Of a stretch of DNA of 64,000 nucleotides, positions 1 to 64,000 are shown one piece after another. The DNA is from Escherichia phage EcSzw-2. The stretch lies in sequence record MH791400.1. One strand, given 5' to 3'. Within the stretch, counting starts at the first letter, position 1. Each line of letters opens with the position of its first letter. The notes under the pieces were generated by a model that searched no databases, was not told the origin of the DNA, and was given only the letters and a program-made list of their open reading frames with translations. The position numbers were made by a program, and so were the translations under genes.

Positions 1-50
1 AACATCCTCTTAAAAGCTCTGTATAGCTCTGTATAGCCTCTTTTAAGCCC
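1..50. repeat. ~50-bp direct repeat, copy 1 (copy 2 at ~3641-3690); contains internal tandem GCTCTGTATA x2
   Basis: aacatcctcttaaaagctctgtatagctctgtatagcctcttttaagcc recurs essentially identically at ~3641-3690. Confidence 0.8.
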
Positions 51-99
51 CTTGTAAGGTAACTATAGCCCAAGTAACTGTAAAGGGCTTTACAGGGCT

Positions 100-240
100 T
101 TATAGGGGCTTTAAAGGGTATGCCAAGTTGACTAACAAGGATTTAACAAGGTCTTAACAATGATTTAACATACCCCTAACAAGGGTAACTATGCAGGAGT
201 TGTTAAGAATTTGTTAAGAAAATGTTAAGGGGGCTAGCAT
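100..240. repeat. array of TAACAAG / CTTAACA heptamers in direct then inverted orientation (candidate protein-binding array)
   Basis: taacaag at ~134,147,175 plus ttaacaa/ttaacat variants; inverted copies tgttaag x3 at ~200-235; far above chance for a 7-mer. Confidence 0.6.
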
Positions 241-719
241 TTACGTAACTTTTAAGCCACTTTTAAGCAACTTTATAGCCCCTATAACATACTTTTANNN
301 AGACAATAACAAGCCCTTTTTAGTAGTTCACAAGGGACTAACGAGATGATAAAGCTTGATACCTTATAAGATTCTTTTAAGGCCATAGAAAGCTCTATAA
401 ATGGCTTTTAAGAGTGGGTTAATATGATTGCTTAAGTTAGGTTGATAAGCTGTTATAGGGCTTTATAGAGCGTTTTAGAGGGTTGCCCTCCCCTTTGGGT
501 TATGGGCTTATATTTAAGTTGATTTGATAAGATGATATAGAGTAAGCTATAGAGTTATTATTTTTAAGGTCTGGTAAGATTCTCTAAGAGTCTGCATAGG
601 GATTGCATAGACGTAAAAAAGCCCCTATGAGATAGATTCTATGAAGGTAATTCATTACCTGAATNAGAAAGGGGCTGTTAAGGTATCTGGGGCTATTTTA
701 GCCCCGTTGCGGCGTCTCG

Positions 720-968
720 TTAGTTATGACCGTCCTTGTCATAGTAAAGAGAAATGATTTTATCGTTCCAATAGTGCCAATGATTACCATCTTTCACCGC
801 CTCTTGGATAGCTGCAATCCAAAAATCCGATTCAGGGTTATAATCCTTGACAATCTGGCTAACAAGGCTTTTCACCATATCAAAAGCACTATCTGTACTG
901 ATAATGTCAAATTTAACATCCAGTGAGTAAAAACCATATTCGTTAACAGTTGCGCGGATAGTTGCCAT
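720..968 (-). CDS. hypothetical early protein (82 aa)
   Basis: ORF directly preceded by conserved promoter/leader cassette ending ...CCTAAACTGGAGAaTCAAAG-ATG. Confidence 0.65.
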   Translation of the reverse strand: MATIRATVNEYGFYSLDVKFDIISTDSAFDMVKSLVSQIVKDYNPESDFWIAAIQEAVKDGNHWHYWNDKIISLYYDKDGHN

Positions 969-1055
969 CTTTGATTCTCCAGTTTAGGATTGATTTGGTA
1001 AAGCTCTTTATCTGGGGCTTATACTATCGAACTATAAACCCCTTGTAAAGCACTT
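969..1055 (-). promoter_or_regulatory. early promoter + conserved leader/RBS cassette, type A (TTTACA-N17-TAGTAT, GGAG RBS)
   Basis: On minus strand: TTTACA (~1044-1049), 17-bp spacer, TAGTAT (~1021-1026), then leader aagccccagataaagag...cctaaactggag; inverted repeat ggggtttata/tataagcccc brackets the -10. Confidence 0.6.
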
Positions 1056-1253
1056 TTAATACATTTTATCGAATAACTGGTTTATTGCAGCAACTGCATG
1101 ATTTTTAAAGTTTAAGTTGTTAGTGTTATCAGAAAACACTACTTCAGTGTTGTAAGTGATTTCTAGTGATACAAACGAACCATTTACATTTAAAGAATAG
1201 GATACACCTTTTAAGCACCACAAGGTAGACAGCTTTTGCATTAAATCTTTCAT
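1056..1253 (-). CDS. hypothetical early protein (65 aa)
   Basis: ORF preceded by type B promoter/leader cassette with GGAG RBS. Confidence 0.6.
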   Translation of the reverse strand: MKDLMQKLSTLWCLKGVSYSLNVNGSFVSLEITYNTEVVFSDNTNNLNFKNHAVAAINQLFDKMY

Positions 1254-1330
1254 CTTGAATCTCCAGTTTAGGAAGTAAGCTTGATTGCTTGATAGATACT
1301 ATAGGGCTTTTAGAAAGTGATTGCAAGCCC
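1254..1330 (-). promoter_or_regulatory. early promoter + leader cassette, type B (TTGCAA-N17-TATAGT)
   Basis: Minus strand: TTGCAA (~1321-1326), 17 bp, TATAGT (~1298-1303), leader ...cttcctaaactggagattcaag-ATG; promoter spacer can form hairpin agggctt/aagccct. Confidence 0.55.
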
Positions 1331-1454
1331 TTTTTAGTCTTATCTATAAAGAATCTTTTAAGTGATTCCTTTTAGATAAAACCCCCTCGAACAAATGTAC
1401 TATTGTCAAGGGGTATCGTCAAGTAATTTTTGAAAGTTTTTTGTAAGTTGTTGA

Positions 1455-1796
1455 TTAACTTATAAAGATTTTTTCAGGCTTGACGTAGTTCATTTTTTGG
1501 CCTTTAAGTAAATCACTCCAGATTAAAGCGGCAATGTGACCATAACCGGATTCACGTAGCGCTTTCATCGTGTTGACTTTTGTTTCAAATCGTGTTGCGT
1601 AGTATTCACTGTTAAGGGTTGTTTTGTTCCCTTCATTGTCTGTATGAATGATTTGCATCACATGAAACGGGCTAACATCCTCTCCGAGATTCCATTGCTC
1701 AAAGTATTTTAAACACTGCATAGGCGACATATTATCACTGACTCGTGTAGACCATGATGAATTTTCTTTATCGGTAATTACGGTTACATGTGCCAT
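1455..1796 (-). CDS. hypothetical early protein (113 aa)
   Basis: ORF with upstream conserved cassette and GGAG RBS. Confidence 0.65.
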   Translation of the reverse strand: MAHVTVITDKENSSWSTRVSDNMSPMQCLKYFEQWNLGEDVSPFHVMQIIHTDNEGNKTTLNSEYYATRFETKVNTMKALRESGYGHIAALIWSDLLKGQKMNYVKPEKIFIS

Positions 1797-1870
1797 CTTT
1801 GAATCTCCAGTTTAGGAAAGCTCTTTATCTGGGGCTTATGGTATCAAGCTTTTAAGCCCCTTGTANTTGT
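1797..1870 (-). promoter_or_regulatory. early promoter + leader cassette, type A variant (ambiguous base at 1866 in the -35 region)
   Basis: Conserved leader aagccccagataaagagctttcctaaactggagattcaa; -10-like TACCAT; hairpin-capable ggggcttat...ataagcccc. Confidence 0.5.
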
Positions 1871-2099
1871 AAATCTCTAAAAATTCATCTTCATTAACAT
1901 TTTCGTAGTATTCTGCGTTTTCGTCTTCACCTTGTAAGACATAGCAGCCCATTCTAGACGATTTCGGGTATTCTTGTCTAGCAATATTGCAAGCTTCTAC
2001 CGCGTTTTGTTTAGTTCCTTCAAAGGATTCTAAAACCCCATAATGGCAATTATTAGCCCCAGAGCATACAGCAAGCATGAGATAGATTGTAGTTAACAT
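1836..2099 (-). CDS. hypothetical protein with N-terminal hydrophobic signal-like segment (87 aa; 3' end reads through the downstream promoter cassette and the ambiguous base)
   Basis: ORF; N-terminus MLTTIYLMLAVCSGANNC is signal-peptide-like; no own cassette, probably co-transcribed with the upstream 185-aa gene. Confidence 0.45.
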   Translation of the reverse strand: MLTTIYLMLAVCSGANNCHYGVLESFEGTKQNAVEACNIARQEYPKSSRMGCYVLQGEDENAEYYENVNEDEFLEIYXYKGLKSLIP

Positions 2100-2162
2100 G
2101 ATTTAAGCCCCTTGCAAGCCCCTATGCGGGGCTTTTTAATGTTGTTAGTGTGATTGTATGGT

Positions 2163-2720
2163 TTACGCTAAAACGTCGTTTACAGTGCTTTCTGTTAAGC
2201 TTTCCTGCATTGCGTCTAGCATGTTGCAATAGATAATTGAACTATCATCAGTATTTTGAATAAAGCTTGCAACTTCTTCAAGTTTTTCATCAACATAGCC
2301 TAAATTTGGATTTTTTAAGTTAGGTACAAAAAACGGTGAATACATAGAGTTAAATTCTGTGATGTAAACCTTTTTAATCCAATCTTTATCAAAAGATTCT
2401 GTAAAGCTTGCGATATCACTCATATTTTCACAAGACCAATCATCTTGCAATTCATATTCTGGAATGTCAAGTTCTAAGATAACAATATTTTGGGTTTTCA
2501 TCTGAAAAGCTGCTGTGATTGTAGCACTATCAAGAGCATTGCGTAAACCTTCATTAGTAATTTCTTCAGCATTCATAGAATCAAGGTCATAGAATTTATT
2601 AACAGGGTAAACGTAAAAACAACCATCACTATCAGAGCAATTCCAAGCGCCTGATGGTTTATCACCGCCATTGATGAGGTTTACAAAGTTTTCTTGAGTA
2701 GTACCGTGAAAGCATTTCAT
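2163..2720 (-). CDS. hypothetical early protein (185 aa)
   Basis: ORF preceded by conserved leader/RBS (promoter part diverged or truncated; n at 2773). Confidence 0.65.
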   Translation of the reverse strand: MKCFHGTTQENFVNLINGGDKPSGAWNCSDSDGCFYVYPVNKFYDLDSMNAEEITNEGLRNALDSATITAAFQMKTQNIVILELDIPEYELQDDWSCENMSDIASFTESFDKDWIKKVYITEFNSMYSPFFVPNLKNPNLGYVDEKLEEVASFIQNTDDSSIIYCNMLDAMQESLTESTVNDVLA

Positions 2721-2775
2721 TTTGAATCTCCAGTTTAGGATTGATTTGGTAAATCTCTTTATCTGGGGCTATNAA
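2721..2775 (-). promoter_or_regulatory. conserved leader/RBS cassette (type A, truncated promoter part)
   Basis: ttgaatctccagtttaggattgatttggtaaatctctttatctggggctat matches the other cassettes. Confidence 0.5.
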
Positions 2776-2849
2776 ATTTGGATTCACTCCGTTCATCTTG
2801 GGTCACCATATCATGTGATAAAATATCTACCCTTCTTAACAGCCTACTT

Positions 2850-3010
2850 AATCTTACTCTCTATATATATATAGTTATATAGTACTATATAGTATCTTAG
2901 TCCCTTAACAGTGAGTCTCTATAGCCCTCTGTATAACCCTTCTATAAAGCCCTATAAGCATCCCTCTTCCAAACCTATACAATCACCTTAACCATCTCTT
3001 CATAGCCCCT
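2850..3010. repeat. phased (~10-11 bp) CTATA(G/A) / TATATAG short repeats in noncoding AT-rich DNA
   Basis: ctatatatatatagttatatagtactatatagtatc...ctctatagccctctgtataacccttctataaagccctataagc; helical-period spacing suggests intrinsic bending. Confidence 0.5.
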
Positions 3011-3349
3011 TAGAAGCCCCTATACCCATCTTAATCTCTATGTCAGAGATAGTACCCTCTATAGGGTGTTCACTAGGTTCTACTAATCCTCTNGTTGTTC
3101 TTAAGAATCAACCTCTTAGGCTTATCCTACAAGGTCTAACACGTTATTAACAAGGTATCTTATAAGCCTGTATTTACCTGTTTTATACAGAATACTATAT
3201 AGATATTTATGCAATTCTTAAAATTTTTATAAAATAGAACTGTCAAGTCATTTTTTAGGGTCTTGAGAGCAACTCAAAAATATCTGTTTAGGATGTATAT
3301 CTGCTTGGTAGCCCTTAACAGCCTTGTAACATACCCTTTGCAAAATTTT

Positions 3350-3600
3350 AAAATATCATTAACAAATTCTTAACAACTCTATCAATCTCTTAACATCTCT
3401 TCAAAGGTCTTAACAGATTCTTAACAGGACTAACAAGGGTGTAACAGTTATTTAACAAGTGCTACATAGTCTTTACAGAATCTTAACAGATGACTAACAA
3501 GAGCTAACAAGTTAATTTTAAAGGGTTATTTTGTTAAGATAATTAACAAGTTCCTAACAAGTGTTTAATCCTTTTAACAAGCTGTTAACATGGTCACTAT
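3350..3600. repeat. dense array of (C)TTAACA(A/G)(G) repeats, ~15 copies, ~11-22 bp spacing
   Basis: tcttaacaactc, tcttaacatctc, gtcttaacagattcttaacaggactaacaagggtgtaacag...tttaacaagtg...gactaacaagagctaacaag...ttaacaagttcctaacaagtg...tttaacaagctgttaacatgg. Confidence 0.7.
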
Positions 3601-3640
3601 CTCTTCTCTTCTCGTTCCCTTAACTTCTCAGTGAATCTCT

Positions 3641-3690
3641 AAACATCCTCTTAAAAGCTCTGTATAGCTCTGTATAGCCTCTTTTAAGCC
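3641..3690. repeat. ~50-bp direct repeat, copy 2 (matches window positions 1-50)
   Basis: aaacatcctcttaaaagctctgtatagctctgtatagcctcttttaagcc. Confidence 0.8.
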
Positions 3691-3935
3691 NTAGTTTTCT
3701 TTGAGAAAATTAGTTTAACTGCAACCGTGGGAAGTTCTTCAATACTTGTAAAAAGCGTTACCTTTTGAGTAACAACCTTGTAACCATTTTTTGCAGCGTA
3801 TGCCGTGAAACGATTAACCGTATAACTATAAGTTTTTGATGTGTTGTCTGACATATGGTACAAATAGGGCTTGCCTAAATTTTGAGATTGTGTTAACAGT
3901 CGGCAAGTATCAGGAACGTTTAAATAATTAAGCAT
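3684..3935 (-). CDS. hypothetical early protein (83 aa; 3' end overlaps repeat copy 2 and ambiguous base 3691)
   Basis: ORF preceded by type B promoter/leader cassette. Confidence 0.55.
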   Translation of the reverse strand: MLNYLNVPDTCRLLTQSQNLGKPYLYHMSDNTSKTYSYTVNRFTAYAAKNGYKVVTQKVTLFTSIEELPTVAVKLIFSKKTXA

Positions 3936-4020
3936 TTAGATTCTCCAGTTTAGGAAGTGGGATTGCTTGCCCGTCTGATAAGTAATTTAAGCTATTTAAA
4001 AACCAGTGTCAATAGATTTT
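3936..4020 (-). promoter_or_regulatory. early promoter + leader cassette, type B (TTGACA-N17-TAAATT)
   Basis: Minus strand TTGACA (~4007-4012), 17 bp, TAAATT (~3984-3989), leader acttatcagacgggcaagcaatcccacttcctaaactggagaatctaa-ATG. Confidence 0.55.
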
Positions 4021-4425
4021 TTAAAGTTCTGCGTAAATTGCATCACAGATATCACGAAAATCATAGCTTGTCAAGTTACGTTGTAACCATGTTGCGAAAA
4101 AATCAGCTATTGCAAAATTTGCATCATACTCAACAGATAACCACACTTTTACAGCAAATCGAAACATTTTCAAGTCAAGTTCTTTATTCATTACTTTTGA
4201 TTTGCCTAACATGTCAACCATTTCATATTGTGCGCCGTCAAGTGTAACACCTGATGCAACATTTGCAAGTGAATTTTTTACGCTTTCAACGTCTAAGATT
4301 GCACCTTGAATCTTTCCGATAATGTTATGCAGTGTTTCGTCTGGTGCTGCTGATGTAATTACGTTGATGCGATTAACGGTCAAACGTGCTTTCAGGATTG
4401 CAGTGTCACGAGTATTCATAGCCAT
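4021..4425 (-). CDS. hypothetical early protein (134 aa)
   Basis: ORF with type A cassette and GGAG RBS upstream. Confidence 0.65.
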   Translation of the reverse strand: MAMNTRDTAILKARLTVNRINVITSAAPDETLHNIIGKIQGAILDVESVKNSLANVASGVTLDGAQYEMVDMLGKSKVMNKELDLKMFRFAVKVWLSVEYDANFAIADFFATWLQRNLTSYDFRDICDAIYAEL

Positions 4426-4510
4426 TTTTAAATCTCCAGTTTAGGGGTTATCGATAAAATCTCTTTATCTGGGGCTATACTAGCAAACTTTATAACCCCA
4501 TGTAANAGAC
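4426..4510 (-). promoter_or_regulatory. early promoter + leader cassette, type A (TTACAT/TTTACA-N17-TAGTAT; n at 4506)
   Basis: Conserved cassette sequence; the -35 lies inside the 3' end of the upstream ORF. Confidence 0.55.
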
Positions 4511-4777
4511 TAAATACAACTTTTTCCCGTTAACAATGATGTAACTTACACCGCTATTGCTGTAAACATCTTGATAGATTCTGCGTAACTTGCCTGAATA
4601 GCGCACTTTCCAAGATGTAGGAATCTTTTTACCGTATCCGGTGGATGTTTTTTGTAAACCTGCTAATTGCCAATCTAAAATGTGTTGTTCTGCTGTTAAC
4701 TCTTCAAAGTTTAATACGCCGTCTACATAGTGCTTTAAAGTAACGTTTAAGGTGTGACCATTATTTGTAGTATACAT
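4490..4777 (-). CDS. hypothetical early protein (95 aa)
   Basis: ORF preceded by type B cassette. Confidence 0.6.
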   Translation of the reverse strand: MYTTNNGHTLNVTLKHYVDGVLNFEELTAEQHILDWQLAGLQKTSTGYGKKIPTSWKVRYSGKLRRIYQDVYSNSGVSYIIVNGKKLYLVXYMGL

Positions 4778-4870
4778 TTTGAATCTCCAGTTTAGGAAGT
4801 GGGCTTGCTTGCCCGTCTGATAAGTAATTTACTTGTTTCCGTTACCAGTTGCAAGCCCTTTTTAGAAATT
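4778..4870 (-). promoter_or_regulatory. early promoter + leader cassette, type B (TTGCAA-N17-TAAATT)
   Basis: ctaaaaagggcttgcaactggtaacggaaacaagtaaattacttatcagacgggcaagcaagcccacttcctaaactggag on the minus strand. Confidence 0.55.
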
Positions 4871-5193
4871 TATTTCCGTTTGCTTATCTCGTGAACAATA
4901 ACAGCGTGATAATCTTTCAAATTACTAATATTTAAAGCATTTAGTAAAGCATTATAATCATCAACTAACTGAAAATCACCGCTTAGAATGTCACTAACCT
5001 GATATGTGTTAGCCTTGAATCTGAAGCCCATCTCTAAACGCTTTAATTGTTCTACGTTTAAACGCTCTAGAAAGGACGTCACAAGGTTATTATTGATTTG
5101 CCTTGTGATTGCATCACTTGCCGCCTGATGCGCTTTATAGGCTTTATACAGTGCTAAAATAGCAATAAATAAGGCAACTCCAGAAATTAGCAT
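4870..5193 (-). CDS. hypothetical membrane protein (107 aa, N-terminal TM helix)
   Basis: ORF; N-terminus MLISGVALFIAILALYKAY is hydrophobic; start overlaps stop of upstream ORF (ATGCTAA), so translationally coupled. Confidence 0.6.
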   Translation of the reverse strand: MLISGVALFIAILALYKAYKAHQAASDAITRQINNNLVTSFLERLNVEQLKRLEMGFRFKANTYQVSDILSGDFQLVDDYNALLNALNISNLKDYHAVIVHEISKRK

Positions 5194-5483
5194 GATGATT
5201 TACCTTTATGAAATAGTTTACCAGTGTGACTAATCTCAAAAGAATCTATCATATCTTTTGTTGATTTAACAGAACTTTTATTTGCATTGTCATAGATATC
5301 TACCTGAAGCAATGGCTTTTTGTATTCTTTACAAAAGTTCCAAATACAGACAACAACTTCTTTACCATTGATTTTTCCGTGATACCATTCTGTTACTTCA
5401 TGAGTACGGCGCATAGATTCTACAAATTTGATATCTTGTAAAAGTTTGCTCAACTTGGAACGTACATTTGCAGCAATAAACAT
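5187..5483 (-). CDS. hypothetical early protein (98 aa)
   Basis: ORF with type A cassette upstream. Confidence 0.65.
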   Translation of the reverse strand: MFIAANVRSKLSKLLQDIKFVESMRRTHEVTEWYHGKINGKEVVVCIWNFCKEYKKPLLQVDIYDNANKSSVKSTKDMIDSFEISHTGKLFHKGKSSC

Positions 5484-5573
5484 TTTAGAATCTCCAGTTT
5501 AGGATTGATTTGGTAAATCTCTTTATCTGGGGCTATNCTTATCAACCTGATAACCCCATGTAAAGCAATTTAT
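5484..5573 (-). promoter_or_regulatory. early promoter + leader cassette, type A (n at 5537)
   Basis: TTTACA-N17-TAAGnA plus conserved leader and GGAG RBS. Confidence 0.5.
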
Positions 5574-6086
5574 TTAGATATCAAAAATATTCATCATTAA
5601 ATCTTTCAAGGCTTCTAAACGTTCCATGACTTCAGATTCTGCGTCTGCGTTGCTTACTTCCTCTTTTAGTCTATCCTCTAAATCGTCGCCGTCGCTATAG
5701 CACCAATCAAAGGCATATCCAAGATAAAAACTATCTAAAACCGTGTTTCCGTTTGCAGCTACAACTTTTGCAGATAGGCTATATTCTGAAGCCTCTAAAT
5801 CCCTTTCTAGTTCTTTCTGTAAGCTGATGTAAGCCTCTCGTGATGGATTTTCCCGGCCTTGTTTTGCATAGTCGCTAGAAAGCTGTTTAAGGCTATAGCG
5901 TAAAGGGATTGCATATTCAAATTCATTACGTTGATAGTTAGGATTCTTAATAGTTACCCCGCCTTGATGGTTGTTTGTAAATTCCCAATCACTGATGTTA
6001 TGGCTTGCTTCATAGCAGTTAACAGCTTCATATATGATAGAGAATTTCTCTTTTACAACTTCAAAGGTAGCGTCTACAGTTTTCAT
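5574..6086 (-). CDS. hypothetical early protein (170 aa)
   Basis: ORF with type A cassette upstream. Confidence 0.65.
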   Translation of the reverse strand: MKTVDATFEVVKEKFSIIYEAVNCYEASHNISDWEFTNNHQGGVTIKNPNYQRNEFEYAIPLRYSLKQLSSDYAKQGRENPSREAYISLQKELERDLEASEYSLSAKVVAANGNTVLDSFYLGYAFDWCYSDGDDLEDRLKEEVSNADAESEVMERLEALKDLMMNIFDI

Positions 6087-6171
6087 TTTGAATCTCCAGT
6101 TTAGGATTGATTGTAAAGCTCTTTATCTGGGGCTTATATTAGCAACTCATAAACCCCATGTAAAGCACTTT
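6087..6171 (-). promoter_or_regulatory. early promoter + leader cassette, type A (TTTACA-N17-TAATAT)
   Basis: Minus strand TTTACA (~6159-6164), 17 bp, TAATAT (~6136-6141), then conserved leader and GGAG RBS. Confidence 0.6.
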
Positions 6172-6429
6172 TTAGATTAAATTTGCAGTTAATGCCAAGT
6201 GCATTTTATAACCTTGTATAGTGTAAACATTGGTTTTACCAATAGTCTTTACACCTTTGAAAAGGTTGTAAGAGTTATGCTTTAAGTTTAATTGCTTGTC
6301 ACACTTTACGCCCCATCTTACAGCAGAATCTTTCCCGTTGTCAATCACTTTTCCGTCTAAATCTTTTGCCAGTAAACGAGCGTTATCACGAGTTTTTGCA
6401 TTAACTACTACGTTTTTGATGATAGCCAT
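6172..6429 (-). CDS. hypothetical early protein (85 aa)
   Basis: ORF with type A cassette upstream. Confidence 0.65.
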   Translation of the reverse strand: MAIIKNVVVNAKTRDNARLLAKDLDGKVIDNGKDSAVRWGVKCDKQLNLKHNSYNLFKGVKTIGKTNVYTIQGYKMHLALTANLI

Positions 6430-6518
6430 TTTTGAATCTCCAGTTTAGGGGTTATTGATAAAATCTCTTTATCTGGGGCTTATACTATCGAACTATAAAC
6501 CCCCTGTAAAGCACTTTA
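6430..6518 (-). promoter_or_regulatory. early promoter + leader cassette, type A (TTTACA-N17-TAGTAT)
   Basis: Near-identical to the cassette at 969-1055. Confidence 0.6.
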
Positions 6519-6899
6519 TTAGCTAATTTTAAAGATAGTCACATAGCCATCACTACCAATCATCTGAGAAACACCAGCTTTCTCGACATTGTAACCCATT
6601 TTATCAAGATGGTAAATTGCATCTTCATAGCCGTAGGCATCACCTTGATAACGTCTCTTCTCACATTTTATCAAGGTTTTACCACGTCCAGCAAGTGCAT
6701 TAATGATAGCTTTATCACCTGATAAACTACCATCTAACATAGTTGCGCGATAATGGTTTATTTTGTTGCCATTTACATCATACTTAAAATTATATGCGTG
6801 AACAACAATTATTTTACCTTTGAATTTTTCATCAAGTGTTTTCTCCAGTACATCGCGGAAGTTTTCTTTATTGATGAATTTAGGCGCACGATATTTCAT
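6519..6899 (-). CDS. hypothetical early protein (126 aa)
   Basis: ORF with type A cassette upstream. Confidence 0.65.
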   Translation of the reverse strand: MKYRAPKFINKENFRDVLEKTLDEKFKGKIIVVHAYNFKYDVNGNKINHYRATMLDGSLSGDKAIINALAGRGKTLIKCEKRRYQGDAYGYEDAIYHLDKMGYNVEKAGVSQMIGSDGYVTIFKIS

Positions 6900-6980
6900 T
6901 TTGAATCTCCAGTTTAGGATTGATTATAAAGCTCTTTATCTGGGGCTTATGGTATCAAGCTTTTAAGCCCCTTGTANGCA
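6900..6980 (-). promoter_or_regulatory. early promoter + leader cassette, type A variant (n at 6977)
   Basis: Same variant as 1797-1870 (ggggcttatggtatcaagcttttaagcccc). Confidence 0.5.
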
Positions 6981-7135
6981 ATAATTTTTATAACTTCTTT
7001 TAGTGTGATGTTTTCGCCATTTGTCAAGGCTAAACATTTGTTACCAGTGCATGACAAGTAACTAAACGAGACTTTACCAGTTTTAGAAAATCCGTCAAGC
7101 CCTTTGTAAGTGATGATAGAGTTTTCTTTTATCAT
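6947..7135 (-). CDS. hypothetical small protein (62 aa; C-terminus reads through the downstream cassette)
   Basis: ORF directly follows the 84-aa ORF without its own cassette; probably co-transcribed. Confidence 0.4.
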   Translation of the reverse strand: MIKENSIITYKGLDGFSKTGKVSFSYLSCTGNKCLALTNGENITLKEVIKIIXYKGLKSLIP

Positions 7136-7146
7136 TCATCAAGCCC

Positions 7147-7401
7147 TTAAACGTCATAATAGTAAATTGCAGTATGTCTAATATGCTTTCTTGTGTGAGT
7201 TGTCAAGTAACAATCTGAATTAATTGACGTGTTTACATATGTATCATAATCTTTCTCTGATATACGTTGCCACACATCACAAATTAGCATATAAAAGCGA
7301 CGATGTTTAGTCTCAGTATTATCTACAATCATTAACTCACGTTGATATAACATTTTGAATCTCCAGTTTAGGAAGTGGTCTTGTTTGCCCGTCTGATGCA
7401 A
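7147..7401 (-). CDS. hypothetical early protein (84 aa), first gene of the early array
   Basis: ORF with type B promoter/leader upstream. Confidence 0.6.
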   Translation of the reverse strand: MHQTGKQDHFLNWRFKMLYQRELMIVDNTETKHRRFYMLICDVWQRISEKDYDTYVNTSINSDCYLTTHTRKHIRHTAIYYYDV

Positions 7402-7460
7402 ATACTAAATAACTTTGTTTTGCAGGTCAAGCAAATTTTTAAAAATATTTTCAGGAATTG
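7402..7460 (-). promoter_or_regulatory. early promoter + leader, type B (TTGACC-N17-TAGTAT)
   Basis: Minus strand: ttgacc tgcaaaacaaagttatt tagtat ttgcatcagacgggcaaacaag... Confidence 0.55.
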
Positions 7461-7550
7461 CCAGAGATGAACGGGCGCACGACTACCACAAAACATAGCA
7501 CAAATCAAGAATTATTTTTCAGTTCTCTACAGATTTTTCTCTTGACTTTT

Positions 7551-15759: not shown

Positions 15760-15942
15760 TCAATTGTTTTCGTTATGTTTCTTTCCAGTTCCACCACAAT
15801 AAGGGCAGCAACCATAACTTACCAGACCTGTACCGTCGCAATCTTCACACTCTTCTGCACCGAAGTAGTGTTTAGCCAGAAGGTATCCAATTACAATCAG
15901 GCCACCAAATGACAGGATTAACTCTAACCAATAACCTTGCAT
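15760..15942 (-). CDS. small membrane-anchored protein with two DnaJ-type CxxCxGxG zinc-finger repeats (60 aa)
   Basis: TM segment LELILSFGGLIVIGYLLA followed by CEDCDGTG and CPYCGGTG. Confidence 0.5.
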   Translation of the reverse strand: MQGYWLELILSFGGLIVIGYLLAKHYFGAEECEDCDGTGLVSYGCCPYCGGTGKKHNENN

Positions 15943-16259
15943 AACTTCTCTCCAACATGTTTGTACAGGATGAAACTACGGTCATGAACAATACTTGAGG
16001 CAACTGCAAAGTTCTCTTCCAGTATTGCTTTGTTCGGATTATAGAATCCGTCTAAGAATTGGTCAAGTGCTAATTGGTGATTTTGTGGAAGACCTTTAAC
16101 ATAAATCTTCATAGAAAGCGTGGCAACCACTTCACCTTGAAGTTCATCTCGTGCTGCTACCAAGATTTGGTTAATGAACTTGTGACCATCTTCAGGACGT
16201 TTAATGTCATCCCAATTCTCTTCCAAGACCATATTGATATTCATCTGTTTGATTTTCAT
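15924..16259 (-). CDS. hypothetical protein (111 aa)
   Basis: ORF in operon. Confidence 0.5.
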   Translation of the reverse strand: MKIKQMNINMVLEENWDDIKRPEDGHKFINQILVAARDELQGEVVATLSMKIYVKGLPQNHQLALDQFLDGFYNPNKAILEENFAVASSIVHDRSFILYKHVGEKLCKVIG

Positions 16260-16275
16260 AACATTCTCCAGAAAT

Positions 16276-16296
16276 TAAAAAGGCTCCCGTAGGAGC
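16276..16296 (-). terminator. rho-independent terminator
   Basis: minus strand ggctccTACGggagcc + ttttt downstream of NAMPT-like gene. Confidence 0.7.
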
Positions 16297-16312
16297 CTCT
16301 TATAATACTTAT

Positions 16313-18139
16313 TTAAAGCTGTCTGTCAATAACATTTCGTACATCACGAAGGTTAACGTAGCCATATGGCTGAGAGTCGCAGAATACCAGCTTCAGAGCA
16401 CACTGAGGGTTATCCAGTACACTTTCAAACTCTGCAAAACCAAAGCCATCCACAGCTTCCAGCTTATCACCATCCCACATAGGGACTACACCACCAAAAG
16501 CAGACTTCTTAAGACCACTGTCAGTTTTAGGGTCTTTTGCCAGCATGATTTCTTCACCATCCATCTGTGCAAGAGTTGCTTTAACAGCAAATGCAAAGGT
16601 ATCACGAGTCATGTACTGGTAAGTGTATGAACCAACACCGAAGACAACGTTAGAACTTGCAAAGCCCTTTTCAGCAAGACGGCTAAGAATCTCTTCAGCA
16701 CGTTCCAGAGTGATAGAATCACCGTAGATTAAACCAATGTGTTCATCAAGAACTTTGTAGCCTTTAGAGTTTACAGCGCCACCAAAAATGTTGTACAGAG
16801 TCTTGATAGCACCATCAATTTCTGCTGTCAGCATTGGTTTAACAACAACTTGACCAGTCTTGTAAGTATCTTTCAGGTTAACTGTATCAGCAACGTTAAA
16901 GTCTTCTGCATCAACAACCAACTCATAACCTTCAGAGATTAGCCAAGCAGAGAAGCCATAGCCCATATCTGACATGTTGCAATTAAGGATTGCATCAAGC
17001 AGATAAGTATTGTTAGGAGAAATGGTTGACATGTGTTTGTAATACATGCTCTTAGCATTTTCCCATTCAATTGCACGATAGCCAGTAACAATGTGTACAG
17101 GGTCACCGGAATCTGGACGGATTACCAGTTTACCATCACGTTTCAGGATTACTTCACGGAGTTCTGGAAGAATCTCTGTAACTGTACGCCAGAAGTTGTA
17201 AGTATCGGACACAACACTTGCAATACCAGTTGGGTAAACATCTACCAGCAGGTGTTCAAATGTTTTAACCTCACCACGCCAGCGTTTAGCATCCAGCAAA
17301 CTATCAGACTGCATGATGTACTGTGAGTGAATGTCATCTTCTGTCAGGTCTTTCATATTCCATGAAATGTTTGCACACATCACAGAGTGTTCAGTTGCTG
17401 GAACAGAGTTACCAATATCACTTACAGTCATGAACTGACCATATGCACGTTTAGCAGTATACACAGCAGGGAAGCTATCAGTACCTTTAAAGCTTGTCAG
17501 GTGACCTACAGCATTGAAAGCATCATCTGTGAATCCAGACATACCACGCATTGCAAAGTCGTGACACTGCCAAGGAAGATGGAAGTCATTGTCACAGGTC
17601 TTATCAGACCAAGATTTACAGATACGTTTGTAATGCAGTGCAATAGTTGCAATGGTACAAGCTTTCCAGATTTCAGCAGAGAAAGCATCTTCCAGATAAC
17701 CAGCTACCCAATGGAAGCCCTCAACGGTATTTTTGAAGATAATCATTGGAACACGCATAGGAACGATTGTGCCTTCTTCAACAGAGTACACTGCAACTGG
17801 CAGATAGCCTAAGTCGTGAAGTTCTTCCCAATGATGACGCTTGATAGCATCTGCACCGAGAACACCATTCATGATTTCCAAGATTTCATCAACAGCTTCT
17901 TTCTTATCACGTTCGAAGAAAGTTGCATTCCAATGGTCTACTAAGTAATCTTTAACGAAACGTTGGATACCAAAAGCAACTACACCGTCAGTCTCCAAAG
18001 GAGTGTTAAACCACTTATTACCACGAGGTGTAAGGTTCAGCATCAGGTGCTGAGTTGTACTTGGGTACTGGTAGATGTGACCAGCTTTGTAAGCATCTGC
18101 GTTAAGACCTGCTGGAACTGCATAGATTGATTTAGACAT
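16313..18139 (-). CDS. nadV: nicotinamide phosphoribosyltransferase family protein (NAMPT/NadV-like; candidate Namat-type NAD+ synthesis enzyme)
   Basis: 608 aa; N-terminal ...NADAYKAGH... (DxYK) and C-terminal ...FGVGSYTYQYMTRDTFAFAVKAT...LAKDPKTDSGLKKSAFGG... are NAMPT hallmarks. Confidence 0.75.
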   Translation of the reverse strand: MSKSIYAVPAGLNADAYKAGHIYQYPSTTQHLMLNLTPRGNKWFNTPLETDGVVAFGIQRFVKDYLVDHWNATFFERDKKEAVDEILEIMNGVLGADAIKRHHWEELHDLGYLPVAVYSVEEGTIVPMRVPMIIFKNTVEGFHWVAGYLEDAFSAEIWKACTIATIALHYKRICKSWSDKTCDNDFHLPWQCHDFAMRGMSGFTDDAFNAVGHLTSFKGTDSFPAVYTAKRAYGQFMTVSDIGNSVPATEHSVMCANISWNMKDLTEDDIHSQYIMQSDSLLDAKRWRGEVKTFEHLLVDVYPTGIASVVSDTYNFWRTVTEILPELREVILKRDGKLVIRPDSGDPVHIVTGYRAIEWENAKSMYYKHMSTISPNNTYLLDAILNCNMSDMGYGFSAWLISEGYELVVDAEDFNVADTVNLKDTYKTGQVVVKPMLTAEIDGAIKTLYNIFGGAVNSKGYKVLDEHIGLIYGDSITLERAEEILSRLAEKGFASSNVVFGVGSYTYQYMTRDTFAFAVKATLAQMDGEEIMLAKDPKTDSGLKKSAFGGVVPMWDGDKLEAVDGFGFAEFESVLDNPQCALKLVFCDSQPYGYVNLRDVRNVIDRQL

Positions 18140-18159
18140 GTTTTAATCTCTCTCAAAGT

Positions 18160-18180
18160 GGGGCTTTGCAGCCCCTGATT
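18160..18180 (-). other. GNRA-loop GC hairpin (ggggcu-GCAA-agcccc) between Prs-like and NAMPT-like genes; no strong U-run
   Basis: ggggctttgcagcccc on + strand; same element at ~26159; relatives at ~13302 and ~49775. Confidence 0.5.
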
Positions 18181-18184
18181 AATT

Positions 18185-19066
18185 TTAGTAAATGTTTGCT
18201 ACAGTTACTTGACCGAAATGAGTCAGACCACGGTCTTTTGCACTACCTAAAGAGTCTGTAGTGTAGATGTGTGAAATCCCATTGTCAAGCAGGTTTTCAA
18301 CACCTTTTGAGAAAATACCATGTGTTACATACAGTTCAACTTTAGCTGCTCCAGCTTCACGAAGATACTTGGCTGCTTCAATGAATGTACGACCACCATC
18401 ACAGATATCATCAATGATGAGTACAGTTTTACCAGTCAGGTCTACATCATCCAGTAGACGCATACCTGTAATCTCACCAGTCTTCAGGTCTCGAACCTTA
18501 GCCATTGTAACGTAAGGCTTATCAACCTCTTTAGCCGTCTCTGCAATCTTCTTAGCTGCTCCTGCATCTGGTGCTACCAAGAAATCAATGGTAGGCTCAC
18601 TGGCATAGTGTGCTGCAACATCTTTTTGATGGATGTTCTGGAAGCATTTGAACAGGTTATCTGCAACGTCACTGTGGGCGTCTAGAGCACATACTGCATC
18701 AAAACCCATTGCATTGACCAGATTAGCAAACACCTTTAGTGCTGCTGCATCACCTTTAAATATGTGACGGTCATAGCGAGCATTTGGCAGATAAGCAAAG
18801 ATGACAGTTTTCATAGTTGCTTGCTGAGGAATCATTTTGTCGATTGCCTCTTTTGCCAGAGCTAAAGCAAACAATGTGTCTTTGTCATAACCCTGTACAG
18901 TGAAGATGACGTTCTCAATCTGGGAAGCATTCTCTTCAGCATAGATTACTAAGTCTTCAGAGAAGTTACCACCAATTTCTCCAGACGGGAACTGGATAAT
19001 GTTGAACTCTTCTTGGTGAGCACCTTTTTTCTGTGAGTGCAACAGTACGCTAATAATAGTTTTCAT
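18185..19066 (-). CDS. prs: ribose-phosphate pyrophosphokinase (PRPP synthetase) family protein; could equally be an ADPR-pyrophosphate synthetase (Adps-like)
   Basis: 293 aa; PRPP-binding loop VLIIDDICDGGRT; directly upstream of NAMPT-like gene. Confidence 0.7.
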   Translation of the reverse strand: MKTIISVLLHSQKKGAHQEEFNIIQFPSGEIGGNFSEDLVIYAEENASQIENVIFTVQGYDKDTLFALALAKEAIDKMIPQQATMKTVIFAYLPNARYDRHIFKGDAAALKVFANLVNAMGFDAVCALDAHSDVADNLFKCFQNIHQKDVAAHYASEPTIDFLVAPDAGAAKKIAETAKEVDKPYVTMAKVRDLKTGEITGMRLLDDVDLTGKTVLIIDDICDGGRTFIEAAKYLREAGAAKVELYVTHGIFSKGVENLLDNGISHIYTTDSLGSAKDRGLTHFGQVTVANIY

Positions 19067-19078
19067 CTTTAATCTCTC

Positions 19079-19429
19079 TCAATCAAAAGTTACAAAGGTT
19101 ACAGCCATAGCTGTTTTGCATTTTTGTGGATTCACAATGTGATAGATTACTGAACAGTTATCTGTTCCATCTGGGACTGGTTTTGTCCAAGTGCGTTCAA
19201 CATTTGGTTCACCGAGTTCTTTGTAGAATCCATTTGTGTGATGGTCAATCATCTCAAGTGCTAATGAGTCTGGTACATGACCACGAATCATATACATCTC
19301 ACAACCATTGCCAGCATCACTTACAAGGTCTTTTATTTCCCAATCTGCTCTAGCCACGATAAGTTGCCTTATAAACAGTTTCGAATTTCGACAAGAGAGA
19401 TATTGCCAGAACTGCATATTCTCTGTCAA
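19079..19429 (-). CDS. hypothetical protein (116 aa; start uncertain, overlaps HNH ORF)
   Basis: ORF in operon. Confidence 0.4.
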   Translation of the reverse strand: MTENMQFWQYLSCRNSKLFIRQLIVARADWEIKDLVSDAGNGCEMYMIRGHVPDSLALEMIDHHTNGFYKELGEPNVERTWTKPVPDGTDNCSVIYHIVNPQKCKTAMAVTFVTFD

Positions 19430-19865
19430 GCATTGGTGGCATATTATTTTTTAGATACTCTTTTTGTTCTTCGTAAGTCATCTTTGGAGTATCTAAAACC
19501 TTCTCACCTTGCTTCTGGTTATCAATCTTAGTTTGGATAAACCAGTTTGCACAGTGGTGTTCACCACCTTTTGTGACTGGCTTGTGATGGCCTAATGTAA
19601 AGGCTTGCTTGCCAGAATAACGACAAAGCTTGTTAAGAGTTGCAATAGTGTTCTTGACAACACAGTATTCATAAAGGTTGTCAATTGTATAGTGAGGGTA
19701 GTATGCAAAGAGGGAACTGTCACGGAACTTCCCACGATTCCAGAGAACCATGTGATTAGAGTTGGAAGGGTCATACTGATGGGAATCAATAAACTCTTGA
19801 CGTTCATCAAAGTCAAGTCTAAGAACAGACATTGCAGCAGCACGTTTCAAGTTAGGTAAGTACAT
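19350..19865 (-). CDS. HNH endonuclease (probable free-standing homing endonuclease)
   Basis: Motif GHHKPVTKGGEHHCANW...N (HNH His/Asn core). Confidence 0.55.
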   Translation of the reverse strand: MYLPNLKRAAAMSVLRLDFDERQEFIDSHQYDPSNSNHMVLWNRGKFRDSSLFAYYPHYTIDNLYEYCVVKNTIATLNKLCRYSGKQAFTLGHHKPVTKGGEHHCANWFIQTKIDNQKQGEKVLDTPKMTYEEQKEYLKNNMPPMLDREYAVLAISLLSKFETVYKATYRG

Positions 19866-19879
19866 TTTCTCTCCAAAAT

Positions 19880-19904
19880 AAAAAGGGAACCTTTTACAGT
19901 TCCC
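19880..19904 (-). terminator. rho-independent terminator
   Basis: minus strand gggaac-tgtaaaag-gttccc + ttttt. Confidence 0.65.
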
Positions 19905-19917
19905 TAATCATAACGAA

Positions 19918-20229
19918 TTATTGAAGCTCTTTCAAGACTCTTACAAAATCTTCTTGGCTTACATCCGTCTTAAGTGATTCAGACGGTTTGACAAGGTTGT
20001 TTGTACACACAATCTTCTTGTGTTTTTTGTCATAAGTCAGCTTCAGTTGGTGCAATTCTTTATTGGATTCACTCTGTGAGTTATACATCTCAACAGCCTT
20101 TTTGAATGGTGTATACTCACCACCAAAAGCTAAAAATCCTGTACCACAATAATGTGCGTTATGTTTGTCATACATGAACTGGCAAAGCATTAAAATCTGA
20201 AGCTTACGAGTGTTATAAATCTTGCTCAT
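19918..20229 (-). CDS. hypothetical protein (103 aa)
   Basis: ORF followed by a terminator. Confidence 0.55.
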   Translation of the reverse strand: MSKIYNTRKLQILMLCQFMYDKHNAHYCGTGFLAFGGEYTPFKKAVEMYNSQSESNKELHQLKLTYDKKHKKIVCTNNLVKPSESLKTDVSQEDFVRVLKELQ

Positions 20230-20240
20230 GACAATTTTCC

Positions 20241-20498
20241 TTATTTGTTACGTTTACGGTTACGTGCTTTCTTAGCTGCACGTTTAATAGCTGCTGCACC
20301 AGTCTGACGATGGGCTTGTTTCTTACCACCTTTGCCACGACCTACATAGATGTATGGCTGTGCAAGAGTCTGTGCATTGATGCTGTCAGTGACAGTTTTG
20401 ATATCAATTCCTGCATCTTTACCAGTTGTTGCAATCACTGCTGCAACCTTTGCCAGAGCCGCTAACATACGGCTTTTCATTCCACTAAAAATTCCCAT
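20241..20498 (-). CDS. hypothetical protein with highly basic C-terminal tail (85 aa)
   Basis: C-terminus ...AAIKRAAKKARNRKRNK. Confidence 0.5.
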   Translation of the reverse strand: MGIFSGMKSRMLAALAKVAAVIATTGKDAGIDIKTVTDSINAQTLAQPYIYVGRGKGGKKQAHRQTGAAAIKRAAKKARNRKRNK

Positions 20499-20513
20499 TT
20501 TAATCTCTCTCTT

Positions 20514-20831
20514 TTAAAGTTTGATGCAGAACTGTGTAAGTTCTTCTTCTGTAATTCCGACAACAGAACCACCGACAACAAGGTTTGTAATGTAGAAATT
20601 GGAGTTGTGACCTTTGAATTTAACTTTAAAGGTTCCAGCTTTTTCAATTTCTGCCAGAGCACTAAGACCTGTACTACCAAACAGAGACTGAGTGTAGTCT
20701 TTCCAGTCTTCCAGTTTGTCTTGATTAACTTTATATTGACCAAGAACAGACATGTTGCAACCAATTACTAAAAACTCACCTCTGCGAAAGCCATTACTCA
20801 GCTCTCCATTGACAATCACCTTGCCACCCAT
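20514..20831 (-). CDS. hypothetical protein (probable start at ATG 20831 with GGAG RBS; track ORF extends to 20912 via TTG)
   Basis: ORF; overlaps 3' end of nrdG in a different frame. Confidence 0.45.
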   Translation of the reverse strand: MGGKVIVNGELSNGFRRGEFLVIGCNMSVLGQYKVNQDKLEDWKDYTQSLFGSTGLSALAEIEKAGTFKVKFKGHNSNFYITNLVVGGSVVGITEEELTQFCIKL

Positions 20832-21279
20832 ATTCTTTTCTCCAAAGGTTTTGGTTATCAGAACCACGATACGGTTTGTTCGTTGGTTTAGAAGCATCAT
20901 ACTTACCATCAATCACCACGTCAATATATTTCATCACTTCATGGTGAATTTTTTGGTGAAGCTGGAAACCTGTCCAAAGCCAGATAGATTTCTCTGGGTA
21001 ATGTTCTTTGACAGTTTTGCAGATATACGCTACAGTGTCAATGTTTCGTTCTTCTAAAGGTTCTCCACCTAACACTGACAAACCTTCTATACCTTCATCT
21101 TTCAACATAGCTAAGATATCAGCCATATCAAAATCAGTAAACTCTTTACCTGCATTGAATTTCCAAGATTCTTTGTTGAAGCAACCTTCACAGTGATGCT
21201 TGCAACCAGCCACAAAGATACTTACACGAGCACCTTCGCCATTAGCTGTATCAAATCCTCGAATTTCCATAAAATTCAT
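20794..21279 (-). CDS. nrdG: anaerobic ribonucleotide reductase activating protein NrdG (radical SAM)
   Basis: CxxxCxxC cluster motif ...VAGCKHHCEGCFN...; size 161 aa; near nrdD. Confidence 0.8.
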   Translation of the reverse strand: MNFMEIRGFDTANGEGARVSIFVAGCKHHCEGCFNKESWKFNAGKEFTDFDMADILAMLKDEGIEGLSVLGGEPLEERNIDTVAYICKTVKEHYPEKSIWLWTGFQLHQKIHHEVMKYIDVVIDGKYDASKPTNKPYRGSDNQNLWRKEYGWQGDCQWRAE

Positions 21280-21674
21280 TCTCCTACCTCCACTTCAATC
21301 TTCTCGTAAGACATAACATATTCTGGACAGTGTTTATAAATGAAATCTTGCAAGATTTTACTATCTTGTGCAGCAGTCATCAAGGCCACGTACTTAGGAT
21401 TCATCTTCTGGATGTAGCTGTAGAACGAGATATCACCAATCTCAGTTCCCCAATCATCAGTCCAAGTTCCTGTGATGATAATGATTTTATCAAGTAACCA
21501 ATCAGGGACTACTAAGTTTTCATCCTCTTTGATTGAGTCAATGAGTTCTTGAGTGATGGTTAACTCACTGGTGATGTAAAAGCTTGAACCACGACGATGC
21601 TCTTTCTCACACTTTCCATCATCTAACGTGCATTCTTTCAGCACTTCCATTAACGCTTTGGAGATTTTAAACAT
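21276..21674 (-). CDS. hypothetical protein (132 aa)
   Basis: ORF; 4-nt overlap with nrdG start. Confidence 0.5.
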   Translation of the reverse strand: MFKISKALMEVLKECTLDDGKCEKEHRRGSSFYITSELTITQELIDSIKEDENLVVPDWLLDKIIIITGTWTDDWGTEIGDISFYSYIQKMNPKYVALMTAAQDSKILQDFIYKHCPEYVMSYEKIEVEVGE

Positions 21675-21765
21675 TTTAACTTGCCTCTTAAGTCACAATA
21701 AAGGAGTCCTAGAAAGAACCCTAGTAAGACAGAACCAATGAACATACCTAGGATATTGATTAACA

Positions 21766-22119
21766 TCAGTTCCACCATATAGTTTTCTGATTATCACACT
21801 GATACAGATGTTCTGTACTTGTTTGTGGTACAAGAATTGTAGTATTCCCGCTTACCACGCTGATAAAGTACGTTACCTCACGAGTCTCCTGGGTCTTAAC
21901 ACAGTGATTCTCCTCCATCCATATAGATGTTTTATAAGAGAAGTACACAGCTAAAGATACTAACATAACTATAACGAAAGCACCGAATCTGATAAAGAAC
22001 TCAGGCCAGAAGTCATAGCTCCCAAAAGATGTATACAGGTGTGTAATGTAGAAGATAACAACTACTGCCAAAACGCAGACTAAAGCAAAAAGCCATATTG
22101 ACATTTTGGTTTGCTCCAA
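21766..22119 (-). CDS. hypothetical membrane protein (2 predicted TM helices)
   Basis: Hydrophobic stretches SIWLFALVCVLAVVVIFYI and FGAFVIVMLVSLAVYF. Confidence 0.5.
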   Translation of the reverse strand: MEQTKMSIWLFALVCVLAVVVIFYITHLYTSFGSYDFWPEFFIRFGAFVIVMLVSLAVYFSYKTSIWMEENHCVKTQETREVTYFISVVSGNTTILVPQTSTEHLYQCDNQKTIWWN

Positions 22120-22169
22120 TAAAAAAGGTGATGCAAGCCTATCAAGACCTACACCACCTTGTCAACTAT

Positions 22170-24311
22170 TTACATAGATTTTCTGTCACGAATTTCAGCA
22201 ATCTTCGCATCATTCATTCTTGAAGTTCCCTTGATTTTTGTCCACCCAAGGTAACCACAAACACGGTTAATGACTGAGATATCATGTGAATGGCACTTAG
22301 GACACTCTTCGACGTCTGCATTAGGACGATGACCACAATTCTCACAGATTGCTAAGTCAAAGTTAACACCTTGGTAGAATCCTTTCCCCATACCTCTTGA
22401 GACACAAGCCCTGATAGCTTTATGGTTCTCTGGGTTAGCCAGACGTACATACTGGATATGCCCACCATTACAGCTATGGAACAGAGGTTCTTCCAAGTCT
22501 TGCTTCTGATACGGAGTAATATCTGCTGCAACGTTCATATGGAAGCTGTTAGTGAAGTATTCTTTATCAGAAACATCTTTCACAACACCGAACATATTAC
22601 GGAACTGCTTCAATTGCGTACCACAAAGGCTCTCAGCAGGTGTACCGTAAAGGGCATACAAGAAGCCATCTTGCTCTTTAAAGTACGCCAGACGGTCATT
22701 CAGGTAGTCCAGAACTTGCTGTGCAATCACTTTCTGAGACTCATGCAGTCTACCTTCTCCAGCCAGCACAGAGAGTTCATCAAGTGCAGTTACACCGAAA
22801 GAAGCTGTGAAGGATTTCACGGTATCCCAACCAATCTTGTCAGTTGGCTTCTTATCTCCTTTGTACAGGCCACCTTGTGTAAAGGCCAGAGGGTTTGAAC
22901 TTGCTGGCATGTTAGCAATCATCTCATAGCGTTTTTTGTGGAAGCTACGAATCATTTCAAGGTATTTATCAAGCTCTTTCCAGAAGTCTAAACCGTTCTC
23001 TTTAGCATACTGGTAAATCATTGGCAAGTTCAAAGATACTGCACCAATATTTGCACGACCAACGTAGAACTCTTCCCCATTTTCATCATAGTATGGAGAT
23101 AGGAAAGCTCGACAACCCATCGGTGAAATCACCTTACCAGAACGTTCAAAAGCTTCTGCGACAGCACCATGACCGGATACACTCAAGAAGTCTGGGTACA
23201 TTGCTTTAGAGCAACACTCAATAGCTTTATTGTACAGTTGGCCTTGACAGATATCTTCGCTGTGTCTTGTATGGTCATGGATGTAAACCAGTTTAGGGAA
23301 CACAACAGGTTTCTTGTTCTTACCTTGACCATTCATACGAACATCAAGAATAGTGTTTGCAATCATATACTGAAGACGGTTATCTTCATCAGCCATATCT
23401 GAACCAAGTAAACCAAATGTTAGAGTTGTGAATGCAAAGTCACCACGGCTGCAAGGTACAGTATTCAGCTTCATCTCCAGTGACTGAAAACCTTGAGTTA
23501 GTTCAATCTGTAGCTGTTCCATTACATAATTGTAGTAATGTTCTTTTGGAATCCCATAAGAAGTTGCTTTCTCAGCATGGTAGCGTAAAGACTTCTTAGC
23601 ATACGGTACGAGAACCTTATCAATCTCTGGGATTGTGAAGCCACCAAATTGCTGTGCAGTTGCTGATAACACAACATCACCAATAACCTGTAAAGCTGAC
23701 AGAACAGACTTAGGTTCACAGTATTCAATACCGGACATTTCAAAGCCACCTTTCAGGACTTTACCAATGTCAAATAGGCAACAGTTAATACCACCAAATA
23801 CCAAATCTCTCAGGTCGTGAATGTAGATGAAACCTGCTTCAATAGCTTCAAGTTCTTCTGGTGTCAAGTGATACTGCTTAAAGATTTCTTTAGTCAGGTA
23901 TCCACGAATGATAGAACCTTTTGTAGAGATTAAGCTACTGTCAAAGTTAGCATTCTCACGGTCACCTAAGAAGAGGGTATCTTTGGTCTTCTGATAGAGT
24001 TCATCCCAATTCTGTGCAACCTCTTTACGATAGTTACGATAGGTTGAATAAGATTCATAAATCTCGTGATTAACTTCTGCTAAAGCCCCTTCAACAATGC
24101 TGTGAATGTCATCTACAGAAATCAGCAAAGCATTCTGGTTAGAAGCCTTTACAAGAATCCGCATAAAAGCTGACTCAAGAGCATGAACAACTTCTAATGG
24201 GAGTTCTTTATAGCCAACTCGGTTAGCTGACTTTGTAACTGCTGCTAGGACTTTCTTAATATCTGGTTCTTCAAGTGAGCCATTCTTTTTAATAATTTGT
24301 ACTTTGACCAT
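22170..24311 (-). CDS. nrdD: anaerobic ribonucleoside-triphosphate reductase NrdD (class III), start revised to ATG at 24311
   Basis: ~713 aa; ATP-cone-like N-terminus MVKVQIIKKNGSLEEPDIKKV; AAGGAG RBS 7 nt upstream; the track's longer ORF would read through the upstream terminator. Confidence 0.85.
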   Translation of the reverse strand: MVKVQIIKKNGSLEEPDIKKVLAAVTKSANRVGYKELPLEVVHALESAFMRILVKASNQNALLISVDDIHSIVEGALAEVNHEIYESYSTYRNYRKEVAQNWDELYQKTKDTLFLGDRENANFDSSLISTKGSIIRGYLTKEIFKQYHLTPEELEAIEAGFIYIHDLRDLVFGGINCCLFDIGKVLKGGFEMSGIEYCEPKSVLSALQVIGDVVLSATAQQFGGFTIPEIDKVLVPYAKKSLRYHAEKATSYGIPKEHYYNYVMEQLQIELTQGFQSLEMKLNTVPCSRGDFAFTTLTFGLLGSDMADEDNRLQYMIANTILDVRMNGQGKNKKPVVFPKLVYIHDHTRHSEDICQGQLYNKAIECCSKAMYPDFLSVSGHGAVAEAFERSGKVISPMGCRAFLSPYYDENGEEFYVGRANIGAVSLNLPMIYQYAKENGLDFWKELDKYLEMIRSFHKKRYEMIANMPASSNPLAFTQGGLYKGDKKPTDKIGWDTVKSFTASFGVTALDELSVLAGEGRLHESQKVIAQQVLDYLNDRLAYFKEQDGFLYALYGTPAESLCGTQLKQFRNMFGVVKDVSDKEYFTNSFHMNVAADITPYQKQDLEEPLFHSCNGGHIQYVRLANPENHKAIRACVSRGMGKGFYQGVNFDLAICENCGHRPNADVEECPKCHSHDISVINRVCGYLGWTKIKGTSRMNDAKIAEIRDRKSM

Positions 24312-24330
24312 TTGTGCTCCTTTATATACG

Positions 24331-24352
24331 AAAAAGGTCTCCGAAGAGACCC
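24331..24352 (-). terminator. rho-independent terminator (UUCG loop)
   Basis: minus strand gggtctcTTCGgagacc + ttttt. Confidence 0.75.
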
Positions 24353-24357
24353 TTATA

Positions 24358-24564
24358 TTAATTCTTTTTGAAAATCTTCTCAACAAACTTTTTGAGTTTG
24401 CTGCTAATGTCAAGATGGATTTCTAGAATCTCAAAGATTACCCATACTAGCATAGCACCAAACAAAGCACCTTGTTTGATATCAATAAACAGGTTCACAA
24501 AGAAGAAACCTAAGACAATCATCGGTGCATCAACTGTGAAACCTTCCCACAAACGCTTAAGCAT
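24358..24564 (-). CDS. small hydrophobic membrane protein (68 aa)
   Basis: Two hydrophobic segments; followed by a terminator. Confidence 0.45.
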   Translation of the reverse strand: MLKRLWEGFTVDAPMIVLGFFFVNLFIDIKQGALFGAMLVWVIFEILEIHLDISSKLKKFVEKIFKKN

Positions 24565-24799
24565 TGTTCACCTCTGCCATAAAGTTTTGTAGTGTTCCAA
24601 CCGGAGTCAGAACATTGCCATCAGTCTTCATGATGAATGGCATCTGACGAACTGGCATCTGTGCAATATCCATCAGTCCTGTCAGTTCATAGTCCTGTCC
24701 TAACATTCTTACAACGTGGTCAATACCACGAGCCTTTGCAAAGTTCTTTGCAGTTTCACACTGAGGGCAACCAGTTTTGGAGTAAATTACGTAAGTCAT
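24557..24799 (-). CDS. glutaredoxin/NrdH-like redoxin (CPQC active site)
   Basis: 80 aa; YSKTGCPQCETAK thioredoxin-fold motif; adjacent to nrdB. Confidence 0.75.
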   Translation of the reverse strand: MTYVIYSKTGCPQCETAKNFAKARGIDHVVRMLGQDYELTGLMDIAQMPVRQMPFIMKTDGNVLTPVGTLQNFMAEVNNA

Positions 24800-25872
24800 T
24801 AAGGAACCTCTAAATATCCTGAGTTTAAATCATCTACAACGGTATTCAACAAGTACGCACCGTTTTGCTGTTCTTGGTTAGCATTCTGCTCTTTATCAAT
24901 TTCCATCTTCTTAATCATGTATTTCAAAGGTGGTTCTTTAGGAGCTACGAAGTCTCTTGGAATACCAAACATATCATACAATGGTGCAGCGTTATAGTAA
25001 ACCCACTCATGCAGAAGTTTTGTATTCAAACCAACTACGGCACGACCTTCAGAGAAAATATAATAAGACCATTTCTCTTCACTTTCAACCACTTCATCAA
25101 GAATTACTTTGATTTCTGGAAGAACCTGACGGAAAGCTTCTTGCCACTCTTCATCTTTCAAAGTTTCTTTCAGTGCTTCAATGTCAATCTTCGTGTGAAG
25201 GATTTCATCAAGCATAATTTTCTGTACTGCCTGAGCAATACCTTGGAACTTATCTTGTGCATCAAGTGCAAAGGTACATGCAAAGGATGCCATAAAGGAT
25301 ACGCCTTCCAAGGCTGTTACTGCAAAGAGACCTTTCAAAATCACTTTGTGGAAGTGTAAAGGGTCTTTCTCAAGCAGTGAATCACGAACATAGCCTAAGC
25401 GATAGTTGATACCTTCGTCAAGTAGTTCTTCCAGTGCTCTGTTCACAGTCTTCAGACGGTCTTGCACAGCAGCATTCTGGTTAATCTCATCAAGGATTGT
25501 TTCAGGATTCTTAATACACTGACGAACAATCTCTGAATAAGTCAAGGCATGAAGGTTCTCAATTTCAGATTGCTTCATAATTGCCGTTGCGTAGATATCA
25601 TCAGAGATGAATGGTGCAAAAGCAAATGCCAAGCTCTTAGCAACCTGTGTATCAGCTTCCCACTGCCACTTAAGAATCTCAAGCATTACACCAGACATGG
25701 ATTCTGGAACACTTTCAAAGTCTAATCGTGACTGCTCAAATGGGAACTCATCTTCAGACCAGTCTTGTGCTTTCTGCTGTTTGTACAGTTCAAAGATTTT
25801 TGGATAGTGTTTGTTGAGTGAGTCAAAAGTTTTTCGCTCACCACCTAAAAAGATTGGATGTTGGTTAATCAT
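24799..25872 (-). CDS. nrdB: ribonucleotide reductase small subunit NrdB (class Ia beta)
   Basis: 357 aa; position next to nrdA; ferritin-like Glu/His-rich helices. Confidence 0.8.
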   Translation of the reverse strand: MINQHPIFLGGERKTFDSLNKHYPKIFELYKQQKAQDWSEDEFPFEQSRLDFESVPESMSGVMLEILKWQWEADTQVAKSLAFAFAPFISDDIYATAIMKQSEIENLHALTYSEIVRQCIKNPETILDEINQNAAVQDRLKTVNRALEELLDEGINYRLGYVRDSLLEKDPLHFHKVILKGLFAVTALEGVSFMASFACTFALDAQDKFQGIAQAVQKIMLDEILHTKIDIEALKETLKDEEWQEAFRQVLPEIKVILDEVVESEEKWSYYIFSEGRAVVGLNTKLLHEWVYYNAAPLYDMFGIPRDFVAPKEPPLKYMIKKMEIDKEQNANQEQQNGAYLLNTVVDDLNSGYLEVP

Positions 25873-26144
25873 AATGGTAGGTTTCCTGTTTCATAAAATT
25901 CTCTGGCTTCTGATGCTGTTAAAACTTGCCAACGGTCAACTTTAAACATATCAAGAGACCTTGCATAAGTGTTGCTTGGGTTAAAGCAATCAATGTAACG
26001 AAGATGCTCTTTCCAAGAACCATCTGGCATTTTAACTTTCAAGTGATGGTCTGCAATATAATATAAAGACTCTCTTGGTATATAATACAGATACAAAGCA
26101 CAGTTTGGTTCTCTGTTTCTTGCATCTTGAATGAGTTCTAACAT
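25869..26144 (-). CDS. hypothetical protein between nrdA and nrdB (91 aa)
   Basis: ORF; 4-nt overlap with nrdB start. Confidence 0.5.
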   Translation of the reverse strand: MLELIQDARNREPNCALYLYYIPRESLYYIADHHLKVKMPDGSWKEHLRYIDCFNPSNTYARSLDMFKVDRWQVLTASEAREFYETGNLPL

Positions 26145-26181
26145 GGTTTCTCCAAAAGGGGCTTTGCAGCCCCCTGTTTAG

Positions 26182-28416
26182 TTAAACTCCACAACCTTCA
26201 CAGTAAGCATCTTGAAGTGCTGACTTACCAACACCAATACGACTGTTAAGGTAGTACATAGTTTTCATACCAACTGAGTTAGCATAAATCATGTACTTCA
26301 AAGCTTGCTCTAATGATACCTTTTTCGATTTTGAATAGTCAACATAGAAATCTGAAGAGATAGCTTGACCAGTGAATTTTTGAACAATTGCATAGCAATC
26401 AATCATGTCAAAGGTGTCAATATCCCAAGCAATTTCATAGACATACTTCAATTCTTCGTAATCTGGAACGATGAACAGGACGTTACCAGTAGCTGACTTC
26501 TTGGTTAAGATGAAGTCACGAATTGGGTACAATCCGTTTGTCGTATTAGTTGCCAGTGAAGAACTCTCGTTAGGCATGTAAGCCTCAAGTACAGAGTTTC
26601 TAATACCACTGTTTGCTTTAATACGGTCTGCTAAGTCATCCCAATCATAACGAAGTTTTGCATCGTGTTTTGTATCAATCTTCCTGTTAGCTGTCTTCGG
26701 AGGAACCCAACCTTCAGGATACTTGGTGAACTTCATATATTCAGGTACACCACGTTCTTTTGCAAGTCTTAATGAAGCCTCATGCAGATAGTAAGAGTGC
26801 ATCTCTGCGAGTTCATGTAGCTTCGTTTTACCTGCTCTTGAAGAGTAGTTCACGTAGTTCTTCGCAAGGTAATGAGCCACATTCGTAAGACCAATCCCAA
26901 CAGAACGACGTTTCTGAACGTGGTTACGCATTGACGGATACGGATAGTCCATAAGGTCAATAACGGAGTCAACCATTGCAAGAGCATAATAAGCAACGTC
27001 AGCGTATTCATCTTCTGTGATTCTCCCTGCTACCAGACTAGCCAAGAAGCAAAGAGCAACTTCACCATCTTCTTTAGGTGCTGTGTAACTGTAAAGGTCA
27101 CGTTCATCTTCGAATCCGTGAACTGGCAATACAATTTCCATACACAAGTTAGACATTTTCAAAGGTTCTTTAAACGGCGTGTGAGTGTTAGCATTGTTCG
27201 TAAAGAACGGGTACACACGGCCTGTAGCATAACGTTGCTGGATGAACAGCTTGGCAACTTCACGAGCCTTAACACGTTTATGCTTAACACCTGAATGAAC
27301 TGCGTGACCAACTGCCATAGCAAACTCATCAGCAGATGCTGTGTAGAACATGTCATAAAGTTTTGGAGCGTCCTTGTAAGAGAACAGCAACCAATCTGTA
27401 TCGTACTGCACACACTGCCAGAAATAGTCATTTGCACCAAATGAATAATCCATCTCATTAATACGCTTAGAAGGAACCGTTGTAGGGTGCTTCAAACGCA
27501 GTAAATCTTCAATCTGCGGGTCTATGGCAGTGTAGAAGTTGTTAGCTGAACCACCACGACTCTTCTGCTTATTGGCCTCTACAGCAGCACGTACAAGCTT
27601 GTAATAAGGTAGTTTACCCATGTGTTCAATGGTGTTTTGACGAATACCATCACCAATTGTACGGGTCTCCATCAGCATACCAATGCCAGCTTGCTTCGTG
27701 GTCATATCATAAGCTACCTTAGTAGCAATGCCAAGAGACTCAGCAGTATCATTAGCTTTGATTAAGCAGCATGACGCATAACCTGACTTAGTAGCACGTA
27801 AACCATTCAGATAAGGCGTAGGAGCGTTAATCTTCAGGTCAGACAGGTAAGTGTACAGTTTGATAACATCTTCCAGTCTACGGTGCTTAGGTTGTCTCTC
27901 AAAGGCTTTCATAGCCATACCCATAAACATAAATTGTGGAGACTCAAACAGACGACCTGACTTGATATCTCGGATACCGTATTTGTCACGGAACTGTTTC
28001 AGTACTGCATAACCGTAAGAGATATCTTTTGAGTGAACAATGTGACCTTGTAAATAGTCAATCTCTTGTTCAGTGTAATCCATGTGTTCCCACAAACCCA
28101 TCTGCTCCATTTTCATAACGAAGTTAAACAGTTGAGGAACTTTTGTGAAACCACCAAAGGCTTCTTTGTAGATGATGCCAAGAAGTAATCGACCAGCCAT
28201 ATCAGAGTATTCTTGAGTCTGCTTATCAATACAAACGTCAATCATAGCTTGGTGCATCTCTTTGGTAGAGCAACCTTCATAGACACGCTTCATAGCTTCC
28301 ATAGTTACTTCTGACCAAATGATTCCTCGTTTGTCAGCCCATGAAGCCCATTTGTTTAAACGTTCTGGTTCGAATGGTACGATTGTACCGTCAGATTTGC
28401 GAATGGTCTTAATCAT
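26182..28416 (-). CDS. nrdA: ribonucleotide reductase large subunit NrdA (class Ia alpha)
   Basis: 744 aa; N-terminal ATP-cone-like region; length and synteny with nrdB typical of class I RNR. Confidence 0.85.
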   Translation of the reverse strand: MIKTIRKSDGTIVPFEPERLNKWASWADKRGIIWSEVTMEAMKRVYEGCSTKEMHQAMIDVCIDKQTQEYSDMAGRLLLGIIYKEAFGGFTKVPQLFNFVMKMEQMGLWEHMDYTEQEIDYLQGHIVHSKDISYGYAVLKQFRDKYGIRDIKSGRLFESPQFMFMGMAMKAFERQPKHRRLEDVIKLYTYLSDLKINAPTPYLNGLRATKSGYASCCLIKANDTAESLGIATKVAYDMTTKQAGIGMLMETRTIGDGIRQNTIEHMGKLPYYKLVRAAVEANKQKSRGGSANNFYTAIDPQIEDLLRLKHPTTVPSKRINEMDYSFGANDYFWQCVQYDTDWLLFSYKDAPKLYDMFYTASADEFAMAVGHAVHSGVKHKRVKAREVAKLFIQQRYATGRVYPFFTNNANTHTPFKEPLKMSNLCMEIVLPVHGFEDERDLYSYTAPKEDGEVALCFLASLVAGRITEDEYADVAYYALAMVDSVIDLMDYPYPSMRNHVQKRRSVGIGLTNVAHYLAKNYVNYSSRAGKTKLHELAEMHSYYLHEASLRLAKERGVPEYMKFTKYPEGWVPPKTANRKIDTKHDAKLRYDWDDLADRIKANSGIRNSVLEAYMPNESSSLATNTTNGLYPIRDFILTKKSATGNVLFIVPDYEELKYVYEIAWDIDTFDMIDCYAIVQKFTGQAISSDFYVDYSKSKKVSLEQALKYMIYANSVGMKTMYYLNSRIGVGKSALQDAYCEGCGV

Positions 28417-28436
28417 TATTTTAGAGTCCTACAGGT

Positions 28437-28461
28437 GAAAAAGGGTCTCCGAAGAGACCCC
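28437..28461 (-). terminator. rho-independent terminator (UUCG loop)
   Basis: minus strand ggggtctcTTCGgagaccc + ttttt. Confidence 0.75.
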
Positions 28462-28468
28462 TTAGAGA

Positions 28469-28804
28469 TTAAATGCTAAAGATTTGTTTATTTTGCCAAA
28501 GTTCATAGAACTTGTTAGAAACCTTAGTCAGTGAAGCTTTTGACATTGCGTTGCAGTACCACCAACGTTTAGTTTCATCAAACAGTTTTTCAAGGTCTTC
28601 GTGCAGGTTGTCTTCCATTCGTGAAATAACAAAGTTACCACGCTTCTTACCAGTAACACGACCAAACTTGATATCACTTCGTCCTTTACAATCTTCTGTG
28701 TACATCACTATGTCACCGAACCGTAAAGGTTTGCCAAACTTATCTACTCCAAGTTCAACGCCAGCTTTTACATCTTCAATTGTAAGCTTGTTTGCTTTAG
28801 ACAT
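28469..28804 (-). CDS. hypothetical protein (111 aa)
   Basis: ORF followed by a terminator. Confidence 0.55.
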   Translation of the reverse strand: MSKANKLTIEDVKAGVELGVDKFGKPLRFGDIVMYTEDCKGRSDIKFGRVTGKKRGNFVISRMEDNLHEDLEKLFDETKRWWYCNAMSKASLTKVSNKFYELWQNKQIFSI

Positions 28805-29129
28805 GATATTTATCCAAGTTTCGTTTCAGGTAAAGCCACCCATCATCAGTGCGTTCAACACCCATGAACAGTGGAGCCGTTACAACCTTTCCAAACGTAT
28901 TACGATGCTGACAAATCTCATAAGAATACGTTTTCTCAATGTCCAGGCCATATTTGAAAAGAACTGCTTTCAAGACCTGTTCATTATCCAGTAAAGTTTC
29001 TGGTGTCTCTCCATATTTTGCTAACAGTGAATCACTCATAAACACTGTCATAGAGAGATTATAGTTTGAGAAATGGCTCTTTGGAGCCACCTCTTCAGTA
29101 TTAATGTTCTGTGAATCCATTATAACCAA
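28797..29129 (-). CDS. hypothetical protein (110 aa)
   Basis: ORF in operon. Confidence 0.5.
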   Translation of the reverse strand: MVIMDSQNINTEEVAPKSHFSNYNLSMTVFMSDSLLAKYGETPETLLDNEQVLKAVLFKYGLDIEKTYSYEICQHRNTFGKVVTAPLFMGVERTDDGWLYLKRNLDKYHV

Positions 29130-29856
29130 CCCCTTTTAACCAATTCTTCAGGTTATTTGCATCATAGTTCAGTTTCGGGTATGAGGTCACATGGAACTTC
29201 TCACCGTCATAGTAAACAATATCTGCAAGCCATAATCCGTTTTCTCGGCAGAAGTCTTTGTCTGCTTTTGAACTGATTGGTCGAACTTCTGTGAAGTCAC
29301 TCAATCCAAGGTCTTTCAAACTTCCTACAAGACCTTTACAGATAACGCATGTGTCAGATGTTACCACGAATAATTCTTTGCTTTCAAGTTCCGCAATGAA
29401 CTCTGCAAGCTGTACTTTAGGAAGATTAGACTGCTTCATAACCTTCTTATCAGACTCACGGATAATGGCGTACCATTCTTTTCCATCAATCATTGAGGCA
29501 CGTACATGACATTCATCACCAGTATACTTCTCGATATCTGCAAGACGCTTCAAAGCTTCTTCGTAGTTATCGGTATACTTCAGGTTGTTATTCTCACAGA
29601 CTGCTTTCATAGCTCCGTCATGGTCATGCTGTGAAAGGTAAATCAGTCCATCAAGAACATACTGTAAATCCGCCTGAGCATCAAGAGCCTCAATAGGGTC
29701 TTTTTCATCAACAGCTTTTAAAAGCTCTTTGGCCTCTTCTAACATACAAAGTGCTTGGCTACGCATTGAAGACCAGTACTCAGGTGTATAAGGAGTCAAC
29801 GGGGTTTTACCACAACGCTGATTCCAAGTTAAAACGGATTCTCTGGAATTAAACAT
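29101..29856 (-). CDS. hypothetical protein; N-terminal half weakly MazG-like (nucleotide pyrophosphohydrolase)
   Basis: Acidic helical motif LEEAKELLKAVDEKDPIEALDAQADLQYVLDG; weak. Confidence 0.3.
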   Translation of the reverse strand: MFNSRESVLTWNQRCGKTPLTPYTPEYWSSMRSQALCMLEEAKELLKAVDEKDPIEALDAQADLQYVLDGLIYLSQHDHDGAMKAVCENNNLKYTDNYEEALKRLADIEKYTGDECHVRASMIDGKEWYAIIRESDKKVMKQSNLPKVQLAEFIAELESKELFVVTSDTCVICKGLVGSLKDLGLSDFTEVRPISSKADKDFCRENGLWLADIVYYDGEKFHVTSYPKLNYDANNLKNWLKGVGYNGFTEH

Positions 29857-30083
29857 TAAACCTCCTGAAACAGTTTCTGCTGAGACTCAATATAATCCAG
29901 TCGGCCTTTCAGTTCAACACGTTTGTTAATCAGGTGCTGAATCTGGGACTCAAGAGCCTCCATTTCGGACTCCGTAGCTTCTTTAGCTTTGACAATTGCA
30001 TCTTTCAGTGCTGCAATGTGACTGTCAATCTTAGCTACGTGGTCATTATTAATTTTGTTAAATATCATCTTATTCTCTCTCAT
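29856..30083 (-). CDS. small coiled-coil protein (75 aa)
   Basis: Heptad-like helical sequence. Confidence 0.45.
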   Translation of the reverse strand: MRENKMIFNKINNDHVAKIDSHIAALKDAIVKAKEATESEMEALESQIQHLINKRVELKGRLDYIESQQKLFQEV

Positions 30084-30570
30084 TAAGTTTCATGATTTTA
30101 TGGATTCTCTTCTCAGCATCTTCATAAGTCTCTTTAGTCAGAAACTTGATTGCTGCAATGTTTGCATTGTAGAAGAGTCGAAGCTTGGAGTCAATCCTTT
30201 TTGTCATGACGTCAAACTTATGTTGAAGGTTAGCTTCTCCGTAGACCAACCCACCTCGCGTATAATAAGTTTGCACAATATAGAAGTCAAACTCTTTTTC
30301 ACCGAAAGTTTCAATATCTTTCTTAATGTACTCAGAAGAGGTCTGGTAAACCTTCCAGTCACTCTCTTTTGTCACAATCTTACGTCTGGTCTTTCCAGCT
30401 ACTTTCTTCTTGGTGACATTGTTAAACTGCTTCTTACCCAAATAGTACTGTCCAGTCTTTTTGCAGTACACTAAGTAGACAAACCCAAAGTATTTAGTTG
30501 GGTCAATTTCTCCACAAAGTGAAATCCAATGTCCATATTCAGGGCAATTACCAAAACCTTTAATCTTCAT
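30070..30570 (-). CDS. GIY-YIG homing endonuclease (putative)
   Basis: FGFVYLVYCKKTGQYYLGKK resembles the GIY-(x10)-YIG motif. Confidence 0.5.
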   Translation of the reverse strand: MKIKGFGNCPEYGHWISLCGEIDPTKYFGFVYLVYCKKTGQYYLGKKQFNNVTKKKVAGKTRRKIVTKESDWKVYQTSSEYIKKDIETFGEKEFDFYIVQTYYTRGGLVYGEANLQHKFDVMTKRIDSKLRLFYNANIAAIKFLTKETYEDAEKRIHKIMKLNERE

Positions 30571-31091
30571 TCATAAGTTTCTCCATGATTTGTGAACTCT
30601 CTATGAAGTTCTTCTCTTTTCTTTCTGACTGCTTCTGCTGCATCAGTAATATTTTCAAAGACCCCTAAATGATAGCACACCTTTAGGTGTTTGACTTGAG
30701 CAACCCACTTTCCAGTATGCTTGTGGAAATAGACACCCTTAATCCCAGATTTATTATCTTTCCTTTTTGCAGCATTACAATTATTTTGTGACCTGCTGCA
30801 AGCCCTGAGATTGCCAAACCAGTTTTCATCCCTTACACCATTACGATGGTCAACATATTTAGGGATGTAACCAAGCATATACAAGAAAGCAAGCCTGTGT
30901 GCTGCATAACACTTACTAAATAACTTTATGTACACATATCCAGAGTGGTGTTTTACCCCAGCTACAGAGCCAGCCTTTACTTTGCTTGACCTATCCACAA
31001 TCCAAGTAAAGACCCCTGTTTCGGGGTCATAGTTTAGATATTCTTTAAGAGTTTGCTGAGTCAACATTTGGAGTCCACCCATACTTCTCAA
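30567..31091 (-). CDS. HNH homing endonuclease with AP2-like DNA-binding domain
   Basis: ...YIPKYVDHRNGVRDENWFGNLRAC... (HNH) and SGIKGVYFHKHTGKWVAQV (AP2-like). Confidence 0.65.
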   Translation of the reverse strand: MRSMGGLQMLTQQTLKEYLNYDPETGVFTWIVDRSSKVKAGSVAGVKHHSGYVYIKLFSKCYAAHRLAFLYMLGYIPKYVDHRNGVRDENWFGNLRACSRSQNNCNAAKRKDNKSGIKGVYFHKHTGKWVAQVKHLKVCYHLGVFENITDAAEAVRKKREELHREFTNHGETYE

Positions 31092-32103
31092 ACGTAAAGT
31101 CGTCTTTCTTATTTCTTTCTTGATAAGCTAAGAAGAAATGCTGCTTCATCAACTCTAAAGGTGTTCTGGTGATTGTTTGACCATCCCATGATACATATGT
31201 ATATGAATCTTTCTTAGCATACAACTCGTATATTGCATCAAGACACTCTTTGTATGTTGTCTTACCCTCTAAGGCTTTCATGACAGCAACTTTGCCAACA
31301 CCCTTTAGTCCAAAGTAGTTGTCTGCTACATCACCTGCTACAGCTTGATAGCAGAGAAATTTAAAACCTACTCCAACAGTCTTTTTAGCTTTCGGCTTAG
31401 ACTTGATAGGGCAATCCCAAATATCACCTACGTTACCGTCTGCAATGAAAATCAGAGGGGCTTTCTCGTAAGTCATATCAATACAGTAAGTTCCTTCCGC
31501 TTGGCGAAGGTCTTTATCAATGCTCATAAGAGCAGCCTTCTTACCCATCTTCTCAGCTTTTGCAATAACGATTGAGTCAGCTTCAAACCCATTAAGTAAG
31601 AGCTTAAACTCAGGTCGTGACAGAAGATACTCACGACAAGCAACTAAATGTGTAGGGGTTACTGATTCTTTACGGTTACCTTGATACTGGTGTTCAAGAC
31701 CTTTAATGTCTTTGTGTTTGTGTACACCTTTCTCTGTGAGGTATCCCATCCAAGTTCGTTCTTTACCAACAACCTTCAACCATTCCTGAAGAACTTGTTG
31801 AGTTGCCATAATAGCTTCTTTTTCACTCTTGGCTTCTTTCCAAGATTGTCTTTCCCATTCATCTTCATCGAATGCAAGGCCAAGTTCCTCTGTCAGAACT
31901 CTCTGGTCAGATAACCATTGATTAGCATCTTTAGCACTCTCAAAAGCATCAGACTCTTCAGCAGTGAGTTTATTCACATACTTGTACTTTGCTTTCTCAA
32001 CGACACAGGCTCCCTTGTAAGCGATACTGTCAGAGTCAATAAAGACATGTGTCACAGTATCTGGGAGTTTTGTTAATGTGTACTTTTCCATTTGTATCTC
32101 CAA
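31045..32103 (-). CDS. 5'-3' exonuclease / flap endonuclease (RNase H-like, PIN + H3TH)
   Basis: Acidic PIN-like VFIDSDSIAYKG, DGNVGDIWD, and helix-hairpin-helix GLKGVGKVAVMKALEG. Confidence 0.6.
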   Translation of the reverse strand: MEIQMEKYTLTKLPDTVTHVFIDSDSIAYKGACVVEKAKYKYVNKLTAEESDAFESAKDANQWLSDQRVLTEELGLAFDEDEWERQSWKEAKSEKEAIMATQQVLQEWLKVVGKERTWMGYLTEKGVHKHKDIKGLEHQYQGNRKESVTPTHLVACREYLLSRPEFKLLLNGFEADSIVIAKAEKMGKKAALMSIDKDLRQAEGTYCIDMTYEKAPLIFIADGNVGDIWDCPIKSKPKAKKTVGVGFKFLCYQAVAGDVADNYFGLKGVGKVAVMKALEGKTTYKECLDAIYELYAKKDSYTYVSWDGQTITRTPLELMKQHFFLAYQERNKKDDFTFEKYGWTPNVDSANS

Positions 32104-32105
32104 TA

Positions 32106-32137
32106 CGAAAAAGCCCCATACTAAGTACAGGGCTTTG
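32106..32137 (-). terminator. probable rho-independent terminator downstream of SSB gene
   Basis: minus strand aagccc-loop-gggctt + tttt. Confidence 0.5.
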
Positions 32138-32153
32138 TAGTAACTACTGAGAA

Positions 32154-33005
32154 TTAATCTTCAGTATCGAAATCTTCTTCGTCGTCGTCATCTGGGTCTG
32201 GCATATCATCGTCGTCATCGTCAGAGTTTGTATCTTCAGAATCCTTCGCATCTTCTTCGGTGATTTCACCGTTATCTTCAACGCCATCCAGACCAAGCAG
32301 AGCCAGTTCATCTTCATCAAGTTCAGGCTCACCGTTACCACCTGTACCACCAGTGTACGGAACCAGAGTATCAATGATAAACTGTTCCTGAATCGGCTTA
32401 GTCAGAACGTTGCTTTCAAAAGTGTAGAAGTGAGTTGCAAGAATCACACTACCAAATGAACCGTTACCGACTGCGATATCTGGGTGAATAACATCATAAG
32501 TTTTGTCGTCATCGTGTTTGTCAGAATGTTGAGCCTTGATTTTCTTCATCGGCTGTTTAACTGCAACACGCTTACCGTTAACTTCTTCAATCAGCATAAC
32601 AGGGAATGACTGTTTCGCTGTCCAGACTGCACCATCTTTATAAGCAGCAGCACGACTTACTTTCAGAATGTGATAAGTGTCTGCTTCGAATGGTGGTTTG
32701 CAACCAAACTTCTCTTCGAAGTCATCTGCATCAACTGCTTCAGTTGTAACCTTATCCCAACCGTCAGGATTCTTTTTAGACTTGGTGAACTCTTTGAAGA
32801 GTTTGTTACCGTCTTTTGCCAGAATCGAAACGCTGTAGTTGCAGTCCTTGCCTGGGAATTTCTTATCAACTGACTTACCTTTTCCCGGACGTGGGATAGT
32901 ATTCAGGTAGTAGAACCAAACATCTTTCAGCAAATAACGCAGAGTCTGACGTTCAGTACCGTTGTATTTTTCTACCGGAGATTTCATTTTAACAACTTTA
33001 GACAT
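32154..33005 (-). CDS. single-stranded DNA-binding protein with acidic C-terminal tail (start revised to ATG 33005)
   Basis: C-terminus DSEDTNSDDDDDDMPDPDDDDEEDFDTED; AAGAGGA RBS before the internal ATG. Confidence 0.5.
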   Translation of the reverse strand: MSKVVKMKSPVEKYNGTERQTLRYLLKDVWFYYLNTIPRPGKGKSVDKKFPGKDCNYSVSILAKDGNKLFKEFTKSKKNPDGWDKVTTEAVDADDFEEKFGCKPPFEADTYHILKVSRAAAYKDGAVWTAKQSFPVMLIEEVNGKRVAVKQPMKKIKAQHSDKHDDDKTYDVIHPDIAVGNGSFGSVILATHFYTFESNVLTKPIQEQFIIDTLVPYTGGTGGNGEPELDEDELALLGLDGVEDNGEITEEDAKDSEDTNSDDDDDDMPDPDDDDEEDFDTED

Positions 33006-33090
33006 TCTTAAATCCTCTTTCTCAAAATTATTTCTTTCAAACTTGAAGGAGTACAATCTTACAGACTTCATACTCCCTTGTCAAACACTT

Positions 33091-33228
33091 TTAAGCAGAT
33101 TTTTTAGCTGCTTTACGTGCTGTCTTACCAGTGCGAACACGTTTTGCTTCGTAGTGTGCAGCAGATTTACCAGCAGTTGCTTTCAGTGAATCGCCAAATA
33201 CTTTTTCAAACGCTTTAGAATGTTTCAT
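33091..33228 (-). CDS. small highly basic protein (~45 aa, below ORF-track cutoff)
   Basis: ATG overlaps upstream stop (ATGA); GGAGAG RBS; translates MKHSKAFEKVFGDSLKATAGKSAAHYEAKRVRTGKTARKAAKKSA. Confidence 0.4.
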   Translation of the reverse strand: MKHSKAFEKVFGDSLKATAGKSAAHYEAKRVRTGKTARKAAKKSA

Positions 33229-33506
33229 ACAACTCTCCGATAAATTTCGTATTCAAATGTTTTGTCAGTCAACTTAAACATATATCCAGTATCATTGTCA
33301 ACAGAAACTAAGATTCCATCAAGGCCAATCTCAAGCTCTCTGTGCTCTAACTCAACCGTATGCCCTTCGTTGATGAGTACTTTACAGAAATCGTCTATAC
33401 GAGTCAAGCACTCTTTTTTAAATTCTACTGAATTTGTTTCTTCATAGAAGGGCGTAAAGCCCTCCTTAAGATACGCATCAGTCAGTTTCAAAAGGGCAGT
33501 CATCAT
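33225..33506 (-). CDS. hypothetical protein (93 aa; start may be internal)
   Basis: ORF overlapping 3' end of primase-helicase gene. Confidence 0.45.
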   Translation of the reverse strand: MMTALLKLTDAYLKEGFTPFYEETNSVEFKKECLTRIDDFCKVLINEGHTVELEHRELEIGLDGILVSVDNDTGYMFKLTDKTFEYEIYRRVV

Positions 33507-35469
33507 CTTCTCCGTCTTCGTTTAATACTGGTGGAATAGTAGAACTTTGACGTTGCTCTTGAGTGTAAATCTCTCCAGTATCACGGTCAAAGACTTCATC
33601 ATCATAATGCGGCATAGAGTCATCGTAGTGGTCATCGGCTTCACCAATACCAAACTGCTGACGAATATTCTCTGCTGCACCATCAATATCAACACCACTG
33701 CCAGCAGCCTTGATAAGACGGCCTGTATCTGGATTATACCAAGTGTGACCAGCAATACCAGTTGACTTACCATGACGACGACATTTCGTTAACTTGATTT
33801 TGGTCAAGTTTTTCTTAACAGGGTCTGGGTCAACCTTGTTACGCATTAACAGAATGTTGTTCATGGAAATCTGGAAGTATGCACCAGAACCCTTGATATC
33901 CTCTTCAGAAATATCACCACCTTCAGAGTTAGCTTTCTGACCACCTGCACTCTTACGAACGTGACAGACGTTTACCTGTGCATATTGGTAACGCTTGCAA
34001 CGACGCAACAGTTCAGACAATACTTCTTCTTCATCCGTATCAGAACGTGACAGAGCCAGTGTGATAGGGTCAAGAATAATAATCTTACAGTCTAAGCTGT
34101 TAACCAGATAGTCAACAAACTCTAACAGGTTATCTTGGTCGATTGCCCCTTGGTGGTCAACGATATGAATACGACGACCAGCAGACAACTCAGCATGTGC
34201 AACCTTGATTTCATCCCAATTACGTTCATCGTAAGGAATCTCTGAAATCTGTTTGCTAAGGTGAATTGCACAGAGCATCTCCATTAACTCTTCATAAGTA
34301 TCTTCTACAGGAATTACACCGATATTGTAATCAGTTTCCTTCCAAGCAGTATAAATCATTTCACGAGTGTAAGCTGATTTACCTACTGAAGATGGTGCTG
34401 CCAGAGTTGTAATCTCACCTAAACCATAACCGCCATAAGTTAGTCTATTCAAGTCTCCGAAGGATTCTGGGAATGGAATCAGTGGAATCTGACCACGATT
34501 CTTCATTGCCTCAAAACCATCTGCGAAGTTCTTGATACCAGCAGGGCAGTAACGAGGTGCATTATAGATACGCTGTTTAAATCCTTCCAGCACTGTATCT
34601 TTCTCTTTATAAAACTTAGTCCACCATTCGTTAAGGTCTTTGACACCTTCTGGATACTGGAATAAGCGAACCTTCTCAATCGGAAGGATACCAGCAGCCT
34701 CTTTAGTGGCTTTTGCACCTGCTTCATCATTATCAAAGCACAGGTAAATCTCATCAAACGATGTGATGTACTGGTAGTTATCCTTGATAGACTTAATGTT
34801 TGCACCTGATGGAACAGATACGTGACAGTAATTCTTACGGCGAGACTTGTCTTTAATTGCAAGAGAAGTCATGTAGATTGCTGTAGCACATTCCATCTCA
34901 CCTTCCCAGATGAATAGACGGTTACCACCTTCTGGAGCAATCCATGAACCGAACATTGCCAGTTCACCTTTGATATCACCTACGCCACCAGAGAAGTCTT
35001 TCAGCTTGCCACGAAGATGTTCTTTCGGATGGTCTTCTGGGTAACGGTGACGAACACGGTAGCCTACATGCTCAAGCTTTCCATTTTCATCTTTCTTGTA
35101 AGTTGGGTAAAAGTGCGCATCAATCTCACCTTCACCATCTACATCAACCTTAATACCAAGACGGTCAAGCACCTTTGCAGGAATCTTACGGTCTTTCAAA
35201 TCCATTGCTTCAAGGTTGTCTTTTACATCGTCTAAATCCATACCACGGAAGGTACGATTTTTGTTGTCTGAACCTGTAGAATAAGTACTCACAATTTGCC
35301 CTTTATCAAAATCCCACTCTGGAAAACCTTTGTTGCAACTAAAGCAAGTCATCGAATAAGAATCATCGTCATGATGATAGATTGAACCAGCATCTGATGA
35401 ACCACACTTAGGGCAAGCACAATGACCAACAAACTGACCAGCTTCCTTCAATTTACGACCTTTAGACAT
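33478..35469 (-). CDS. bifunctional primase-helicase (T7 gp4-like: Zn-finger, TOPRIM, DnaB-type helicase)
   Basis: Zn ribbon CACPKCGSSD...CFSC; TOPRIM IYLCFDNDEAGAKAT; Walker A AAPSSVGKSAYT; probable start ATG 35469. Confidence 0.85.
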   Translation of the reverse strand: MSKGRKLKEAGQFVGHCACPKCGSSDAGSIYHHDDDSYSMTCFSCNKGFPEWDFDKGQIVSTYSTGSDNKNRTFRGMDLDDVKDNLEAMDLKDRKIPAKVLDRLGIKVDVDGEGEIDAHFYPTYKKDENGKLEHVGYRVRHRYPEDHPKEHLRGKLKDFSGGVGDIKGELAMFGSWIAPEGGNRLFIWEGEMECATAIYMTSLAIKDKSRRKNYCHVSVPSGANIKSIKDNYQYITSFDEIYLCFDNDEAGAKATKEAAGILPIEKVRLFQYPEGVKDLNEWWTKFYKEKDTVLEGFKQRIYNAPRYCPAGIKNFADGFEAMKNRGQIPLIPFPESFGDLNRLTYGGYGLGEITTLAAPSSVGKSAYTREMIYTAWKETDYNIGVIPVEDTYEELMEMLCAIHLSKQISEIPYDERNWDEIKVAHAELSAGRRIHIVDHQGAIDQDNLLEFVDYLVNSLDCKIIILDPITLALSRSDTDEEEVLSELLRRCKRYQYAQVNVCHVRKSAGGQKANSEGGDISEEDIKGSGAYFQISMNNILLMRNKVDPDPVKKNLTKIKLTKCRRHGKSTGIAGHTWYNPDTGRLIKAAGSGVDIDGAAENIRQQFGIGEADDHYDDSMPHYDDEVFDRDTGEIYTQEQRQSSTIPPVLNEDGEDDDCPFETD

Positions 35470-35659
35470 TAGCACCTCTGCGTTTTAGTTCTGCTTTCAA
35501 GCCATTTTCAATCTTGTCTAGCTCGTGAATCTCTTCTGCAATCTCTTTCCGTCTTGAAGCGACCCTTTCAAGTCGCTCCATCATAACTTCTTTGGAAAGA
35601 GATGAGAGTTCCACCGAACGATGGTCAACGACTTCTAAATTATTTACTCTCATCTTCAT
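35462..35659 (-). CDS. small coiled-coil protein (65 aa)
   Basis: ORF in operon. Confidence 0.45.
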   Translation of the reverse strand: MKMRVNNLEVVDHRSVELSSLSKEVMMERLERVASRRKEIAEEIHELDKIENGLKAELKRRGANV

Positions 35660-35664
35660 CTCTC

Positions 35665-36408
35665 TTATTTAATGATAATAGCTTTCAGCTTATTTTCGAG
35701 GTCTTCAAGACTACCATTGTTTTGAATAATGTCACGTTCAAATTTGGTAGAAATCCCATTTTCTGATTTATGTGATGAAACCTTAACCAGATTGTCTCTT
35801 TTTACCTCAATGATTTGGCTGTCAAAAGACTTTAAGAACTCTGCTTCGTGGTCAAATCGCAAGTCACTAATCAGTGCAATACCATACTGGTTAGCTTTTG
35901 AGCATGATTCAAAGAACCTTTCCATTCTCTCTGCAAGGTCACGAATCCAGAACTTCTCTCCAAGAACCTTCCTGACAACTTCAGTTCCCCAGATTTGTTG
36001 AATCTGACGTGAAGAGAACTTATAGGTTTTACTAAGCCCCATTCTGGTTAGCAGAGTAGGTTTAGCAACCTTCTTTAGTTCCATGATTAATCGTCCAGTT
36101 AGTTCACCACATAACTTAACGTCAAGGTGTAAGTTTTTGTGTGGGAATACCTGTTCAAGTGACCATTGAACTGCAAAGTACAGGTCAGAGAATCTTAAGT
36201 TGAACTTTTGAGGTGTCTCTTTAGTTTCACCATACAAATCATTCCAGTCAAGCCCAAAAATGTATGCAGCAGATTCTTTTAAACTATCTGCAAAAGCAAA
36301 GATGTGAACGTTGTAACCTTCCTCTTCTTGAAGGAAGTTCTTTGTCAACATGCAGGAAGTGTCCTTACCAGAACGAGCCTTTCCAGTAAATGCAATAATA
36401 CTTTTCAT
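35665..36408 (-). CDS. deoxynucleoside monophosphate kinase (T4 gp1-like)
   Basis: P-loop AFTGKARSGKDT (T4 gp1 has SGVKRSGKDT) and C-terminal NNGSLEDLENKLK (T4 gp1 NDGSLEELFSKIK), from memory of T4 gp1. Confidence 0.7.
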   Translation of the reverse strand: MKSIIAFTGKARSGKDTSCMLTKNFLQEEEGYNVHIFAFADSLKESAAYIFGLDWNDLYGETKETPQKFNLRFSDLYFAVQWSLEQVFPHKNLHLDVKLCGELTGRLIMELKKVAKPTLLTRMGLSKTYKFSSRQIQQIWGTEVVRKVLGEKFWIRDLAERMERFFESCSKANQYGIALISDLRFDHEAEFLKSFDSQIIEVKRDNLVKVSSHKSENGISTKFERDIIQNNGSLEDLENKLKAIIIK

Positions 36409-36423
36409 ATAACATTATCTCCA

Positions 36424-36450
36424 TACGAAAAAGCCCCCAATTAAGGAGGC
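36424..36450 (-). terminator. probable rho-independent terminator
   Basis: minus strand agcctcc-ttaatt-gggggct + ttttt. Confidence 0.55.
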
Positions 36451-36468
36451 TTTGGGAAAACAATTCTA

Positions 36469-37272
36469 TTAGTGAATCTGCGTAGAATCAAGCTTTTCTT
36501 TATCAGACAGAGCCTGAATAGTTGCTACAAACTCATCACCGAAGTGGATAGCAATCTTATCTTGAAGAACTGCTGCACCAGTTTGCATAATCACTTCACG
36601 AAGTGCTTCACCACTTACGTTACCAGCAATCTGCTCTACAAACTCAATAGGTGCATCAATCAAACCTGCAACTTCAAACAGAGCGTGAATGCTCATAACA
36701 GTGATGATTGAAGGAACCAGAGCAGTCAGTTTGACCTGAATCTCATCAAGGCCACGTTCAGCTTCGTTGTCAACAACCTCTTGGAGTTGCTCTTTAGTCA
36801 GCTTCACCATTTCCTGTGAACGTTCAAAGATATCTGCAAAGCCCCAATCCAGTTTTTCATAACGTGGAAGTTTCTCTTGAATACGCTTCTCAAGTACAGC
36901 CATCACACTAGCAATGGAGTTGATAATCAGGTTGAACGTATCATCTTCAGTGAAGTCAAGCAGTGATTCTTTCTCTTCTTCAGAGAGAACCTTGTAGTCA
37001 CCAGTTTGCATCTTATCAAAGATGTAGCCTGTAAAGGCATCTACACCAACAGCTACTGAAGCCAGAGCCAGTTGACGGTTATTCAGAAGCAGTTCAACCT
37101 GTGAGCGAAATGCTGTCTCATCAGAGATTTCTGCATTAGCCTGATAGGATTCAGGAGTTGCTTGTGAACTGAAGGTATTACTACGCATAACAATAGCAAG
37201 GCTTTCAACAGTGTTCAGCATAAAGTTGCTATCAATACCTTTAGCTGCCAGCATTTCATTTACAGTAGTCAT
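36469..37272 (-). CDS. hypothetical protein (267 aa)
   Basis: ORF. Confidence 0.55.
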   Translation of the reverse strand: MTTVNEMLAAKGIDSNFMLNTVESLAIVMRSNTFSSQATPESYQANAEISDETAFRSQVELLLNNRQLALASVAVGVDAFTGYIFDKMQTGDYKVLSEEEKESLLDFTEDDTFNLIINSIASVMAVLEKRIQEKLPRYEKLDWGFADIFERSQEMVKLTKEQLQEVVDNEAERGLDEIQVKLTALVPSIITVMSIHALFEVAGLIDAPIEFVEQIAGNVSGEALREVIMQTGAAVLQDKIAIHFGDEFVATIQALSDKEKLDSTQIH

Positions 37273-37273
37273 A

Positions 37274-37696
37274 TTAATTCTCTCTCATTTTGTTAAGTGT
37301 TTGTCGTGATAACTTTAAGCTTTCTGTAGAGGAAAAGTCAAGAACTTTTTCAGACCTTGGGAAGTAATGTCTATCCCATGAACTTTCTACATCGCTAATC
37401 AGTGTTGCTAGGTTATCTAAGTCTGTTCCGTTTTGCAACTTCTTTTTTAAAGAATCTATCAAGAAGAGTGTATCTTTAGCTTTACGCCTCTCAGCCGATA
37501 TCTCCTTCATATGCTCAAAGACTGAACATTTCATTCTTTCGTCGTAACCTTCGGAGAGTTCAATCTCATGTTGAACATCAACCATTCGACGATGATGGTA
37601 AGCGTATTCTTTTTGAGCAGCAATGTCAAGTTCTTCCAACTTTTTTAAAGCTCTCATGAAGTCAGCTATGTCTGGGTGAACAAACATTCTCTGCAT
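37274..37696 (-). CDS. hypothetical protein (140 aa), first gene of the minus-strand block
   Basis: ORF, start abuts downstream gene. Confidence 0.55.
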   Translation of the reverse strand: MQRMFVHPDIADFMRALKKLEELDIAAQKEYAYHHRRMVDVQHEIELSEGYDERMKCSVFEHMKEISAERRKAKDTLFLIDSLKKKLQNGTDLDNLATLISDVESSWDRHYFPRSEKVLDFSSTESLKLSRQTLNKMREN

Positions 37697-37953
37697 AATG
37701 CCCTCTTTTAAGTACCTATTAAACTTAATCTGTTTTCTTTACGTATTCTATACGTATAACTTTAAAGCTTCTTAAAAGCTATTAAAAATCTTTTAAGGGT
37801 TTTAAAGAAACTGTATAGTTAATCTGTAAAGGGAGTCTTTTAAGTTAAAACCCACTTCGCAAAGATTAACACCTTGTCAAGTGAATTGTCAACTTGCTTT
37901 TTGAAACTTTTTGCAGTAATGTATTGAGTCAATGATTTTGAGAGGGAGTAAAA
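37697..37953. promoter_or_regulatory. divergent intergenic control region (CTTTTAAG motifs, TTGTCAA direct repeat)
   Basis: Strand switch between the minus block and the DNA polymerase gene; ttgtcaagtgaattgtcaacttg; GGAG RBS before polymerase ATG. Confidence 0.5.
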
Positions 37954-40653
37954 ATGGAAAACGTAGATTTTGAAAACTTGCACTTGGTAGGTGATACCGA
38001 AACTGATGGGTTACTCCTTGAGTTCACAAAAGCACACGTAATGGCATTTGCAGATTACAAAGATGACAGTGACGAACCTGCTGTGTGGGTCTTCACCGAT
38101 GAACCTATTCTTGGTCACAAATGCACTAAGTATATTAAAGGTGGTCTTCGTGAAGGTGTAGAGTTTGCTCTTAAGGCAAAGCGTCTCTGCATTCATAACG
38201 GTCTTGGCTATGACTGGTGGGTGTTCAATCACATTGCACCGGACTTATGGAACTTTGACAATCCAAAGTGTAAACCTTGGGGAGACTTCTTTCAGGATTC
38301 TCTTATCCAGTCTCGTGTTCAGTGGATGGATAGACCTACACCGAAAGGTTATAAAGGTGCTCATGGTTTGGCTGCGTGGGGTGCTCGTGTTGGTGTTCGT
38401 AAACCAGAGATTGAAGAATGGGGTGTTTGGAATGCTGATATTCTGAACCGTGTTGTTGAGGATATTCGAATCAACGCCAAAACTAAACGTGCTCTTGATA
38501 ACGAATACCTGAAGTTGAAGAAGTGTGGTGTAGATACTTACGAAACCTACATGCGAGCTAAAGAAACATCTTTCTGGATGAGTCAGCAAGCTATCAACGG
38601 TTGGAAAGCTGATATTGAACTTATGCAGTTCCATGTCAAAGAACTTGACAGAATGACTGATGAGTTAGCTGCTGAAGTTGAGCCTCATCTGCCACCGACT
38701 ATCAAGACGAAAGGTAAAGTCACTGGTGAAGAGTTTGCAAAAGCTTGGAACGAGTATGTTGAGACATTTGGTAAAGCAGATGGTCTGAAGCGCATCACTA
38801 AGTATCCAAAAACTAAGTTCCGTCAGCAGGTTCGTAATGGTGAGATGCAGACTTACGCTATCAAACCTTTTGGTAAACCAACTACCAAGATTTTCAACAT
38901 TGAGAAGCGTAACTGCTACACTCCAACTAACACGGTTACTGGAGAAGAGTACAAAGAAGGCTTCGTGGCAATGAAAGATGCTCGTGCAGTTTGTAACAAG
39001 TTGAATGCTGCGATTGATAAGAAGTGCAAAGACTGGAAACCAGTTAAGACCGTGAAGACTGTGAAGTACTACAATAATCACGTAGTAAATCACTTTGAAC
39101 TTGAGTCAAGTCGTTACACAGGTTTGATTGATGCACCTTATACACCAATTGAGTTCGAAGTTTCACGCATGACTCAGGTTGCGGTTGTGAAGGATTATCT
39201 GAAAACTCTTGGCTGGATTCCTGATGACTGGAACTACAAGAAAGATTCTGATGGTCGTCCGGTGAAGGTTTGTCGCTTCAAAGATAACAAGAAGATGATT
39301 CGTAAACATCCGAAATGGCAAGAGATGGTAGACCGTTGCGGATTGAATTACGTTGAGCATGAAGGTGTACAGTACATCGAACACAACTGGTCTGTGAAGA
39401 AGTACACAGATTTGCTTGAACCTTGCTTGATTCGTACTTCACCGAAACTGACTGAATCTTCTTACGATACGATTGAAGGTGAACTTGGACAGAAGATTGC
39501 GAAGTACTATACTTTGATGCACCGACGCAGAACTATCGAGAACTCAAAGGATGATGAAAAGGGTTGGTTAAACCAGATTCGTCCAGATGGTCGTTTGAGT
39601 GCTGGTGCAATGGTGTTTGGTACTTCAACTGGACGTATGACACAATACGGAATTGTGAACGTACCTTCTGGGGCTGCTGTTTACGGTGAACCAATGAGGG
39701 CAGTCTGGATTTGTGAAGAAGGAGCCAACGTAGTCTCCGTTGATATGAACTCTGCACAGCTTGTTCTACTGTGTAACTTTATGGGTGATAAAGAGTTCAC
39801 AAAAGCGGTAACTCAGGGTAAAGAAGAGATTGAGTTTATCCGTCAGGAAGATGGCAGATACTACTGCAAACACTTTGACGAATACCTGAATCCAGAAGTT
39901 GATAAGTATCTGCGTTATGACTCTGAAAACGACTTGTACGTAGTTTACTCAGGTACTGATGCGCATACACTGAACAGTATCTACTTCAGCTTGAACGAAG
40001 AACAAGATATCCTGACTTGTCGTATGACTCAGGATGAGAATCTTCTTCACGAAATCAGTAAAGGCCGTAAGAAAGCTAAGAACGGTATCTATGCGTTACT
40101 GTTCGGTGCTGGCGATGAGAAGTTTGCTAAGACGATTAAAGCTGCGACTACTCAGGAAGGTGCATTGACTAAACAGACTTACTTTGTTCGCTTGCCGAAG
40201 ATTAAGAAACTGTTAGATGACTTGGAAGCTGACTTTAAAGCGACTAAGAAAGCACTTGAAGAGGTGTTTGGTAAGACTGCTGCAATTGCTAAAGGTGGTT
40301 TTGTCAAGGTTGCTGGAGCATGGTTGTGGTGTAAGTCTCCACACAAACTGTTGAACTACTTGCTGATGGGTTCAGAAGCACAAGTTCAGAATGAAGCAAT
40401 CAACCTTGCATGTCGTCGTATGATTGATGAAGGTTTGATGAAGTTGAATGGTCGTAAGCCAGCTATCGGTGCTCGTTTACTTTGTGCATATCACGATGAA
40501 ACAAGTTGGGAATGTCCAGAGAGCATGACAGCAGAAGTTAAGGCTGTAACTGACTGGTACTACGGACAAGCTTCTAAGAACTTAGGGCTTCGTAAAGAAA
40601 CTCTGGTAACAGGGACTGGTAAAGTTGGTAAGTCTTGGTTGGAAGTTCACTAA
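37954..40653 (+). CDS. DNA polymerase, family A, with 3'-5' exonuclease domain
   Basis: 899 aa; Exo I VGDTETDGLL; motif A VVSVDMNSAQL; motif B RKKAKNGIYALLFGAG; motif C AYHDETSWE. Confidence 0.9.
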   Translation: MENVDFENLHLVGDTETDGLLLEFTKAHVMAFADYKDDSDEPAVWVFTDEPILGHKCTKYIKGGLREGVEFALKAKRLCIHNGLGYDWWVFNHIAPDLWNFDNPKCKPWGDFFQDSLIQSRVQWMDRPTPKGYKGAHGLAAWGARVGVRKPEIEEWGVWNADILNRVVEDIRINAKTKRALDNEYLKLKKCGVDTYETYMRAKETSFWMSQQAINGWKADIELMQFHVKELDRMTDELAAEVEPHLPPTIKTKGKVTGEEFAKAWNEYVETFGKADGLKRITKYPKTKFRQQVRNGEMQTYAIKPFGKPTTKIFNIEKRNCYTPTNTVTGEEYKEGFVAMKDARAVCNKLNAAIDKKCKDWKPVKTVKTVKYYNNHVVNHFELESSRYTGLIDAPYTPIEFEVSRMTQVAVVKDYLKTLGWIPDDWNYKKDSDGRPVKVCRFKDNKKMIRKHPKWQEMVDRCGLNYVEHEGVQYIEHNWSVKKYTDLLEPCLIRTSPKLTESSYDTIEGELGQKIAKYYTLMHRRRTIENSKDDEKGWLNQIRPDGRLSAGAMVFGTSTGRMTQYGIVNVPSGAAVYGEPMRAVWICEEGANVVSVDMNSAQLVLLCNFMGDKEFTKAVTQGKEEIEFIRQEDGRYYCKHFDEYLNPEVDKYLRYDSENDLYVVYSGTDAHTLNSIYFSLNEEQDILTCRMTQDENLLHEISKGRKKAKNGIYALLFGAGDEKFAKTIKAATTQEGALTKQTYFVRLPKIKKLLDDLEADFKATKKALEEVFGKTAAIAKGGFVKVAGAWLWCKSPHKLLNYLLMGSEAQVQNEAINLACRRMIDEGLMKLNGRKPAIGARLLCAYHDETSWECPESMTAEVKAVTDWYYGQASKNLGLRKETLVTGTGKVGKSWLEVH

Positions 40654-40715
40654 TTAATGTTGACAGGGTGCTCATGGAAGAGTACCTTATGCAACATATC
40701 GTATAGGAGAACTCT

Positions 40716-40925
40716 ATGAGCCATCGTGGTCGGACTCACCTTGCAATGATGAAAGGTGCTTCAAAGGAGACTATCAAGAACCGTAAGCAGAAGTTGTTTG
40801 AGAGAATGAACAGACTCATTGACAACACTTCTCTTTCTGGTAGTGAGAAGGTTTTCTTGAAAGGAAATCTGAAGAGTATTGCACAGGAACTTATGGATAT
40901 TGAATTTTGGAGAAACCAAAAATGA
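40716..40925 (+). CDS. hypothetical protein (69 aa)
   Basis: AGGAG RBS; possible TTGACA -35 upstream. Confidence 0.5.
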   Translation: MSHRGRTHLAMMKGASKETIKNRKQKLFERMNRLIDNTSLSGSEKVFLKGNLKSIAQELMDIEFWRNQK

Positions 40926-41134
40926 CTTATGAAGAAGCTGTTGAAGCAATGAAGCAAGGTAAGAAAGTTCGTAACGAGAACTTCACATCTGATGAGTTCT
41001 TTGAAATGAAAGATGGAAAGATTGTCTGTGAAATGGGTTACCCGATGGCTTCATGGTATCGTGGCCTTGATTGGCAGAAATCTGGGTGGAGTATTGTGCA
41101 AGATTCTCCAAAAGCATCTGACTTATTCTTTTAA
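40922..41134 (+). CDS. hypothetical protein (70 aa, start at ATGA overlap)
   Basis: ORF; start chosen at the ATG overlapping the upstream stop. Confidence 0.45.
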   Translation: MTYEEAVEAMKQGKKVRNENFTSDEFFEMKDGKIVCEMGYPMASWYRGLDWQKSGWSIVQDSPKASDLFF

Positions 41135-41144
41135 GGAAAACCCT

Positions 41145-41351
41145 ATGCAAGTTTTAGTAAACTATATCTACCGTTATGATGTTGTTCACTCCACTACAAC
41201 GGTAGCTCAACGTAATCCAATTGTGCCACGAGAAGGTGAATGGGTTCGTATTGAAGGTTGGACTTACACTGTAGAGAACATCATTCACAAGTTTGATGTT
41301 GCTGGTGATGTTCAGGTTATTGATGTAGAAATTGGTGGGAAGAGAAAATGA
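41145..41351 (+). CDS. hypothetical protein (68 aa)
   Basis: Internal ATG with AGGAAA RBS; track ORF from 41013 probably over-extended. Confidence 0.45.
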   Translation: MQVLVNYIYRYDVVHSTTTVAQRNPIVPREGEWVRIEGWTYTVENIIHKFDVAGDVQVIDVEIGGKRK

Positions 41352-41539
41352 GTAAAGAAGATAAATTCAAGAATGCTGTAAGAACTGAAGATGGAAAAGT
41401 TGAGTCTTTCACTCTTAAAGTTGGTGGCAAACCATTCCATTGCCGTTGTGGAGCAAACTGTTTCCATAAACCTAACAAAGATGATTTAGAACTTTACACA
41501 TGTAACTCATGTGACACTTGGTATCATTCTGGAGATTGA
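41348..41539 (+). CDS. small zinc-ribbon protein (63 aa)
   Basis: CRCGANC...CNSCD. Confidence 0.5.
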   Translation: MSKEDKFKNAVRTEDGKVESFTLKVGGKPFHCRCGANCFHKPNKDDLELYTCNSCDTWYHSGD

Positions 41540-41541
41540 GG

Positions 41542-42642
41542 ATGACAATTCTGTACAAACAAAACAAAGATGGCTCTTTTAACGTCTGGTCATGCGTTGC
41601 CGTAGGTGACAAAGTTGTTACCACGTATGGTAAAGAAAATGGCAAGATGATGTTTGAAGAGTACACAGCAGAACCGAAAAACATCGGTAAAAAGAATGAG
41701 CGTAATGCTGAACAGCAAGCTCTCTTTGAAGTTGCTGCTAAGTATAAGAAGCAGGTTGACCGTAAAGGTTATGCTTACACAAAATCTGAAGCAGAGAACA
41801 CTGAAAAGGTTGGTGTACAACTCGCACAAGATGCTGCAAAGGTAAGTCATGCAAAGTATTTGAAGTTCCCTGCTGATGCTCAACCTAAGCTTGATGGTGT
41901 TCGTTGCCGTATATCAAGAGACACGGACTCAGTGAACTTCACAGCTTATTCCCGTGAAAATACTGTGTACAACGTACCTGAAGAGTTGATTCCAGACTTG
42001 CTGCTGATGATTAAATGCCACCCACAAGTTCAAGATTTTGATGGTGAAATCTATGCTCACGGATGGGATTTAGAAGATATTGTATCTATGATTAAGAATG
42101 CTGACAATCCAGACCGTCACCTACTTAAATTCTACTGGTATGATATCTGCGACAAAACTAAAACTTGGCCTGAGCGTCGTGAAATCATTGATAACTCGCC
42201 AATTGTTGAACTCGGTGATGCTTGCAGGGTTGTACCTGTTCAAACTATCCGTGTTAACTCTTGGGAAGAGTTTGACAAAGCCCATGATAATTGGGTTAAG
42301 CTGAAGTTTGAAGGGGCAATGTACCGTTCCATCTCAGCAGATTCTTTCTATGAGTGTGGTCACCGTTCATACTTCCTGATTAAGCATAAGAAGATGCACA
42401 CGGAAGAATTTAAAGTAACTGGTGTGAAAACTGATAAGCGTGGTCATGGTAAATTCGTTGTAGAGACACTCCCTAACGTCTTTGTGGATGTTTCATGGAA
42501 AACTACCCATGAGAAGAAACAGTATCTTGCTGAACACCCTGAAGAGTTTATCGGGAAACCTTTGACGGTTCAGTTCCAGAAGATGACTCGTAAGGGGTCT
42601 TTGCAGTTCCCTGTTGGTCTCGTTATACGAGATTATGAATAA
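41542..42642 (+). CDS. ATP-dependent DNA ligase
   Basis: Adenylation motif I PKLDGVRC (KxDG); ~366 aa; GAGG RBS before ATG 41542. Confidence 0.8.
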   Translation: MTILYKQNKDGSFNVWSCVAVGDKVVTTYGKENGKMMFEEYTAEPKNIGKKNERNAEQQALFEVAAKYKKQVDRKGYAYTKSEAENTEKVGVQLAQDAAKVSHAKYLKFPADAQPKLDGVRCRISRDTDSVNFTAYSRENTVYNVPEELIPDLLLMIKCHPQVQDFDGEIYAHGWDLEDIVSMIKNADNPDRHLLKFYWYDICDKTKTWPERREIIDNSPIVELGDACRVVPVQTIRVNSWEEFDKAHDNWVKLKFEGAMYRSISADSFYECGHRSYFLIKHKKMHTEEFKVTGVKTDKRGHGKFVVETLPNVFVDVSWKTTHEKKQYLAEHPEEFIGKPLTVQFQKMTRKGSLQFPVGLVIRDYE

Positions 42643-42648
42643 AAGTTG

Positions 42649-42708
42649 TTGACATACACTCTCCGGTAGTTATACTAGCAATATAAAATTTGATATAGGA
42701 ACTACCGG
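42649..42708 (+). promoter_or_regulatory. sigma70-like promoter (TTGACA-N16-TATACT) with 9-bp perfect inverted repeat CCGGTAGTT/AACTACCGG bracketing the -10 and start site (candidate operator)
   Basis: ttgacatacactctccggtagttatactagcaatataaaatttgatataggaactaccgg, then AGGAG RBS and ATG at 42727. Confidence 0.6.
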
Positions 42709-42726
42709 ATGAGTTAGGAGAAGAAA

Positions 42727-43107
42727 ATGAAAAAGGTTATGGTAAGTGTCATTCTGGCAACTCTGAGTTTTGGTGCATCAGCTATGACGATGCCTGAAGC
42801 AGACTTTAGTAAGGTCTCTATAGAGGCTTGTCAGATTGTTCGTAAAGTCGTAACAGATGCTGGAGAGTTGACTAAACCGTTATCTTCTCCAACCGTCATG
42901 GAAATGTCTGACCGTATCACTGACTACAATTATCGTGTGATGGCAGATTACTACGAAGCTGTTTCTGATGCTATGGTCACTCAAGACATTGACTTGCTTG
43001 ATGACAAAGACATTGAGAAGGTTGAAGATACCAAACGTGGAATGATGGATGAAACTTTCAAAGGTGTTCATTATTTTGTTGAAAAGCGTACTTGTGTAGG
43101 TCTATGA
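42727..43107 (+). CDS. secreted/periplasmic protein (126 aa, cleavable signal peptide)
   Basis: MKKVMVSVILATLSFGASAMT signal peptide. Confidence 0.6.
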   Translation: MKKVMVSVILATLSFGASAMTMPEADFSKVSIEACQIVRKVVTDAGELTKPLSSPTVMEMSDRITDYNYRVMADYYEAVSDAMVTQDIDLLDDKDIEKVEDTKRGMMDETFKGVHYFVEKRTCVGL

Positions 43108-43108
43108 T

Positions 43109-43312
43109 ATGAAGAAGAATCATTGCAAGAAGAACTATGGAGAAGTGCTTGACGACGAAGGTCATGTCATCTTCCGAGTTTACTGTGCAGATGACTCTGA
43201 AGTAGGTAAAGCACTTGATGACTATATCAATGGTACTCGTGAAAACGTCAGAGCAACAAACATAGATTCATTGATTGACACTTCCAGAAAACGGAGGAAG
43301 AAGGATGAATGA
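43109..43312 (+). CDS. hypothetical protein (67 aa)
   Basis: ORF. Confidence 0.45.
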   Translation: MKKNHCKKNYGEVLDDEGHVIFRVYCADDSEVGKALDDYINGTRENVRATNIDSLIDTSRKRRKKDE

Positions 43313-43604
43313 AGTCTTTGACCCTTACGCCCCACAAGATAAGTGGGAAGCTGATAGAGAGTATGAGATGGAAAGTTATATCTGTCCAATGGATGTAGAC
43401 GAAATGAGAGAGTTCGTTGCATTCCGTTTTGAAAAAGAAATTGAGAAAAGAAAACTTTCTCAGGCACAAGTTGCAAAAATTTGTGATATCTCTCAAAGTC
43501 GTGTTTCCAACATTGTCAATGGTACTGGAAAGATTACCCTTGAATACATGTTGAAAGCTTGTGAAAAACTTGGTGTTAACTTCAACTTAAGGCTGTCAGA
43601 TTAA
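43305..43604 (+). CDS. HTH (XRE-like) DNA-binding regulator
   Basis: KLSQAQVAKICDISQSRVSNIVNG helix-turn-helix; GGAGGAAG RBS before internal ATG. Confidence 0.6.
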   Translation: MNEVFDPYAPQDKWEADREYEMESYICPMDVDEMREFVAFRFEKEIEKRKLSQAQVAKICDISQSRVSNIVNGTGKITLEYMLKACEKLGVNFNLRLSD

Positions 43605-43605
43605 T

Positions 43606-43965
43606 ATGAAACGTGAAAATGCAATCATCAAAGGTAACTTCGCAATTGGCTTCTATGGTAAACCTACTGAAGCTGAAAAGGTGTGGGGTCATGAGATTCT
43701 TGAAGAGATGATTCCAAAACTCCAAAAAGGAGAAATTAAGCATTCTGAAAAGAATCGTGTGAAAGGCTATATGGCAATTGGTTCAGCTATATCCAACATC
43801 AAACTTGAGACGACATGTGCAAAAGATGTTCGTAACTCGTTTATCAAGGAACTCTTCAACAACCTTGATGGTGTAGATGCTACCGCTATCTGGCTTGATG
43901 TTGATGGTGCTAAGTATACAACTTTCGTATTTAAAAATGAGGATATCAAATGTCTCTTCCCGTAA
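43606..43965 (+). CDS. hypothetical protein (119 aa)
   Basis: ORF. Confidence 0.5.
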   Translation: MKRENAIIKGNFAIGFYGKPTEAEKVWGHEILEEMIPKLQKGEIKHSEKNRVKGYMAIGSAISNIKLETTCAKDVRNSFIKELFNNLDGVDATAIWLDVDGAKYTTFVFKNEDIKCLFP

Positions 43966-44450
43966 AAATTGACTTGTTCTTTGGATACAATCTGATGACA
44001 GGGTGTATGCTTAGTCTTCCAAAGTCTCCTTATCGTACTGAGAAGGGTGCTGTGAAACGTGCTGCACACTACAATAATGACTTAGGTCGTTTGCAGACGA
44101 TTTACAAGTGGCTTGAAGAAGATGGTCGAGTAAATGAGTACTTCCATCAGCTTCGTATGGCTAACGAAGAAAATAAGATGGGCTATGAACTGTTCCCACG
44201 TCTTTACAAAGTGACTTCACCAACTTCTCAAACTTGGAATGAGAAATCTATTGAGGGTTACAAAAAGGTCACAATGTCTCCGTTTAGTAGTGGTGCAGAG
44301 TTTGAGAAGCTACGTGAGATAATTTATCAGACTGTTGCAAAGCGTGTTGCAAAGGGTCTTTCTTATAATGAAAAGATTGACTGGAACACTCAAAAGGTTA
44401 TACAATTCTTTGCATACGATAATGACAAACAAACTTTTGTAGAGGTTTAA
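43950..44450 (+). CDS. hypothetical protein (166 aa)
   Basis: ORF. Confidence 0.5.
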   Translation: MSLPVKIDLFFGYNLMTGCMLSLPKSPYRTEKGAVKRAAHYNNDLGRLQTIYKWLEEDGRVNEYFHQLRMANEENKMGYELFPRLYKVTSPTSQTWNEKSIEGYKKVTMSPFSSGAEFEKLREIIYQTVAKRVAKGLSYNEKIDWNTQKVIQFFAYDNDKQTFVEV

Positions 44451-44451
44451 C

Positions 44452-44970
44452 ATGAAGATTGGAAACAGCTTAACAGAGCCAGAAGCAATTCTGCTTAAGG
44501 GTGTTATCAAAGAACATCTTAAAAATCGTAGACTTCAAGAGGGCACAATCCTTATTGAGACAAACTACGAAGCTGGAACGATTGAGTTTCTTGACGAAGA
44601 TACTGGTGATGCACTTTGCCTTTTGCCAACTCACCTCTTCACTACTGAGTTTCGAGATTCTAAATCAATCTCTGTGAAGCTGGTTCCAAGCATTGAGTTG
44701 TATGAAGGTATGCAATACCCACGTAGCTTCAAAGCTTTACTTAACATCTTCATAGATGATATTGTAGATTTAGTAAGGCCAGAAGCTGGTGAGTATGTAA
44801 TCACTGCTGAGTGTCAGAATAGCAGCTACATCACTCTTGCTGGCAATCTTTCAACGATGAACTTCTTAGATTTCATTCCGAAACACTTTGAAGACTTCCT
44901 TTCATCGTGTGGTGATGACCTTGATTTCATTGTAAAATTGGAACAAGAATATAAGGTGAATAAGAAATGA
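44452..44970 (+). CDS. hypothetical protein (172 aa)
   Basis: ORF. Confidence 0.5.
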   Translation: MKIGNSLTEPEAILLKGVIKEHLKNRRLQEGTILIETNYEAGTIEFLDEDTGDALCLLPTHLFTTEFRDSKSISVKLVPSIELYEGMQYPRSFKALLNIFIDDIVDLVRPEAGEYVITAECQNSSYITLAGNLSTMNFLDFIPKHFEDFLSSCGDDLDFIVKLEQEYKVNKK

Positions 44971-45236
44971 AAATCTTTAAAGTTGAACACTGTTACATGC
45001 AGAGTGGTGAGCCAATTCGTTGTCCTCATTGTGGTTGTACAGATTTTCAAGGTGAGGTTACAGATATCGTCTCTGGTCATGTAGCAGAAGAGTATACTCG
45101 TTGCCGTGGATGTATGAAGATTGTTTCATTTTGGGCTTACGGAAGTTATGAGCCACATCCACATGTTATTTATCATCCAGTAAAAGTTGTTAAGAATATC
45201 ATCAACTGGCTTATTATTAAAGGGTTTTTCAAATGA
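44967..45236 (+). CDS. small zinc-ribbon protein (89 aa)
   Basis: CPHCGC...CRGC. Confidence 0.5.
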   Translation: MKIFKVEHCYMQSGEPIRCPHCGCTDFQGEVTDIVSGHVAEEYTRCRGCMKIVSFWAYGSYEPHPHVIYHPVKVVKNIINWLIIKGFFK

Positions 45237-45778
45237 TTCGTTTAGTGTTTGCAAGTGGTCGTAAAGGTGAGTTTGGCACTCCTGATGGGATGCCTTGGGA
45301 ACGTAACCGTGAAGACATGAAAGAGTTTAAAAAGCTGACTCAAAACCAGCTTGTAATCATGGGTAATGAGACTTTCAAGACTCTTGGACGTAAACCTTTA
45401 CCAAATCGTGAGAACATGATTCTGTCAAACAACCTCCCATATTACGGGATAGACTTTGATAATGACGGTTTTGTTATTGCGAAAGCTGACCCAGATTCTT
45501 TCGGTGCATTCTTGAAGAAAATTGACAGCCAGATTGATGAAAATGTCTGTGTGATTGGTGGTGCAAACATCTTAAAAGCAGCTTTACCATTTGCTGATGA
45601 AGTTTACCACACAGTTATCTATGAAATTACTAAAGAGCCAACTGTGTATCTTCCTGAAGAGGGTTTCTTTGAGTATTTACATGAGCCTGAACTCTTTGCT
45701 AGAATACAAGCTAAACCTCTGGATGATAAATCTGGAGTGGTAAACTTCTATGTTCCACAAGTAAGAGGACGATTCTGA
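45233..45778 (+). CDS. frd: dihydrofolate reductase
   Basis: MIRLVFASGRKGEFGTPDGMPW... and downstream VIGGANI; immediately upstream of thyA. Confidence 0.8.
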   Translation: MIRLVFASGRKGEFGTPDGMPWERNREDMKEFKKLTQNQLVIMGNETFKTLGRKPLPNRENMILSNNLPYYGIDFDNDGFVIAKADPDSFGAFLKKIDSQIDENVCVIGGANILKAALPFADEVYHTVIYEITKEPTVYLPEEGFFEYLHEPELFARIQAKPLDDKSGVVNFYVPQVRGRF

Positions 45779-45779
45779 T

Positions 45780-46676
45780 ATGTCACAAGCAGATGTAAGT
45801 TATAAAAATATCCTGAACCACGTTTTGACAGTTGGTGAGCAGCGTAAAACCCGAACTGGTTCTGTAATTTCAACGTTCTCGCCTCCAGAGTTTCGTTTTG
45901 ATATGCGTACTGGTTTCCCTTTACTGACGTCTAAACAGGTTCTGACCAGACAAGTTATAGGGGAAGCTTTATGGTTCTTGAATGGTGAGAATAAACTTGG
46001 TCATCTTCGCTATCGTACTTGGGGAGAAAACGATGGGGAGCGTTGGACAATCTGGACAAATGATTTTGAACGTTGGCTTAAAACAACATATGCAAGCGAG
46101 CAAGATTGGCTAGATGATGCAGGTGGACGTATCTACGGTGTACAGTGGAGAGCCTCAGAAGGTCATGGTGGCGTTACAGTTGACCAGCTAGACAATCTGA
46201 TTACCAAGATGAAAAAGTCTCCTACAGACCGTTACATGCTGGTTAATGCTTGGAATGCTGCTGATATCTCAGCTAATGCAATGGCTTTACCACCTTGTCA
46301 TGTGCTTTTCCAGATTTACATCTCAAATACTGGTGAAGTTGATTTAAAATGGTATCAACGTTCTGTAGACAGCTTCTTAGGTTTACCGTTTAACATTGCG
46401 TCTTATGGTTTTATCTTGGAAGTGCTTTGTAAGATGACTGGATACACGCCTCGTTATCTGATTGGTACTTTGGGTGATACTCAGATTTATCAGAACCATA
46501 TGAATCAGGTATTCCAGCTTTTAGGTAATGAAGAGTTTCCTGCACCAAAGTTTGAGATTGTTCAAGATTTGAAATGTCTGGATGACCTCAAACATATGAC
46601 TGCAAGTGACTTTATCGGCGGTTTCAAAGACTATCGACATGCAGGGAAGATTGAAGCTCCCTTGTCAGTAGGTTGA
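45780..46676 (+). CDS. thyA: thymidylate synthase (ThyA type)
   Basis: ...RTGFPLLTSKQV... and active-site ...MALPPCHVLFQIY... Confidence 0.9.
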   Translation: MSQADVSYKNILNHVLTVGEQRKTRTGSVISTFSPPEFRFDMRTGFPLLTSKQVLTRQVIGEALWFLNGENKLGHLRYRTWGENDGERWTIWTNDFERWLKTTYASEQDWLDDAGGRIYGVQWRASEGHGGVTVDQLDNLITKMKKSPTDRYMLVNAWNAADISANAMALPPCHVLFQIYISNTGEVDLKWYQRSVDSFLGLPFNIASYGFILEVLCKMTGYTPRYLIGTLGDTQIYQNHMNQVFQLLGNEEFPAPKFEIVQDLKCLDDLKHMTASDFIGGFKDYRHAGKIEAPLSVG

Positions 46677-46683
46677 TAGATAC

Positions 46684-46710
46684 AAAAAAGGCTCCTTTTT
46701 ACGGGAGCCT
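46684..46710. terminator. bidirectional rho-independent terminator at convergent junction
   Basis: aaaaaaggctcc-tttttac-gggagcc between thyA (+) and the minus-strand structural block. Confidence 0.7.
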
Positions 46711-46715
46711 TAAAC

Positions 46716-47090
46716 TTATTTCTTCTTAGCATTTTGAGTGTTCTGTTCAGTGATTGCTTGCAAAGCCGATACAGACTGTGCTAGGTTATTAACACTGTCA
46801 GAGAATTTATCAAGGGTCTTGGTCAACTTGGCGTTTTCACCCTTTACGTTCTCTAGCTGAACCTTCTGGTTCTCCATGCCTAATTGCAGGAGTTTCATGT
46901 CAGACTGTAAGTCACGAATAGCTGAGTAGTTGCTTTTGTTGTAACTATCAAGCTGTTGTAACTTTGTCGAAACGGAAACTTCCTGCTTCCCATCAGACAC
47001 CTGCATTGTAGTGTACATACCAATTACACTGAAGATACCCACAACAATTGCACCAATGTTATTTTTGAAAGCATCCTCTAACCACTTCAT
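46716..47090 (-). CDS. membrane-anchored coiled-coil protein (124 aa)
   Basis: N-terminal TM IGAIVVGIFSVIGMYTT followed by coiled-coil-like region. Confidence 0.45.
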   Translation of the reverse strand: MKWLEDAFKNNIGAIVVGIFSVIGMYTTMQVSDGKQEVSVSTKLQQLDSYNKSNYSAIRDLQSDMKLLQLGMENQKVQLENVKGENAKLTKTLDKFSDSVNNLAQSVSALQAITEQNTQNAKKK

Positions 47091-47284
47091 TCTTTCTCCC
47101 CTTTAAAGGCTTTTTCCAAGTTATTAACAAATTCATCATCAATAGGCGTATCTGTCTTGCTCGCAAGGTATCTTGCAAGTCTGAAGAAGGCTTTCTCAAT
47201 CATGTATTCACTCAGAAGGGAAAGTAAGAGTTTCCAGAGGAAGCTACCCAAGTTTTTTAAGAGGATTGCTAGGATAGTCGGCAT
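47087..47284 (-). CDS. small hydrophobic protein (65 aa)
   Basis: Hydrophobic N-terminus ILAILLKNLGSFLWKLLLSLL. Confidence 0.4.
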   Translation of the reverse strand: MPTILAILLKNLGSFLWKLLLSLLSEYMIEKAFFRLARYLASKTDTPIDDEFVNNLEKAFKGEKE

Positions 47285-47363
47285 TATATCACCTCATCAG
47301 CCAAGATGGTGAGAATACCTATGAAAATATTAACACCATCTTAACAATTAGTCAACAAATTGA

Positions 47364-49748
47364 TTACGCCGTTCTAACCCATGCCATCAATCTAATAAAC
47401 AGGTTTACAACACTGAATGCTGAACCAGAACCTGTACCACCAGTGTTACCACTAACTGTGTGGGTGTGAGCACCGATACCTACTGTGTGGGCATGGTTAC
47501 CAGCAGAGGCAGCAGTACCAGAGATTGTGTGGGTGTGAGCACCACCTGCATCAGTATAACCTGGCCCTGTACCAATCTTACCACCACCACCACCAGAATA
47601 GTGTGTAGAGTTCTGACCAATCCACGAGATTGCATGGTTATGGCTACCAGCAGATGCAGCAGAACCACTCACAGAGTGAGTATGAGCACCCGTTGTGTTA
47701 GATGTTTTAGTACCGTAGTCAAAGCTTGATGTTGTAGCTGAGAAGCTGTGAGTGTGTGAAGGGATATGCCCTACAGATAACGTCACAGTATCCGCACCAC
47801 CAACTGATTTAACATCTGAACCGTTTGCTGCACCAATCCTAACTGTTCTTCCAACACCCTCATTCAGATACGTCCAAGTCATACCTGCAAGAGTCGTGTT
47901 AGGGTTCTGGTTAGTTGCAAACCATGTTACAATCCCCACTGGATAGACTTTCTTAAGGTCTGTTGAGTCAGTTACAGCAGATGCAATTTTCTGGTCAACT
48001 TCAGCTTTAGTGTACGCACCAAGTTCTGAAGGGGTTGGCTTAGTACCGTCTGTGTAAATCTTCTCAAAAGTTACTGTGTCAGTTTCTGTCAAGTTTCTTG
48101 CAAGCCAGATACCTTTTGCTGAGTAGTTAGCTAAGAAAGCCAACTGACCAACACCTGTATCTCTCTTCGCAAAAACATGAAGATATGCTGCTGAATCTGC
48201 TGGATAGCTTGGGATAACACTTGCAGCAGGTGTCTGTAGCATTGCTGAGTAGCCTTGAGGCTTGTTCCAGTCTGCTCTTGTAGCAATAGAGATAATTCTA
48301 CCAACTGTTGCACCATGACCTGTAGAACTAATCACCAAGTCTGTCGCTGTGCTTCCACTCACTTTCAAGAATCTTGCATCTAAGTTGCCCCAATCAGAAG
48401 GTTTTACCTGTCCAGTAATCTGTAGAGATTTAGACAAAAGGACTTCATCAGACAAATCAATTCTTGCACCAGTCAAGTAGTTGTGGAAAGATGCAACACC
48501 AGAACCATTTGTACCACAACCAATATACCACTTGTTAGAGTTATCAGTATTCTTCCCAACGATGTAAGAAGCATTATTCTGAACTTTGCTGTAGATTCTT
48601 AGTGCTTCGCCATCTGATTGAATGTTTTGTTGAAGAGTGAACGTGTTAGCTTCATTCTTCTTAGCAAGATTAGCATATGTACCAATCAAAACATAGCGAG
48701 AGTCAATATTAGTCCAATCGGTAGGCTGAACCTGTCCAGTGATTGCAAGACTCTTGTTCACCCTAACCATGTTGTCAAGCAACACATAGGTATCATTTGA
48801 GATGTTTGTCAAGACAACTGAGCTACTACCATCTGCATAGTTACCTACAGCCCACTTCATAGAAGCATCTGTGTTCTGACCTTCGATGTAAAGTGCCTTA
48901 CCACTTGTCAAGTTCTTCAGAGTTAATCTTGCACCATCACCAAGTAACGTTGTAGTACCTCTGAAGGTGTTGTTTCCAGTAATCGTGTTAGCCGCTGCCA
49001 ACTGAACAAATCTTTGGTCTGCTGCATCACGAGTGTAGAATCTTGCATCAAAGTTACCAAAATCTGAAGGAACAACCTGTCCAGTTACCTGAAGAGACTT
49101 GTTAATACCTACAGCACCAGCACCAAGAACGATATTAGTGTTCTGCCTTGTATTAGCCAAAGTCACATCTGTTCCAGCACCAAGGTTACCAAGGGTGAAT
49201 CTGACGTTATTTGCTACATCTCTTCCCTCATAATACAACGCAGACTCTGTAGTGTTTTTTAAAGTTAAACCTGCGTTATTGGTCTGGAAAATTTGACTTG
49301 CCGTGAAGGTGTTTTGAGTACCTTTGATAGCAAATCTTGCATCATTCTCATCATTAGTTCTCATCCCAAGTTCGTTAGGAGATGGCTTATTCAGAGTGTG
49401 ATAAACTGTTGCACTTCTCGAAGCATCTGCAATAGTTAGTTTAAGACCATTTGCATTAAGTTTGAAAGTTTTTGCAGTGTCGCCAAAGACAATTTCAGAA
49501 TTACCTGTTGGGTCAAGTAAGTCTTTTCCTCCATAGGTAAGTTTAACAATTCCTAAATTACCTGTCATGGTTCCACCAACTAATTGCAGAAATCTTTCCA
49601 ATCTAAATGATGCAAGGAAATCTGCATAAGTCATTCTACGGTCTTCATCACCTAGCATCTCAGTTCTTTTCTTTACTCTGACATGCAATAGGTCATCAGA
49701 ACGAATCTCACTAATCGAGTTTAATTCACTCAATTTAAATTCTGCCAT
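47364..49748 (-). CDS. long tail fibre protein with C-terminal His-rich HxH repeat tip
   Basis: 794 aa; C-terminus GAHTHSVSGSAASAGSHNHAISW...GGAHTHTISGTAASAGNHAHTVGIGAHTHTVSG. Confidence 0.7.
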   Translation of the reverse strand: MAEFKLSELNSISEIRSDDLLHVRVKKRTEMLGDEDRRMTYADFLASFRLERFLQLVGGTMTGNLGIVKLTYGGKDLLDPTGNSEIVFGDTAKTFKLNANGLKLTIADASRSATVYHTLNKPSPNELGMRTNDENDARFAIKGTQNTFTASQIFQTNNAGLTLKNTTESALYYEGRDVANNVRFTLGNLGAGTDVTLANTRQNTNIVLGAGAVGINKSLQVTGQVVPSDFGNFDARFYTRDAADQRFVQLAAANTITGNNTFRGTTTLLGDGARLTLKNLTSGKALYIEGQNTDASMKWAVGNYADGSSSVVLTNISNDTYVLLDNMVRVNKSLAITGQVQPTDWTNIDSRYVLIGTYANLAKKNEANTFTLQQNIQSDGEALRIYSKVQNNASYIVGKNTDNSNKWYIGCGTNGSGVASFHNYLTGARIDLSDEVLLSKSLQITGQVKPSDWGNLDARFLKVSGSTATDLVISSTGHGATVGRIISIATRADWNKPQGYSAMLQTPAASVIPSYPADSAAYLHVFAKRDTGVGQLAFLANYSAKGIWLARNLTETDTVTFEKIYTDGTKPTPSELGAYTKAEVDQKIASAVTDSTDLKKVYPVGIVTWFATNQNPNTTLAGMTWTYLNEGVGRTVRIGAANGSDVKSVGGADTVTLSVGHIPSHTHSFSATTSSFDYGTKTSNTTGAHTHSVSGSAASAGSHNHAISWIGQNSTHYSGGGGGKIGTGPGYTDAGGAHTHTISGTAASAGNHAHTVGIGAHTHTVSGNTGGTGSGSAFSVVNLFIRLMAWVRTA

Positions 49749-49771
49749 TATACAATCCTCTTAAAAGGGGC

Positions 49772-49790
49772 TACAAAGCCCCTATTATAA
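49772..49790 (-). other. intergenic GC hairpin (ggggcu-loop-agcccc) between the two fibre genes
   Basis: ggggctacaaagcccc. Confidence 0.45.
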
Positions 49791-50939
49791 TTAAGCAGTT
49801 CTCTGCCATACATATAGAACAAATGATGGCTGTTCAATGTTAAATGCCTGACCAGAACCAGTTGAGCCAGTTGTACCAGAGTGGGAATGCTCACCTGCAC
49901 CAGTAACCGTCACCGTAGCCGTATGTGAGTGACTACCAATAGCAACGGAGTGGCTGTGAGCACCAATACCAACTGTGTGGCTGTGAGCACCAATTGCTAC
50001 AGTGTGAGTATGGTTGTTAGCAGTTGTCAGAGTGGCTCTTGGGTCATAGTCTGCACCAACTACTGAAAGTCCCGGCAAACTACCGTTATCATAACCACGG
50101 TTAATCCACGTTGTCTGGGTGAATCCAGCAGAACTCGTAGTTTTATTACCATAATTGAATGATGATGTTGTCTTAGTACCATAATCAAATGTGGTAGTTC
50201 CTTTAGTACCATAATCAAATGAACTAACTGAAGCAGTTGCACCGTGTGAGTGACCGCCACCAGTTACATACACTGAGTGGGTGTGTGCAGGAATATTATT
50301 AGCAGATAGTGAAGCAGTTTGAGAACCAAACGTTGAACCCGCTGGTCTGGATGTGCTATCAAAACCTACTAAAGCTCTACCTCTGGATACTAACACCCAA
50401 GTACCACCACAAATTAGATATGTAGATGGGTTAGCAGCATTCATAGACAGATGGATAGTACCTACTGGATAAGAAGCCTGTACAGCCCTATACAAGCTGT
50501 TTACTGCCCTTGCTGTAGCATACTTATCAGCGTCTTCATTATATGCGTTGGAAGCTAACCAGTTCTGAACATTCCCCAAACCAACTTGTGATTTAGTTGT
50601 ATTGTGAGGGTTATTCTTGTCATTAATGTGGTTCTGGATAAGTTGATTAACTTCATCAGAAGACATAATCTGTAAGTTTGCTCTTGCTTCAGCTACGTCA
50701 ACGATATCTGATAAGTTGTTTGCAGCGACAAGCTGTAAAGCATTTAACACGTTGCCTAGCTCAACCTGAACTTTTGTAACACCGTGAGGGTTATTCCTCA
50801 AGGATGCGTGAGGGTCAAGTAATTGTTCAAGTGTACATCTCTTATCCTCAATACCTTGTTTAAGGTGGAAGATATCACTTAACTCAATTGGTAACGACGC
50901 TTGAGGCAAGGCACTAATTTGAATTTCACCTACTGCCAT
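49791..50939 (-). CDS. second tail fibre protein with HxH repeats and internal duplication
   Basis: 382 aa; C-terminus NNHTHTVAIGAHSHTVGIGAHSHSVAIGSHSHTATV...; duplicated NNPHGVTKVQVELGNV / NNPHNTTKSQVGLGNV; both fibres end ...RTA. Confidence 0.65.
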   Translation of the reverse strand: MAVGEIQISALPQASLPIELSDIFHLKQGIEDKRCTLEQLLDPHASLRNNPHGVTKVQVELGNVLNALQLVAANNLSDIVDVAEARANLQIMSSDEVNQLIQNHINDKNNPHNTTKSQVGLGNVQNWLASNAYNEDADKYATARAVNSLYRAVQASYPVGTIHLSMNAANPSTYLICGGTWVLVSRGRALVGFDSTSRPAGSTFGSQTASLSANNIPAHTHSVYVTGGGHSHGATASVSSFDYGTKGTTTFDYGTKTTSSFNYGNKTTSSAGFTQTTWINRGYDNGSLPGLSVVGADYDPRATLTTANNHTHTVAIGAHSHTVGIGAHSHSVAIGSHSHTATVTVTGAGEHSHSGTTGSTGSGQAFNIEQPSFVLYVWQRTA

Positions 50940-50941
50940 TA

Positions 50942-51256
50942 TTAGCCTCCGATAAATTCATAAGTGTACTGATTAGTTGTGCTTGTTGGAGCAGTACCTG
51001 TCACGGTATTAATAAGGTTCCATCCAGCCGATACTAAATCAGGTTGCTCGGTAGCAAAGCTTCTGACTTCACCAACAATAGCTGTTGTCCCATTTGCTCT
51101 TTCCAGCAAATAGTTTAAAATATAGTTATACCACTGACGACCCATTGGTTCGCCACGAAGTAACCCTGTTGCCTGAATCTCAGGAGGTGGTAACACTTTT
51201 AACTGGTTACCATCAGCGTCTACATCATCTGTAGCCCATCTTACTGCATCTGCCAT
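50942..51256 (-). CDS. tail fibre/baseplate-associated protein (104 aa)
   Basis: Position between baseplate and fibre genes. Confidence 0.4.
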
Positions 51257-52113
51257 TATGAACTTCCTTCCTGTTGAGATTTATCTTTTCTGCCTTTGAT
51301 GATTTGTGCAACTTCAGCCATTACACCATATTCACCACCTGCAACCGTTTCTTTACCGACAATAAAGTTGTCGTTACTGTTATTCGTTCTGCTCACATTC
51401 ATATAATCTTTTGAAGTGCTTCCAGCAGTTCTATCAATTCTGAAATATCCGTCTCTTACACCTGCATCTGCTAAACTACCCAACAAGTTAGCCTCAAGAG
51501 AACCACCTGTGTTATTCGTTACAAGACCTCTGTTATTATCTGTTACAAACCAGTTGTCTTTGTCGTCAACGATGGCTAAGGCTGAGTCAGCAACCTCTAC
51601 AGGTGTCCAAGCAGTACCATTCAAAGTCACATCCCTTAAGATGACTGCTGAACCAATTGTTGTTGCAGCAATCTTTGAAAGTGTGTATGCTGTATCTAGA
51701 ACGTTATTTCTCGTATTAACACGAATAACAATACCACCAGTCATCGGTGTAATATGCTCAAACACCTGTGAAAATGTAGCATTGTAAAGTGTCATTACAG
51801 CATTTTGAAGAAACGCTGGAGTTGTGTCAGAACGTCTTAGGAAAATTTGGATATACAGCATTGCACGATATGAATCGTCATCAGCACCAAGAGGTCTAGG
51901 GACTTTAATCAAAGCCCCGATATTATCTAGTTGCTGACCAATAGCTGTACGGATATTACGTTCTGTGTGCATCTGCCAAGTAATATCCTCTAACAATTGT
52001 AACTCATCTGTAATAGATTTCAATAGACTAGTGTAAATAAACTTTTCTTTGAATTGAGTTACAGTTCTTTCATCCAATGTTTTGTAATAGACGTCTTCAA
52101 TCTTTTCAAACAT
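51256..52113 (-). CDS. baseplate protein (285 aa)
   Basis: Follows the J-like baseplate gene, abutting stops/starts. Confidence 0.45.
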
Positions 52114-52115
52114 TG

Positions 52116-53584
52116 TTACTCCTTAGTGATAGTGTACTGGCTGCTTTCCCATACCGTATACTGGTCACCATCAACTGTGATTCTTGAAGTAGTGTACTGG
52201 TCATCCGAAGGTGGAACTGCTTGGTTATTTGAAAGAGCAACTTTAATTTCGTTGATTTCAATACCCTGAATAACGTCATAGATGTATCCATAGATTCTGT
52301 TAGGAATCACGTCATTACCAACTTTCAGAGTTCTACCATAATCGTTAATACCCTGTACAATACTGTCATGGATATCTTCTTCAGGAATTGTCAAGCTTTC
52401 TTCATCATACAACTCGTAAGTTACCTTAACAAAGACATACTTAGGTGTTGGTCTGCTGAAGTAAACGTTATGAGCCAAACCTCCAAGGTCGTATGCAGTA
52501 CCAAAGATGGAACCATAAGCCCTGATACCAGCAGGTTTAGTATCCCAAATAGCTTGAGCAACGTTATCGTTCTGACCACCTACAACGACAATCTTGAAAG
52601 ATTTCGGAGGAATACCGTCAGGGGTTGTTGTCTCAGTATCATTCTCCACACCTGAAGCATCTGACACACCCTGAACCCTCTTGACAGCAGCAACGATAGC
52701 ATCTAAAGTACCTACACCGGTAACGGTTAAAGACTCTAGGTAACGCTGGCGAAGTTCTGTATCAGTTTCTTCATCACGTCCTGTTGTCAGGTCGTATCTG
52801 TTGAATACACTATCAAGGCCGTCTACAGTTGTTTCAATTTCAATCAGTGTTCCTGCCAAAGCTGGAATAGCACCAACCTGTTCAGCAACCACATCGTGAA
52901 TTGTAGTAATCTTCGTAAAGCTTAAGAAGGTCGTTGCAGTAACAACCATAGGGTTTGTTCTGGCAATGATATCTCCTTCATCTTTGTAGATTCTTAGAGA
53001 TGAGCCATCGTTAATAACTTCAGCTTTAGCAACAATACCACCATTGATAGCATCTGCAAGTTCGTTTAGCAGAGTTGTGATAGTGTCTGAAGAAGTTGGC
53101 TGATAAGAGAAAACAACGTTATCAATAATGATAACATAGTTTGCATCAGTACGTAAAGAGTTAACTTCTAAAACTGCTTCAACACAATAAGATGGTGTCA
53201 ATGTGAATGTAGAAACTGGATAGAAAATATTACCAGCAGTACTTCTCAGTCTTGTTGTTGCAGGAATTGAAGCACCAGTTGTACCAGTAAATTCAGCCTG
53301 TCCTCTTGTAGCCTGAGCAACATATCTGTAGATTGCGTTTAAGGCTGTGATATCATCTAGGTTGAATCCTTCAGCTTTATCAATGGTGTTGCCATCATAA
53401 ATCTCAGACAGAACTTCATGGGTATCTGCCAAGGCTCTTGCTACTGATGCTAAGAACAGACCTAACTGGCTGTCTTCAGATACGTCAAGGTTTGGGGAGA
53501 TATCTCTTAAAAGTCTTGCTTTGATATTATCAAAGATTTCTTGATATCTCAGTGTTTGTAATCCTGTTGCGGTTAATCCAGCCA

Positions 53585-53585
<1 letters not shown>
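52116..53585 (-). CDS. baseplate J-like protein
   Basis: 489 aa; position and size typical of the J/gp6-like baseplate wedge subunit. Confidence 0.5.
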
Positions 53586-56741
<3,156 letters not shown>

Positions 56742-56742
<1 letters not shown>

Positions 56743-58982
56743 TATTCTTCCTCTGGGTAACTTGAGTTAAGAAGGATATCTTCTTGGTTCTTGTCCATGA
56801 TATCAACCGTCTTATTAGCAATCTGCTTACCATCCAGATTGAATGAAACATTCAGGGTCTGTCTAGTCTGCATAGGGAAACCAGAAGGTGTCATCATCAT
56901 TGGGGTTTGGTTGAACTTAGTTGCAAAGTTATTTAAAGACTCTGACAAGTTGTTCATGATAATATCCCAATTGGACATTCCATTATCAACAAAGCTACGA
57001 TTACCTTGAGCATCTACAGAATATTGTGCAAACTGTAGCTGTCCATTCTGGTCAAAGAACATTGGACGTTTTGGGTTGGTAATGCTTGATACGGCATCTT
57101 CGAAAGGTTTTGGAAGATTTACTTCACTATATCTTCCGTTATTCTTTCTGTCTGTAGAACCGGATAACATCAATGATGAACCAACTGTACCAAGAGCCAT
57201 TCTTGTTGCTGTGACTCCTGCAACACCTGCTGCTTCAGATGCGGCTGCTGCACCACCTAAACCAAATCTCTGCATGATTTTTGCAAAGATACCTTCTTCA
57301 AAGATACTCTTAACGAATGCTACAGTCCCACCAAAGATTTTTGCAACCTTCGTGATAGCGGCAATTGCAACACCAATCATAGCAAAGGTTGAGACCAGTT
57401 CAGCAGAATCCTTGATAAGTTTCTGTTGACTTGCATCCAAATCCTTGTACCATGCCATTGCAGAGTAGTACAGTGAAGATGTTCTATACATGATATCTGT
57501 TACGAAGTCAAGTAAGTTACCAGCACCTTTTAACAGGTAACCAATCACTGTACCGAGTGCTTCAGCAGTACCCATAGAACCTTGTAAGAACATTGCAATG
57601 GATTGTGAAAGCTGTGAAATACCGTCGCTAGAGTTGTTAAACAATGCAACTAACATGTTATCCCACATAGACTTTGCTTGACCCATTGAGGTAGCTGTCT
57701 GCTTAGATACGGCATTCATACCACCTGCTGCCTGTACCAACTCAGCCATCTTTTCAGATACCTTTGGAAGTACATCTTCAGCAAGGAGTTTACCGTCCTT
57801 CATCATCTTATCAAGTTCTTGTGGTGTCTTACCGATAGCGTCAGCAAACAGCTGTACAGCACCTGCCAAACGGTCACCTAACTGACCACGGAGTTCTTCA
57901 GCCTGAATCTTACCCTTAGAAGCCATCTGCTGGAAAGCAACCATGATACCTTTCAGGTCTTCGTCTGTTGCACCCCTGATACGGGAGAACATCGCAGCGT
58001 TCTTATAGAACTCCTGAGTTCCTTGGAATCCAAGAGCAGGTTGAGCACCAGCAGCAAAGTTTGCGTATTGCTTCATGGTCGCTGTGTAGTTCTGTCCAAT
58101 CTGATGAGCGAACGATGCAGCGAACATTCTGGCTTGCTGTGTATCTGCTCCGAAGATAGCTGTTGAGGCTAACTGTGCAGATTGTCTTTTAACACCTGCA
58201 TCAATTGTTTTCTGAGCCAATTCTAAGGCTGCATAAGCTGAAACAAAACCACCAATCATCTGACGTAGAGATGAGTTAGCTCTTTCCTGAAGCCAAGCTG
58301 ATTCTCTGACTGACTTGAGTCTAGCATTTTCTGCAATAACCCAACGCTTGGTAACGTCAATGAGCTTTTTGACTTCCATCTCATATTCACCGACTTTACC
58401 AGTTCCCTTATATTTGTTATAAAGACTTTGCAAGTTCCCTCTGAAGGAAGCTGCCATTTGATTACCTTGTCCACCAATAGTTTCAAGGCGACGTGTCAGA
58501 CCAGAATAGAAGTTGTTGTTAAACATTCTTTCCATCTGTCTCTGAGCAATATCGGGTCTTGGAGGTCTTGGGTTGCCACTTCCACCAGTAGGAGGGAAGC
58601 CAGTACCACCTTTTCTACCACCACGAACAGTGACTTTTCCATCAACTTTCATAGCGTCTCTTAAAGCCTTGTTAATTTCCTTGGCAGTTTTTCTACCTTG
58701 CGTCTCCAGTCTTTTAAGAGATTTAACACCTTGTGAATCAAGGTTAAGGGAGTTGTTGAGTGCTTTATTGATTCTGCCCGAAGCAGTCTGAGCGTTTTTT
58801 ACAATTCTGTTTAATGCTTCCTGTGAAGACTTATTAGGTTTCACGTCAAAGGCTTTGTTAATATTACGTTCAATTCGTTGAGCAGACTGCATAGCCATCT
58901 TTTCAACTCTCTGCAAACCTTTAACAACCTTTTCACTGAAACCCAACTCCACAATAAAGCTATCAACTGTATATTGTGCCAT
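56742..58982 (-). CDS. tail tape measure protein
   Basis: 746 aa, largely alpha-helical low-complexity with Gly/Ala-rich hydrophobic segment; preceded by two small chaperone-like ORFs. Confidence 0.7.
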
Positions 58983-59221
58983 TAAATTTTACCTGCCCTT
59001 CTAAGTTCGTTATAAGCAATTTCTTCTTTGTATGACCTCTGGATTTCTAAATACTGTCGCAGAGATAATAAATCAGAGAAAGTCATTGAGAAGAGTTGGT
59101 CGAGTGTTTCTTTACACCCTTCCATACCGTAAATAGCAAGCACAAATTTCATCTCATCTGCTTCTTCATAAGTTGCTGCTACAGCCCCATCAGTCAATGG
59201 GGTCTGCATAGCACTACTCAT
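58982..59221 (-). CDS. tail assembly chaperone, distal ORF (possible frameshift extension)
   Basis: 79 aa; starts 2 nt after the stop of the upstream 136-aa ORF in the -1 frame. Confidence 0.45.
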   Translation of the reverse strand: MSSAMQTPLTDGAVAATYEEADEMKFVLAIYGMEGCKETLDQLFSMTFSDLLSLRQYLEIQRSYKEEIAYNELRRAGKI

Positions 59222-59223
59222 GC

Positions 59224-59634
59224 TTACTGAGAAGTTAGGCTTTTGAAAATGCTTGCTTCGAAAAAACTTCCGAAATTAGCCTCCAGAGCAAATGCCAAGA
59301 AGTCAATAAATTCACCGTAGTTTGCTTGGAAGTATTTATCTACGTTTAGAGGGAAGTCATCTACAGTTGCACCTTGGAATAACAGAGCAGCCATTGAGTC
59401 AATATCGAGTTCATCAATACGGTCAAAGCAAGCTTCAACTAATTCTTTGAAAGGTACTGCTGTTACACTTTCTTCACCTTCTTTCTGCTCTTTCCCAGAT
59501 AAACTTGAAAACATCTGAGCAATTGTCGGTACAACAACTTTACCAAGTTTCATCGACATTTTAATACCATCTCTTGCACCTAGCAGGACAATATTCACTT
59601 TCTTACCATTAATAATTTTAGATTCTGTCTTCAT
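59224..59634 (-). CDS. tail assembly chaperone (136 aa)
   Basis: Position between tube and tape measure genes. Confidence 0.5.
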   Translation of the reverse strand: MKTESKIINGKKVNIVLLGARDGIKMSMKLGKVVVPTIAQMFSSLSGKEQKEGEESVTAVPFKELVEACFDRIDELDIDSMAALLFQGATVDDFPLNVDKYFQANYGEFIDFLAFALEANFGSFFEASIFKSLTSQ

Positions 59635-59664
59635 TGTGATTCCTTAAATTTCTTAGGTTCTATA

Positions 59665-59700
59665 AACGAAAAAAGGGAAGACCTTTTACAGTCTCCCCCT
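59665..59700 (-). terminator. probable rho-independent terminator after tube gene
   Basis: imperfect GC hairpin followed by tttttt on minus strand. Confidence 0.5.
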
Positions 59701-59713
59701 TATTAGGATGTTC

Positions 59714-60160
59714 TTAAACACTTGACGCAGGAATCGTAGAAGTGTAGTCTAGCTTCTCACAACCAAAAATCCAAGTTTTAGAGTTCTGGTCACGACCAAG
59801 TTCAATCTGTGGCAGTTCCTGCAACCATGCGTTAATACCAGTTGCCAGAACAGAACCAGATGGGTCGTAGATTACGAAGTTAGAAGAGATATCTACTTCA
59901 AGTTCCATGTCATCTTGTTTAGCTTGAATCGCAGAAAGCATCTGATTAGAGAGTGAAGTCTGCATTAACTCAATCTCAATAGTACCTGTCTTATCTGCGT
60001 TTCTTGTCAGAGCTACCTGACCACCTGCACCAACAACTGGTGTAACAAGTGGAGAAGTTCTCTGTAGACGTAAGAATGAATCTGGAGCAAAGCCTTCAAT
60101 GGCAATACCATTCCAGCTACATACAACGTCTTTAGGGGAATATTGCTGATACATAGCCAT
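59714..60160 (-). CDS. tail tube protein
   Basis: 148 aa; immediately downstream of sheath gene. Confidence 0.6.
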   Translation of the reverse strand: MAMYQQYSPKDVVCSWNGIAIEGFAPDSFLRLQRTSPLVTPVVGAGGQVALTRNADKTGTIEIELMQTSLSNQMLSAIQAKQDDMELEVDISSNFVIYDPSGSVLATGINAWLQELPQIELGRDQNSKTWIFGCEKLDYTSTIPASSV

Positions 60161-60175
60161 TCCAATTTACCTCTA

Positions 60176-61528
60176 TTATTCGTAAGCCACTGTACCTTTC
60201 AAGTCAACATCCAAGATAGCACCTGCTAAGATACCTGCGAAGGTAACATCTTTCAGGATACGAGCTTTCTTGTCTGCTAAAGCAACTTGAGAGGCTTTAG
60301 GAACATTAACTGTGTAAGATGACAGGAAGTTTCTGTTAACTGCTCTTTGCAGAGAGGTTTCAATGACCTGACGAATACGGGTAATACCAGTATCATCATA
60401 AGTAATCTTACCACCCTTCTGATTAATTAGCAAGTCTCTAAGAGAAGTTTTCAAGTCAGATTCTAACCAGTCAACACCACGGATGATATCAATCCATTCA
60501 CCACCAGAAGTGATACCTCTACGTACAACTGGAACACCGCCATCAAGGTCGATGAAGTTGCAGTGACGTACATCCAAAGCGGATTTCTGAATGCTTGTCA
60601 GAGGTCTCTGGTTAGCTGGCTGAAGAGATGCTTCAACACCAGTCAACTGAGCGTTACCCCAAGCAATGGAACCTGCGTCATATGGAGCACCATAAGCGAT
60701 GTAAGCCATTTCTGGGTAGTCATAACTTGCAGTGTGATGCCATAGGCAAACAGTACGTGTGTACATGCTCTTAGCAAGTTGTGCAGGAACATCAGAAGCT
60801 GATGCCAATTCAGTACCTTGCAGGGCAGCTACATCAGAGTTAGCTGTGAAGAAAATCTTCTTACGAGCCTGAATCTCAGAAGCCATTGCCAAGACGAACT
60901 GTGTAGTTCTGTCTTCAGCAGAAATGAAGTACCAGTCAGTTGAGTACGTTTCAATTGCAGCCAGAGCACTTGCAGCAGTATCAGCAGTTGTACCAGCGAT
61001 TGACACAGAACTTGTTGTTGATGTAACTTTTACGAAGTCATTGTCACCAGCTTTTGTAACAATCATGGTTGCAGAGCTACCAGTACCTGTTACGTTGATA
61101 GTAACATCATCTTTGATTGTTGGGTCAGCTTCAATCTGCTCTTTAAACTGCGTCAGTACAATCAGAGCGGTGTCATCAGCTTGAGCAGTGTATTGGTATG
61201 GCTGAGAAACCCCACCACCTACAGCAACCGTCAGAGAGTAATCTGTGCTTTCAGTTACTTCATCGGGGATTGAAACTGTATACTGCATAGCACGTCTACC
61301 AATATATAGCTGAGTTACTTTTGGAGTCTGACTCCATAGTTGTTTTGCAGCTTTATAAGCAGCAGTACTTTCACCGAAATCTTCAGCAACTTCAGTCAGA
61401 GAAGTATAGCCACGAACCCTTTCTTCAAAGTTGTCTGTTGACGCTAAGAATAATGGTAGACCAAAACCTTCTCTCGTAGTTCCTGCGGTGTTCAATGTAA
61501 TATCTACATTAACAATTGGATTCCACAT
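60176..61528 (-). CDS. contractile tail sheath protein
   Basis: 450 aa; sheath-tube-chaperone-tape measure gene order. Confidence 0.65.
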   Translation of the reverse strand: MWNPIVNVDITLNTAGTTREGFGLPLFLASTDNFEERVRGYTSLTEVAEDFGESTAAYKAAKQLWSQTPKVTQLYIGRRAMQYTVSIPDEVTESTDYSLTVAVGGGVSQPYQYTAQADDTALIVLTQFKEQIEADPTIKDDVTINVTGTGSSATMIVTKAGDNDFVKVTSTTSSVSIAGTTADTAASALAAIETYSTDWYFISAEDRTTQFVLAMASEIQARKKIFFTANSDVAALQGTELASASDVPAQLAKSMYTRTVCLWHHTASYDYPEMAYIAYGAPYDAGSIAWGNAQLTGVEASLQPANQRPLTSIQKSALDVRHCNFIDLDGGVPVVRRGITSGGEWIDIIRGVDWLESDLKTSLRDLLINQKGGKITYDDTGITRIRQVIETSLQRAVNRNFLSSYTVNVPKASQVALADKKARILKDVTFAGILAGAILDVDLKGTVAYE

Positions 61529-62128
61529 TTATTTTACCCCTTTGGAGTCTACATCTAGATGGATAGTATATTCTGGTGGCTCCTGTCCTTCCTCATAAAC
61601 CAACTCACCATCAACGATAACGCACTCAATAATACCGCCACGTTCATCTTTCAAGACTGAGTTCATTACAAGGGTTACAACAAGAGGTGCAGAATTTTCG
61701 AAATCTGTATTAAGATAAGTGTAATCATTCGGGATAGCTCCAGTATCAAGTACCGTAGCACCTGTCTGTTCAAGCAAGAAATCCCTTGTGGAACTCATCT
61801 CTAACCTTTGTTTTAGCTCCAGCATAATACTGTGAGCACCTTTACCATTTACAGTAATTAGTACGGGAATCTGAAAAGCAATTCGATAACAAACTACATC
61901 ATCTTCCACGAATTTATCAAGTAGCCAACCATAAGGTGTTGTAGCATCTTGGCAGTATACTGTAATGAATGGCTGGTCAGGTTTTAAACCTTTATCGTTA
62001 GAGTTGTCAGAGGGGTAAGCCCTAATAACGTTTGGTCTGTTATTCTTATCACGCGCTAATCGGTGACCAATAACATCTACCAAAGTTCTGACAATCCCTT
62101 TCTCAAGTTCTGCTGTTTCTAACTGCAT
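61529..62128 (-). CDS. head-tail joining / tail completion protein (199 aa)
   Basis: Position between capsid and sheath genes. Confidence 0.4.
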   Translation of the reverse strand: MQLETAELEKGIVRTLVDVIGHRLARDKNNRPNVIRAYPSDNSNDKGLKPDQPFITVYCQDATTPYGWLLDKFVEDDVVCYRIAFQIPVLITVNGKGAHSIMLELKQRLEMSSTRDFLLEQTGATVLDTGAIPNDYTYLNTDFENSAPLVVTLVMNSVLKDERGGIIECVIVDGELVYEEGQEPPEYTIHLDVDSKGVK

Positions 62129-62504
62129 TCATTTTATCCCTTCTAATAATGATATATTCATAATGGGATGTGTAAGCTAATTGATTTGACCAGTCCATTG
62201 TCATAAATACTTCGTACTCGTGACCATCAATCATCACAATATCAGATTCAGTCCAATCAACATCATCAGATGTTCTCAACTTAGCTACAGTATAAAGGAT
62301 TCTGGTATCAGTCAGTCGAATACCTTCAGGTAAAACAATCTGTGTACCATTCTTCACAGAACCCTTAATATATGGCTGGATATTACCTTTGCAGTTAATC
62401 TCTACAATATCTTCTGAAGCTACCCAATCACCATCGTTATTGTAATAACCATCTTCAGATACTTTGCGCTTAACTACAAAGCGGTGTCTGTTTAAGAGTC
62501 TCAT
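62103..62504 (-). CDS. head-tail joining protein (133 aa)
   Basis: ORF in structural operon. Confidence 0.4.
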   Translation of the reverse strand: MRLLNRHRFVVKRKVSEDGYYNNDGDWVASEDIVEINCKGNIQPYIKGSVKNGTQIVLPEGIRLTDTRILYTVAKLRTSDDVDWTESDIVMIDGHEYEVFMTMDWSNQLAYTSHYEYIIIRRDKMNAVRNSRT

Positions 62505-62983
62505 TTCTTAATACCTTTTTTAGTAGAAATTTTATAAGCAAGCTTGTCTCTCAAATCACCTGTCTCTACAAGAGGTGCGTTAAAACCTTTTTTCTTGACT
62601 GTGGAAGGTGCGTTAGGAGGAAGGATAGCAGTATTACCGAAGCCTCTTTTAATTGACTTTTGAGCACTCTTTGCAAATGCTTCCAAAGTGTTTGTAGGGT
62701 CTACGTTAAGACTGTTAAGTTGCTTATAGAGATTCTTCTTAGTCTGCTCTAACAAGGTCTGTCTGTTTAGCATCATAGTGATTTCAAACAACCTACGATA
62801 TACTTTACCAGAAGCTGAGGGAACCCCAATAACTTCGTGTAAATACATTAAAGCAGGATAAGAAAAACCAGAGCTATGTTGACCTTGTTCTTGAAAATAC
62901 CCAACTTGAGCATTAGCCGTATGCAAGTTCTTCATAGCCCCGACTAATTTAGCTCTCGCGGGGTGAATAACCCTTTTAACCAT
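62501..62983 (-). CDS. head-tail joining protein (160 aa)
   Basis: ORF in structural operon. Confidence 0.4.
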   Translation of the reverse strand: MVKRVIHPARAKLVGAMKNLHTANAQVGYFQEQGQHSSGFSYPALMYLHEVIGVPSASGKVYRRLFEITMMLNRQTLLEQTKKNLYKQLNSLNVDPTNTLEAFAKSAQKSIKRGFGNTAILPPNAPSTVKKKGFNAPLVETGDLRDKLAYKISTKKGIKK

Positions 62984-63435
62984 TATTCATCTCGCTCGAT
63001 AATAAATACGCCATTGACATTAGGGCAGAAGTCTCTACCATGATATCTAGCAGCATCGCCATATTCAGTATATTTCTTGACAGAGCAAGGATTCTGTTGA
63101 CGCCTGATATCAATATCACACTGACTAATCCCACCCGCATAAGGTAGACCAGACACTGAACTTTTAATCAGGTCGTCGTAGACAGCTTTTAGAGACTTGA
63201 ATCTGGAAGAGTTACGTAAGTAAACACCACCAACTTTCTCATCTCCCATCTTGGCTACTTGAAAGAGTAAATATTTAAGAGCTTTGATGGCTGCTTTCTT
63301 TTCGTCTTTACCAGATTCCACATAGAACCACTCTAGCACCGACTGCTCAATAAGAATTTCATCATTATTAGTGTCGGTGCAGAGGATTCTAACTCTATCA
63401 AGAGGGTTATTGGCTGGGTCGCCTGTATAACACAT
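62983..63435 (-). CDS. head-tail adaptor/head completion protein (150 aa)
   Basis: ORF in structural operon. Confidence 0.4.
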   Translation of the reverse strand: MCYTGDPANNPLDRVRILCTDTNNDEILIEQSVLEWFYVESGKDEKKAAIKALKYLLFQVAKMGDEKVGGVYLRNSSRFKSLKAVYDDLIKSSVSGLPYAGGISQCDIDIRRQQNPCSVKKYTEYGDAARYHGRDFCPNVNGVFIIERDE

Positions 63436-63456
63436 TTATAACCCTCCTTTCAAGTA

Positions 63457-64000
63457 TTAGCCTTGTGGTGCAGCGTCAGAACGTACATCTACCAGCAACT
63501 GAGGACGTGTGCAGTATGGCAGCATGTAAGAGTGAGCTTCGAAGTCAATACCTTCGTCACGGTCTTTTTCGTATTCGAATACGTACAGTTCCTGACCAAG
63601 AGTATTCGCGTAACCCATCTTAGGACATGGGCCATATGCAACTTCGAAGATGTTGTTAGCTTCACCTAACATAGCGACGTTAGGGAACGCATGACCAACA
63701 CCTACAGTGTTTGCTACGCCGTCGATGCTTACCAGAACGTGAGTCTTACCACGCTTATCTTGGAACTTACCATTGTACTGAACAAACTTCACACCACCGT
63801 AGTAGAATGTGTTCATGTGAGCCTGAACTCCATCAGTACCACCAGTTCTCAGAGAGCCAGTAATCTGCTGCCAAGCCAGCGGAGTCTGCTGTGCAAGGTA
63901 TGCGTCACGAATCTTCGGATGCTTGATAAGCTTGCTGAAGAACAGACGGTCAACAACAATGTGAATTTCTTCACCGTTGATTACAGTACCAACTTTAGCT
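63457..64000 (-). CDS. 3' portion of a larger gene running off the window end (probable major capsid protein); the 119-aa track ORF is only its C-terminus
   Basis: Frame stays open from 63816 to the window end (…AKVGTVINGEEIHIVVDRLFFSKLIKHPKIRDAYLAQQTPLAWQQITGSLRTGGTDGVQAHMNTF…). Confidence 0.5.
   Translation of the reverse strand, partial: AKVGTVINGEEIHIVVDRLFFSKLIKHPKIRDAYLAQQTPLAWQQITGSLRTGGTDGVQAHMNTFYYGGVKFVQYNGKFQDKRGKTHVLVSIDGVANTVGVGHAFPNVAMLGEANNIFEVAYGPCPKMGYANTLGQELYVFEYEKDRDEGIDFEAHSYMLPYCTRPQLLVDVRSDAAPQG

Follow-up and report, generated by a model that had tools for sequence, protein, structure and literature searches.

A 49-nucleotide direct repeat at the start of a draft Suspvirus scaffold is most probably the leftover overlap of two misordered assembly pieces

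The 64-kb window (the whole stretch of DNA analysed here) is a draft scaffold of a Suspvirus (Felix O1-like) phage, with its pieces joined by Ns. It opens with a 49-nt sequence, R, that recurs in the same orientation 3.6 kb downstream. The pair is genuine in the sequence file, where it is well beyond chance, but it is very unlikely to belong to the phage DNA itself. Judged from the order of the surrounding blocks here and in relatives, the two copies are most probably the leftover overlap of two assembly pieces that were joined in the wrong order. The case is a caution regarding draft, N-joined phage records of the kind that GenBank flags as UNVERIFIED: if the first 3.7 kb is mis-ordered, as it appears to be, duplications, termini and gene order inferred from that stretch would be wrong. 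A by-product of the analysis is that the real terminal repeat of the phage can be placed, by homology, at 3307-3690 plus 50-234.

The repeated 49-mer and the ends of assembly pieces

R (AACATCCTCTTAAAAGCTCTGTATAGCTCTGTATAGCC TCTTTTAAGCC) occupies positions 1-49 and 3642-3690 on the same strand with 100% identity, and the starts of its copies are 3641 nt apart. Copy 1 is followed by C at position 50 and copy 2 by N at position 3691, and beyond R the flanks of the two copies are wholly different. When up to three mismatches are allowed, these remain the only two matches in the 64 kb, and none was found in 100 dinucleotide-preserving shuffles. R contains a 10-bp tandem duplication (AGCTCTGTAT, 2.3 copies). 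Upstream of copy 2 lie YTAACR hexamers or heptamers (3359-3590) at spacings of about 11, 20, 22 and 31 bp, and downstream of copy 1 lie arrays of GGGCTTTAnAG and TTAACAAG (81-229); the remaining array members are just 61-68% identical to R. An earlier note on this DNA had described a direct repeat at 1-50 and about 3641-3690, with its first copy at the exact window start and a short-repeat array beside each copy. The pair, its orientation, its complete identity, the start at position 1 and both arrays are borne out, and the coordinates are corrected by one base.

Both copies of R stand at the ends of pieces (Table 1). Copy 1 is the prefix of the piece 1-297, which begins the window, and copy 2 is the suffix of the piece 3094-3690, which is followed by N3691. 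The three longest exact repeats of the window are all 49 nt in length (1/3642, 1817/6928 and 2724/5488), each of them runs up to an N or to the window start, and the fourth-ranking exact repeat has 39 nt. In the same early-gene region of finished relatives, exact repeats of 50-77 nt occur (77, 63, 58, 56 and 53 nt). A ceiling of 49 nt here, against 50-77 nt in the finished relatives, indicates the k-mer overlap limit of the assembler, and its occurrence at piece ends suggests that k − 1 was 49. Ns also mark both junctions that bound the moved block, at N2773 (between B′ and X) and N3691 (between R and C).

Table 1 Features of the first 8 kb of the window and of a control repeat
Feature	Position	Strand	Basis or context
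R copy 1	1-49	+	Starts the first piece (1-297); exact match to 3642-3690; prefix of an N-delimited piece
D, right-hand 185 nt of the terminal repeat	50-234	+	Record starts of Pr103Blw, Ro111lw and SeKF_63 map to 234
Conserved non-coding, from the terminal repeat to the first minus-strand early gene	235-719		Aligned with Felix O1, Michonne, SUSP2 and EP1
B′, five small early genes	720-968, 1056-1253, 1455-1796, 1836-2099, 2163-2720	-	Open reading frame list
49-mer identical to 5488-5536, then N2773	2724-2773	+	Probable false junction 1 (B′ to X)
X, conserved non-coding	2774-3306		In relatives: last plus-strand gene and terminator, X, left boundary of the terminal repeat
A, left-hand 335 nt of the terminal repeat, full of phased YTAACR	3307-3641	+	Mapping of SeKF_63 and Pr103Blw
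R copy 2 and N3691	3642-3691	+	Ends the piece 3094-3690; probable false junction 2 (R to C)
C, minus-strand early-gene block continued	3692-8000	-	Collinear with EcSzw_1 from its position 3125 on, at 100% identity
Control 49-mer identical to 6928-6976	1817-1866	+	N after each copy (1866, 6977)

Block order in EcSzw_1 and other relatives

The window is 99.3-100% identical to EcSzw_1 (MH791413.1), but its blocks are ordered differently. EcSzw_1 reads A-R-D-B′-NNNNNNN-C...Z-X and has one R; X forms the end of that record, after gene 132, and lies at the equivalent place in SUSP2 and EP1. EcSzw_1 also bears the UNVERIFIED flag and includes Ns, and it therefore cannot serve by itself as an independent reference; the finished relatives agree with it. 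SUSP2, EP1 and PC79-13 share the order Z-X-A-R-D-B′-C, and mistaenkt, for which the record begins just before the right boundary of the direct terminal repeat (DTR), confirms the B′-C part only. In window coordinates the natural order runs from X (2774-3306) through A (3307-3641), then R and D (50-234), to B′ (235-2772) and C (from 3692), relative to which the pieces X-A-R and R-D-B′ are exchanged in the window. In the natural order the two copies of R are one physical sequence.

Merging the two pieces on R yields 1588 nt, which align as one piece over 98-100% of their length in the best-matching relatives listed, including SUSP2 and EP1 (100% coverage and 90.6% identity in the latter). In 204 Ounavirinae records, one place covers at least 80% of this merged sequence. 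The homologue of R is present in one copy in nearly all of 203 records; in the two records with two copies among those listed, R lies about 200-250 nt from a record end. Of these two, SeKF_63 was examined, and its copies sit inside the terminal repeats at both record ends. In relatives, R runs unbroken into the equivalent of position 50 and beyond, and B′ is followed by a spacer of 37-40 nt and then directly by the equivalent of 3692. This spacer falls within a 77-nt exact repeat in mistaenkt, and its position in so long a repeat accounts for the unresolved gap between B′ and C. The strings that span the two probable false junctions were absent from IMG/VR in an exact scan with N as a wildcard.

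The second of these junctions also affects a gene. The first gene of C (3687-3935) lacks its natural last codons at junction 2 and matches phrog_9030 at positions 1-81/82; its conserved end is gone because of the junction. A look-up of the open reading frame across junction 2 (3684-3935) found no record. The open reading frame 3687-3935 has a sub-threshold Pfam match to Phage_int_SAM_4 (E = 0.0092, 16.8 bits against a cutoff of 27), which sits just outside the repeat-bounded segment. Within the segment, the five genes of B′ (720-2720) belong to PHROG families 4559, 13570, 4318, 4640 and 3303, none with a known function; no Pfam match of theirs reaches the gathering score, and they include no recombinase, and 235-719 contains no open reading frame of at least 50 amino acids. 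A mobile element with target duplication was rejected, as the segment carries no recombinase and its blocks are conserved in relatives.

The terminal repeat that contains R

The DTRs of several related phages have been defined: 608 bp in UAB_Phi87 by Bal31 digestion and run-off sequencing (PMC4837284), and 613 bp in Ro111lw (PMC6454146) and 581 bp in Pr103Blw (PMC8303462), both by PhageTerm. SeKF_63 has a 613-bp repeat at both ends of its record. We placed the DTR in the window by means of Pr103Blw, Ro111lw and SeKF_63; the GenBank records of UAB_Phi87 and Felix O1 begin elsewhere than at the physical ends and so do not place it directly. The right boundary falls after 234 (...TGTTAAGGGGGC/TAGC, with the slash at the boundary): position 234 is where, on the minus strand, the records of Pr103Blw (annotated DTR 1-581), Ro111lw and SeKF_63 begin, and the corresponding base of EcSzw_1 is an N. 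The left boundary falls before 3307 (CTGCTT/GGTAGCCCTTAACAG), to which both the record end of SeKF_63 and base 581 of Pr103Blw map, and the EcSzw_1 record starts at the equivalent of 3308. Both boundaries are invariant in alignments across Felixounavirus, Suspvirus and Mooglevirus, and the motif at the boundaries has the form GCCC(CC)TTAACA.

Taken together, 3307-3690 and 50-234 (about 569 bp) are homologous along their whole length to the defined DTRs, from which we infer that the phage probably packages its DNA with a DTR of about 569 bp made up of these two stretches. R would then be an internal segment of the DTR, at about positions 336-384, present once per terminal repeat in the real phage. 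Set against the DTRs of Felix O1-like phages (Ounavirinae), the R pair corresponds to one such internal segment written twice: its length is 49 nt where a DTR would have about 569 nt, and its copies are 3641 nt apart where about 86 kb would be expected.

The hexamer YTAACR occurs 20 times in the 569-nt DTR, about 30-fold more densely than in the rest of the window, and what had first been seen as heptamer arrays is the body of the DTR. Literature searches returned the lengths of DTRs in the family and nothing on the EcSzw phages. The DTR layout is a known family property; how its motifs are arranged internally seems to be undescribed, as the papers searched gave nothing on it. The terminal repeat of phage T7 is reportedly adjoined by arrays of short heptamer-like repeats. 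The present case is similar in that a short exact DTR goes together with a short motif (here YTAACR) repeated in phased arrays, but the motif and the phage family are different and the arrays lie inside the DTR. By analogy, this suggests that the YTAACR arrays may function, like those of T7, in recognising and processing concatemer junctions.

Origin of the pair and competing explanations

The duplication most probably arose as follows. The pieces ...X-A-R (3094-3690, after 2774-3092) and R-D-B′... (1-297 onward to 2772), neighbours in the natural order, share a 49-nt end, which would equal the fixed overlap length of the assembler. They would be expected to merge on this overlap to give X-A-R-D-B′; instead, they were probably concatenated with their order swapped, the X-A-R block filling the repeat gap left open between B′ and C. 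R would thereby have come to stand twice, at a distance of 3641 nt, and each false junction to bear an N; the presumed cause is a k-mer or unitig overlap combined with mis-ordering. One point counts against an artefact: because R is single-copy in the natural genome, a break of the de Bruijn graph at R would be unexpected. Heterogeneity in the copy number of the 10-bp tandem repeat in R was considered as the cause of this break and rejected, as it would not place the break at 3690.

A genuine rearrangement, in which X-A-R or R-D-B′ moved by recombination and the boundaries kept a 49-bp direct repeat as its trace, is very unlikely. The arrangement does stand so in the sequence as given, and the early region is full of repeated intergenic elements of about 100 nt that could in principle mediate recombination. 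However, R is not among these dispersed elements and is single-copy in nearly all relatives, both junctions consist of Ns rather than sequence, the length of 49 nt coincides with a technical ceiling, the conserved end of gene 3687-3935 is clipped, and EcSzw_1, at 99.3-100% identity, has the normal order. With the left (3307) and right (234) DTR boundaries parted, moreover, the terminal repeat of about 569 bp that is typical of the family could not be produced. That the arrangement as written is real, with a 3.6-kb transposition splitting the family terminal repeat between the bounds of a 49-bp duplication, is given a slightly smaller probability still; if true, it would imply another way of making genome ends, or that sequencing had picked up a subpopulation that was defective or rearranged.

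We hold it equally improbable that the copies of R are traces of the two terminal-repeat copies of linear virion DNA, and thus a partial but real terminal redundancy. R does lie in a region homologous to the DTRs of SeKF_63, Pr103Blw and Ro111lw, and records deposited with both DTR copies show R twice; yet in SeKF_63 these copies belong to a full 613-nt repeat at the record ends, about 90 kb apart, whereas here only 49 nt are repeated, at a distance of 3.6 kb, and the remainder of the DTR is split between A (3307-3641) and D (50-234). A chance or low-complexity match in AT-rich, repeat-rich non-coding DNA is the least likely explanation: short repeats of 10-11 bp abound in the region, and R carries one of its own, but the copies agree at 49 of 49 positions, the shuffles (n = 100) gave nothing comparable even at three mismatches, and the similarity of the other array members to R is far from identity. 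Of the origins proposed in the earlier note, a duplication or recombination boundary finds no support: relatives have a single R and all of the blocks, and only the order differs. A terminal-repeat or packaging element is right to the extent that R is internal to the family DTR of about 569 bp, but the pair itself is not terminal redundancy. The note had named a single-copy arrangement in related phages as part of what would refute it, and more than 200 of them do have R once, in the other block order; its third suggestion, an assembly artefact, is supported by the Ns at both junctions, the 49-nt ceiling, and the single R and different order in EcSzw_1 and the other relatives.

The misjoining of overlapping pieces, which we favour, has a familiar counterpart. 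In circular contigs from SPAdes or MEGAHIT, a terminal k-mer duplication represents the unmerged overlap of unitig ends in short-read de Bruijn assembly. The duplication of R is similar in that it has a fixed length, lies at piece ends, disappears on merging and is absent from independent genomes. It differs in that the pieces are not the two ends of one contig, but are swapped inside an N-joined scaffold, which puts the duplicate 3.6 kb away. The PC79-13 record carries an annotated 127-bp repeat_region at its end, which is probably an assembly leftover of the same class.

The 49-nt repeat and the N characters

The string AACATCC...TTTTAAGCC occurs twice on the same strand (block R in the table). 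This file-level repeat is correct because its copies are 100% identical, are the sole two matches in 64 kb with up to 3 mismatches allowed, and have no match at that tolerance in 100 dinucleotide-preserving shuffles, which excludes a chance match. The copies are followed by C (base 50) and N (base 3691), and beyond these the flanks are unrelated. The ~50-bp repeat of the earlier note is thus present in the described orientation and exact over 49 nt, with coordinates one base off; the short-repeat arrays that it placed beside each copy were recovered, with periods of 10–11 bp.

Window coordinates of the blocks, the exactly 49-nt pairs and example copies of the dispersed element
Feature	Coordinates	Remark
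R (copy 1)	1–49	
D	50–234	
B'	235–2772	
N	2773	
X	2774–3306	
A	3307–3641	
R (copy 2)	3642–3690	
N	3691	
C	3692 onward	
49-nt pair	1817–1865 = 6928–6976	N at 1866 and 6977
49-nt pair	2724–2772 = 5488–5536	N at 2773 and 5537
49-nt pair	1–49 = 3642–3690	window start; N at 3691
Dispersed element, e.g.	957–1056, 2708–2772, 4414–4513, 5472–5571, 6072–6171, 6418–6517	

All 11 N characters of the window (nine runs) lie within its first 7 kb and split it into ten pieces. Three identical pairs are exactly 49 nt long, each touching a piece end, and are the longest exact direct repeats in 64 kb (next longest, 39 nt); finished relatives have exact repeats of 77, 63, 58, 56, 53, 52 and 50 nt in the same early-gene region. 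A hard 49-nt ceiling that is always cut by an N is of the kind produced by an assembler whose word or overlap length is fixed at 49 nt, and would not be expected of natural repeats. For the pairs 1817/6928 and 2724/5488, both copies are piece suffixes entering a genuinely repeated element. For R, a prefix (copy 1) is paired with a suffix (copy 2), as happens when neighbouring pieces overlap by a fixed length; R is not a natural repeat, although a piece boundary falls there.

The NNN at 298–300 has no bases at the equivalent place in EcSzw_1, the near-identical sister record; N665 stands for 15 nt there and N3093 for 50 nt, where SUSP2, EP1 and Felix O1 have only ~26 nt. Because window Ns replace short stretches that are resolved in EcSzw_1, the window is, over the whole of its first 7 kb, a draft of lower quality. 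The record of PC79-13 (OR687644.2), marked circular, annotates a 127-bp repeat_region at its end (1–127), probably a second case of k-mer overlap left by an assembler (k = 127) and not biology.

Block order in the window and its relatives

Window 1–4200 matches 257 Ounavirinae phage records, best of all MH791413.1 ("UNVERIFIED: Escherichia phage EcSzw_1", Suspvirus, 86,813 bp; 99.5%). Identity to this record is 100% over window 3692–7200 and, in one piece, over 40001–64000; the NCBI names EcSzw1_5 and EcSzw2_5 belong to the exact protein of ORF 2166–2720(−), which is gene five counting from the window start.

The window is written R-D-B'-N-X-A-R-N-C. EcSzw_1 in GenBank reads A-R-D-B'-NNNNNNN-C...Z-X (Z, the last block before X), with a single R and with first and last bases equal to window 3308 and 3307; SUSP2, EP1 and PC79-13 read Z-X-A-R-D-B'-C. 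When the window pieces were joined on R (X-A-R-D and sequence up to 720; 1588 nt), the merged sequence gave one uninterrupted alignment over 100% of its length to EP1 and SUSP2, and was at least 80% covered in one place in 204 records (Felixounavirus, Suspvirus, Mooglevirus and others). R runs continuously into D in every genome of the multiple alignment. The comparison with relatives proposed in the earlier note therefore places the blocks in another order, with R present once in nearly all records (203 records, 217 places). Two records among the matches listed have two copies, with R ~200–250 nt from a record end; SeKF_63, the one examined, has a terminal repeat at both ends.

In mistaenkt, the record of which opens just before the right boundary of the direct terminal repeat (DTR), B' runs into C. 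The B'-to-C spacer of relatives (37–40 nt) is part of a dispersed intergenic element, and in mistaenkt this place is part of a 77-nt exact repeat, hence a gap in short-read assemblies. The gap holds NNNNNNN in EcSzw_1; in the window it holds the misplaced X-A-R block.

The predicted terminal repeat underlying R

Felix O1-like phages have short exact DTRs: 608 bp in UAB_Phi87 (Bal31 and run-off sequencing; PMC4837284), 613 bp in Ro111lw (PhageTerm; PMC6454146) and 581 bp in Pr103Blw (PhageTerm; PMC8303462), with short repeats inferred for Felix O1, method not stated (PMC3185647). The Pr103Blw record annotates its DTR at 1–581, and the two ends of the SeKF_63 record bear identical copies of 613 bp. 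The relatives' boundaries map to window 234/235 (...TGTTAAGGGGGC/TAGC) and 3306/3307 (CTGCTT/GGTAGCCCTTAAC), so that the DTR of the window phage would, by homology, comprise 3307–3690 and then 50–234, ~569 bp, with R as a predicted internal segment at about positions 336–384. EcSzw_1 opens one base from the 3306/3307 boundary and carries an N at its equivalent of 234/235. Judged by this homology, the sequence under R is the terminal repeat already known from Felix O1-like phages. The written window order separates the two boundaries and inverts their order, an arrangement from which no such repeat could be made.

In natural order the DTR has 20 copies of YTAACR in 569 nt (35 per kb, versus ~1.2 per kb in 8001–64000), at spacings of 11, 20, 22 and 31 bp that correspond to a helical phase of ~10.3–11 bp. 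Just inside the right boundary, at 200–229, the motif recurs in three inverted copies (TTGTTAAG). These motifs, which the alignment shows as largely conserved in Felixounavirus, Suspvirus and Mooglevirus, may act as a protein-wrapping packaging signal; no description of YTAACR-type DTR motifs was found in the searchable literature. GC(3-5)TTAACA occurs only twice in 64 kb, as an inverted pair bracketing the DTR: at 3311–3320 (+), 4 nt inside the left boundary, and at 223–234 (−), starting exactly at the right boundary. Neither boundary sequence varies in the eight-genome alignment, and we infer that the pair are candidate cut or nick sites. Non-coding X carries a conserved TATATAG-rich block (CTCTATATAGTTATATAGTACTATATAGTATCTTAG) at 2862–2895, ~420 nt outside the left boundary, with almost no variation across genomes from Felix O1 to Michonne.

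On the model of T7-type DTR phages, the concatemer junction would be recognised by terminase, which would make cuts at both DTR boundaries, with duplication of the DTR in the course of packaging. The scheme itself is general background (Casjens and Gilcrease, as cited in PMC4837284).

Origin of the written order

Behind the observed block order, Ns and 49-nt rule, we propose that the pieces ...X-A-R and R-D-B'... were due to be merged on their 49-nt overlap, and that they were instead concatenated with their order exchanged and with N spacers. X-A-R would have been placed where the repeat left B' and C unjoined, and the record would have come to start with R-D-B'. A genuine rearrangement in this phage is very unlikely, given that both junctions carry Ns, that the DTR is split and a gene clipped, that the 49-nt rule holds and that EcSzw_1 has the other order. 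All five genes of the 3.6-kb segment are small early genes of unknown function, with no recombinase among them, and neither junction string was found in exact scans of IMG/VR with N as a wildcard. That the R pair partially represents the two DTR copies is, if anything, less likely again, as it fails on both length and spacing. The 49-nt repeat is real in the file and very probably not a phage feature, and the practical message is that the record's first 3.7 kb are mis-ordered.

At junction 1 (B' to X, N2773), a truncated intergenic element ending ...GGGGCTAT is joined to X, the natural left neighbour of which is the terminator after the last plus-strand gene. Junction 2 (R to C, N3691) removes the natural end of the first gene of C, 3687–3935(−), and its reading frame passes N3691 into R copy 2 and acquires an artificial C-terminus. 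Its homologue in relatives is two codons longer with a conserved K-stop (...KKTK-stop in SUSP2), phrog_9030 matches it only over positions 1–81 of 82, and the homologous EcSzw_1 CDS (3114–3368) runs into the NNNNNNN gap.

The dispersed element (~100 nt, window 957–7400) precedes nearly every minus-strand early gene and reads CAT...GAATCTCCAGTTTAGGA...CTCTTTATCTGGGGCTAT... on the plus strand, with its core in 11 copies. It is the counterpart of the 57-bp repeats reported in Felix O1 (PMC3185647), and its copies are the sites of the assembly breaks and of most Ns.

Follow-up and report, generated by a model that had tools for sequence, protein, structure and literature searches.

Genome terminus and predicted direct terminal repeat

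The window analysed here, a 64,000-nucleotide stretch of Escherichia phage EcSzw-2 (MH791400.1; positions within it are prefixed w), belongs to a Suspvirus (Ounavirinae, Felix O1-like) and shares 99.5% identity with Escherichia phage EcSzw_1. It carries two arrays of TTAACA repeats in noncoding DNA, which the preliminary description had placed in two separate stretches. Their separation by ~3 kb is an artefact of the contig order of the window, because w1-49 duplicates w3642-3690, single Ns stand at w2773 and w3691, and the relatives are contiguous across this locus. The first N is a contig junction at which EcSzw_1 reads NNNNNNN and continues with w3692 onward. The second N is a further junction, and the 49 bp preceding it, a repeat of w1-49, resemble a k-mer-type overlap. 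In 204 relatives, w50-720 directly follows w2774-3690, resulting in a single 1.6-kb noncoding region within which the two arrays lie ~190 bp apart, with the noncoding DNA uninterrupted between them. This region contains no supported ORFs and no Rfam match, and is mostly devoid of annotation in the records of the relatives.

In native order, the region begins with unique noncoding DNA at the end of the right arm of the genome (w2774-3306), which is C-rich on this strand and features CTATAAAGCCC-type units together with AT-rich blocks at w2860-2895 and w3150-3300 (24-25% GC). It is followed by the direct terminal repeat (DTR), the left part of which (w3307-3690) is natively continued by the right part (w50-234). 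A second stretch of unique noncoding DNA (w235-719), G-rich and carrying CTTTTAAGCC and GGGCTTTATAG units, leads to the first small gene beyond the DTR (w720-968, minus strand), a homologue of Felix O1 ORF23.

Both arrays sit in this ~570-bp DTR, which is predicted by homology. The 608-bp DTR of phage UAB_Phi87 was determined experimentally with Bal31 digestion and run-off sequencing (Bardina et al. 2016, PMC4837284). Over its full length, this repeat aligns with native positions 532-1094 (w3305 to w226) at 75% identity (459/611 columns, 69 gapped), and both ends are nearly identical. In their GenBank records, vB_EcoM_D4 (581 bp; positions 1-581 equal the last 581 bp of the record) and NBEco005 (651 bp) show exact terminal duplications that correspond to native 534-1102, and at the corresponding position Erwinia phage M7 possesses a terminal duplication, likewise exact, of 444 bp. 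In other Felixounaviruses, DTRs of 581 and 613 bp have been reported on the basis of PhageTerm. Furthermore, the EcSzw_1 record begins at the left border (w3308) and holds an ambiguous base (N) exactly at the equivalent of w234, the right border, while the mistaenkt record begins at ~w233. The window itself contains a single DTR copy, as the other genome end lies beyond it; its 49-bp duplication is an assembly overlap. The borders of this phage are homology-based and vary with the relative used, the left between w3305 and w3308 and the right between w226 and w237, and published and record borders disagree by 2-11 nt.

The left border is embedded in the block GATGTATATCTGCTTGGTAGCCCTTAAC (w3292-3320), which contains TAGCCCTTAACA, is invariant in 10/10 aligned relatives and can still be made out in Erwinia phage M7 and Pectobacterium phage Wc4-1. 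Its counterpart on the right, TTGTTAAGAAtTTGTTAAGAAAATGTTAAGGGGGCTAGCaTTTACGT (w200-249), is nearly invariant and includes TGTTAAGGGGGCTA, an inverted copy of the left-border TAGCCC(CC)TTAACA. Reiterated short motifs are found at or near the presumed terminase cleavage positions. Just inside the left border, a promoter-like element, (G/T)TAACA-N17-TAAAAT (w3326-3354, plus strand), is recognised by consensus match only. The block that contains it, CCTTTGCAAAATTTTAAAATATC, is the one portion of the DTR that BLAST still aligns to Erwinia and Pectobacterium phages. The centre of the DTR (w1-121, of which w1-49 equals w3642-3690) is occupied by a second family of 10-11-bp units, consisting of CTCTTAAAAG, two copies of CTCTGTATAG, CCTCTTTTAAG and CCCCTTGTAAG, followed by the inverted-sense units GGGCTTTACAG, GGGCTTTATAG and GGGGCTTTAAAG.

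Phased arrays of TAACA cores

The conserved core of the repeats is the pentamer TAACA, set within cTTAACA(A/G)g (consensus cTTAACAAg). The 569-bp element contains 27 such cores, compared to 2.8 +/- 1.6 (maximum 9) in 2000 simulated sequences built from the dinucleotides of the element itself and an expectation of 1.8 under genome dinucleotides. The densest 300-bp interval holds 19 cores; beyond the first 3.7 kb, such intervals average 0.99 cores and never exceed 5. The exact motif TTAACAR has 70 copies in the whole 64-kb window (37.9 +/- 6.2 in shuffles), with 23 of these copies in the first 3.9 kb. No other cluster of TAACA or TTAACA was detected across the 64-kb window, where the outside copies are solitary and dispersed inside genes. 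The clustering of TTAACA is real and specific to this locus.

The left array (w3316-3590) comprises 19 TAACA cores, 17 direct and two inverted, which are invariant or nearly so in ten relatives. Its initial 19 units (w3316-3516, degenerate ones counted) cover 200 bp, corresponding to 10.5 bp per unit. The right array (w133-227) consists of eight cores, five direct (w133-181) followed by three inverted (TGTTAAG, w201-227), at a strict period of 11 bp, and its final inverted core adjoins the right DTR border. Taken together, the arrays reach to within 8 nt of the left DTR border and 6 nt of the right one. Among the intervals between nearest-neighbour cores, 13 of 26 measure exactly 11 bp, the rest being mostly 9-12, ~20 or 31-33 bp. 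Here, Tandem Repeats Finder picks up no more than short, imperfect arrays with 10-11-bp units.

These results bear out the preliminary description of clustered TTAACA(A/G) heptamers in both orientations within noncoding DNA, with 27 cores in ~570 bp against 2-3 expected, as well as the helical-repeat-like spacing it had proposed. Its chance expectation of below one copy was too low, as a degenerate 7-mer searched on both strands of 3.7 kb is expected about twice. It had further named an even, genome-wide over-representation of the heptamer as the sign of a compositional artefact; the window-wide count instead reveals one sole cluster, in the first 3.7 kb, and the sites beyond it are single and scattered within genes, so that the over-representation is not an even one.

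When the DTRs of ten relatives are compared, the core columns are 96% identical and the spacer columns 77.5% (Mann-Whitney p = 1.5e-13). The indels that separate these relatives, six of 1 bp, four of 11 bp and one each of 21, 22 and 49 bp, fall mostly into 11- or 22-bp units where they are larger. The number of TAACA cores per DTR amounts to 25 in D4, 26 in NBEco005 and 20 in M7. In M7 and Pectobacterium phage Wc4-1, the alignable stretch has shrunk to only ~85 bp, and CTTAACA arrays are kept, with direct copies on the left and inverted copies on the right. More generally, the TTAACA motif is retained in genera whose spacers can no longer be aligned (Kolesnikvirus, Pectobacterium phages). These patterns show that the cores and their phasing are under selection. 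The deepest conservation is seen in the border block together with CCTTTGCAAAATTTTAAAATATC and not in the arrays, which may therefore play an accessory part.

Proposed packaging recognition and alternative roles

A multimeric array for a DNA-binding protein, as suggested in the preliminary description, fits the conservation of the cores, their phasing, the unit-sized indels and the retention across genera; that the element is a genome terminus had not been recognised. Among the roles it listed, packaging alone gains positive support, as the DTR that encloses the arrays is the concatemer junction, where the terminase has to act. The proposed functions as origin, partition site or transcription-factor decoy found no such support. 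By analogy with the T7 CCTAAAG arrays or P1 pac, we postulate that the phased sites at the concatemer junction are bound by a packaging-recognition (small-terminase-like) protein, and consider the chances of this reading to be about even. That a protein binds the TTAACA sites, which protein this is, and that packaging or end formation is the purpose are what we infer from the arrangement.

In replicating concatemers, the DTR sequence would form the junction between genome units. The terminase would recognise it, cleave at the two borders and bring about its duplication, providing each packaged genome end with one copy. Recognition, two-border cutting and duplication constitute the T7/T3 paradigm of short-DTR phages. 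The 27 cTTAACAAg sites, phased by one helical turn, would serve as binding sites of a phage-encoded recognition protein acting as the small terminase. A candidate is a conserved DUF5681 protein with an AT-hook-like GRPKGSRNK arm, whose gene lies outside the window. The recognition protein would either bind cooperatively along one face of ~200 bp or have this DNA wrapped round an oligomer, and the resulting nucleoprotein complex would position the large terminase at both borders, each of which carries TAGCCC(CC)TTAACA, in opposite orientations.

No small terminase is annotated in Felix O1-like phages. The DUF5681 protein is conserved throughout the Ounavirinae, and its basic arm FKKGQSGNPxGRPKGSRNK is invariant. 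In two of three unrelated phage contigs, the DUF5681 gene directly precedes the large terminase gene and overlaps it, which is the position of a small-terminase gene; in the Ounavirinae, the two genes are not adjacent. Structure prediction yielded a helical hairpin (pLDDT 72), which is uninformative and has no significant match in the PDB. A more specific version, in which a DUF5681 oligomer wraps or coats ~19 helical turns (200 bp) of TTAACA plus the mirrored array, with the GRPKGSRNK arm bound to the TTAA minor groove, is speculative, and we regard it as rather unlikely. If it were true, DUF5681 would represent a new small-terminase family, and a nucleosome-sized motif-array pac site would set both DTR cleavage borders. 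In a bolder variant, the array may double as an organiser of entry, replication or recombination of the terminal repeat.

The array could also be bound by a host factor instead of a phage protein. Near-consensus IHF sites are 7-fold enriched in the DTR, at 21 per kb compared to 3.1 per kb elsewhere, and phages infecting different enterobacteria have the motif in common, as expected if a conserved host protein were its binder. The enrichment is, however, a by-product of TAACAA-N4-TTA, and all IHF-like matches miss one and the same consensus position. More broadly, the TTAACA units and the TTTACA and TATAG units next to them might bind RNA polymerase, a phage early-promoter regulator or an IHF-type nucleoid protein, and the array would then function as sink, silencer or architectural element of the first-entering DNA. 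Such a role is suggested by the 5/6 match of TTAACA to the -35 hexamer TTGACA, by related words in the early-gene promoters of this phage (CTTTACA...GGGGCTTAAAAG) and by the conservation of the promoter-like element at the left border across three genera. Against this stands the lack of any excess of correctly spaced -35/-10 pairs (25 in w1-6000 versus 21.4 +/- 4.4 in shuffles), on which grounds a sigma-70 promoter cluster or -35 decoy was rejected. Neither would transcription explain why the arrays stop at the DTR borders with inverted border copies, and we judge this group of explanations improbable.

We consider a replication origin no more probable than that. Under this explanation, the phased repeats would be iteron-like initiator sites and the AT-rich neighbour the unwinding element, the overlap with the DTR being coincidental or a dual use. 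Many reiterated sites do lie beside AT-rich DNA (w3151-3300, 24-25% GC; w2860-2895, TATATATATATAGTTATATAG...), and the sign of the GC skew flips inside the element. Yet this local flip arises because the repeat families are inverted in orientation, and the cumulative GC-skew minimum of the window is found near 38 kb, at the divergent junction of primase-helicase and DNA polymerase. The cores measure 7-9 bp at 10.5-11 bp spacing, as opposed to iterons of 17-22 bp; no DnaA box occurs in the element with up to one mismatch allowed, and no recognisable initiator domain is present in the neighbouring genes, the flanking genes being without known domains. From the set of features that define an iteron-type origin, the AT-rich neighbourhood alone is present, while unit length, DnaA boxes and an initiator gene fail.

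Still less credible, in our view very unlikely, is that the element has no sequence-specific function and represents a decaying 11-bp tandem repeat generated by replication slippage, perhaps useful only as a bendable spacer. The indels of whole 11-bp units and the Tandem Repeats Finder result agree with such an origin, and a scan of viral contigs returned many unrelated 11-bp tandem repeats containing TAACA. Decay should, however, affect cores and spacers equally, which is not what the relatives display. The core also persists in Kolesnikvirus and Pectobacterium phages despite their unalignable spacers, and the arrangement of orientations, with direct cores on the left and inverted ones at the right border, is conserved as well. 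Finally, a centromere-like partition site resembling parC of plasmid R1 shares the formal feature of ~11-bp repeat clusters in both orientations, but is negligibly probable for a virulent phage with a linear, concatemer-forming genome, and this type II candidate was discarded when neither ParM/ParR-like nor ParA/ParB-like genes were found among the flanking genes or large ORFs.

Comparison with known systems

The packaging reading can be compared with several well-described arrangements. The left end of T7, the sequence of which we checked, contains 11 CTAAAG cores, or 15 including degenerate [C/A]TAA[A/C]G, at 13-bp spacing, located in and just beyond the 160-bp terminal repeat. These CCTAAAG short-repeat arrays are reportedly the SRL and SRR of Dunn and Studier, and are not known to have a settled function. 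According to Chung and Hinkle 1990 (as cited in PMC13236587), the processing of T7 concatemers and their packaging depend in cis on the junction region. Both phages possess a short, exact direct terminal repeat and a 6-7-bp motif that recurs more than 10 times, about one helical turn apart, in or next to it. The motif itself differs (CCTAAAG in T7, TTAACA here), as does the spacing (13 bp versus 10.5-11 bp), and the T7 copies adopt one orientation and lie mostly just outside the repeat, whereas those described here occur in both orientations inside it. T7 is also a podovirus that encodes an RNA polymerase, and pausing of this enzyme at the junction belongs to the mechanism, and no sequence homology was found between the T7 junction and this DTR. 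The relation is one of analogy and not of membership in a T7-type array.

The pac site of P1 is built from the hexamer TGATCA/G, with four and three copies on either side of the cleavage region. As in the present element, clusters of a short motif flank the terminase cleavage position; in P1, they are bound by the recognition subunit. P1 differs in its headful packaging, single cut and Dam methylation of GATC, in contrast to the fixed-end DTR, the two cleavage borders and the complete absence of GATC in this phage. Lambda cosB consists of the R1-R3 sites and an IHF site, and the pacL and pacR boxes of SPP1 are bound by its small terminase. These systems share phased short recognition elements next to the cut site, forming a bent or wrapped nucleoprotein complex there, and IHF-like sites are present here as well. 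They are distinguished by three to seven sites, other motifs, cos or headful ends and HTH binders, compared to 27 sites, a DTR and a candidate binder in our case. The parC site of plasmid R1 comprises two clusters of 11-bp repeats. Reiterated ~11-bp sites (parC) or clustered repeats (iteron origins), cooperatively bound in those systems, are mirrored in this element, which is set apart by the absence of partner genes and DnaA boxes, a unit length unlike that of iterons and its position at the genome terminus.

For UAB_Phi87, the published account prints the DTR sequence (Fig. S1) without comment on repeats (PMC4837284). The terminal repeat is already known, and its repeat architecture is previously undescribed. 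The UAB_Phi87 repeat is homologous in sequence to the one described here and bears the same motif arrays. UAB_Phi87 is a Felixounavirus and this phage a Suspvirus, and the difference in length between their DTRs (608 bp versus ~570 bp) results from indels of 11- and 22-bp units.

Contig order and location of the predicted terminal repeat

Megablast with positions 1-4200 matches 257 phage records, all of them Felix O1-like (Ounavirinae), with Escherichia phage EcSzw_1 of the genus Suspvirus as the best match (99.5% identity). The gene set is confirmed by the large open reading frames, which include rIIA, NAMPT, ribonucleotide reductases, primase-helicase, DNA polymerase, tail fibre, tape measure and sheath; the terminase gene lies outside the window. 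In EcSzw_1, mistaenkt, skuden and PC79-13, the sequence runs from 2774-3690 into 50-2772 and then from 3692 onward. The window opens with an identical copy of 3642-3690 (positions 1-49), followed by 50-2772, a single N (2773), 2774-3690, a second single N (3691) and the remaining sequence; the junction between 2772 and 3692 is given as NNNNNNN in EcSzw_1. The 917-bp contig 2774-3690 follows the 2.7-kb contig in front of which it belongs, and the two overlap by 49 bp. Judged by comparison with the relatives, the window order is an artefact of wrongly ordered contigs, and the source is a draft-quality assembly. Further Ns are found at 298-300, 665, 1866, 3093, 4506, 5537 and 6977, most of them matching Ns in the EcSzw_1 record, and the N at 3093 stands for 50 bp found in EcSzw_1.

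Rebuilt in the relatives' order, a 1588-bp query (2774-3690 plus 50-720, hereafter native coordinates) has one colinear place in 204 records at 78-90% identity, counting matches that cover at least 80% of the query. The region is therefore a single noncoding stretch of 1.6 kb, situated between convergent gene blocks that are the counterparts of Felix O1 ORF24 and ORF23. The preliminary description assigned the repeats to two separate noncoding stretches; their noncoding nature stands, their separation does not, and the two "separate" repeat regions of the record are a caution for annotators.

Short terminal repeats of Felix O1 were inferred by Whichard et al. (PMC3185647). The direct terminal repeat (DTR) itself is already known, as Bardina et al. 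(PMC4837284) used Bal31 digestion and run-off sequencing to map a 608-bp DTR in the related Felixounavirus UAB_Phi87. The sequence printed in their paper comprises 590 nt as recovered from the supplementary PDF and aligns from first to last base with native 532-1094, corresponding to 3305-3690 plus 50-226. As the GenBank record JN225449.1 of UAB_Phi87 begins elsewhere than at the DTR, the borders were taken from the paper's supplementary figure. Exact terminal duplications in the records of vB_EcoM_D4 (581 bp) and NBEco005 (651 bp) map to native 534-1102, that is, 3307 to 234. The EcSzw_1 record starts at the equivalent of 3308 and carries an ambiguous base at the equivalent of 234, and the mistaenkt record starts at ~233. 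For two other Felixounaviruses, published PhageTerm analyses give DTRs of 581 bp and 613 bp.

The flanks of the DTR have features of their own. GC skew is -0.66 at 2900-3050 versus +0.4 to +0.5 at 400-600, on opposite sides of the DTR, and one unit occurs in opposite orientation on either side (CTATAAAGCCC and GGGCTTTATAG), giving the whole 1.6-kb region a loose dyad symmetry. Positions 453-469 and 2941-2957 form a perfect 17-nt inverted repeat. The adjoining 82-aa gene (720-968, minus strand) is a homologue of Felix O1 ORF23 and has no known domain in Pfam and PHROGs; the abstract of the Felix O1 genome paper names Gp23 among the proteins that proteomics showed to be structural. Every small minus-strand early gene is preceded by a conserved cassette of ~60-90 nt (966-1056, 1791-1860, 2714-2772, 3929-3990, 4420-4513, 4771-4831 and 5478-5571, minus-strand sense), in which a promoter-like TTTACA-N17-TAxxxT leads to CCCCAGATAAAGAG and then to TCCTAAACTGGAGAxTCxAAATG, containing the Shine-Dalgarno sequence and start codon. 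These cassettes are the counterpart of repeats of 57 bp described in Felix O1, and their words (CTTTACA, GGGGCTTAAAAG) are similar to those repeat units of the terminal region that are not of the TTAACA type.

Phasing and conservation of the TAACA arrays

TTAACAR occurs 70 times in the window versus 37.9 ± 6.2 expected, with 23 copies within the first 3.9 kb. Within cTTAACA(A/G)g, TAACA is the conserved core, and its copies form a left array (19 cores, 3316-3590) and a right array (8 cores, 133-227). The 569-bp element thus holds 27 cores, compared with 2.8 ± 1.6 (maximum 9) expected from its own dinucleotide composition. Its densest 300-bp interval contains 19 cores; the rest of the window has a mean of 0.99 and a maximum of 5, with isolated sites lying mostly inside genes. 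Counted over all 64 kb, the clustering reported in the preliminary description is confined to this locus. Because the mapped and recorded DTRs of relatives align here, both arrays are placed by alignment within the terminal repeat, at its opposite ends.

The cores are helically phased, 13 of the 26 nearest-neighbour intervals being exactly 11 bp. In the left array, 19 consecutive units (15 with TAACA, four degenerate) stay in register over 200 bp, or 10.5 bp per unit, and the right array has a strict period of 11 bp. The ~190 bp between the arrays are occupied by a second family of units, 10-11 bp long, e.g. CTCTGTATAG and GGGCTTTAYAG.

When ten DTRs from Suspvirus, Felixounavirus and Mooglevirus are aligned with the window as reference, identity is 96% in the TAACA core columns versus 77.5% in the array spacer columns (p = 1.5e-13). 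Single-base indels number six and 11-bp indels four; indels of 21, 22 and 49 bp occur once each. The left border block is invariant in all ten and the right one nearly so, the left holding TAGCCCTTAACA and the right its inverted copy TGTTAAGGGGGCTA. In Erwinia phage M7 (Kolesnikvirus), just ~85 bp are still alignable; even so, its record shows an exact terminal duplication of 444 bp at the homologous site. This duplication carries 20 TAACA cores, those on the left in direct and most of those on the right in inverted orientation, and the pattern is the same in Pectobacterium phage Wc4-1. A core kept across genera, diverged spacers and a phase held by whole-unit indels have the look of a protein-binding array, consistent with the proposal of the preliminary description, and not that of a decaying tandem repeat.

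About 150-450 bp to the right of the M7 DTR (fetched loci L018 and L020), we observed another phased repeat, (C/T)TTAGAAG, in ~14 copies, at the position where the window phage carries CTTTTAAGCC and TTATAGGG units. It points to a second recognition array next to the DTR, one that evolves faster. When IMG/VR was scanned for four TAACA cores spaced 11 bp apart, the dense arrays all came from Ounavirinae-like contigs, 76-82% identical to the DTR, and the remaining hits were simple tandem repeats of unrelated viruses, so that no wider array family is established. Four IMG/VR contigs (L049, L084, L073 and L128) carry dense phased related words, e.g. GTAACAG and CTTGTTACAACC at 11 bp, and give no BLAST match to the window DTR.

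Alternative roles of the arrays

An origin of replication at the arrays, as the preliminary description had considered, would agree with the AT-rich flank, its sole point in favour; however, the element has no DnaA boxes, no initiator gene lies nearby and the cumulative GC-skew minimum falls near 38 kb, all of which argue against this role. The minimum itself (~37272-37954) coincides with the junction from which the primase-helicase block on the minus strand and the DNA polymerase block on the plus strand diverge, and may reflect transcription direction only or mark a replication origin. For a promoter, terminator or decoy cluster, the left border offers a conserved (G/T)TAACA-N17-TAAAAT element, but hexamer pairs of the -35/-10 type are not enriched in a consensus scan, leaving the suggested transcription-factor decoy unsupported. 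Near-matches to IHF sites are enriched 7-fold, as an array for this host factor would have it, yet this enrichment is a by-product of TAACAA-N4-TTA. A partition site, also proposed earlier, is disfavoured since par genes were not found among the flanking genes or the large open reading frames.

Folding of 143-170 with 201-228 into a right-border hairpin, on the model of the T7 right end, yields only -13.8 kcal/mol (z = -2.5) and is a weak by-product of motif orientation. For a structured RNA, Rfam gave no match at E ≤ 1. With GATC absent, Dam/GATC control of the P1 pac kind is ruled out. Over the whole window (1-64000), GATC has 0 sites versus 200 ± 13 expected in shuffles; it is likewise absent from all 21 Ounavirinae loci fetched, Erwinia and Pectobacterium phages included, and CGCG, CCGG, GCGC, GGCC and CTAG are strongly depleted too. 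This suggests a subfamily-wide avoidance of Dam/MboI-type sites.

Candidate recognition protein and proposed packaging role at the concatemer junction

No small terminase is annotated in Felix O1-like phages. A candidate outside the window is bas63_0129 of Bas63 (123 aa; MZ501086.1, 79867-80238; 3868-4239 of fetched locus L021), which matches Pfam DUF5681. The protein is conserved through Ounavirinae, Wc4-1 included, with an invariant basic arm, FKKGQSGNPxGRPKGSRNK, which we take to resemble an AT-hook and also the GRPxK arms known from small terminases. Of three unrelated contigs, two (metagenomic phage L146 and L149/L150) have the DUF5681 gene directly upstream of the large terminase gene and overlapping it; no recognised terminase adjoins it in the third. 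This gene context is what suggests that DUF5681 is an unrecognised small-terminase family. The protein has no sequence match in PDB and none in NCBIfam, and its AlphaFold model, a disordered basic arm with a helical hairpin (pLDDT 72), is uninformative, with no Foldseek hit in PDB below E = 2. We infer a link between this protein and the arrays. As other binders, we considered the DTR-flanking genes, all without known function in Pfam and PHROGs, and a 66-aa gene upstream of the Bas63 large terminase gene, whose product is acidic and also has no assigned function; both were rejected.

Phages with short DTRs package their DNA from concatemers carrying one repeat copy per junction, and in the T7/T3 paradigm the junction is recognised by terminase and ends are generated at both repeat borders. 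We postulate that the phased sites recruit the recognition subunit, while the mirrored border words would position the nuclease. In the open-access literature that we searched, neither the motif arrays and their phasing nor the mirrored borders or the subfamily-wide conservation are described.

Salmonella typing and biocontrol cocktails make wide use of Felix O1-like phages, and one of them, Bas63, is a BASEL model phage. The conserved, helically phased 27-site array in a mapped terminal repeat provides a concrete cis element to mutate and the DUF5681 protein a candidate trans factor to test. Together, they open a route to studying end recognition and end duplication in a short-DTR myovirus, and may also be useful for packageable vectors and for engineering Felix O1-like phages.

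As a packaging array, the element would be a further case of the repeat-rich terminase recognition regions at phage concatemer junctions. T7 carries 11 CTAAAG cores (15 with degenerate copies) in or just beyond its 160-bp repeat, as checked in its sequence. Since their motif, spacing (13 bp), orientation and placement all differ from those of the window phage, the T7 arrays serve as a precedent by analogy only.

Follow-up and report, generated by a model that had tools for sequence, protein, structure and literature searches.

The minus-strand array of small genes in the analysed window, the whole stretch of 64,000 nucleotides from Escherichia phage EcSzw-2, is organised around a repeated element of about 90 bp, which we read, with a probability of about 0.7, as a composite expression cassette combined with a homology patch, similar in design to the promoter-early stem-loop (PeSL) of T4-like phages and independently arisen. 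Each cassette would serve one small accessory gene or one coupled pair. It would lead from the stop codon of the upstream gene, set in an A/T-rich stretch, through a host sigma-70 promoter and a G-run/C-run stem-loop into a short leader, rich in A/U, whose GGAG ribosome-binding site precedes the ATG. The array, a 7-kb block, is a real and tidy feature, and it is not a new kind of system.

Twelve exact copies (no mismatches) of the leader core CCTAAACTGGAGA were found between 976 and 7372, all on the minus strand, and no further copy with up to one mismatch was found across the whole 64-kb window. Only 0.13 copies are expected by chance and 12 were reached in none of 100 shuffles, which bears out the twelve minus-strand copies that the initial annotation had placed before small ORFs; at three mismatches, extra matches outside the array occurred at chance level only. 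The core is followed after 6-7 nt by an ATG that starts an ORF of 65-185 aa. We counted 15 ORFs, in agreement with the proposed array of about 15 genes; three of them (6947..7135, 4870..5193 and 1836..2099) have no cassette of their own. Terminators bound the array on both sides (7783-7824 and 615-676), no terminator-like site was found on the sense strand within it, and no other repeat family of the cassette kind was found in 7500-64000. Eight cassettes are of type A, all with the invariant 16-mer AGCCCCAGATAAAGAG and a promoter of the form TTTACA-N17-TANNNT (TTTACA-17-TAGTAT or TAATAT where intact in the window). The other four, type B, have the form TTGACA/TTGCAA-N17-TAAATT/TAGTAT, with TTGACC-17-TAGTAT, TTGCAA-17-TAAATT, TTGACA-17-TAAATT and TTGCAA-17-TATAGT as the individual hexamers. 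Hexamers and 17-nt spacers were thus as first described, but the claim of a sigma70 promoter in every copy held for only 11 of the 12, since the copy at 2721-2772 ends at N 2773.

The window belongs to an Ounavirinae (Suspvirus) phage of the Felix O1 type, with 99.7% identity to Escherichia phage EcSzw_1. The source record is an unverified scaffold, and the window's nine N-runs, which the initial annotation did not mention, all lie within 1-7000; five cassettes contain such gaps. Comparison with phage SUSP2 revealed that each N-run conceals about 10 nt, which take in the stop codon and AT-rich stretch as well as the start of the -35 element, so that the weak-looking promoters at gap-bearing copies and the ORF C-termini '...YKGLKSLIP' are assembly artefacts. 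An N falls in the -35 of three copies (6973-6978, 4501-4506 and 1862-1867) and another, at 5537, in the -10 region of the fifth cassette. A non-coding block (2774..3690, assigned to neither strand) has Ns at both edges, 2773 and 3691. Judged from sequence comparison, it is almost certainly a scaffolding misplacement lying outside the array: its final 49 nt repeat window positions 1-49, the EcSzw_1 record has the same pieces in another joining order with NNNNNNN at the junction, and the homologous DNA lies downstream of the last array gene in SUSP2, finno and Bas63.

The following features, all on the minus strand, are given in the direction of transcription, each cassette with the ORF that it would drive. 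The upstream boundary is an intrinsic terminator after a Macro-domain gene (7783..7824; 17-bp stem, then a T-run), the counterpart of t13 of Felix O1. Cassette 1 (type B, 7354..7438; TTGACC 7425-7430, TAGTAT 7402-7407, core 7360-7372) has an A/T-rich UP-like stretch upstream and precedes ORF 7147..7353 (68 aa), which matches phrog_5293. The first cassette was of type B in 12 of 12 related arrays where it was classifiable. The cassette-less ORF 6947..7135 starts 11 nt past the preceding stop and matches phrog_14219 (residues 1-52 of 53); its real product is about 53 aa, the length of the SUSP2 homologue, the final 10 codons being an artefact of N 6977. The same N damages the -35 of cassette 2 (type A, 6900..6986; -10 TACCAT 6949-6954, core 6906-6918, stem GGGGCTTA/TAAGCCCC), which is intact in its SUSP2 counterpart and precedes ORF 6519..6899 (126 aa). 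Cassette 3 (type A, 6430..6518; TTTACA 6505-6510, TAGTAT 6482-6487, core 6437-6449; RNA fold -22.8 kcal/mol, z -2.5) precedes ORF 6172..6429 (85 aa), and cassette 4 (type A, 6087..6172; TTTACA 6159-6164, TG-extended -10 TAATAT 6136-6141, core 6093-6105; -26.2 kcal/mol, z -4.3) precedes ORF 5574..6086 (170 aa, pI 4.4). Cassette 5 (type A, 5484..5572; TTTACA 5559-5564, -10 TAAG(N)AT with N 5537, core 5491-5503) precedes ORF 5187..5483 (98 aa), whose end is overlapped by ORF 4870..5193 (107 aa); the two are probably translationally coupled. In cassette 6 (type B, 4778..4862; TTGCAA 4849-4854, TAAATT 4826-4831, core 4784-4796; -23.6 kcal/mol, z -3.3) the pairing GGGCTTGC...GCAAGCCC flanks the promoter, and the ORF is 4490..4777 (real length about 90 aa).

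Cassette 7 (type A, 4426..4514; (N)TTACA 4501-4506, TAGTAT 4477-4482, core 4433-4445) precedes ORF 4021..4425 (134 aa), and cassette 8 (type B, 3936..4020; TTGACA 4007-4012, TAAATT 3984-3989, core 3942-3954), the promoter part of which is a 39-bp direct repeat listed for Felix O1, precedes ORF 3684..3935 (about 82 aa). Only the 3' half of cassette 9 remains (type A, 2721..2772; AGCCCCAGATAAAGAG and core 2727-2739), the promoter half being lost at N 2773; its ORF is 2163..2720 (185 aa). ORF 1836..2099 (real length about 77-78 aa; phrog_4640, residues 1-77 of 77) is preceded by a hairpin, GCCCCGCATAGGGGC (2116-2134), and a cassette remnant, TTGCAAGGGGCTTAAATC-ATG. Cassette 10, a short form of type A (1797..1875; -10 TACCAT 1838-1843, core 1804-1816) with its -35 damaged by N 1866, precedes ORF 1455..1796 (113 aa). 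Cassette 11 is type B-like (1254..1334; TTGCAA 1321-1326, TATAGT 1298-1303, core 1260-1272; -18.5 kcal/mol, z -2.0), with a stem AGGGCTT/AAGCCCT over the spacer, and precedes ORF 1056..1253 (65 aa). Cassette 12 (type A, 969..1057; TTTACA 1044-1049, TAGTAT 1021-1026, core 976-988; stem GGGGTTTATA/TATAAGCCCC; -24.6 kcal/mol, z -4.1) precedes the array's last gene, ORF 720..968 (82 aa). The downstream end is a terminator at 615..676 (AGCCCCT...AGGGGCT, then TTTTT, with N 665 inside), the counterpart of t23 of Felix O1; its intact SUSP2 version folds at -32 kcal/mol.

In a set of 110 unique type-A copies, drawn from many genomes, the -35 TTTACA was present in 109, the 17-nt spacer in 104 and a -10 of the form TANNNT in 109, the latter in 13 different hexamers; TG occupied -15/-14 in 51, and the invariant AGATAAAGAG starts 7-8 nt past the -10. 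The positions critical for sigma-70 are fixed and the other -10 positions vary, which supports the earlier view of promoter-plus-leader units before individual small genes. A GGGG...CCCC stem of 9-10 bp extends across the spacer and the -10. In 88 unique copies, pairs 1-4 were G-C; pair 5 was T·G in 42, C-G in 45 and T-A in one; pair 7 was T-A in 73 and A-T in 15; pair 8 was A-T in 71 and T-A in 15; and pair 9 was T-A in 21, T·G in 21, A-T in 28 and C-G in 13, with mismatches in five. These substitutions preserve complementarity: the final 2-3 bases of the -10 change in step with the 5' arm, and its T-12, A-11 and T-7 are constant. In Erwinia phage SunLIRen, GGTG...CACC replaces GGGG...CCCC, a double compensatory change. 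Many of the compared sequences are related, so that these counts exceed the number of independent events. RNAalifold gave an extended fold of three helices in which 99.4% of cells were paired, compared with 60-63% when partners were slid by one column, and single type-A sequences folded at -23 to -26 kcal/mol (z -2.5 to -4.3). The middle helix (CUUUA:UAAAG) did not vary and is hence neutral on pairing, neither for nor against; the outer helix showed one compensatory type only (G-C 73, U-A 10), which may be a single inherited event.

Because the type-A stem-loop lies over the spacer and the -10, it is missing from the cassette's own transcript, whose predicted first base is the A of AGATAAAGAG, 7-8 nt past the -10. 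It would instead be carried by read-through RNA from the upstream gene, where its most likely effect is either to attenuate read-through or to cap the upstream message and make it more stable; lacking a U-tract, it is not a canonical intrinsic terminator. The type-B stem-loop would lie inside the transcribed 5' leader. The intrinsic terminators on both sides would insulate the array, with entry via a type-B promoter with its UP-like element.

About a dozen near-identical tandem cassettes can also double as homology patches, recombination between which would delete, duplicate, insert or swap single gene-plus-cassette units and homogenise the cassettes of one lineage. Type A was found at 1444 places in 287 phage records, from Felixounavirus, Suspvirus, Citrobacter-infecting and Shigella-infecting relatives and Erwinia phages (Kolesnikvirus). 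Gene-order maps of 18 related arrays showed 13 gene families distributed as a mosaic, present in some arrays and absent from others, one tandem duplication and alternative genes at one slot, a pattern that, on sequence comparison, indicates gain, loss, duplication or swapping of single genes by crossovers within cassettes. Three-way junction alignments placed crossovers in the -35/5'-arm region or in the shared 24-nt leader, and one mapped crossover joins a type-B and a type-A cassette. Junction analysis showed that cassette 10 is a recombinant relative to SUSP2, gene x16 having been lost through a leader crossover. Crossovers in repeats are the ordinary expectation of homologous recombination and no proof of a dedicated mechanism. 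Neither the stem-loop over the type-A promoter nor the cassettes as recombination points had been noted in the initial annotation.

Other roles for the hairpin can be weighed against these data. The extended type-A fold, in which a 3x3 internal loop separates a 5+5-bp lower stem from a 9-10-bp upper stem, resembles the RNase III sites of T7, and it is possible, if unlikely, that RNA is processed here as at the early T7 sites. Cleavage of polycistronic read-through RNA in or near the internal loop would leave the upstream message with a protective hairpin and create a downstream 5' end near the point at which the embedded promoter starts, so that cleavage and promoter would yield the same monocistronic mRNA. 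This reading bears on the action of the hairpin and conflicts with neither the promoter nor the recombination role. It fits the stable, interrupted helix of about 20 bp, the near-complete consensus pairing, the stem without a following U-tract, which speaks against simple termination, and the G·U pairs, which make the fold sense-strand-specific, G·T pairs being A·C mismatches on the opposite strand. Pairing would also account for the conserved AGATAAAGAG and the bases upstream of the -35, and type A is never an array's first cassette, where upstream RNA is absent. However, the two lower helices vary too little for covariation to confirm them; AGATAAAGAG is equally explained by an initial transcribed sequence requirement; and type-B cassettes lack the extended fold, cassette 8 giving z +0.45. 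That the inverted repeat is instead a double-stranded DNA operator, with a dimeric phage protein on GGGGYTTA...TAAGCCCC repressing all type-A promoters when later transcription takes over, appears highly improbable. Its place over the -10 is the classic operator position, and the PeSL authors likewise speculated on a protein recognising GGGG...CCCC, but T stands opposite G at pair 5 in about half and at pair 9 in a quarter of copies, which makes the half-sites asymmetric in duplex DNA and retains single-strand pairing. Moreover, the loop ranges from 7 to 15 nt, and pairs 7-9 vary freely if paired, with four pair types at pair 9 and GGTG/CACC in Erwinia phages; this freedom marks base pairing rather than sequence-specific contacts with a protein.

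The invariant leader invites a comparable question. Phage T4 RegB cuts GGAG in early ribosome-binding sites, and T4 RegA is a repressor. By analogy, CCTAAACTGGAGA might be bound or cut by a trans-acting factor that shuts off the early set jointly, which we consider rather improbable. The 13-mer is identical in 12 of 12 copies, the linker before and the spacer after it differing between them; its conservation reaches 7 nt upstream of the SD, beyond what 16S rRNA pairing explains; and a bare GGAG site precedes 10 of the 12 array ORFs against 14 of 67 others in the window. Against this, no candidate factor was found, leader-internal crossovers are demonstrated, and Erwinia relatives have a different leader, CCCTTAYAAAGGAATCAAAA, with an AGGA-type site, that is nevertheless uniform per genome, as concerted evolution alone predicts. 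The conserved leader, which had first suggested coordinated post-transcriptional control, is equally well explained by concerted evolution via recombination. The cassettes might even be merely duplicated promoter-plus-RBS DNA with a functionless passenger hairpin, alike from gene conversion only; concerted evolution is evident from a leader that is uniform yet specific to its lineage, and two window cassettes have apparently been exchanged between positions relative to SUSP2. We regard this as quite doubtful, because gene conversion gives no pairing-preserving compensatory changes amid sequence divergence, the -10 holds TA...T while its remaining bases follow the 5' arm, and across genera the cassettes are better conserved than adjoining coding DNA (83-89% versus 72-84% identity for flanking genes between SUSP2 and a phiSUSP1-type genome).

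The preferred reading, a PeSL-like composite cassette, draws on the design published for the PeSLs of T4-like phages. In these, a stem-loop covers the -10 or sits between it and the -35, the stems are of the GGGG...CCCC kind and include G-T pairs, the stop codon upstream falls within AT-rich sequence, and the 3' end carries an SD and ATG. The Ounavirinae cassettes share this design and behaviour, but no sequence homology between the two was found, which points to an independent origin. The elements had been entered only as direct repeats for Felix O1 (2010) and in the wV8 GenBank record, listings absent from the initial annotation. Early timing would be consistent with end-point RT-PCR on Felix O1 for array genes 16, 20, 21 and 22, which peak at 5 min, a class that includes structural genes too; array genes 14, 17, 19 and 23 peak at 25 min. 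We found in the literature no transcription-start mapping for any Ounavirinae phage and no reporter or 3'-end data on the array promoters.

As first annotated, the ORFs carry no recognisable motif; no Pfam domain was found in any of the 15. The model of ORF 5574..6086 (pLDDT 92) gave no informative structural match. For ORF 2163..2720, structure prediction gave an ADP-ribosyltransferase fold, and this predicted fold would be compatible with a host-takeover role.

The repeat array is real, stands well above chance and is more structured than the initial annotation had described. The leader core CCTAAACTGGAGA, a 13-nt motif common to both cassette types, occurs in 12 exact copies, every one on the minus strand (976-7372); chance would give 0.13. 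No further copy at ≤1 mismatch was found outside the array in the whole 64 kb, looser searches of the window added matches at chance level only, and the rest of the window held no comparable repeat family. The core lies 6-7 nt 5′ of the ATG of ORFs of 65-185 aa, and a GGAG Shine-Dalgarno (SD) sequence lies 6-7 nt 5′ of the ATG in 12/12 cassettes. All 12 cassettes fall within 720-7460, before small ORFs, and gene content there varies among the 18 arrays compared. Eight of them (type A) have an invariant 16-mer, AGCCCCAGATAAAGAG, together with a promoter of the form TTTACA-N17-TANNNT; the remaining four (type B) have a -35 of TTGACC, TTGACA or TTGCAA, a 17-nt spacer and a -10 of TAGTAT, TAAATT or TATAGT. 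Three of the 15 array ORFs are without a cassette of their own and adjoin or overlap the preceding gene. The earlier description of the cassettes was thus correct, as was its statement that the ORFs bear no recognisable motif. Pfam searches with the 15 ORFs returned sub-threshold noise only and no domain, and all 15 matched PHROG families, every one of unknown function. Because these matches extend over the full length of each ORF, the ORFs are real, conserved genes. For the acidic 170-aa ORF, a confidently predicted structure model gave no informative match.

The array corresponds to Felix O1 genes 14-23, between the Felix O1 terminators t13 and t23, and is flanked in the window by terminators at 7783-7824 and 615-676. 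Over positions 700-7500 the window is 99.7% identical to EcSzw_1 (Ounavirinae, Suspvirus), about 94% to SUSP2 and about 80% to Felix O1-type phages. The promoter at the entry to the array is of type B and has an A/T-rich, UP-like stretch; the first cassette is of type B in 12/12 related arrays where it could be classified. The region between the terminator and the first cassette (7480-7850) contains three strong copies of TCATTTTNAANTTGTGCAGGT at 7603, 7687 and 7760 (0.05 expected) and a weaker fourth. Its minus strand also has a C-rich tract of 40 nt (~7553-7592). Read from the plus strand, this tract consists of G-runs, GGGGAGAGGGGGAGTAAGAGGGGGAGAGGGGCAGGG, and is G-quadruplex-like, which is unusual given the mean of ~39% G+C among the relatives of the phage.

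The source record is a short-read scaffold broken at repeats. Its nine N-runs (298-300, 665, 1866, 2773, 3093, 3691, 4506, 5537 and 6977) all lie in 1-7000, mostly at cassette edges; five of the nine are inside a cassette or at its 5′ edge. Judged by the intact cassettes of SUSP2, each N stands for about 10 missing bases, running from the stop codon through the A-rich stretch into the first bases of the -35. The EcSzw_1 record, flagged UNVERIFIED, has Ns at the corresponding sites and its pieces are joined in a different order. PHROG profiles stop exactly at the cassette start. The 'weak' -35 hexamers at 6973-6978 and 1862-1867 (intact in SUSP2), the truncated cassette at 2721-2772 and the C-terminus YKGLKSLIP common to two ORFs were all rejected as biological features and attributed to N-gaps. 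The non-coding block 2774-3690 (918 bp) has Ns on both sides, and its final 49 nt repeat window positions 1-49. EcSzw_1 shows another order of the same pieces around this block, with NNNNNNN at the junction; the homologous DNA of SUSP2, finno and Bas63 lies 3′ of the final gene of the array, where the array meets convergently transcribed genes, and SUSP2 has a complete type-A cassette at the position of the block. The block was judged a scaffolding error, and a real insertion or an internal origin at 2774-3690 was rejected. The true order is almost certainly the Macro-domain gene, a terminator, ~375 nt of non-coding DNA, the 15 genes, a terminator and ~1.6 kb of non-coding DNA.

Cassettes were collected from 62 IMG/VR loci and GenBank relatives; the promoter was analysed in 110 unique type-A copies and the stem in 88 unique copies. 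The -35 TTTACA is present in 109/110 copies and the 17-nt spacer in 104/110; the -10 conforms to TANNNT in 109/110 and is represented by 13 different hexamers. Judged by consensus and conservation, both cassette types carry sigma-70-like -35 and -10 elements, with a spacing inside the 16-18 nt range expected of PeSL-type cassettes. The type-A stem, GGGG(C/T)TTAN paired with NTAAGCCCC, starts one base past the -35 and ends right before AGATAAAGAG, so enclosing the spacer and the -10 in a helix of 9-10 bp. The first four pairs are G-C; the fifth is T·G in 42 of the 88 copies, C-G in 45 and T-A in one; pairs 7 and 8 flip jointly between T-A/A-T and A-T/T-A; and the ninth occurs as T-A, T·G, A-T or C-G, with five mismatches. 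The Erwinia phage SunLIRen, which belongs to another genus, has GGTG...CACC in the stem. The 3′ part of the -10 varies only jointly with the 5′ arm while TA...T stays constant. That both are constrained at once is the best evidence for selection on promoter and hairpin alike, and it makes the cassette a neat natural case of a single DNA segment answering to two simultaneous demands, with TA...T of the -10 kept and the rest co-varying for the hairpin.

The fold is that of the sense strand, because its G·T pairs would turn into A·C mismatches in the complement, and most simply it belongs to RNA. ViennaRNA extended it by two outer helices, AAAGU:GCUUU and CUUUA:UAAAG, to ~20 bp in total with the inner stem (-23 to -26 kcal/mol; z -2.5 to -4.3). 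In RNAalifold with the 88 sequences, 99.4% of cells were paired in the extended fold vs ~60% after a one-column slide. The outer helices are nearly invariant, with G-C 73 / U-A 10 as the sole compensatory type, and are best regarded as plausible. So extended, the fold encloses the whole promoter from ~-43 to +15. In nearly all correctly anchored copies the 7 nt preceding the -35 context read ATAAAGT, TAAAAGT, GTAAAGT, AAAAAGT or ATAAATT; this stretch mostly contains a TAA stop and is intact in SUSP2. Type-B hairpins lie in the transcribed 5′ leader and vary (GGGGAGG..CCTTCCCC, GGGGC..GCCCC or GGGC..GCCC), and in some type-B cassettes the pairing brackets the promoter instead. A search of Rfam with window positions 1-9000, both strands, gave no match at E≤1.

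Several functions can be considered for the type-A hairpin. An operator acting as duplex DNA was rejected on the G·T pairs. A promoter formed by single-stranded DNA, as in plasmid Frpo, was dropped as well: the predicted fold pairs the -35 with the initial transcribed sequence and leaves the -10 partly in the loop, so that the hairpin would not rebuild the promoter. An intrinsic terminator was rejected for want of a U-tract: the type-A stem is followed by AGATAAAGAG and no U-run, and a scan of the minus strand within the array found no terminator-like site. The invariant AGATAAAGAG begins 7-8 nt past the -10; for this reason the transcript of a type-A promoter should start at AGATAAAGAG and hold only the 3′ half of the palindrome. 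The leader of such a transcript would be unstructured, rich in A/U and ~40-47 nt long, and would contain GGAG and ATG; read-through RNA from the upstream gene would carry the entire hairpin. For the hairpin in that RNA we favour attenuation or 3′-end protection over classical termination, because there is neither a U-tract nor a terminator-like sense-strand site in the array. Processing by an RNase III-type enzyme is a live alternative. Phage T7 has RNase III sites that are interrupted hairpins of about two helical turns, placed between the early genes of one unit and devoid of a U-tract. The type-A hairpins resemble them in being interrupted, of about two helical turns, without a U-tract and situated between successive early genes; the T7 early genes differ in having three promoters at the start of the unit, whereas in the array hairpin and promoter occupy the same DNA. 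A more elaborate proposal joins these elements. The type-A cassette would be a promoter in DNA and, in read-through RNA, a ~20-bp hairpin cut by a host double-strand RNase beside the cassette's own start, so that primary and processed 5′ ends would be the same and the upstream message would keep a protective 3′ hairpin; the lineage-specific, invariant leader might also be recognised by a phage factor able to shut down all the genes together. We consider the full combination unlikely, at perhaps one chance in seven.

The initial annotation had proposed that the conserved leader serves coordinated post-transcriptional control, a view in keeping with the bare GGAG site found in 10/12 array ORFs vs 14/67 other ORFs. 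This explanation is weakened by the comparison between lineages. SunLIRen retains the promoter-hairpin part and has the leader CCCTTAYAAAGGAATCAAAA in every copy; a leader that is lineage-specific yet uniform within a genome is the signature of concerted evolution. We infer promoter activity, start sites and timing from the sequence. The only experimental pointer to timing is a hint from RT-PCR on Felix O1, where array genes 16, 20, 21 and 22 peak at 5 min and genes 14, 17, 19 and 23 at 25 min, in a data set whose early class also includes structural genes. A literature search on Felix O1-like phages found no transcription start site or transcriptome study.

Gene-order maps of the 18 arrays revealed mosaic presence and absence of single genes, one tandem duplication and alternative genes at one slot. 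Four junctions were aligned, a handful of examples, and in three the crossover lies within a cassette. A three-way junction alignment placed the crossover of a two-gene deletion in the -35/5′-arm region; another deletion fused a type-B promoter to a type-A leader within 24 shared nt; and window cassette 1797-1875, compared with SUSP2, records the loss of one gene via a crossover in CCTAAACTGGAG. At the fourth junction (w3, absent in L011) the breakpoint is at the upstream edge of the cassette, where the A-rich stretch and the stop codon lie. Relative to SUSP2, two cassettes of the window seem to have traded places. When SUSP2 is compared with a phiSUSP1-type genome, cassettes are better conserved than genes (83-89% vs 72-84%). 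The related genome L011 (IMGVR_UViG_2974556886_000001) has a tandem duplication of an 85-aa gene homologous to window 6172..6429, with a type-A cassette before each copy, and three additional small genes absent from the other arrays. Cassette fragments are also found in the window beyond the 12 full copies, and look like relics of past recombination. The 49-nt repeat opens with TTACAAGGGGCTTAAAAG, which consists of a -35 and a 5′ arm (41-58 and 3673-3690); a mini-hairpin GGGGC...AGCCCC followed by AGATACC lies 3′ of the last array gene (689-705); and TTGCAAGGGGCTTAAATC is joined directly to the ATG of ORF 1836..2099 (2100-2121). The hairpin GCCCCGCATAGGGGC at 2116-2134 separates ORFs 2163..2720 and 1836..2099; its T-run is on the plus strand only, and it scores as an antisense terminator, not as one for the array strand. 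The homologous site in the wV8 record is annotated as a sense-strand terminator.

The array closely resembles the promoter-early stem-loop (PeSL) cassettes of the T4-like phages, described for RB49/phi1, PST and nt-1 (Arbiol et al., 2010, PMC2839356; Comeau et al., 2014, PMC4122927). In those descriptions a stop codon stands upstream in an AT-rich stretch, followed by a sigma-70-like promoter, a stem-loop mostly between the -35 and -10 or over the -10, with GGGG...CCCC arms and G-T pairs, and an SD and ATG at the end; the cassettes cluster before ORFans in hyperplastic regions, and crossovers occur within them. Every structural feature of PeSL that could be tested seems to be present in the array cassettes: a composite unit of ~100 bp, an AT-rich stop codon, sigma-70-type hexamers, a G-run/C-run stem-loop, and SD plus ATG. 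The likeness extends to a second PeSL subclass, whose stem-loop is 3′ of the -10, and to the clustering before small ORFs of unknown function in a variable region, with indels and replacements between relatives and crossovers inside cassettes. Unlike PeSL, the array belongs to a different phage subfamily, the Ounavirinae, and has no detectable sequence homology; it has a 13-nt leader core common to two promoter types and invariant within a lineage, and the type-A fold reaches ~20 bp. Terminator activity and mini-circles have been shown experimentally for PeSL.

A blastn search with the type-A cassette matched 287 phage records in 1444 places. The 40 records listed, taken at even steps down the ranking, were 84-90 kb genomes of enterobacteria and Erwinia phages, together with one 22.5-kb partial, and none had the length of a T4-like genome; a further match was a 147-kb record labelled Staphylococcus phage SA1. 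Neither homology to nor occurrence in T4-like phages was found in the blastn listings, the present genome being Ounavirinae/Suspvirus, and the PeSL papers discuss T4-like phages only. Since the structure matches and homology is absent, the array suggests an independent, convergent instance of a PeSL-like design. The principle that regulatory cassettes both express and shuffle accessory genes would thereby hold for a second phage group unrelated to the T4-like one. This group is in wide use, with Felix O1 and related phages employed for typing, biocontrol and therapy. In practical terms the cassettes break short-read assemblies, as in this record, and mark swap sites for accessory genes in phage engineering.

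The design is a known one, and its elements had been recorded before in this phage group. Whichard et al. (2010, PMC3185647) printed 57-bp and 39-bp direct repeats of Felix O1; the former, CTTTACATGGGGCTTAAAAGTCTGTAAAGTAAGCCCCAGATAAAGAGCTTTACCACT, is a type-A cassette and the latter, TTGACACTGGTTTTTAGATAGATTAAATTACACATCAAC, a type-B promoter. Both were given there as direct repeats only, missing from the promoter list of that paper, and no role as promoter, stem-loop or site of recombination was assigned to them. The same elements are annotated DR_1 to DR_9 in the wV8 record EU877232, features that the wV8 paper does not discuss, and one type-B copy is labelled 'promoter' in the AYO145A record. 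In halovirus HF2 (PMC8707807), too, reiterated intergenic repeats proved to be promoters; HF2 differs in being an archaeal virus with another promoter type, and the abstract of that paper names no stem-loop or leader module. As with morons and integron cassettes, single accessory genes are movable together with their expression signals; unlike integron cassettes, the array has no integrase or attC-type site, and mobility rests on homology between the regulatory cassettes. The PeSL authors drew the same contrast.

Among the array genes, ORF 2163..2720 (185 aa) is predicted to adopt an ADP-ribosyltransferase fold. A PDB sequence search with this ORF found nothing meaningful. A preprint independently noted the same resemblance for its Bas63 homologue gp107 and reported gp107 to be more important on E. 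coli S17-1; together with the predicted fold, these data fit a host-takeover role. The gene just upstream of the array (7854-8636, minus strand) encodes a Macro-domain protein (Pfam PF01661, E 2.7e-8), annotated 'phosphatase' in relatives. The two proteins suggest a putative writer/eraser pair of ADP-ribosylation among the early genes, and the ADP-ribosyltransferase-fold protein, encoded downstream of the Macro-domain gene, is a candidate for host takeover or counter-defence.

Two further repeat types were observed in the window. In the non-coding DNA 3′ of the early array (132-228 and 3315-3590), copies of the hexamer TGTTAR are packed into dense, phased arrays. Five minus-strand copies follow one another at an exact 11-bp spacing (132-181), three inverted plus-strand copies do so at 11 bp (201-228), and ~19 further copies occur at 3315-3590; the window holds 153 copies vs 119 ± 12 expected, with the whole excess in these two segments. 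The region is kept in >200 Ounavirinae genomes, and the pattern resembles iterons or some other set of protein-binding sites, possibly of an origin or a packaging site. Outside the early array, a GC-rich terminator hairpin (GGCTCC..GGAGCC or GGGGCTGCAAAGCCCC) is fused to the RBS of the next minus-strand gene at 10299-10335, 12093-12129 and 16262-16298 and at 18151-18175 and 26149-26173. These terminator-plus-RBS repeats are a type of intergenic module distinct from the array cassettes.

What the first reader, a model, noticed from the sequence alone, without database searches (positions are those of the whole stretch)
969..6980. Inverted repeat bracketing the -10 of every type A early promoter: shared operator or leader hairpin
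In type A cassettes the spacer begins with GGGGTTTATA and the -10/+1 region ends with TATAAGCCCC, a 10-bp inverted repeat enclosing the -10 hexamer. As DNA this is a dyad operator overlapping the promoter in every copy, a plausible target for one dimeric repressor shutting off all early genes together. The same sequence read on the plus strand forms a hairpin followed by a short T-run, so it could also terminate antisense transcripts.
Basis: seen in the sequence. Interest (0 to 1): 0.5.

Follow-up and report, generated by a model that had tools for sequence, protein, structure and literature searches.

The report
Early promoters embedded in RNA hairpins
The inverted repeat around the -10 box is real and conserved across Felix O1-like phages, but its pattern of change fits an RNA stem-loop made by transcripts reading in from the upstream gene, as in the promoter/stem-loop (PeSL) cassettes known from T4-like phages, rather than a repressor operator.

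Summary
The window is a Felix O1-like phage (Ounavirinae, Suspvirus), 99.7% identical to EcSzw_1. Its small early genes lie on the minus strand.

**Observation.** All seven intact "type A" cassettes carry a sigma70-like promoter (TTTACA-N17/18-TAnnnT). Its -10 box sits inside an 8-10 bp GGGG...CCCC inverted repeat. The arm sequences differ between copies.

**Conservation.** Among 54 unique variants from four genera, 97.9% of stem positions pair. Compensatory changes include GGGG/CCCC to GGTG/CACC in Erwinia phages. Non-Watson-Crick pairs are almost all G·U on the gene-sense strand (44 against 1 A·C).

**Larger structure.** The hairpin is the top of a ~20 bp three-helix rod of about -22 kcal/mol. 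The rod also pairs the -35 region with leader bases +4 to +14.

**Who carries it.** The predicted start site lies just 3' of the hairpin, so only read-through transcripts from the upstream gene contain the structure.

**Rejected readings.** There is no T-run on either strand, so the antisense-terminator idea fails. A shared dimeric operator is disfavoured.

**Best reading.** This is a PeSL-type cassette: stop codon, hairpin with promoter, leader, Shine-Dalgarno site. The RNA structure probably insulates, ends or stabilises the upstream message. The repeated cassettes also mark gene-swap boundaries.

It is a new member of a known kind.

The parts
1000..1056 (-). Type A cassette 1, full RNA rod. 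H3 AAAGU/GCUUU, H2 CUUUA/UAAAG, 3x3 internal loop, H1 hairpin at 1014-1042 (GGGGTTTATAGTTCGATAGTATAAGCCCC). -35 TTTACA at 1044-1049, -10 TAGTAT at 1021-1026, predicted +1 A at 1013. Stop codon of the upstream gene at 1056-1058.
   Evidence: MFE -21.9 kcal/mol, z -5.26
966..1013 (-). Leader of cassette 1: AGAUAAAGAGCUUUACCAAAUCAAUCCUAAACUGGAG, with SD GGAG at 977-980 and ATG at 966-968 (gene 720-968).
1831..1860 (-). Type A cassette 2, hairpin GGGGCTTAAAAGCTTGATACCATAAGCCCC (8 perfect pairs). -10 TACCAT at 1838-1843, +1 at 1830, ATG at 1794-1796. The -35 region is partly lost in the assembly gap (N at 1866).
2713..2772 (-). Truncated type A cassette. Only the right arm ATAGCCCC, the leader, the SD and the ATG remain. 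It is cut at the scaffold junction (N at 2773).
4471..4499 (-). Type A cassette, hairpin GGGGTTATAAAGTTTGCTAGTATAGCCCC (9 pairs, one base shorter on both arms). -10 TAGTAT at 4477-4482, +1 at 4470, ATG at 4423-4425. N at 4506 lies in the -35 region.
5529..5557 (-). Type A cassette, hairpin GGGGTTATCAGGTTGATAAG(N)ATAGCCCC (9 pairs in the gap-free SUSP2 copy). -35 at 5559-5564, +1 at 5528, ATG at 5481-5483.
6115..6171 (-). Type A cassette, full rod. H1 at 6129-6157 (GGGGTTTATGAGTTGCTAATATAAGCCCC), -35 at 6159-6164, -10 TAATAT at 6136-6141, +1 at 6128, ATG at 6084-6086.
   Evidence: MFE -22.6 kcal/mol, z -4.59
6458..6519 (-). Type A cassette, full rod. H1 at 6475-6503, -35 at 6505-6510, -10 TAGTAT at 6482-6487, +1 at 6474, ATG at 6427-6429.
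   Evidence: MFE -21.3 kcal/mol, z -5.51
6942..6971 (-). Type A cassette, hairpin GGGGCTTAAAAGCTTGATACCATAAGCCCC. -10 TACCAT at 6949-6954, +1 at 6941, ATG at 6897-6899. N at 6977 lies in the -35 region.
689..705 (-). Hairpin GGGGCTAAAATAGCCCC followed by AGATACC, lying after the stop codon of the last gene of the cluster (720-968), with no -35 at promoter distance. This shows the hairpin goes with the 3' end of a gene, not only with a promoter.
1303..1331 (-). Type C cassette. Hairpin AGGGCTT...AAGCCCT spans the -35 (TTGCAA) and the spacer, ending just before the -10 TATAGT. Same leader/SD motif at 1260.
3959..4012 (-). Type B cassette. TTGACA-N17-TAAATT, followed in the transcribed leader by GGGCAAGCAATCCC (short stem). 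Leader/SD at 3942.
4802..4858 (-). Type B cassette with the 8-bp inverted repeat GGGCTTGC...GCAAGCCC bracketing the whole promoter (TTGCAA-N17-TAAATT).
7377..7430 (-). Type B cassette, the first of the cluster in transcription order. TTGACC-N17-TAGTAT, then GGGCAAACAAGACC in the leader.

Best explanation
Each type A element is a dual-coded regulatory cassette of the PeSL (promoter-early stem-loop) type.

**As DNA (inferred).** It is a host-sigma70 early promoter, TTTACA-N17/18-TAnnnT, with +1 at the A of AGAUAAAG.

**As sense-strand RNA (shown in silico).** It is made only when RNA polymerase reads in from the upstream gene. The ~57-62 nt from that gene's stop codon to leader position +14 fold into a three-helix rod:
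- H1, the GGGG...CCCC hairpin that encloses the -10;
- a 3x3 internal loop;
- H2, the -35 bases CUUUA paired with leader UAAAG;
- H3, AAAGU paired with GCUUU.

The structure, its conservation, its compensatory changes and its sense-strand polarity are all shown here by computation.

**Function (inferred).**
- The rod acts on the upstream message. It marks and protects that message's 3' end as a barrier to 3'-5' exonucleases.
- That end would be produced either by attenuation of read-through or by endonuclease cutting in or just after the rod.
- This makes every small early gene an insulated unit: stop codon, hairpin with promoter, leader, Shine-Dalgarno site.
- The overlap with the -10 is compaction of two signals, not operator control.

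**Recombination (shown by comparison).** Because the cassette is repeated about ten times per genome, it also serves as a substrate for recombination that swaps genes between cassettes.
For: **Promoter**
- -35 TTTACA in 110 of 111 unique cassettes.
- -10 hexamer TAnnnT in 53 of 54 hairpin variants, although the middle bases vary. TA is invariant inside an otherwise variable loop.
- The consensus scan calls 1049-1021, 6164-6136 and 6510-6482 on the minus strand.

**H1 hairpin (54 unique variants, four genera)**
- 97.9% of cells pair, against 84.0 +/- 1.0 in shuffles (0 of 500) and at most 56% when slid.
- Position 9 shows all six standard pair types.
- Position 3 is G-C in 46 variants and U-A in the 8 Erwinia-phage variants.
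- Positions 7 and 8 switch between U-A and A-U through a paired one-base deletion.

**Full rod**
- RNAalifold predicts it independently.
- 98.9% of cells pair, against 94.9 +/- 0.4 shuffled and at most 59.8% slid. The covariation score is 0.140 against 0.065, reached by 0 of 500 shuffles.
- H3 pair L5-R11: GC 83, UA 17, GU 2, mismatches 9.
- 104 of 111 cassettes give at least 10 flank-to-flank pairs in the MFE structure, with a mean of -22.0 kcal/mol.

**Polarity**
- G·U 44 against A·C 1 in H1. U·G in 97 of 111 cassettes at L6-R10.
- Sense strand -21.3 to -22.6 kcal/mol (z -4.6 to -5.5), antisense -13.2 to -15.4 (z -2.6 to -3.4).

**Link to gene 3' ends**
- The upstream stop codon lies 13-16 nt before H1 and abuts H3.
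- A hairpin without a -35 at promoter distance follows the last gene of the cluster.

**Variable position relative to the promoter**
- Among 190 unique cassettes, the hairpin spans the -10 in 103.
- It lies downstream of the -10 in at least 39, inside the spacer in 1, and across the -35 in 2.
- Annotators of phage XTG1 labelled the leader hairpins as terminators.

**Modular shuffling**
- Homology blocks between the window and SUSP2 or PC79-13 end at cassettes.
- Orthologous genes carry different, sometimes chimeric, hairpins.

**Precedent**
- phi1/RB49 PeSLs have the same architecture, and one of their stem-loops cut downstream lacZ expression (PMC2839356).
- RB49 copies with the hairpin spanning the -10 were seen directly.
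Against: - There are no transcript-end data for any Ounavirinae phage, so the start site and any 3' end are predictions.
- No U-tract follows H1 or the rod, and the terminator scan finds nothing at any cassette. Classical intrinsic termination is therefore unlikely, and 'attenuation' rests on one lacZ test in another phage family.
- H2 and the outer parts of H3 never vary, so they carry no covariation evidence.
- The cassettes are paralogous copies. Some co-variation of the two arms could reflect shared descent. The shuffle controls do not remove relatedness, although the slide controls do.
- Symmetric changes between genera would also fit a co-evolving palindromic operator.
- A sense-strand G·T bias could also arise from a single-stranded DNA role.
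Confidence: 0.6

Rival explanations
1. RNase III processing site, a specific version of the RNA reading. The ~20 bp rod with its 3x3 internal loop would be cut once by host RNase III on the 3' side of the loop (AGA). The upstream mRNA would keep a protective 3' hairpin. The downstream RNA would begin at about the same nucleotide as the promoter's own transcript.
For: - The rod has 19-20 pairs interrupted by an internal loop.
- E. coli RNase III substrates typically span two helical turns, and internal loops restrict cutting to one strand, leaving 3' hairpins that protect against exonucleases (PMC1540722).
- The extension beyond H1 is conserved and partly covarying. It is not needed for a simple exonuclease barrier.
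Against: - The four pairs next to the loop are all G-C, and G-C pairs in the proximal box are reported antideterminants of binding or cleavage (PMC1540722).
- The lower stem is short and AU-rich.
- No cleavage data exist.
- Type B cassettes have no comparable rod.
Confidence: 0.25
2. One reading: a DNA operator. A dimeric phage repressor binds the dyad over the -10 of all type A promoters and shuts early genes off together.
For: - The dyad overlaps the -10 and +1 in every type A copy, and GGGG/CCCC sit at fixed positions.
- The symmetric GGTG/CACC change in Erwinia phages would also fit co-evolution with a repressor.
Against: - The inner 4-5 bp of the arms differ among copies in one genome, and the half-site distance changes by 2 bp.
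- The fixed mismatches are all G·T on one strand.
- The complementarity runs on for about 60 nt.
- Type B, type C and in-spacer cassettes use other sequences, spacings and positions.
- A hairpin with no -35 at promoter distance ends the cluster.
- No candidate repressor was identified.
Confidence: 0.07
3. Primarily a recombination element. The GGGG...CCCC palindrome and its flanking repeats would exist as hotspots (single-stranded DNA hairpin or patch of homology) for cassette exchange and mini-circle formation, with no role for the RNA structure.
For: - Homology breakpoints and gene replacements coincide with cassettes.
- Chimeric hairpins such as GGGGTTTATAGTTCGATACCATAAGCCCC occur.
- PeSL mini-circles, with crossovers inside the loop, are documented in RB49 (PMC2839356).
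Against: - Homologous recombination needs identity, not intramolecular complementarity.
- It does not explain compensatory changes or the sense-strand G·U bias.
- It may well be a secondary consequence rather than a rival.
Confidence: 0.1
4. Terminator for antisense (plus-strand) transcripts.
For: A hairpin can also be drawn on the plus strand, at -13 to -15 kcal/mol for the whole rod.
Against: - The plus-strand version has C·A mismatches and is about 7 kcal/mol weaker.
- It is followed by TTGTAAAG, not a T-run, and the scan calls no terminator-like site.
- There are no plus-strand genes or strong plus-strand promoters here.
Confidence: 0.02

Closest known systems
PeSL (promoter-early stem-loop) cassettes of T4-like phages phi1/RB49, PST/T4 and nt-1/KVP40 (Arbiol et al. 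2010, PMC2839356; Comeau et al. 2014, PMC4122927)
   Same: - Both are repeated intergenic modules made of the upstream stop codon in AT-rich sequence, a sigma70-type -35/-10, a G-run...C-run stem-loop with G-T pairs, a conserved leader, a Shine-Dalgarno site and a start codon.
- In both, the stem-loop most often lies between the boxes or overlaps the -10.
- Both are clustered among small genes of unknown function, and indels and replacements between close relatives sit next to the cassettes.
- RB49 copies such as TTGACACCGGATCGGGGATATAGCATAATATCCCC have the same layout.
   Different: - The phage lineage differs: Ounavirinae, not Straboviridae. No sequence homology was shown.
- The -35 is TTTACA rather than TTGACA.
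- Here the hairpin is the top of a longer three-helix rod that also buries the -35 and leader +4 to +14. I did not find this described in the PeSL papers.
- Terminator activity, promoter activity and mini-circles have been shown only for phi1/RB49.
Felix O1 '57 bp direct repeats' (Whichard et al. 2010, PMC3185647)
   Same: It is the same element. The published repeat CTTTACATGGGGCTTAAAAGTCTGTAAAGTAAGCCCCAGATAAAGAGCTTTACCACT is a type A cassette, and the published 39-bp repeat is a type B promoter.
   Different: The paper lists them only as direct repeats. It assigns no promoter, inverted repeat or RNA structure, and it states that the control of transcription in this phage is unknown.
RNase III processing signals of phage T7 early mRNA (R1.1 type)
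   Same: - Both are intercistronic.
- Both are about two helical turns long, with upper and lower stems separated by an internal loop.
- A single cut would leave a 3' hairpin that stabilises the upstream message (PMC1540722).
   Different: - No cleavage is shown here.
- G-C pairs flank the loop, which is a reported antideterminant.
- T7 sites are not built around a host promoter.
Intrinsic (Rho-independent) terminators, including terminator-promoter pairs elsewhere in this phage (for example upstream of the gene at 11494-12045)
   Same: Both have a GC-clamped stem-loop directly after a stop codon. Annotators of XTG1 labelled the sister type B hairpins as terminators.
   Different: No U-tract follows the cassette hairpins. 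The same genome uses canonical hairpin-plus-T-run terminators at other sites.
Palindromic operators overlapping promoters (lac O1, lambda OR, LexA boxes)
   Same: Both are dyads lying over the -10 and +1.
   Different: Operators keep their sequence, not their complementarity. The variable arms, sense-strand G·U bias and 60-nt extent seen here are not operator properties.

Membership tests
PeSL (promoter-early stem-loop) cassette | sigma70-like -35 and -10 boxes about 17 bp apart | tested here: met
   TTTACA-N17/18-TAnnnT. -35 present in 110 of 111 cassettes and TAnnnT in 53 of 54 hairpin variants.
PeSL (promoter-early stem-loop) cassette | Stable stem-loop with a G-run and a C-run (G-T pairs allowed) lying within or overlapping the promoter | tested here: met
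   GGGG...CCCC stem of 8-10 bp at -10.6 to -13.5 kcal/mol, spanning the -10. T·G at stem position 5. The same layout was seen in RB49.
PeSL (promoter-early stem-loop) cassette | Begins at the stop codon of the upstream gene in AT-rich sequence and ends with a Shine-Dalgarno site and start codon | tested here: met
   Stop codon 13-16 nt upstream of H1. GGAG lies 6-7 nt before the ATG.
PeSL (promoter-early stem-loop) cassette | Repeated among small non-essential genes, with indels and replacements between close relatives bounded by the cassettes | tested here: met
   12 cassettes within 6.4 kb of 60-185 aa ORFs. Homology blocks with SUSP2 and PC79-13 end at cassettes.
PeSL (promoter-early stem-loop) cassette | The stem-loop reduces downstream expression (terminator/attenuator) and the cassette drives strong transcription | not testable with these tools
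   Needs reporter or transcript-end experiments. No Ounavirinae transcript-end data were found.
PeSL (promoter-early stem-loop) cassette | Recombination between cassettes yields excised mini-circles | not testable with these tools
   Needs PCR or sequencing of infected cells or virions.
Intrinsic terminator | GC-rich hairpin followed directly by a U/T-run | tested here: not met
   No terminator-like site at any cassette on either strand. The hairpin tails are AGATAAAG on the sense strand and TTGTAAAG on the antisense strand.
Palindromic repressor operator | Conserved half-site sequence at a fixed spacing in all regulated promoters | tested here: not met
   The arms differ among copies within a genome. 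Hairpin length is 28-30 nt in type A, 17-21 nt in type B and 16-18 nt in the in-spacer form.
Palindromic repressor operator | A cognate DNA-binding protein | not tested
   No candidate was sought systematically. It would need EMSA or pulldown experiments.
E. coli RNase III substrate | About two turns of (quasi-)continuous double helix, with an internal loop at the cut site | tested here: met
   19-20 predicted pairs in three stacked helices with a 3x3 loop, compared with the criteria in PMC1540722.
E. coli RNase III substrate | No inhibitory G-C pairs in the proximal box, and actual cleavage | tested here: inconclusive
   GGGG/CCCC abuts the loop on the upper-stem side, while the lower stem is AU-rich. 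Box positions cannot be assigned without a mapped cut.
Rfam RNA families | Match to a curated covariance model | tested here: not met
   Only one chance-level hit in window 1-8000, at E 0.92.

The most novel reading that the evidence does not exclude
The whole type A cassette is a processing site laid over a promoter.
- Read-through RNA folds into the ~20 bp rod and is cut, by RNase III or another host endonuclease, on the 3' side of the internal loop.
- That position is also the promoter's +1.
- Primary and processed mRNAs of each early gene would then share one 5' end and leader.
- Every upstream message would end in the GGGG...CCCC hairpin.

This would be a new way for a phage using only host enzymes to make tandem genes behave as independent, equalised units.
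Probability: 0.25. Interest if true: 0.65.

Novelty: new member of a known kind. Interest (0 to 1): 0.45.

Why it matters
**Biology.** How Felix O1-like phages organise early transcription is unknown. The Felix O1 genome paper says so and lists these elements only as direct repeats.
- Reading them as dual-coded cassettes gives a concrete, testable map of about ten early promoters per genome.
- It gives a structural rationale for message insulation and stability.
- It offers a mechanism for the rapid swapping of small early genes, which are often anti-host or anti-defence genes, across a subfamily widely used for phage therapy and typing.

**Generality.** PeSL-type architecture would then not be confined to T4-like phages, which points to convergent design.

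**Practical use.** These repeats break short-read assemblies. The Ns and the mis-scaffolding in this very sequence show it.

Tried and rejected
- **RegB lead.** Phage phiEa104 annotates a 'T4 endoribonuclease RegB', which would have explained the invariant GGAG in every leader as a shut-off target. The protein and its window homologue (11494-12045, minus strand) match only an SLT-like transglycosylase domain and phrog_600, not RegB. Dropped.
- **First IMG/VR scan.** A 14-base leader pattern returned mostly chance hits. A gapped 22-base pattern was needed.
- **MAFFT alignment of all hairpins (A1).** It misplaces the paired one-base deletion of the GGGGTTAT family, so undercounts pairing at 94.1%. 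I re-counted from the outer ends and on a gap-free subset.
- **Rfam.** No family matched.
- **Literature.** Searches for Felix O1 or Ounavirinae promoters, stem-loops, start sites or PeSL found no functional description. One search was too broad to be useful.
- **Canonical terminator and cruciform readings.** There is no T-run. The 9-12 nt loops make cruciform extrusion unattractive; this second point is inference.
- **A second promoter upstream of the hairpin.** This would have put the hairpin in its own leader. The sequence upstream of AAAGTRCTTTACA is not conserved between copies. Rejected.
- **Survey artefact.** In one search the class 'no promoter >=8' arose because my 70-nt slice cut off the -35 of type B cassettes.

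Full report
**Identity and context**

The window is a Felix O1-like myovirus (Ounavirinae, Suspvirus). Bases 900-7000 are 99.7% identical to the UNVERIFIED record Escherichia phage EcSzw_1 and about 93% identical to SUSP2 and PC79-13.

Genes between 720 and about 7400 are small (60-185 aa) and lie on the minus strand. All Ns in the window fall in the first 7 kb. They are assembly-gap placeholders shared with EcSzw_1.

Window 2774-3691 is out of order. Judged against SUSP2, the true order is 2774-3690, then 1-2772, then 3692 onward. Three Ns (1866, 4506, 6977) each stand for about 11 missing bases of a -35 region.

**The observation**

Twelve cassettes share the leader CCTAAACTGGAGA upstream of a start codon.

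| Cassette type | Copies | Layout |
|---|---|---|
| Type A, intact | 7 | AAAGTRC-TTTACA-N-[GGGG...CCCC]-AGATAAAGAG...CTGGAG-N6-7-ATG |
| Type A, truncated | 1 | cut at a scaffold junction |
| Type B | 3 | hairpin-like element downstream of the -10 |
| Type C | 1 | hairpin across the -35 and spacer |

The bracketed segment of type A is 28-30 nt. Its outer 8-10 bases are complementary and it contains the -10 hexamer.

The other copies carry GGGGTTTATG, GGGGCTTA/TAAGCCCC or GGGGTTAT(A/C)/(T/G)ATAGCCCC. The plus-strand 'T-run' is TTGTAAAG, and the consensus scan finds no terminator-like site at any cassette on either strand. The same scan does call TTTACA-17-TAGTAT and TTTACA-17-TAATAT as promoter-like.

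**Is the promoter reading sound?**

The conserved block starts at AAAGTRCTTTACA, and nothing further upstream is shared between copies. Across relatives:
- the -35 is TTTACA in 110 of 111 unique cassettes;
- the hexamer 17-18 bp downstream is TAnnnT in 53 of 54 hairpin variants, while its middle bases vary: TAGTAT, TAATAT, TACCAT, TAAGAT, TATCTT, TAAAGT, TAATCT and others.

This is the signature of a working -10 box. The A that follows CCCC lies 7-8 nt after the hexamer and is the likely +1. If so, the cassette's own transcript starts just 3' of the inverted repeat (inference).

**Conservation and covariation of the repeat**

The cassette occurs in 287 phage records at 1,444 places, all Ounavirinae, including Erwinia phages. 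I collected copies from annotated records and from IMG/VR contigs.

For 54 unique hairpins, pairing counted from the outer ends gave:
- 97.9% of cells in a 9-bp stem pair, against 84.0 +/- 1.0 after shuffling the 3' letters (0 of 500) and at most 56% when the partner is slid;
- position 3 is G-C in enterobacterial phages and U-A in all eight Erwinia-phage variants (GGTG...CACC);
- position 5 is U·G in 35, C-G in 17 and U-A in 1;
- positions 7 and 8 switch between U-A and A-U through a one-base deletion on both arms;
- position 9, a spacer base paired with -10 position -8, shows all six standard pair types.

The built-in counter on a MAFFT alignment that misaligns one family still gave 94.1% paired.

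**Polarity**

Non-Watson-Crick pairs are G·T 44 against A·C 1 in the hairpin. All the frequent ones are G·U when read on the gene-sense (minus) strand. Sense hairpins fold on average 2 kcal/mol better than their complements. For the GGGGTTTATA copies the values are -13.5 against -7.1 kcal/mol.

**A larger structure**

Folding from the upstream stop codon to leader position +14 gives a three-helix rod:
- H3, AAAGU paired with GCUUU;
- a 1x1 mismatch;
- H2, CUUUA (the -35 bases) paired with UAAAG (leader +4 to +8);
- a 3x3 internal loop, CAN opposite AGA;
- H1, the GGGG...CCCC hairpin.

The three gap-free window copies give -21.3 to -22.6 kcal/mol with z -4.6 to -5.5. Their complements give -13.2 to -15.4 with z -2.6 to -3.4. 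In 104 of 111 unique cassettes the MFE structure holds at least 10 flank-to-flank pairs.

RNAalifold on 45 diverse gap-free copies predicts the same 19-pair structure. On that alignment:
- 98.9% of cells pair, against 94.9 +/- 0.4 shuffled and at most 59.8% slid;
- the covariation score is 0.140 against 0.065, reached by 0 of 500 shuffles.

In H3, one pair is G-C in 83, U-A in 17, G·U in 2 and mismatched in 9. The neighbouring pair is U·G in 97 of 111, again valid only on the sense strand. H2 never varies, so it is neutral evidence.

**What this says about function**

The structure is selected on one strand. It starts at the stop codon of the upstream gene, 13-16 nt before H1. It ends around the next promoter's +1 to +14, so it can exist only in read-through RNA.

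The last gene of the cluster is followed by a similar hairpin, GGGGCTAAAATAGCCCC then AGATACC at 689-705, with no -35 at promoter distance.

In other early cassettes of the same phages a G-run...C-run hairpin sits elsewhere relative to the promoter. Of 190 unique cassettes:

| Hairpin position | Cassettes |
|---|---|
| Spans the -10 | 103 |
| In the transcribed leader | at least 39 |
| Inside the spacer | 1 |
| Across the -35 | 2 |
| No stem of 6 bp or more | 45 |

What stays constant is a hairpin between a stop codon and the next Shine-Dalgarno site, not a fixed relation to the promoter.

I therefore read it as an intercistronic RNA element that insulates, ends or stabilises the upstream message, overlaid on a promoter for compactness. 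There is no U-tract, so classical intrinsic termination is unlikely. An exonuclease barrier after attenuation or endonucleolytic cutting is the most economical mechanism (inference).

The rod's geometry matches single-cut RNase III sites: about two helical turns and an internal loop, leaving a protective 3' hairpin (PMC1540722). However, the G-C pairs next to the loop are reported antideterminants. I keep RNase III as a sub-hypothesis at about 0.25.

**Operator hypothesis**

This is not excluded experimentally but is disfavoured:
- half-site sequences and spacing differ among copies in one genome;
- mismatches are strand-biased;
- complementarity spans about 60 nt;
- sister cassettes use different hairpins at different positions.

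**Comparison with known systems**

The architecture is that of PeSLs in phi1/RB49: stop codon in AT-rich DNA, sigma70 boxes, a GGGG...CCCC stem-loop with G-T pairs most often between the boxes or overlapping the -10, then a Shine-Dalgarno site and start codon. One phi1 stem-loop lowered downstream lacZ expression as strongly as rrnB T1, and recombination between PeSLs shuffles genes (PMC2839356; PMC4122927).

I confirmed on RB49 itself that some copies have the hairpin spanning the -10, for example GGGGATATAGCATAATATCCCC.

As in PeSL-rich regions, homology blocks between the window and SUSP2 or PC79-13 break at cassettes:
- the gene at 990-1248 is replaced;
- SUSP2 carries an extra gene between two cassettes;
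- 3692-3931 is replaced in PC79-13.

Orthologous genes also carry different or chimeric hairpins.

The Felix O1 genome paper listed a type A cassette only as a '57 bp direct repeat' and stated that the control of transcription is unknown (PMC3185647). No paper in the searchable library describes its function.

**Verdict**

- The operator and antisense-terminator interpretations are not supported.
- The hairpin idea is right, but on the sense strand and in read-through RNA rather than in the cassette's own leader.
- This is a new member of a known kind: PeSL-type cassettes in Ounavirinae. The extended rod that also buries the -35 and the start of the leader is an added feature I did not find described.
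- Interest is moderate, at 0.45.

Noticed in passing
window 1-720 and 2774-3690 (contiguous in the SUSP2 order): About 1.6 kb of non-coding DNA between the late (plus-strand) genes and the early cluster is packed with short direct repeats at 10-11, 20 and 31 bp spacing: CTTAACA(R), TAACAAGG, CTTTTAAG, CTTTATAG. Related records (ekra, PC79-13) begin here and annotate repeat_region features. It could be a genome end, an origin or an iteron-like protein-binding array.
   Followed up: partly
window 298-300, 665, 1866, 2773, 3093, 3691, 4506, 5537, 6977; segment 2774-3691; 1-50 = 3643-3690: The sequence is a scaffold with N placeholders at collapsed repeats, shared with the UNVERIFIED record EcSzw_1. 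One segment is misplaced and about 48 bp is duplicated. The breaks fall at the repeated cassettes.
   Followed up: yes
window 689-705 (minus strand): The hairpin GGGGCTAAAATAGCCCC followed by AGATACC lies directly after the last gene of the early cluster, with no -35 at promoter distance and no T-run.
   Followed up: partly
window 4802-4858 and 1303-1331 (minus strand): Other cassette types also wrap promoters in inverted repeats. GGGCTTGC...GCAAGCCC brackets an entire TTGCAA-N17-TAAATT promoter, and AGGGCTT...AAGCCCT spans a -35 and its spacer.
   Followed up: partly
window ~1390-1425 (minus strand): A promoter-like TTGACG-N17-TACATT is overlapped by a reversed-polarity repeat, CCCCTTGA...TCGAGGGG, in the 120-nt gap between gene 1455-1796 and the type C cassette. 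No gene follows it, so it may be a decayed cassette. The repeat was read by eye.
   Followed up: no
window 2104-2140: GCCCCGCATAGGGGC is preceded by an A-run on the sense strand, so it is a canonical terminator-like site only on the plus strand. It lies upstream of gene 1836-2099, which lacks the common leader.
   Followed up: no
L156 (RB49, NC_005066 100000-149999), upstream of small ORFs: RB49 PeSL leaders end in ...GGAGAATCAAA(A)ATG, nearly the same as CTGGAGATTCAAAATG here. At least one RB49 PeSL also has flanking complementarity (AAAGUGU...ACACUUU) around its hairpin. This could be convergence or exchange.
   Followed up: no
L154 2984-3496 (phiEa104 P104_00070) and window 11494-12045 (minus strand): The GenBank annotation 'predicted T4 endoribonuclease RegB' is not supported. 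Both proteins hit only an SLT transglycosylase domain weakly, plus phrog_600. The window protein starts with a hydrophobic, signal-peptide-like N-terminus.
   Followed up: yes
GU169904.1 'Staphylococcus phage SA1' 129147-136983: A record labelled as a Staphylococcus phage carries about 8 kb of Felix O1-like early-region DNA at 81% identity. The record is probably chimeric or contaminated.
   Followed up: no
type A cassettes, e.g. window 996-1058: The hairpin is flanked by a direct repeat of a near-palindrome, AAAG(T/A)GCTTTAC, once covering the -35 and once in the leader. This is why the two flanks can pair. It also resembles a palindromic insert with duplicated flanks.
   Followed up: partly
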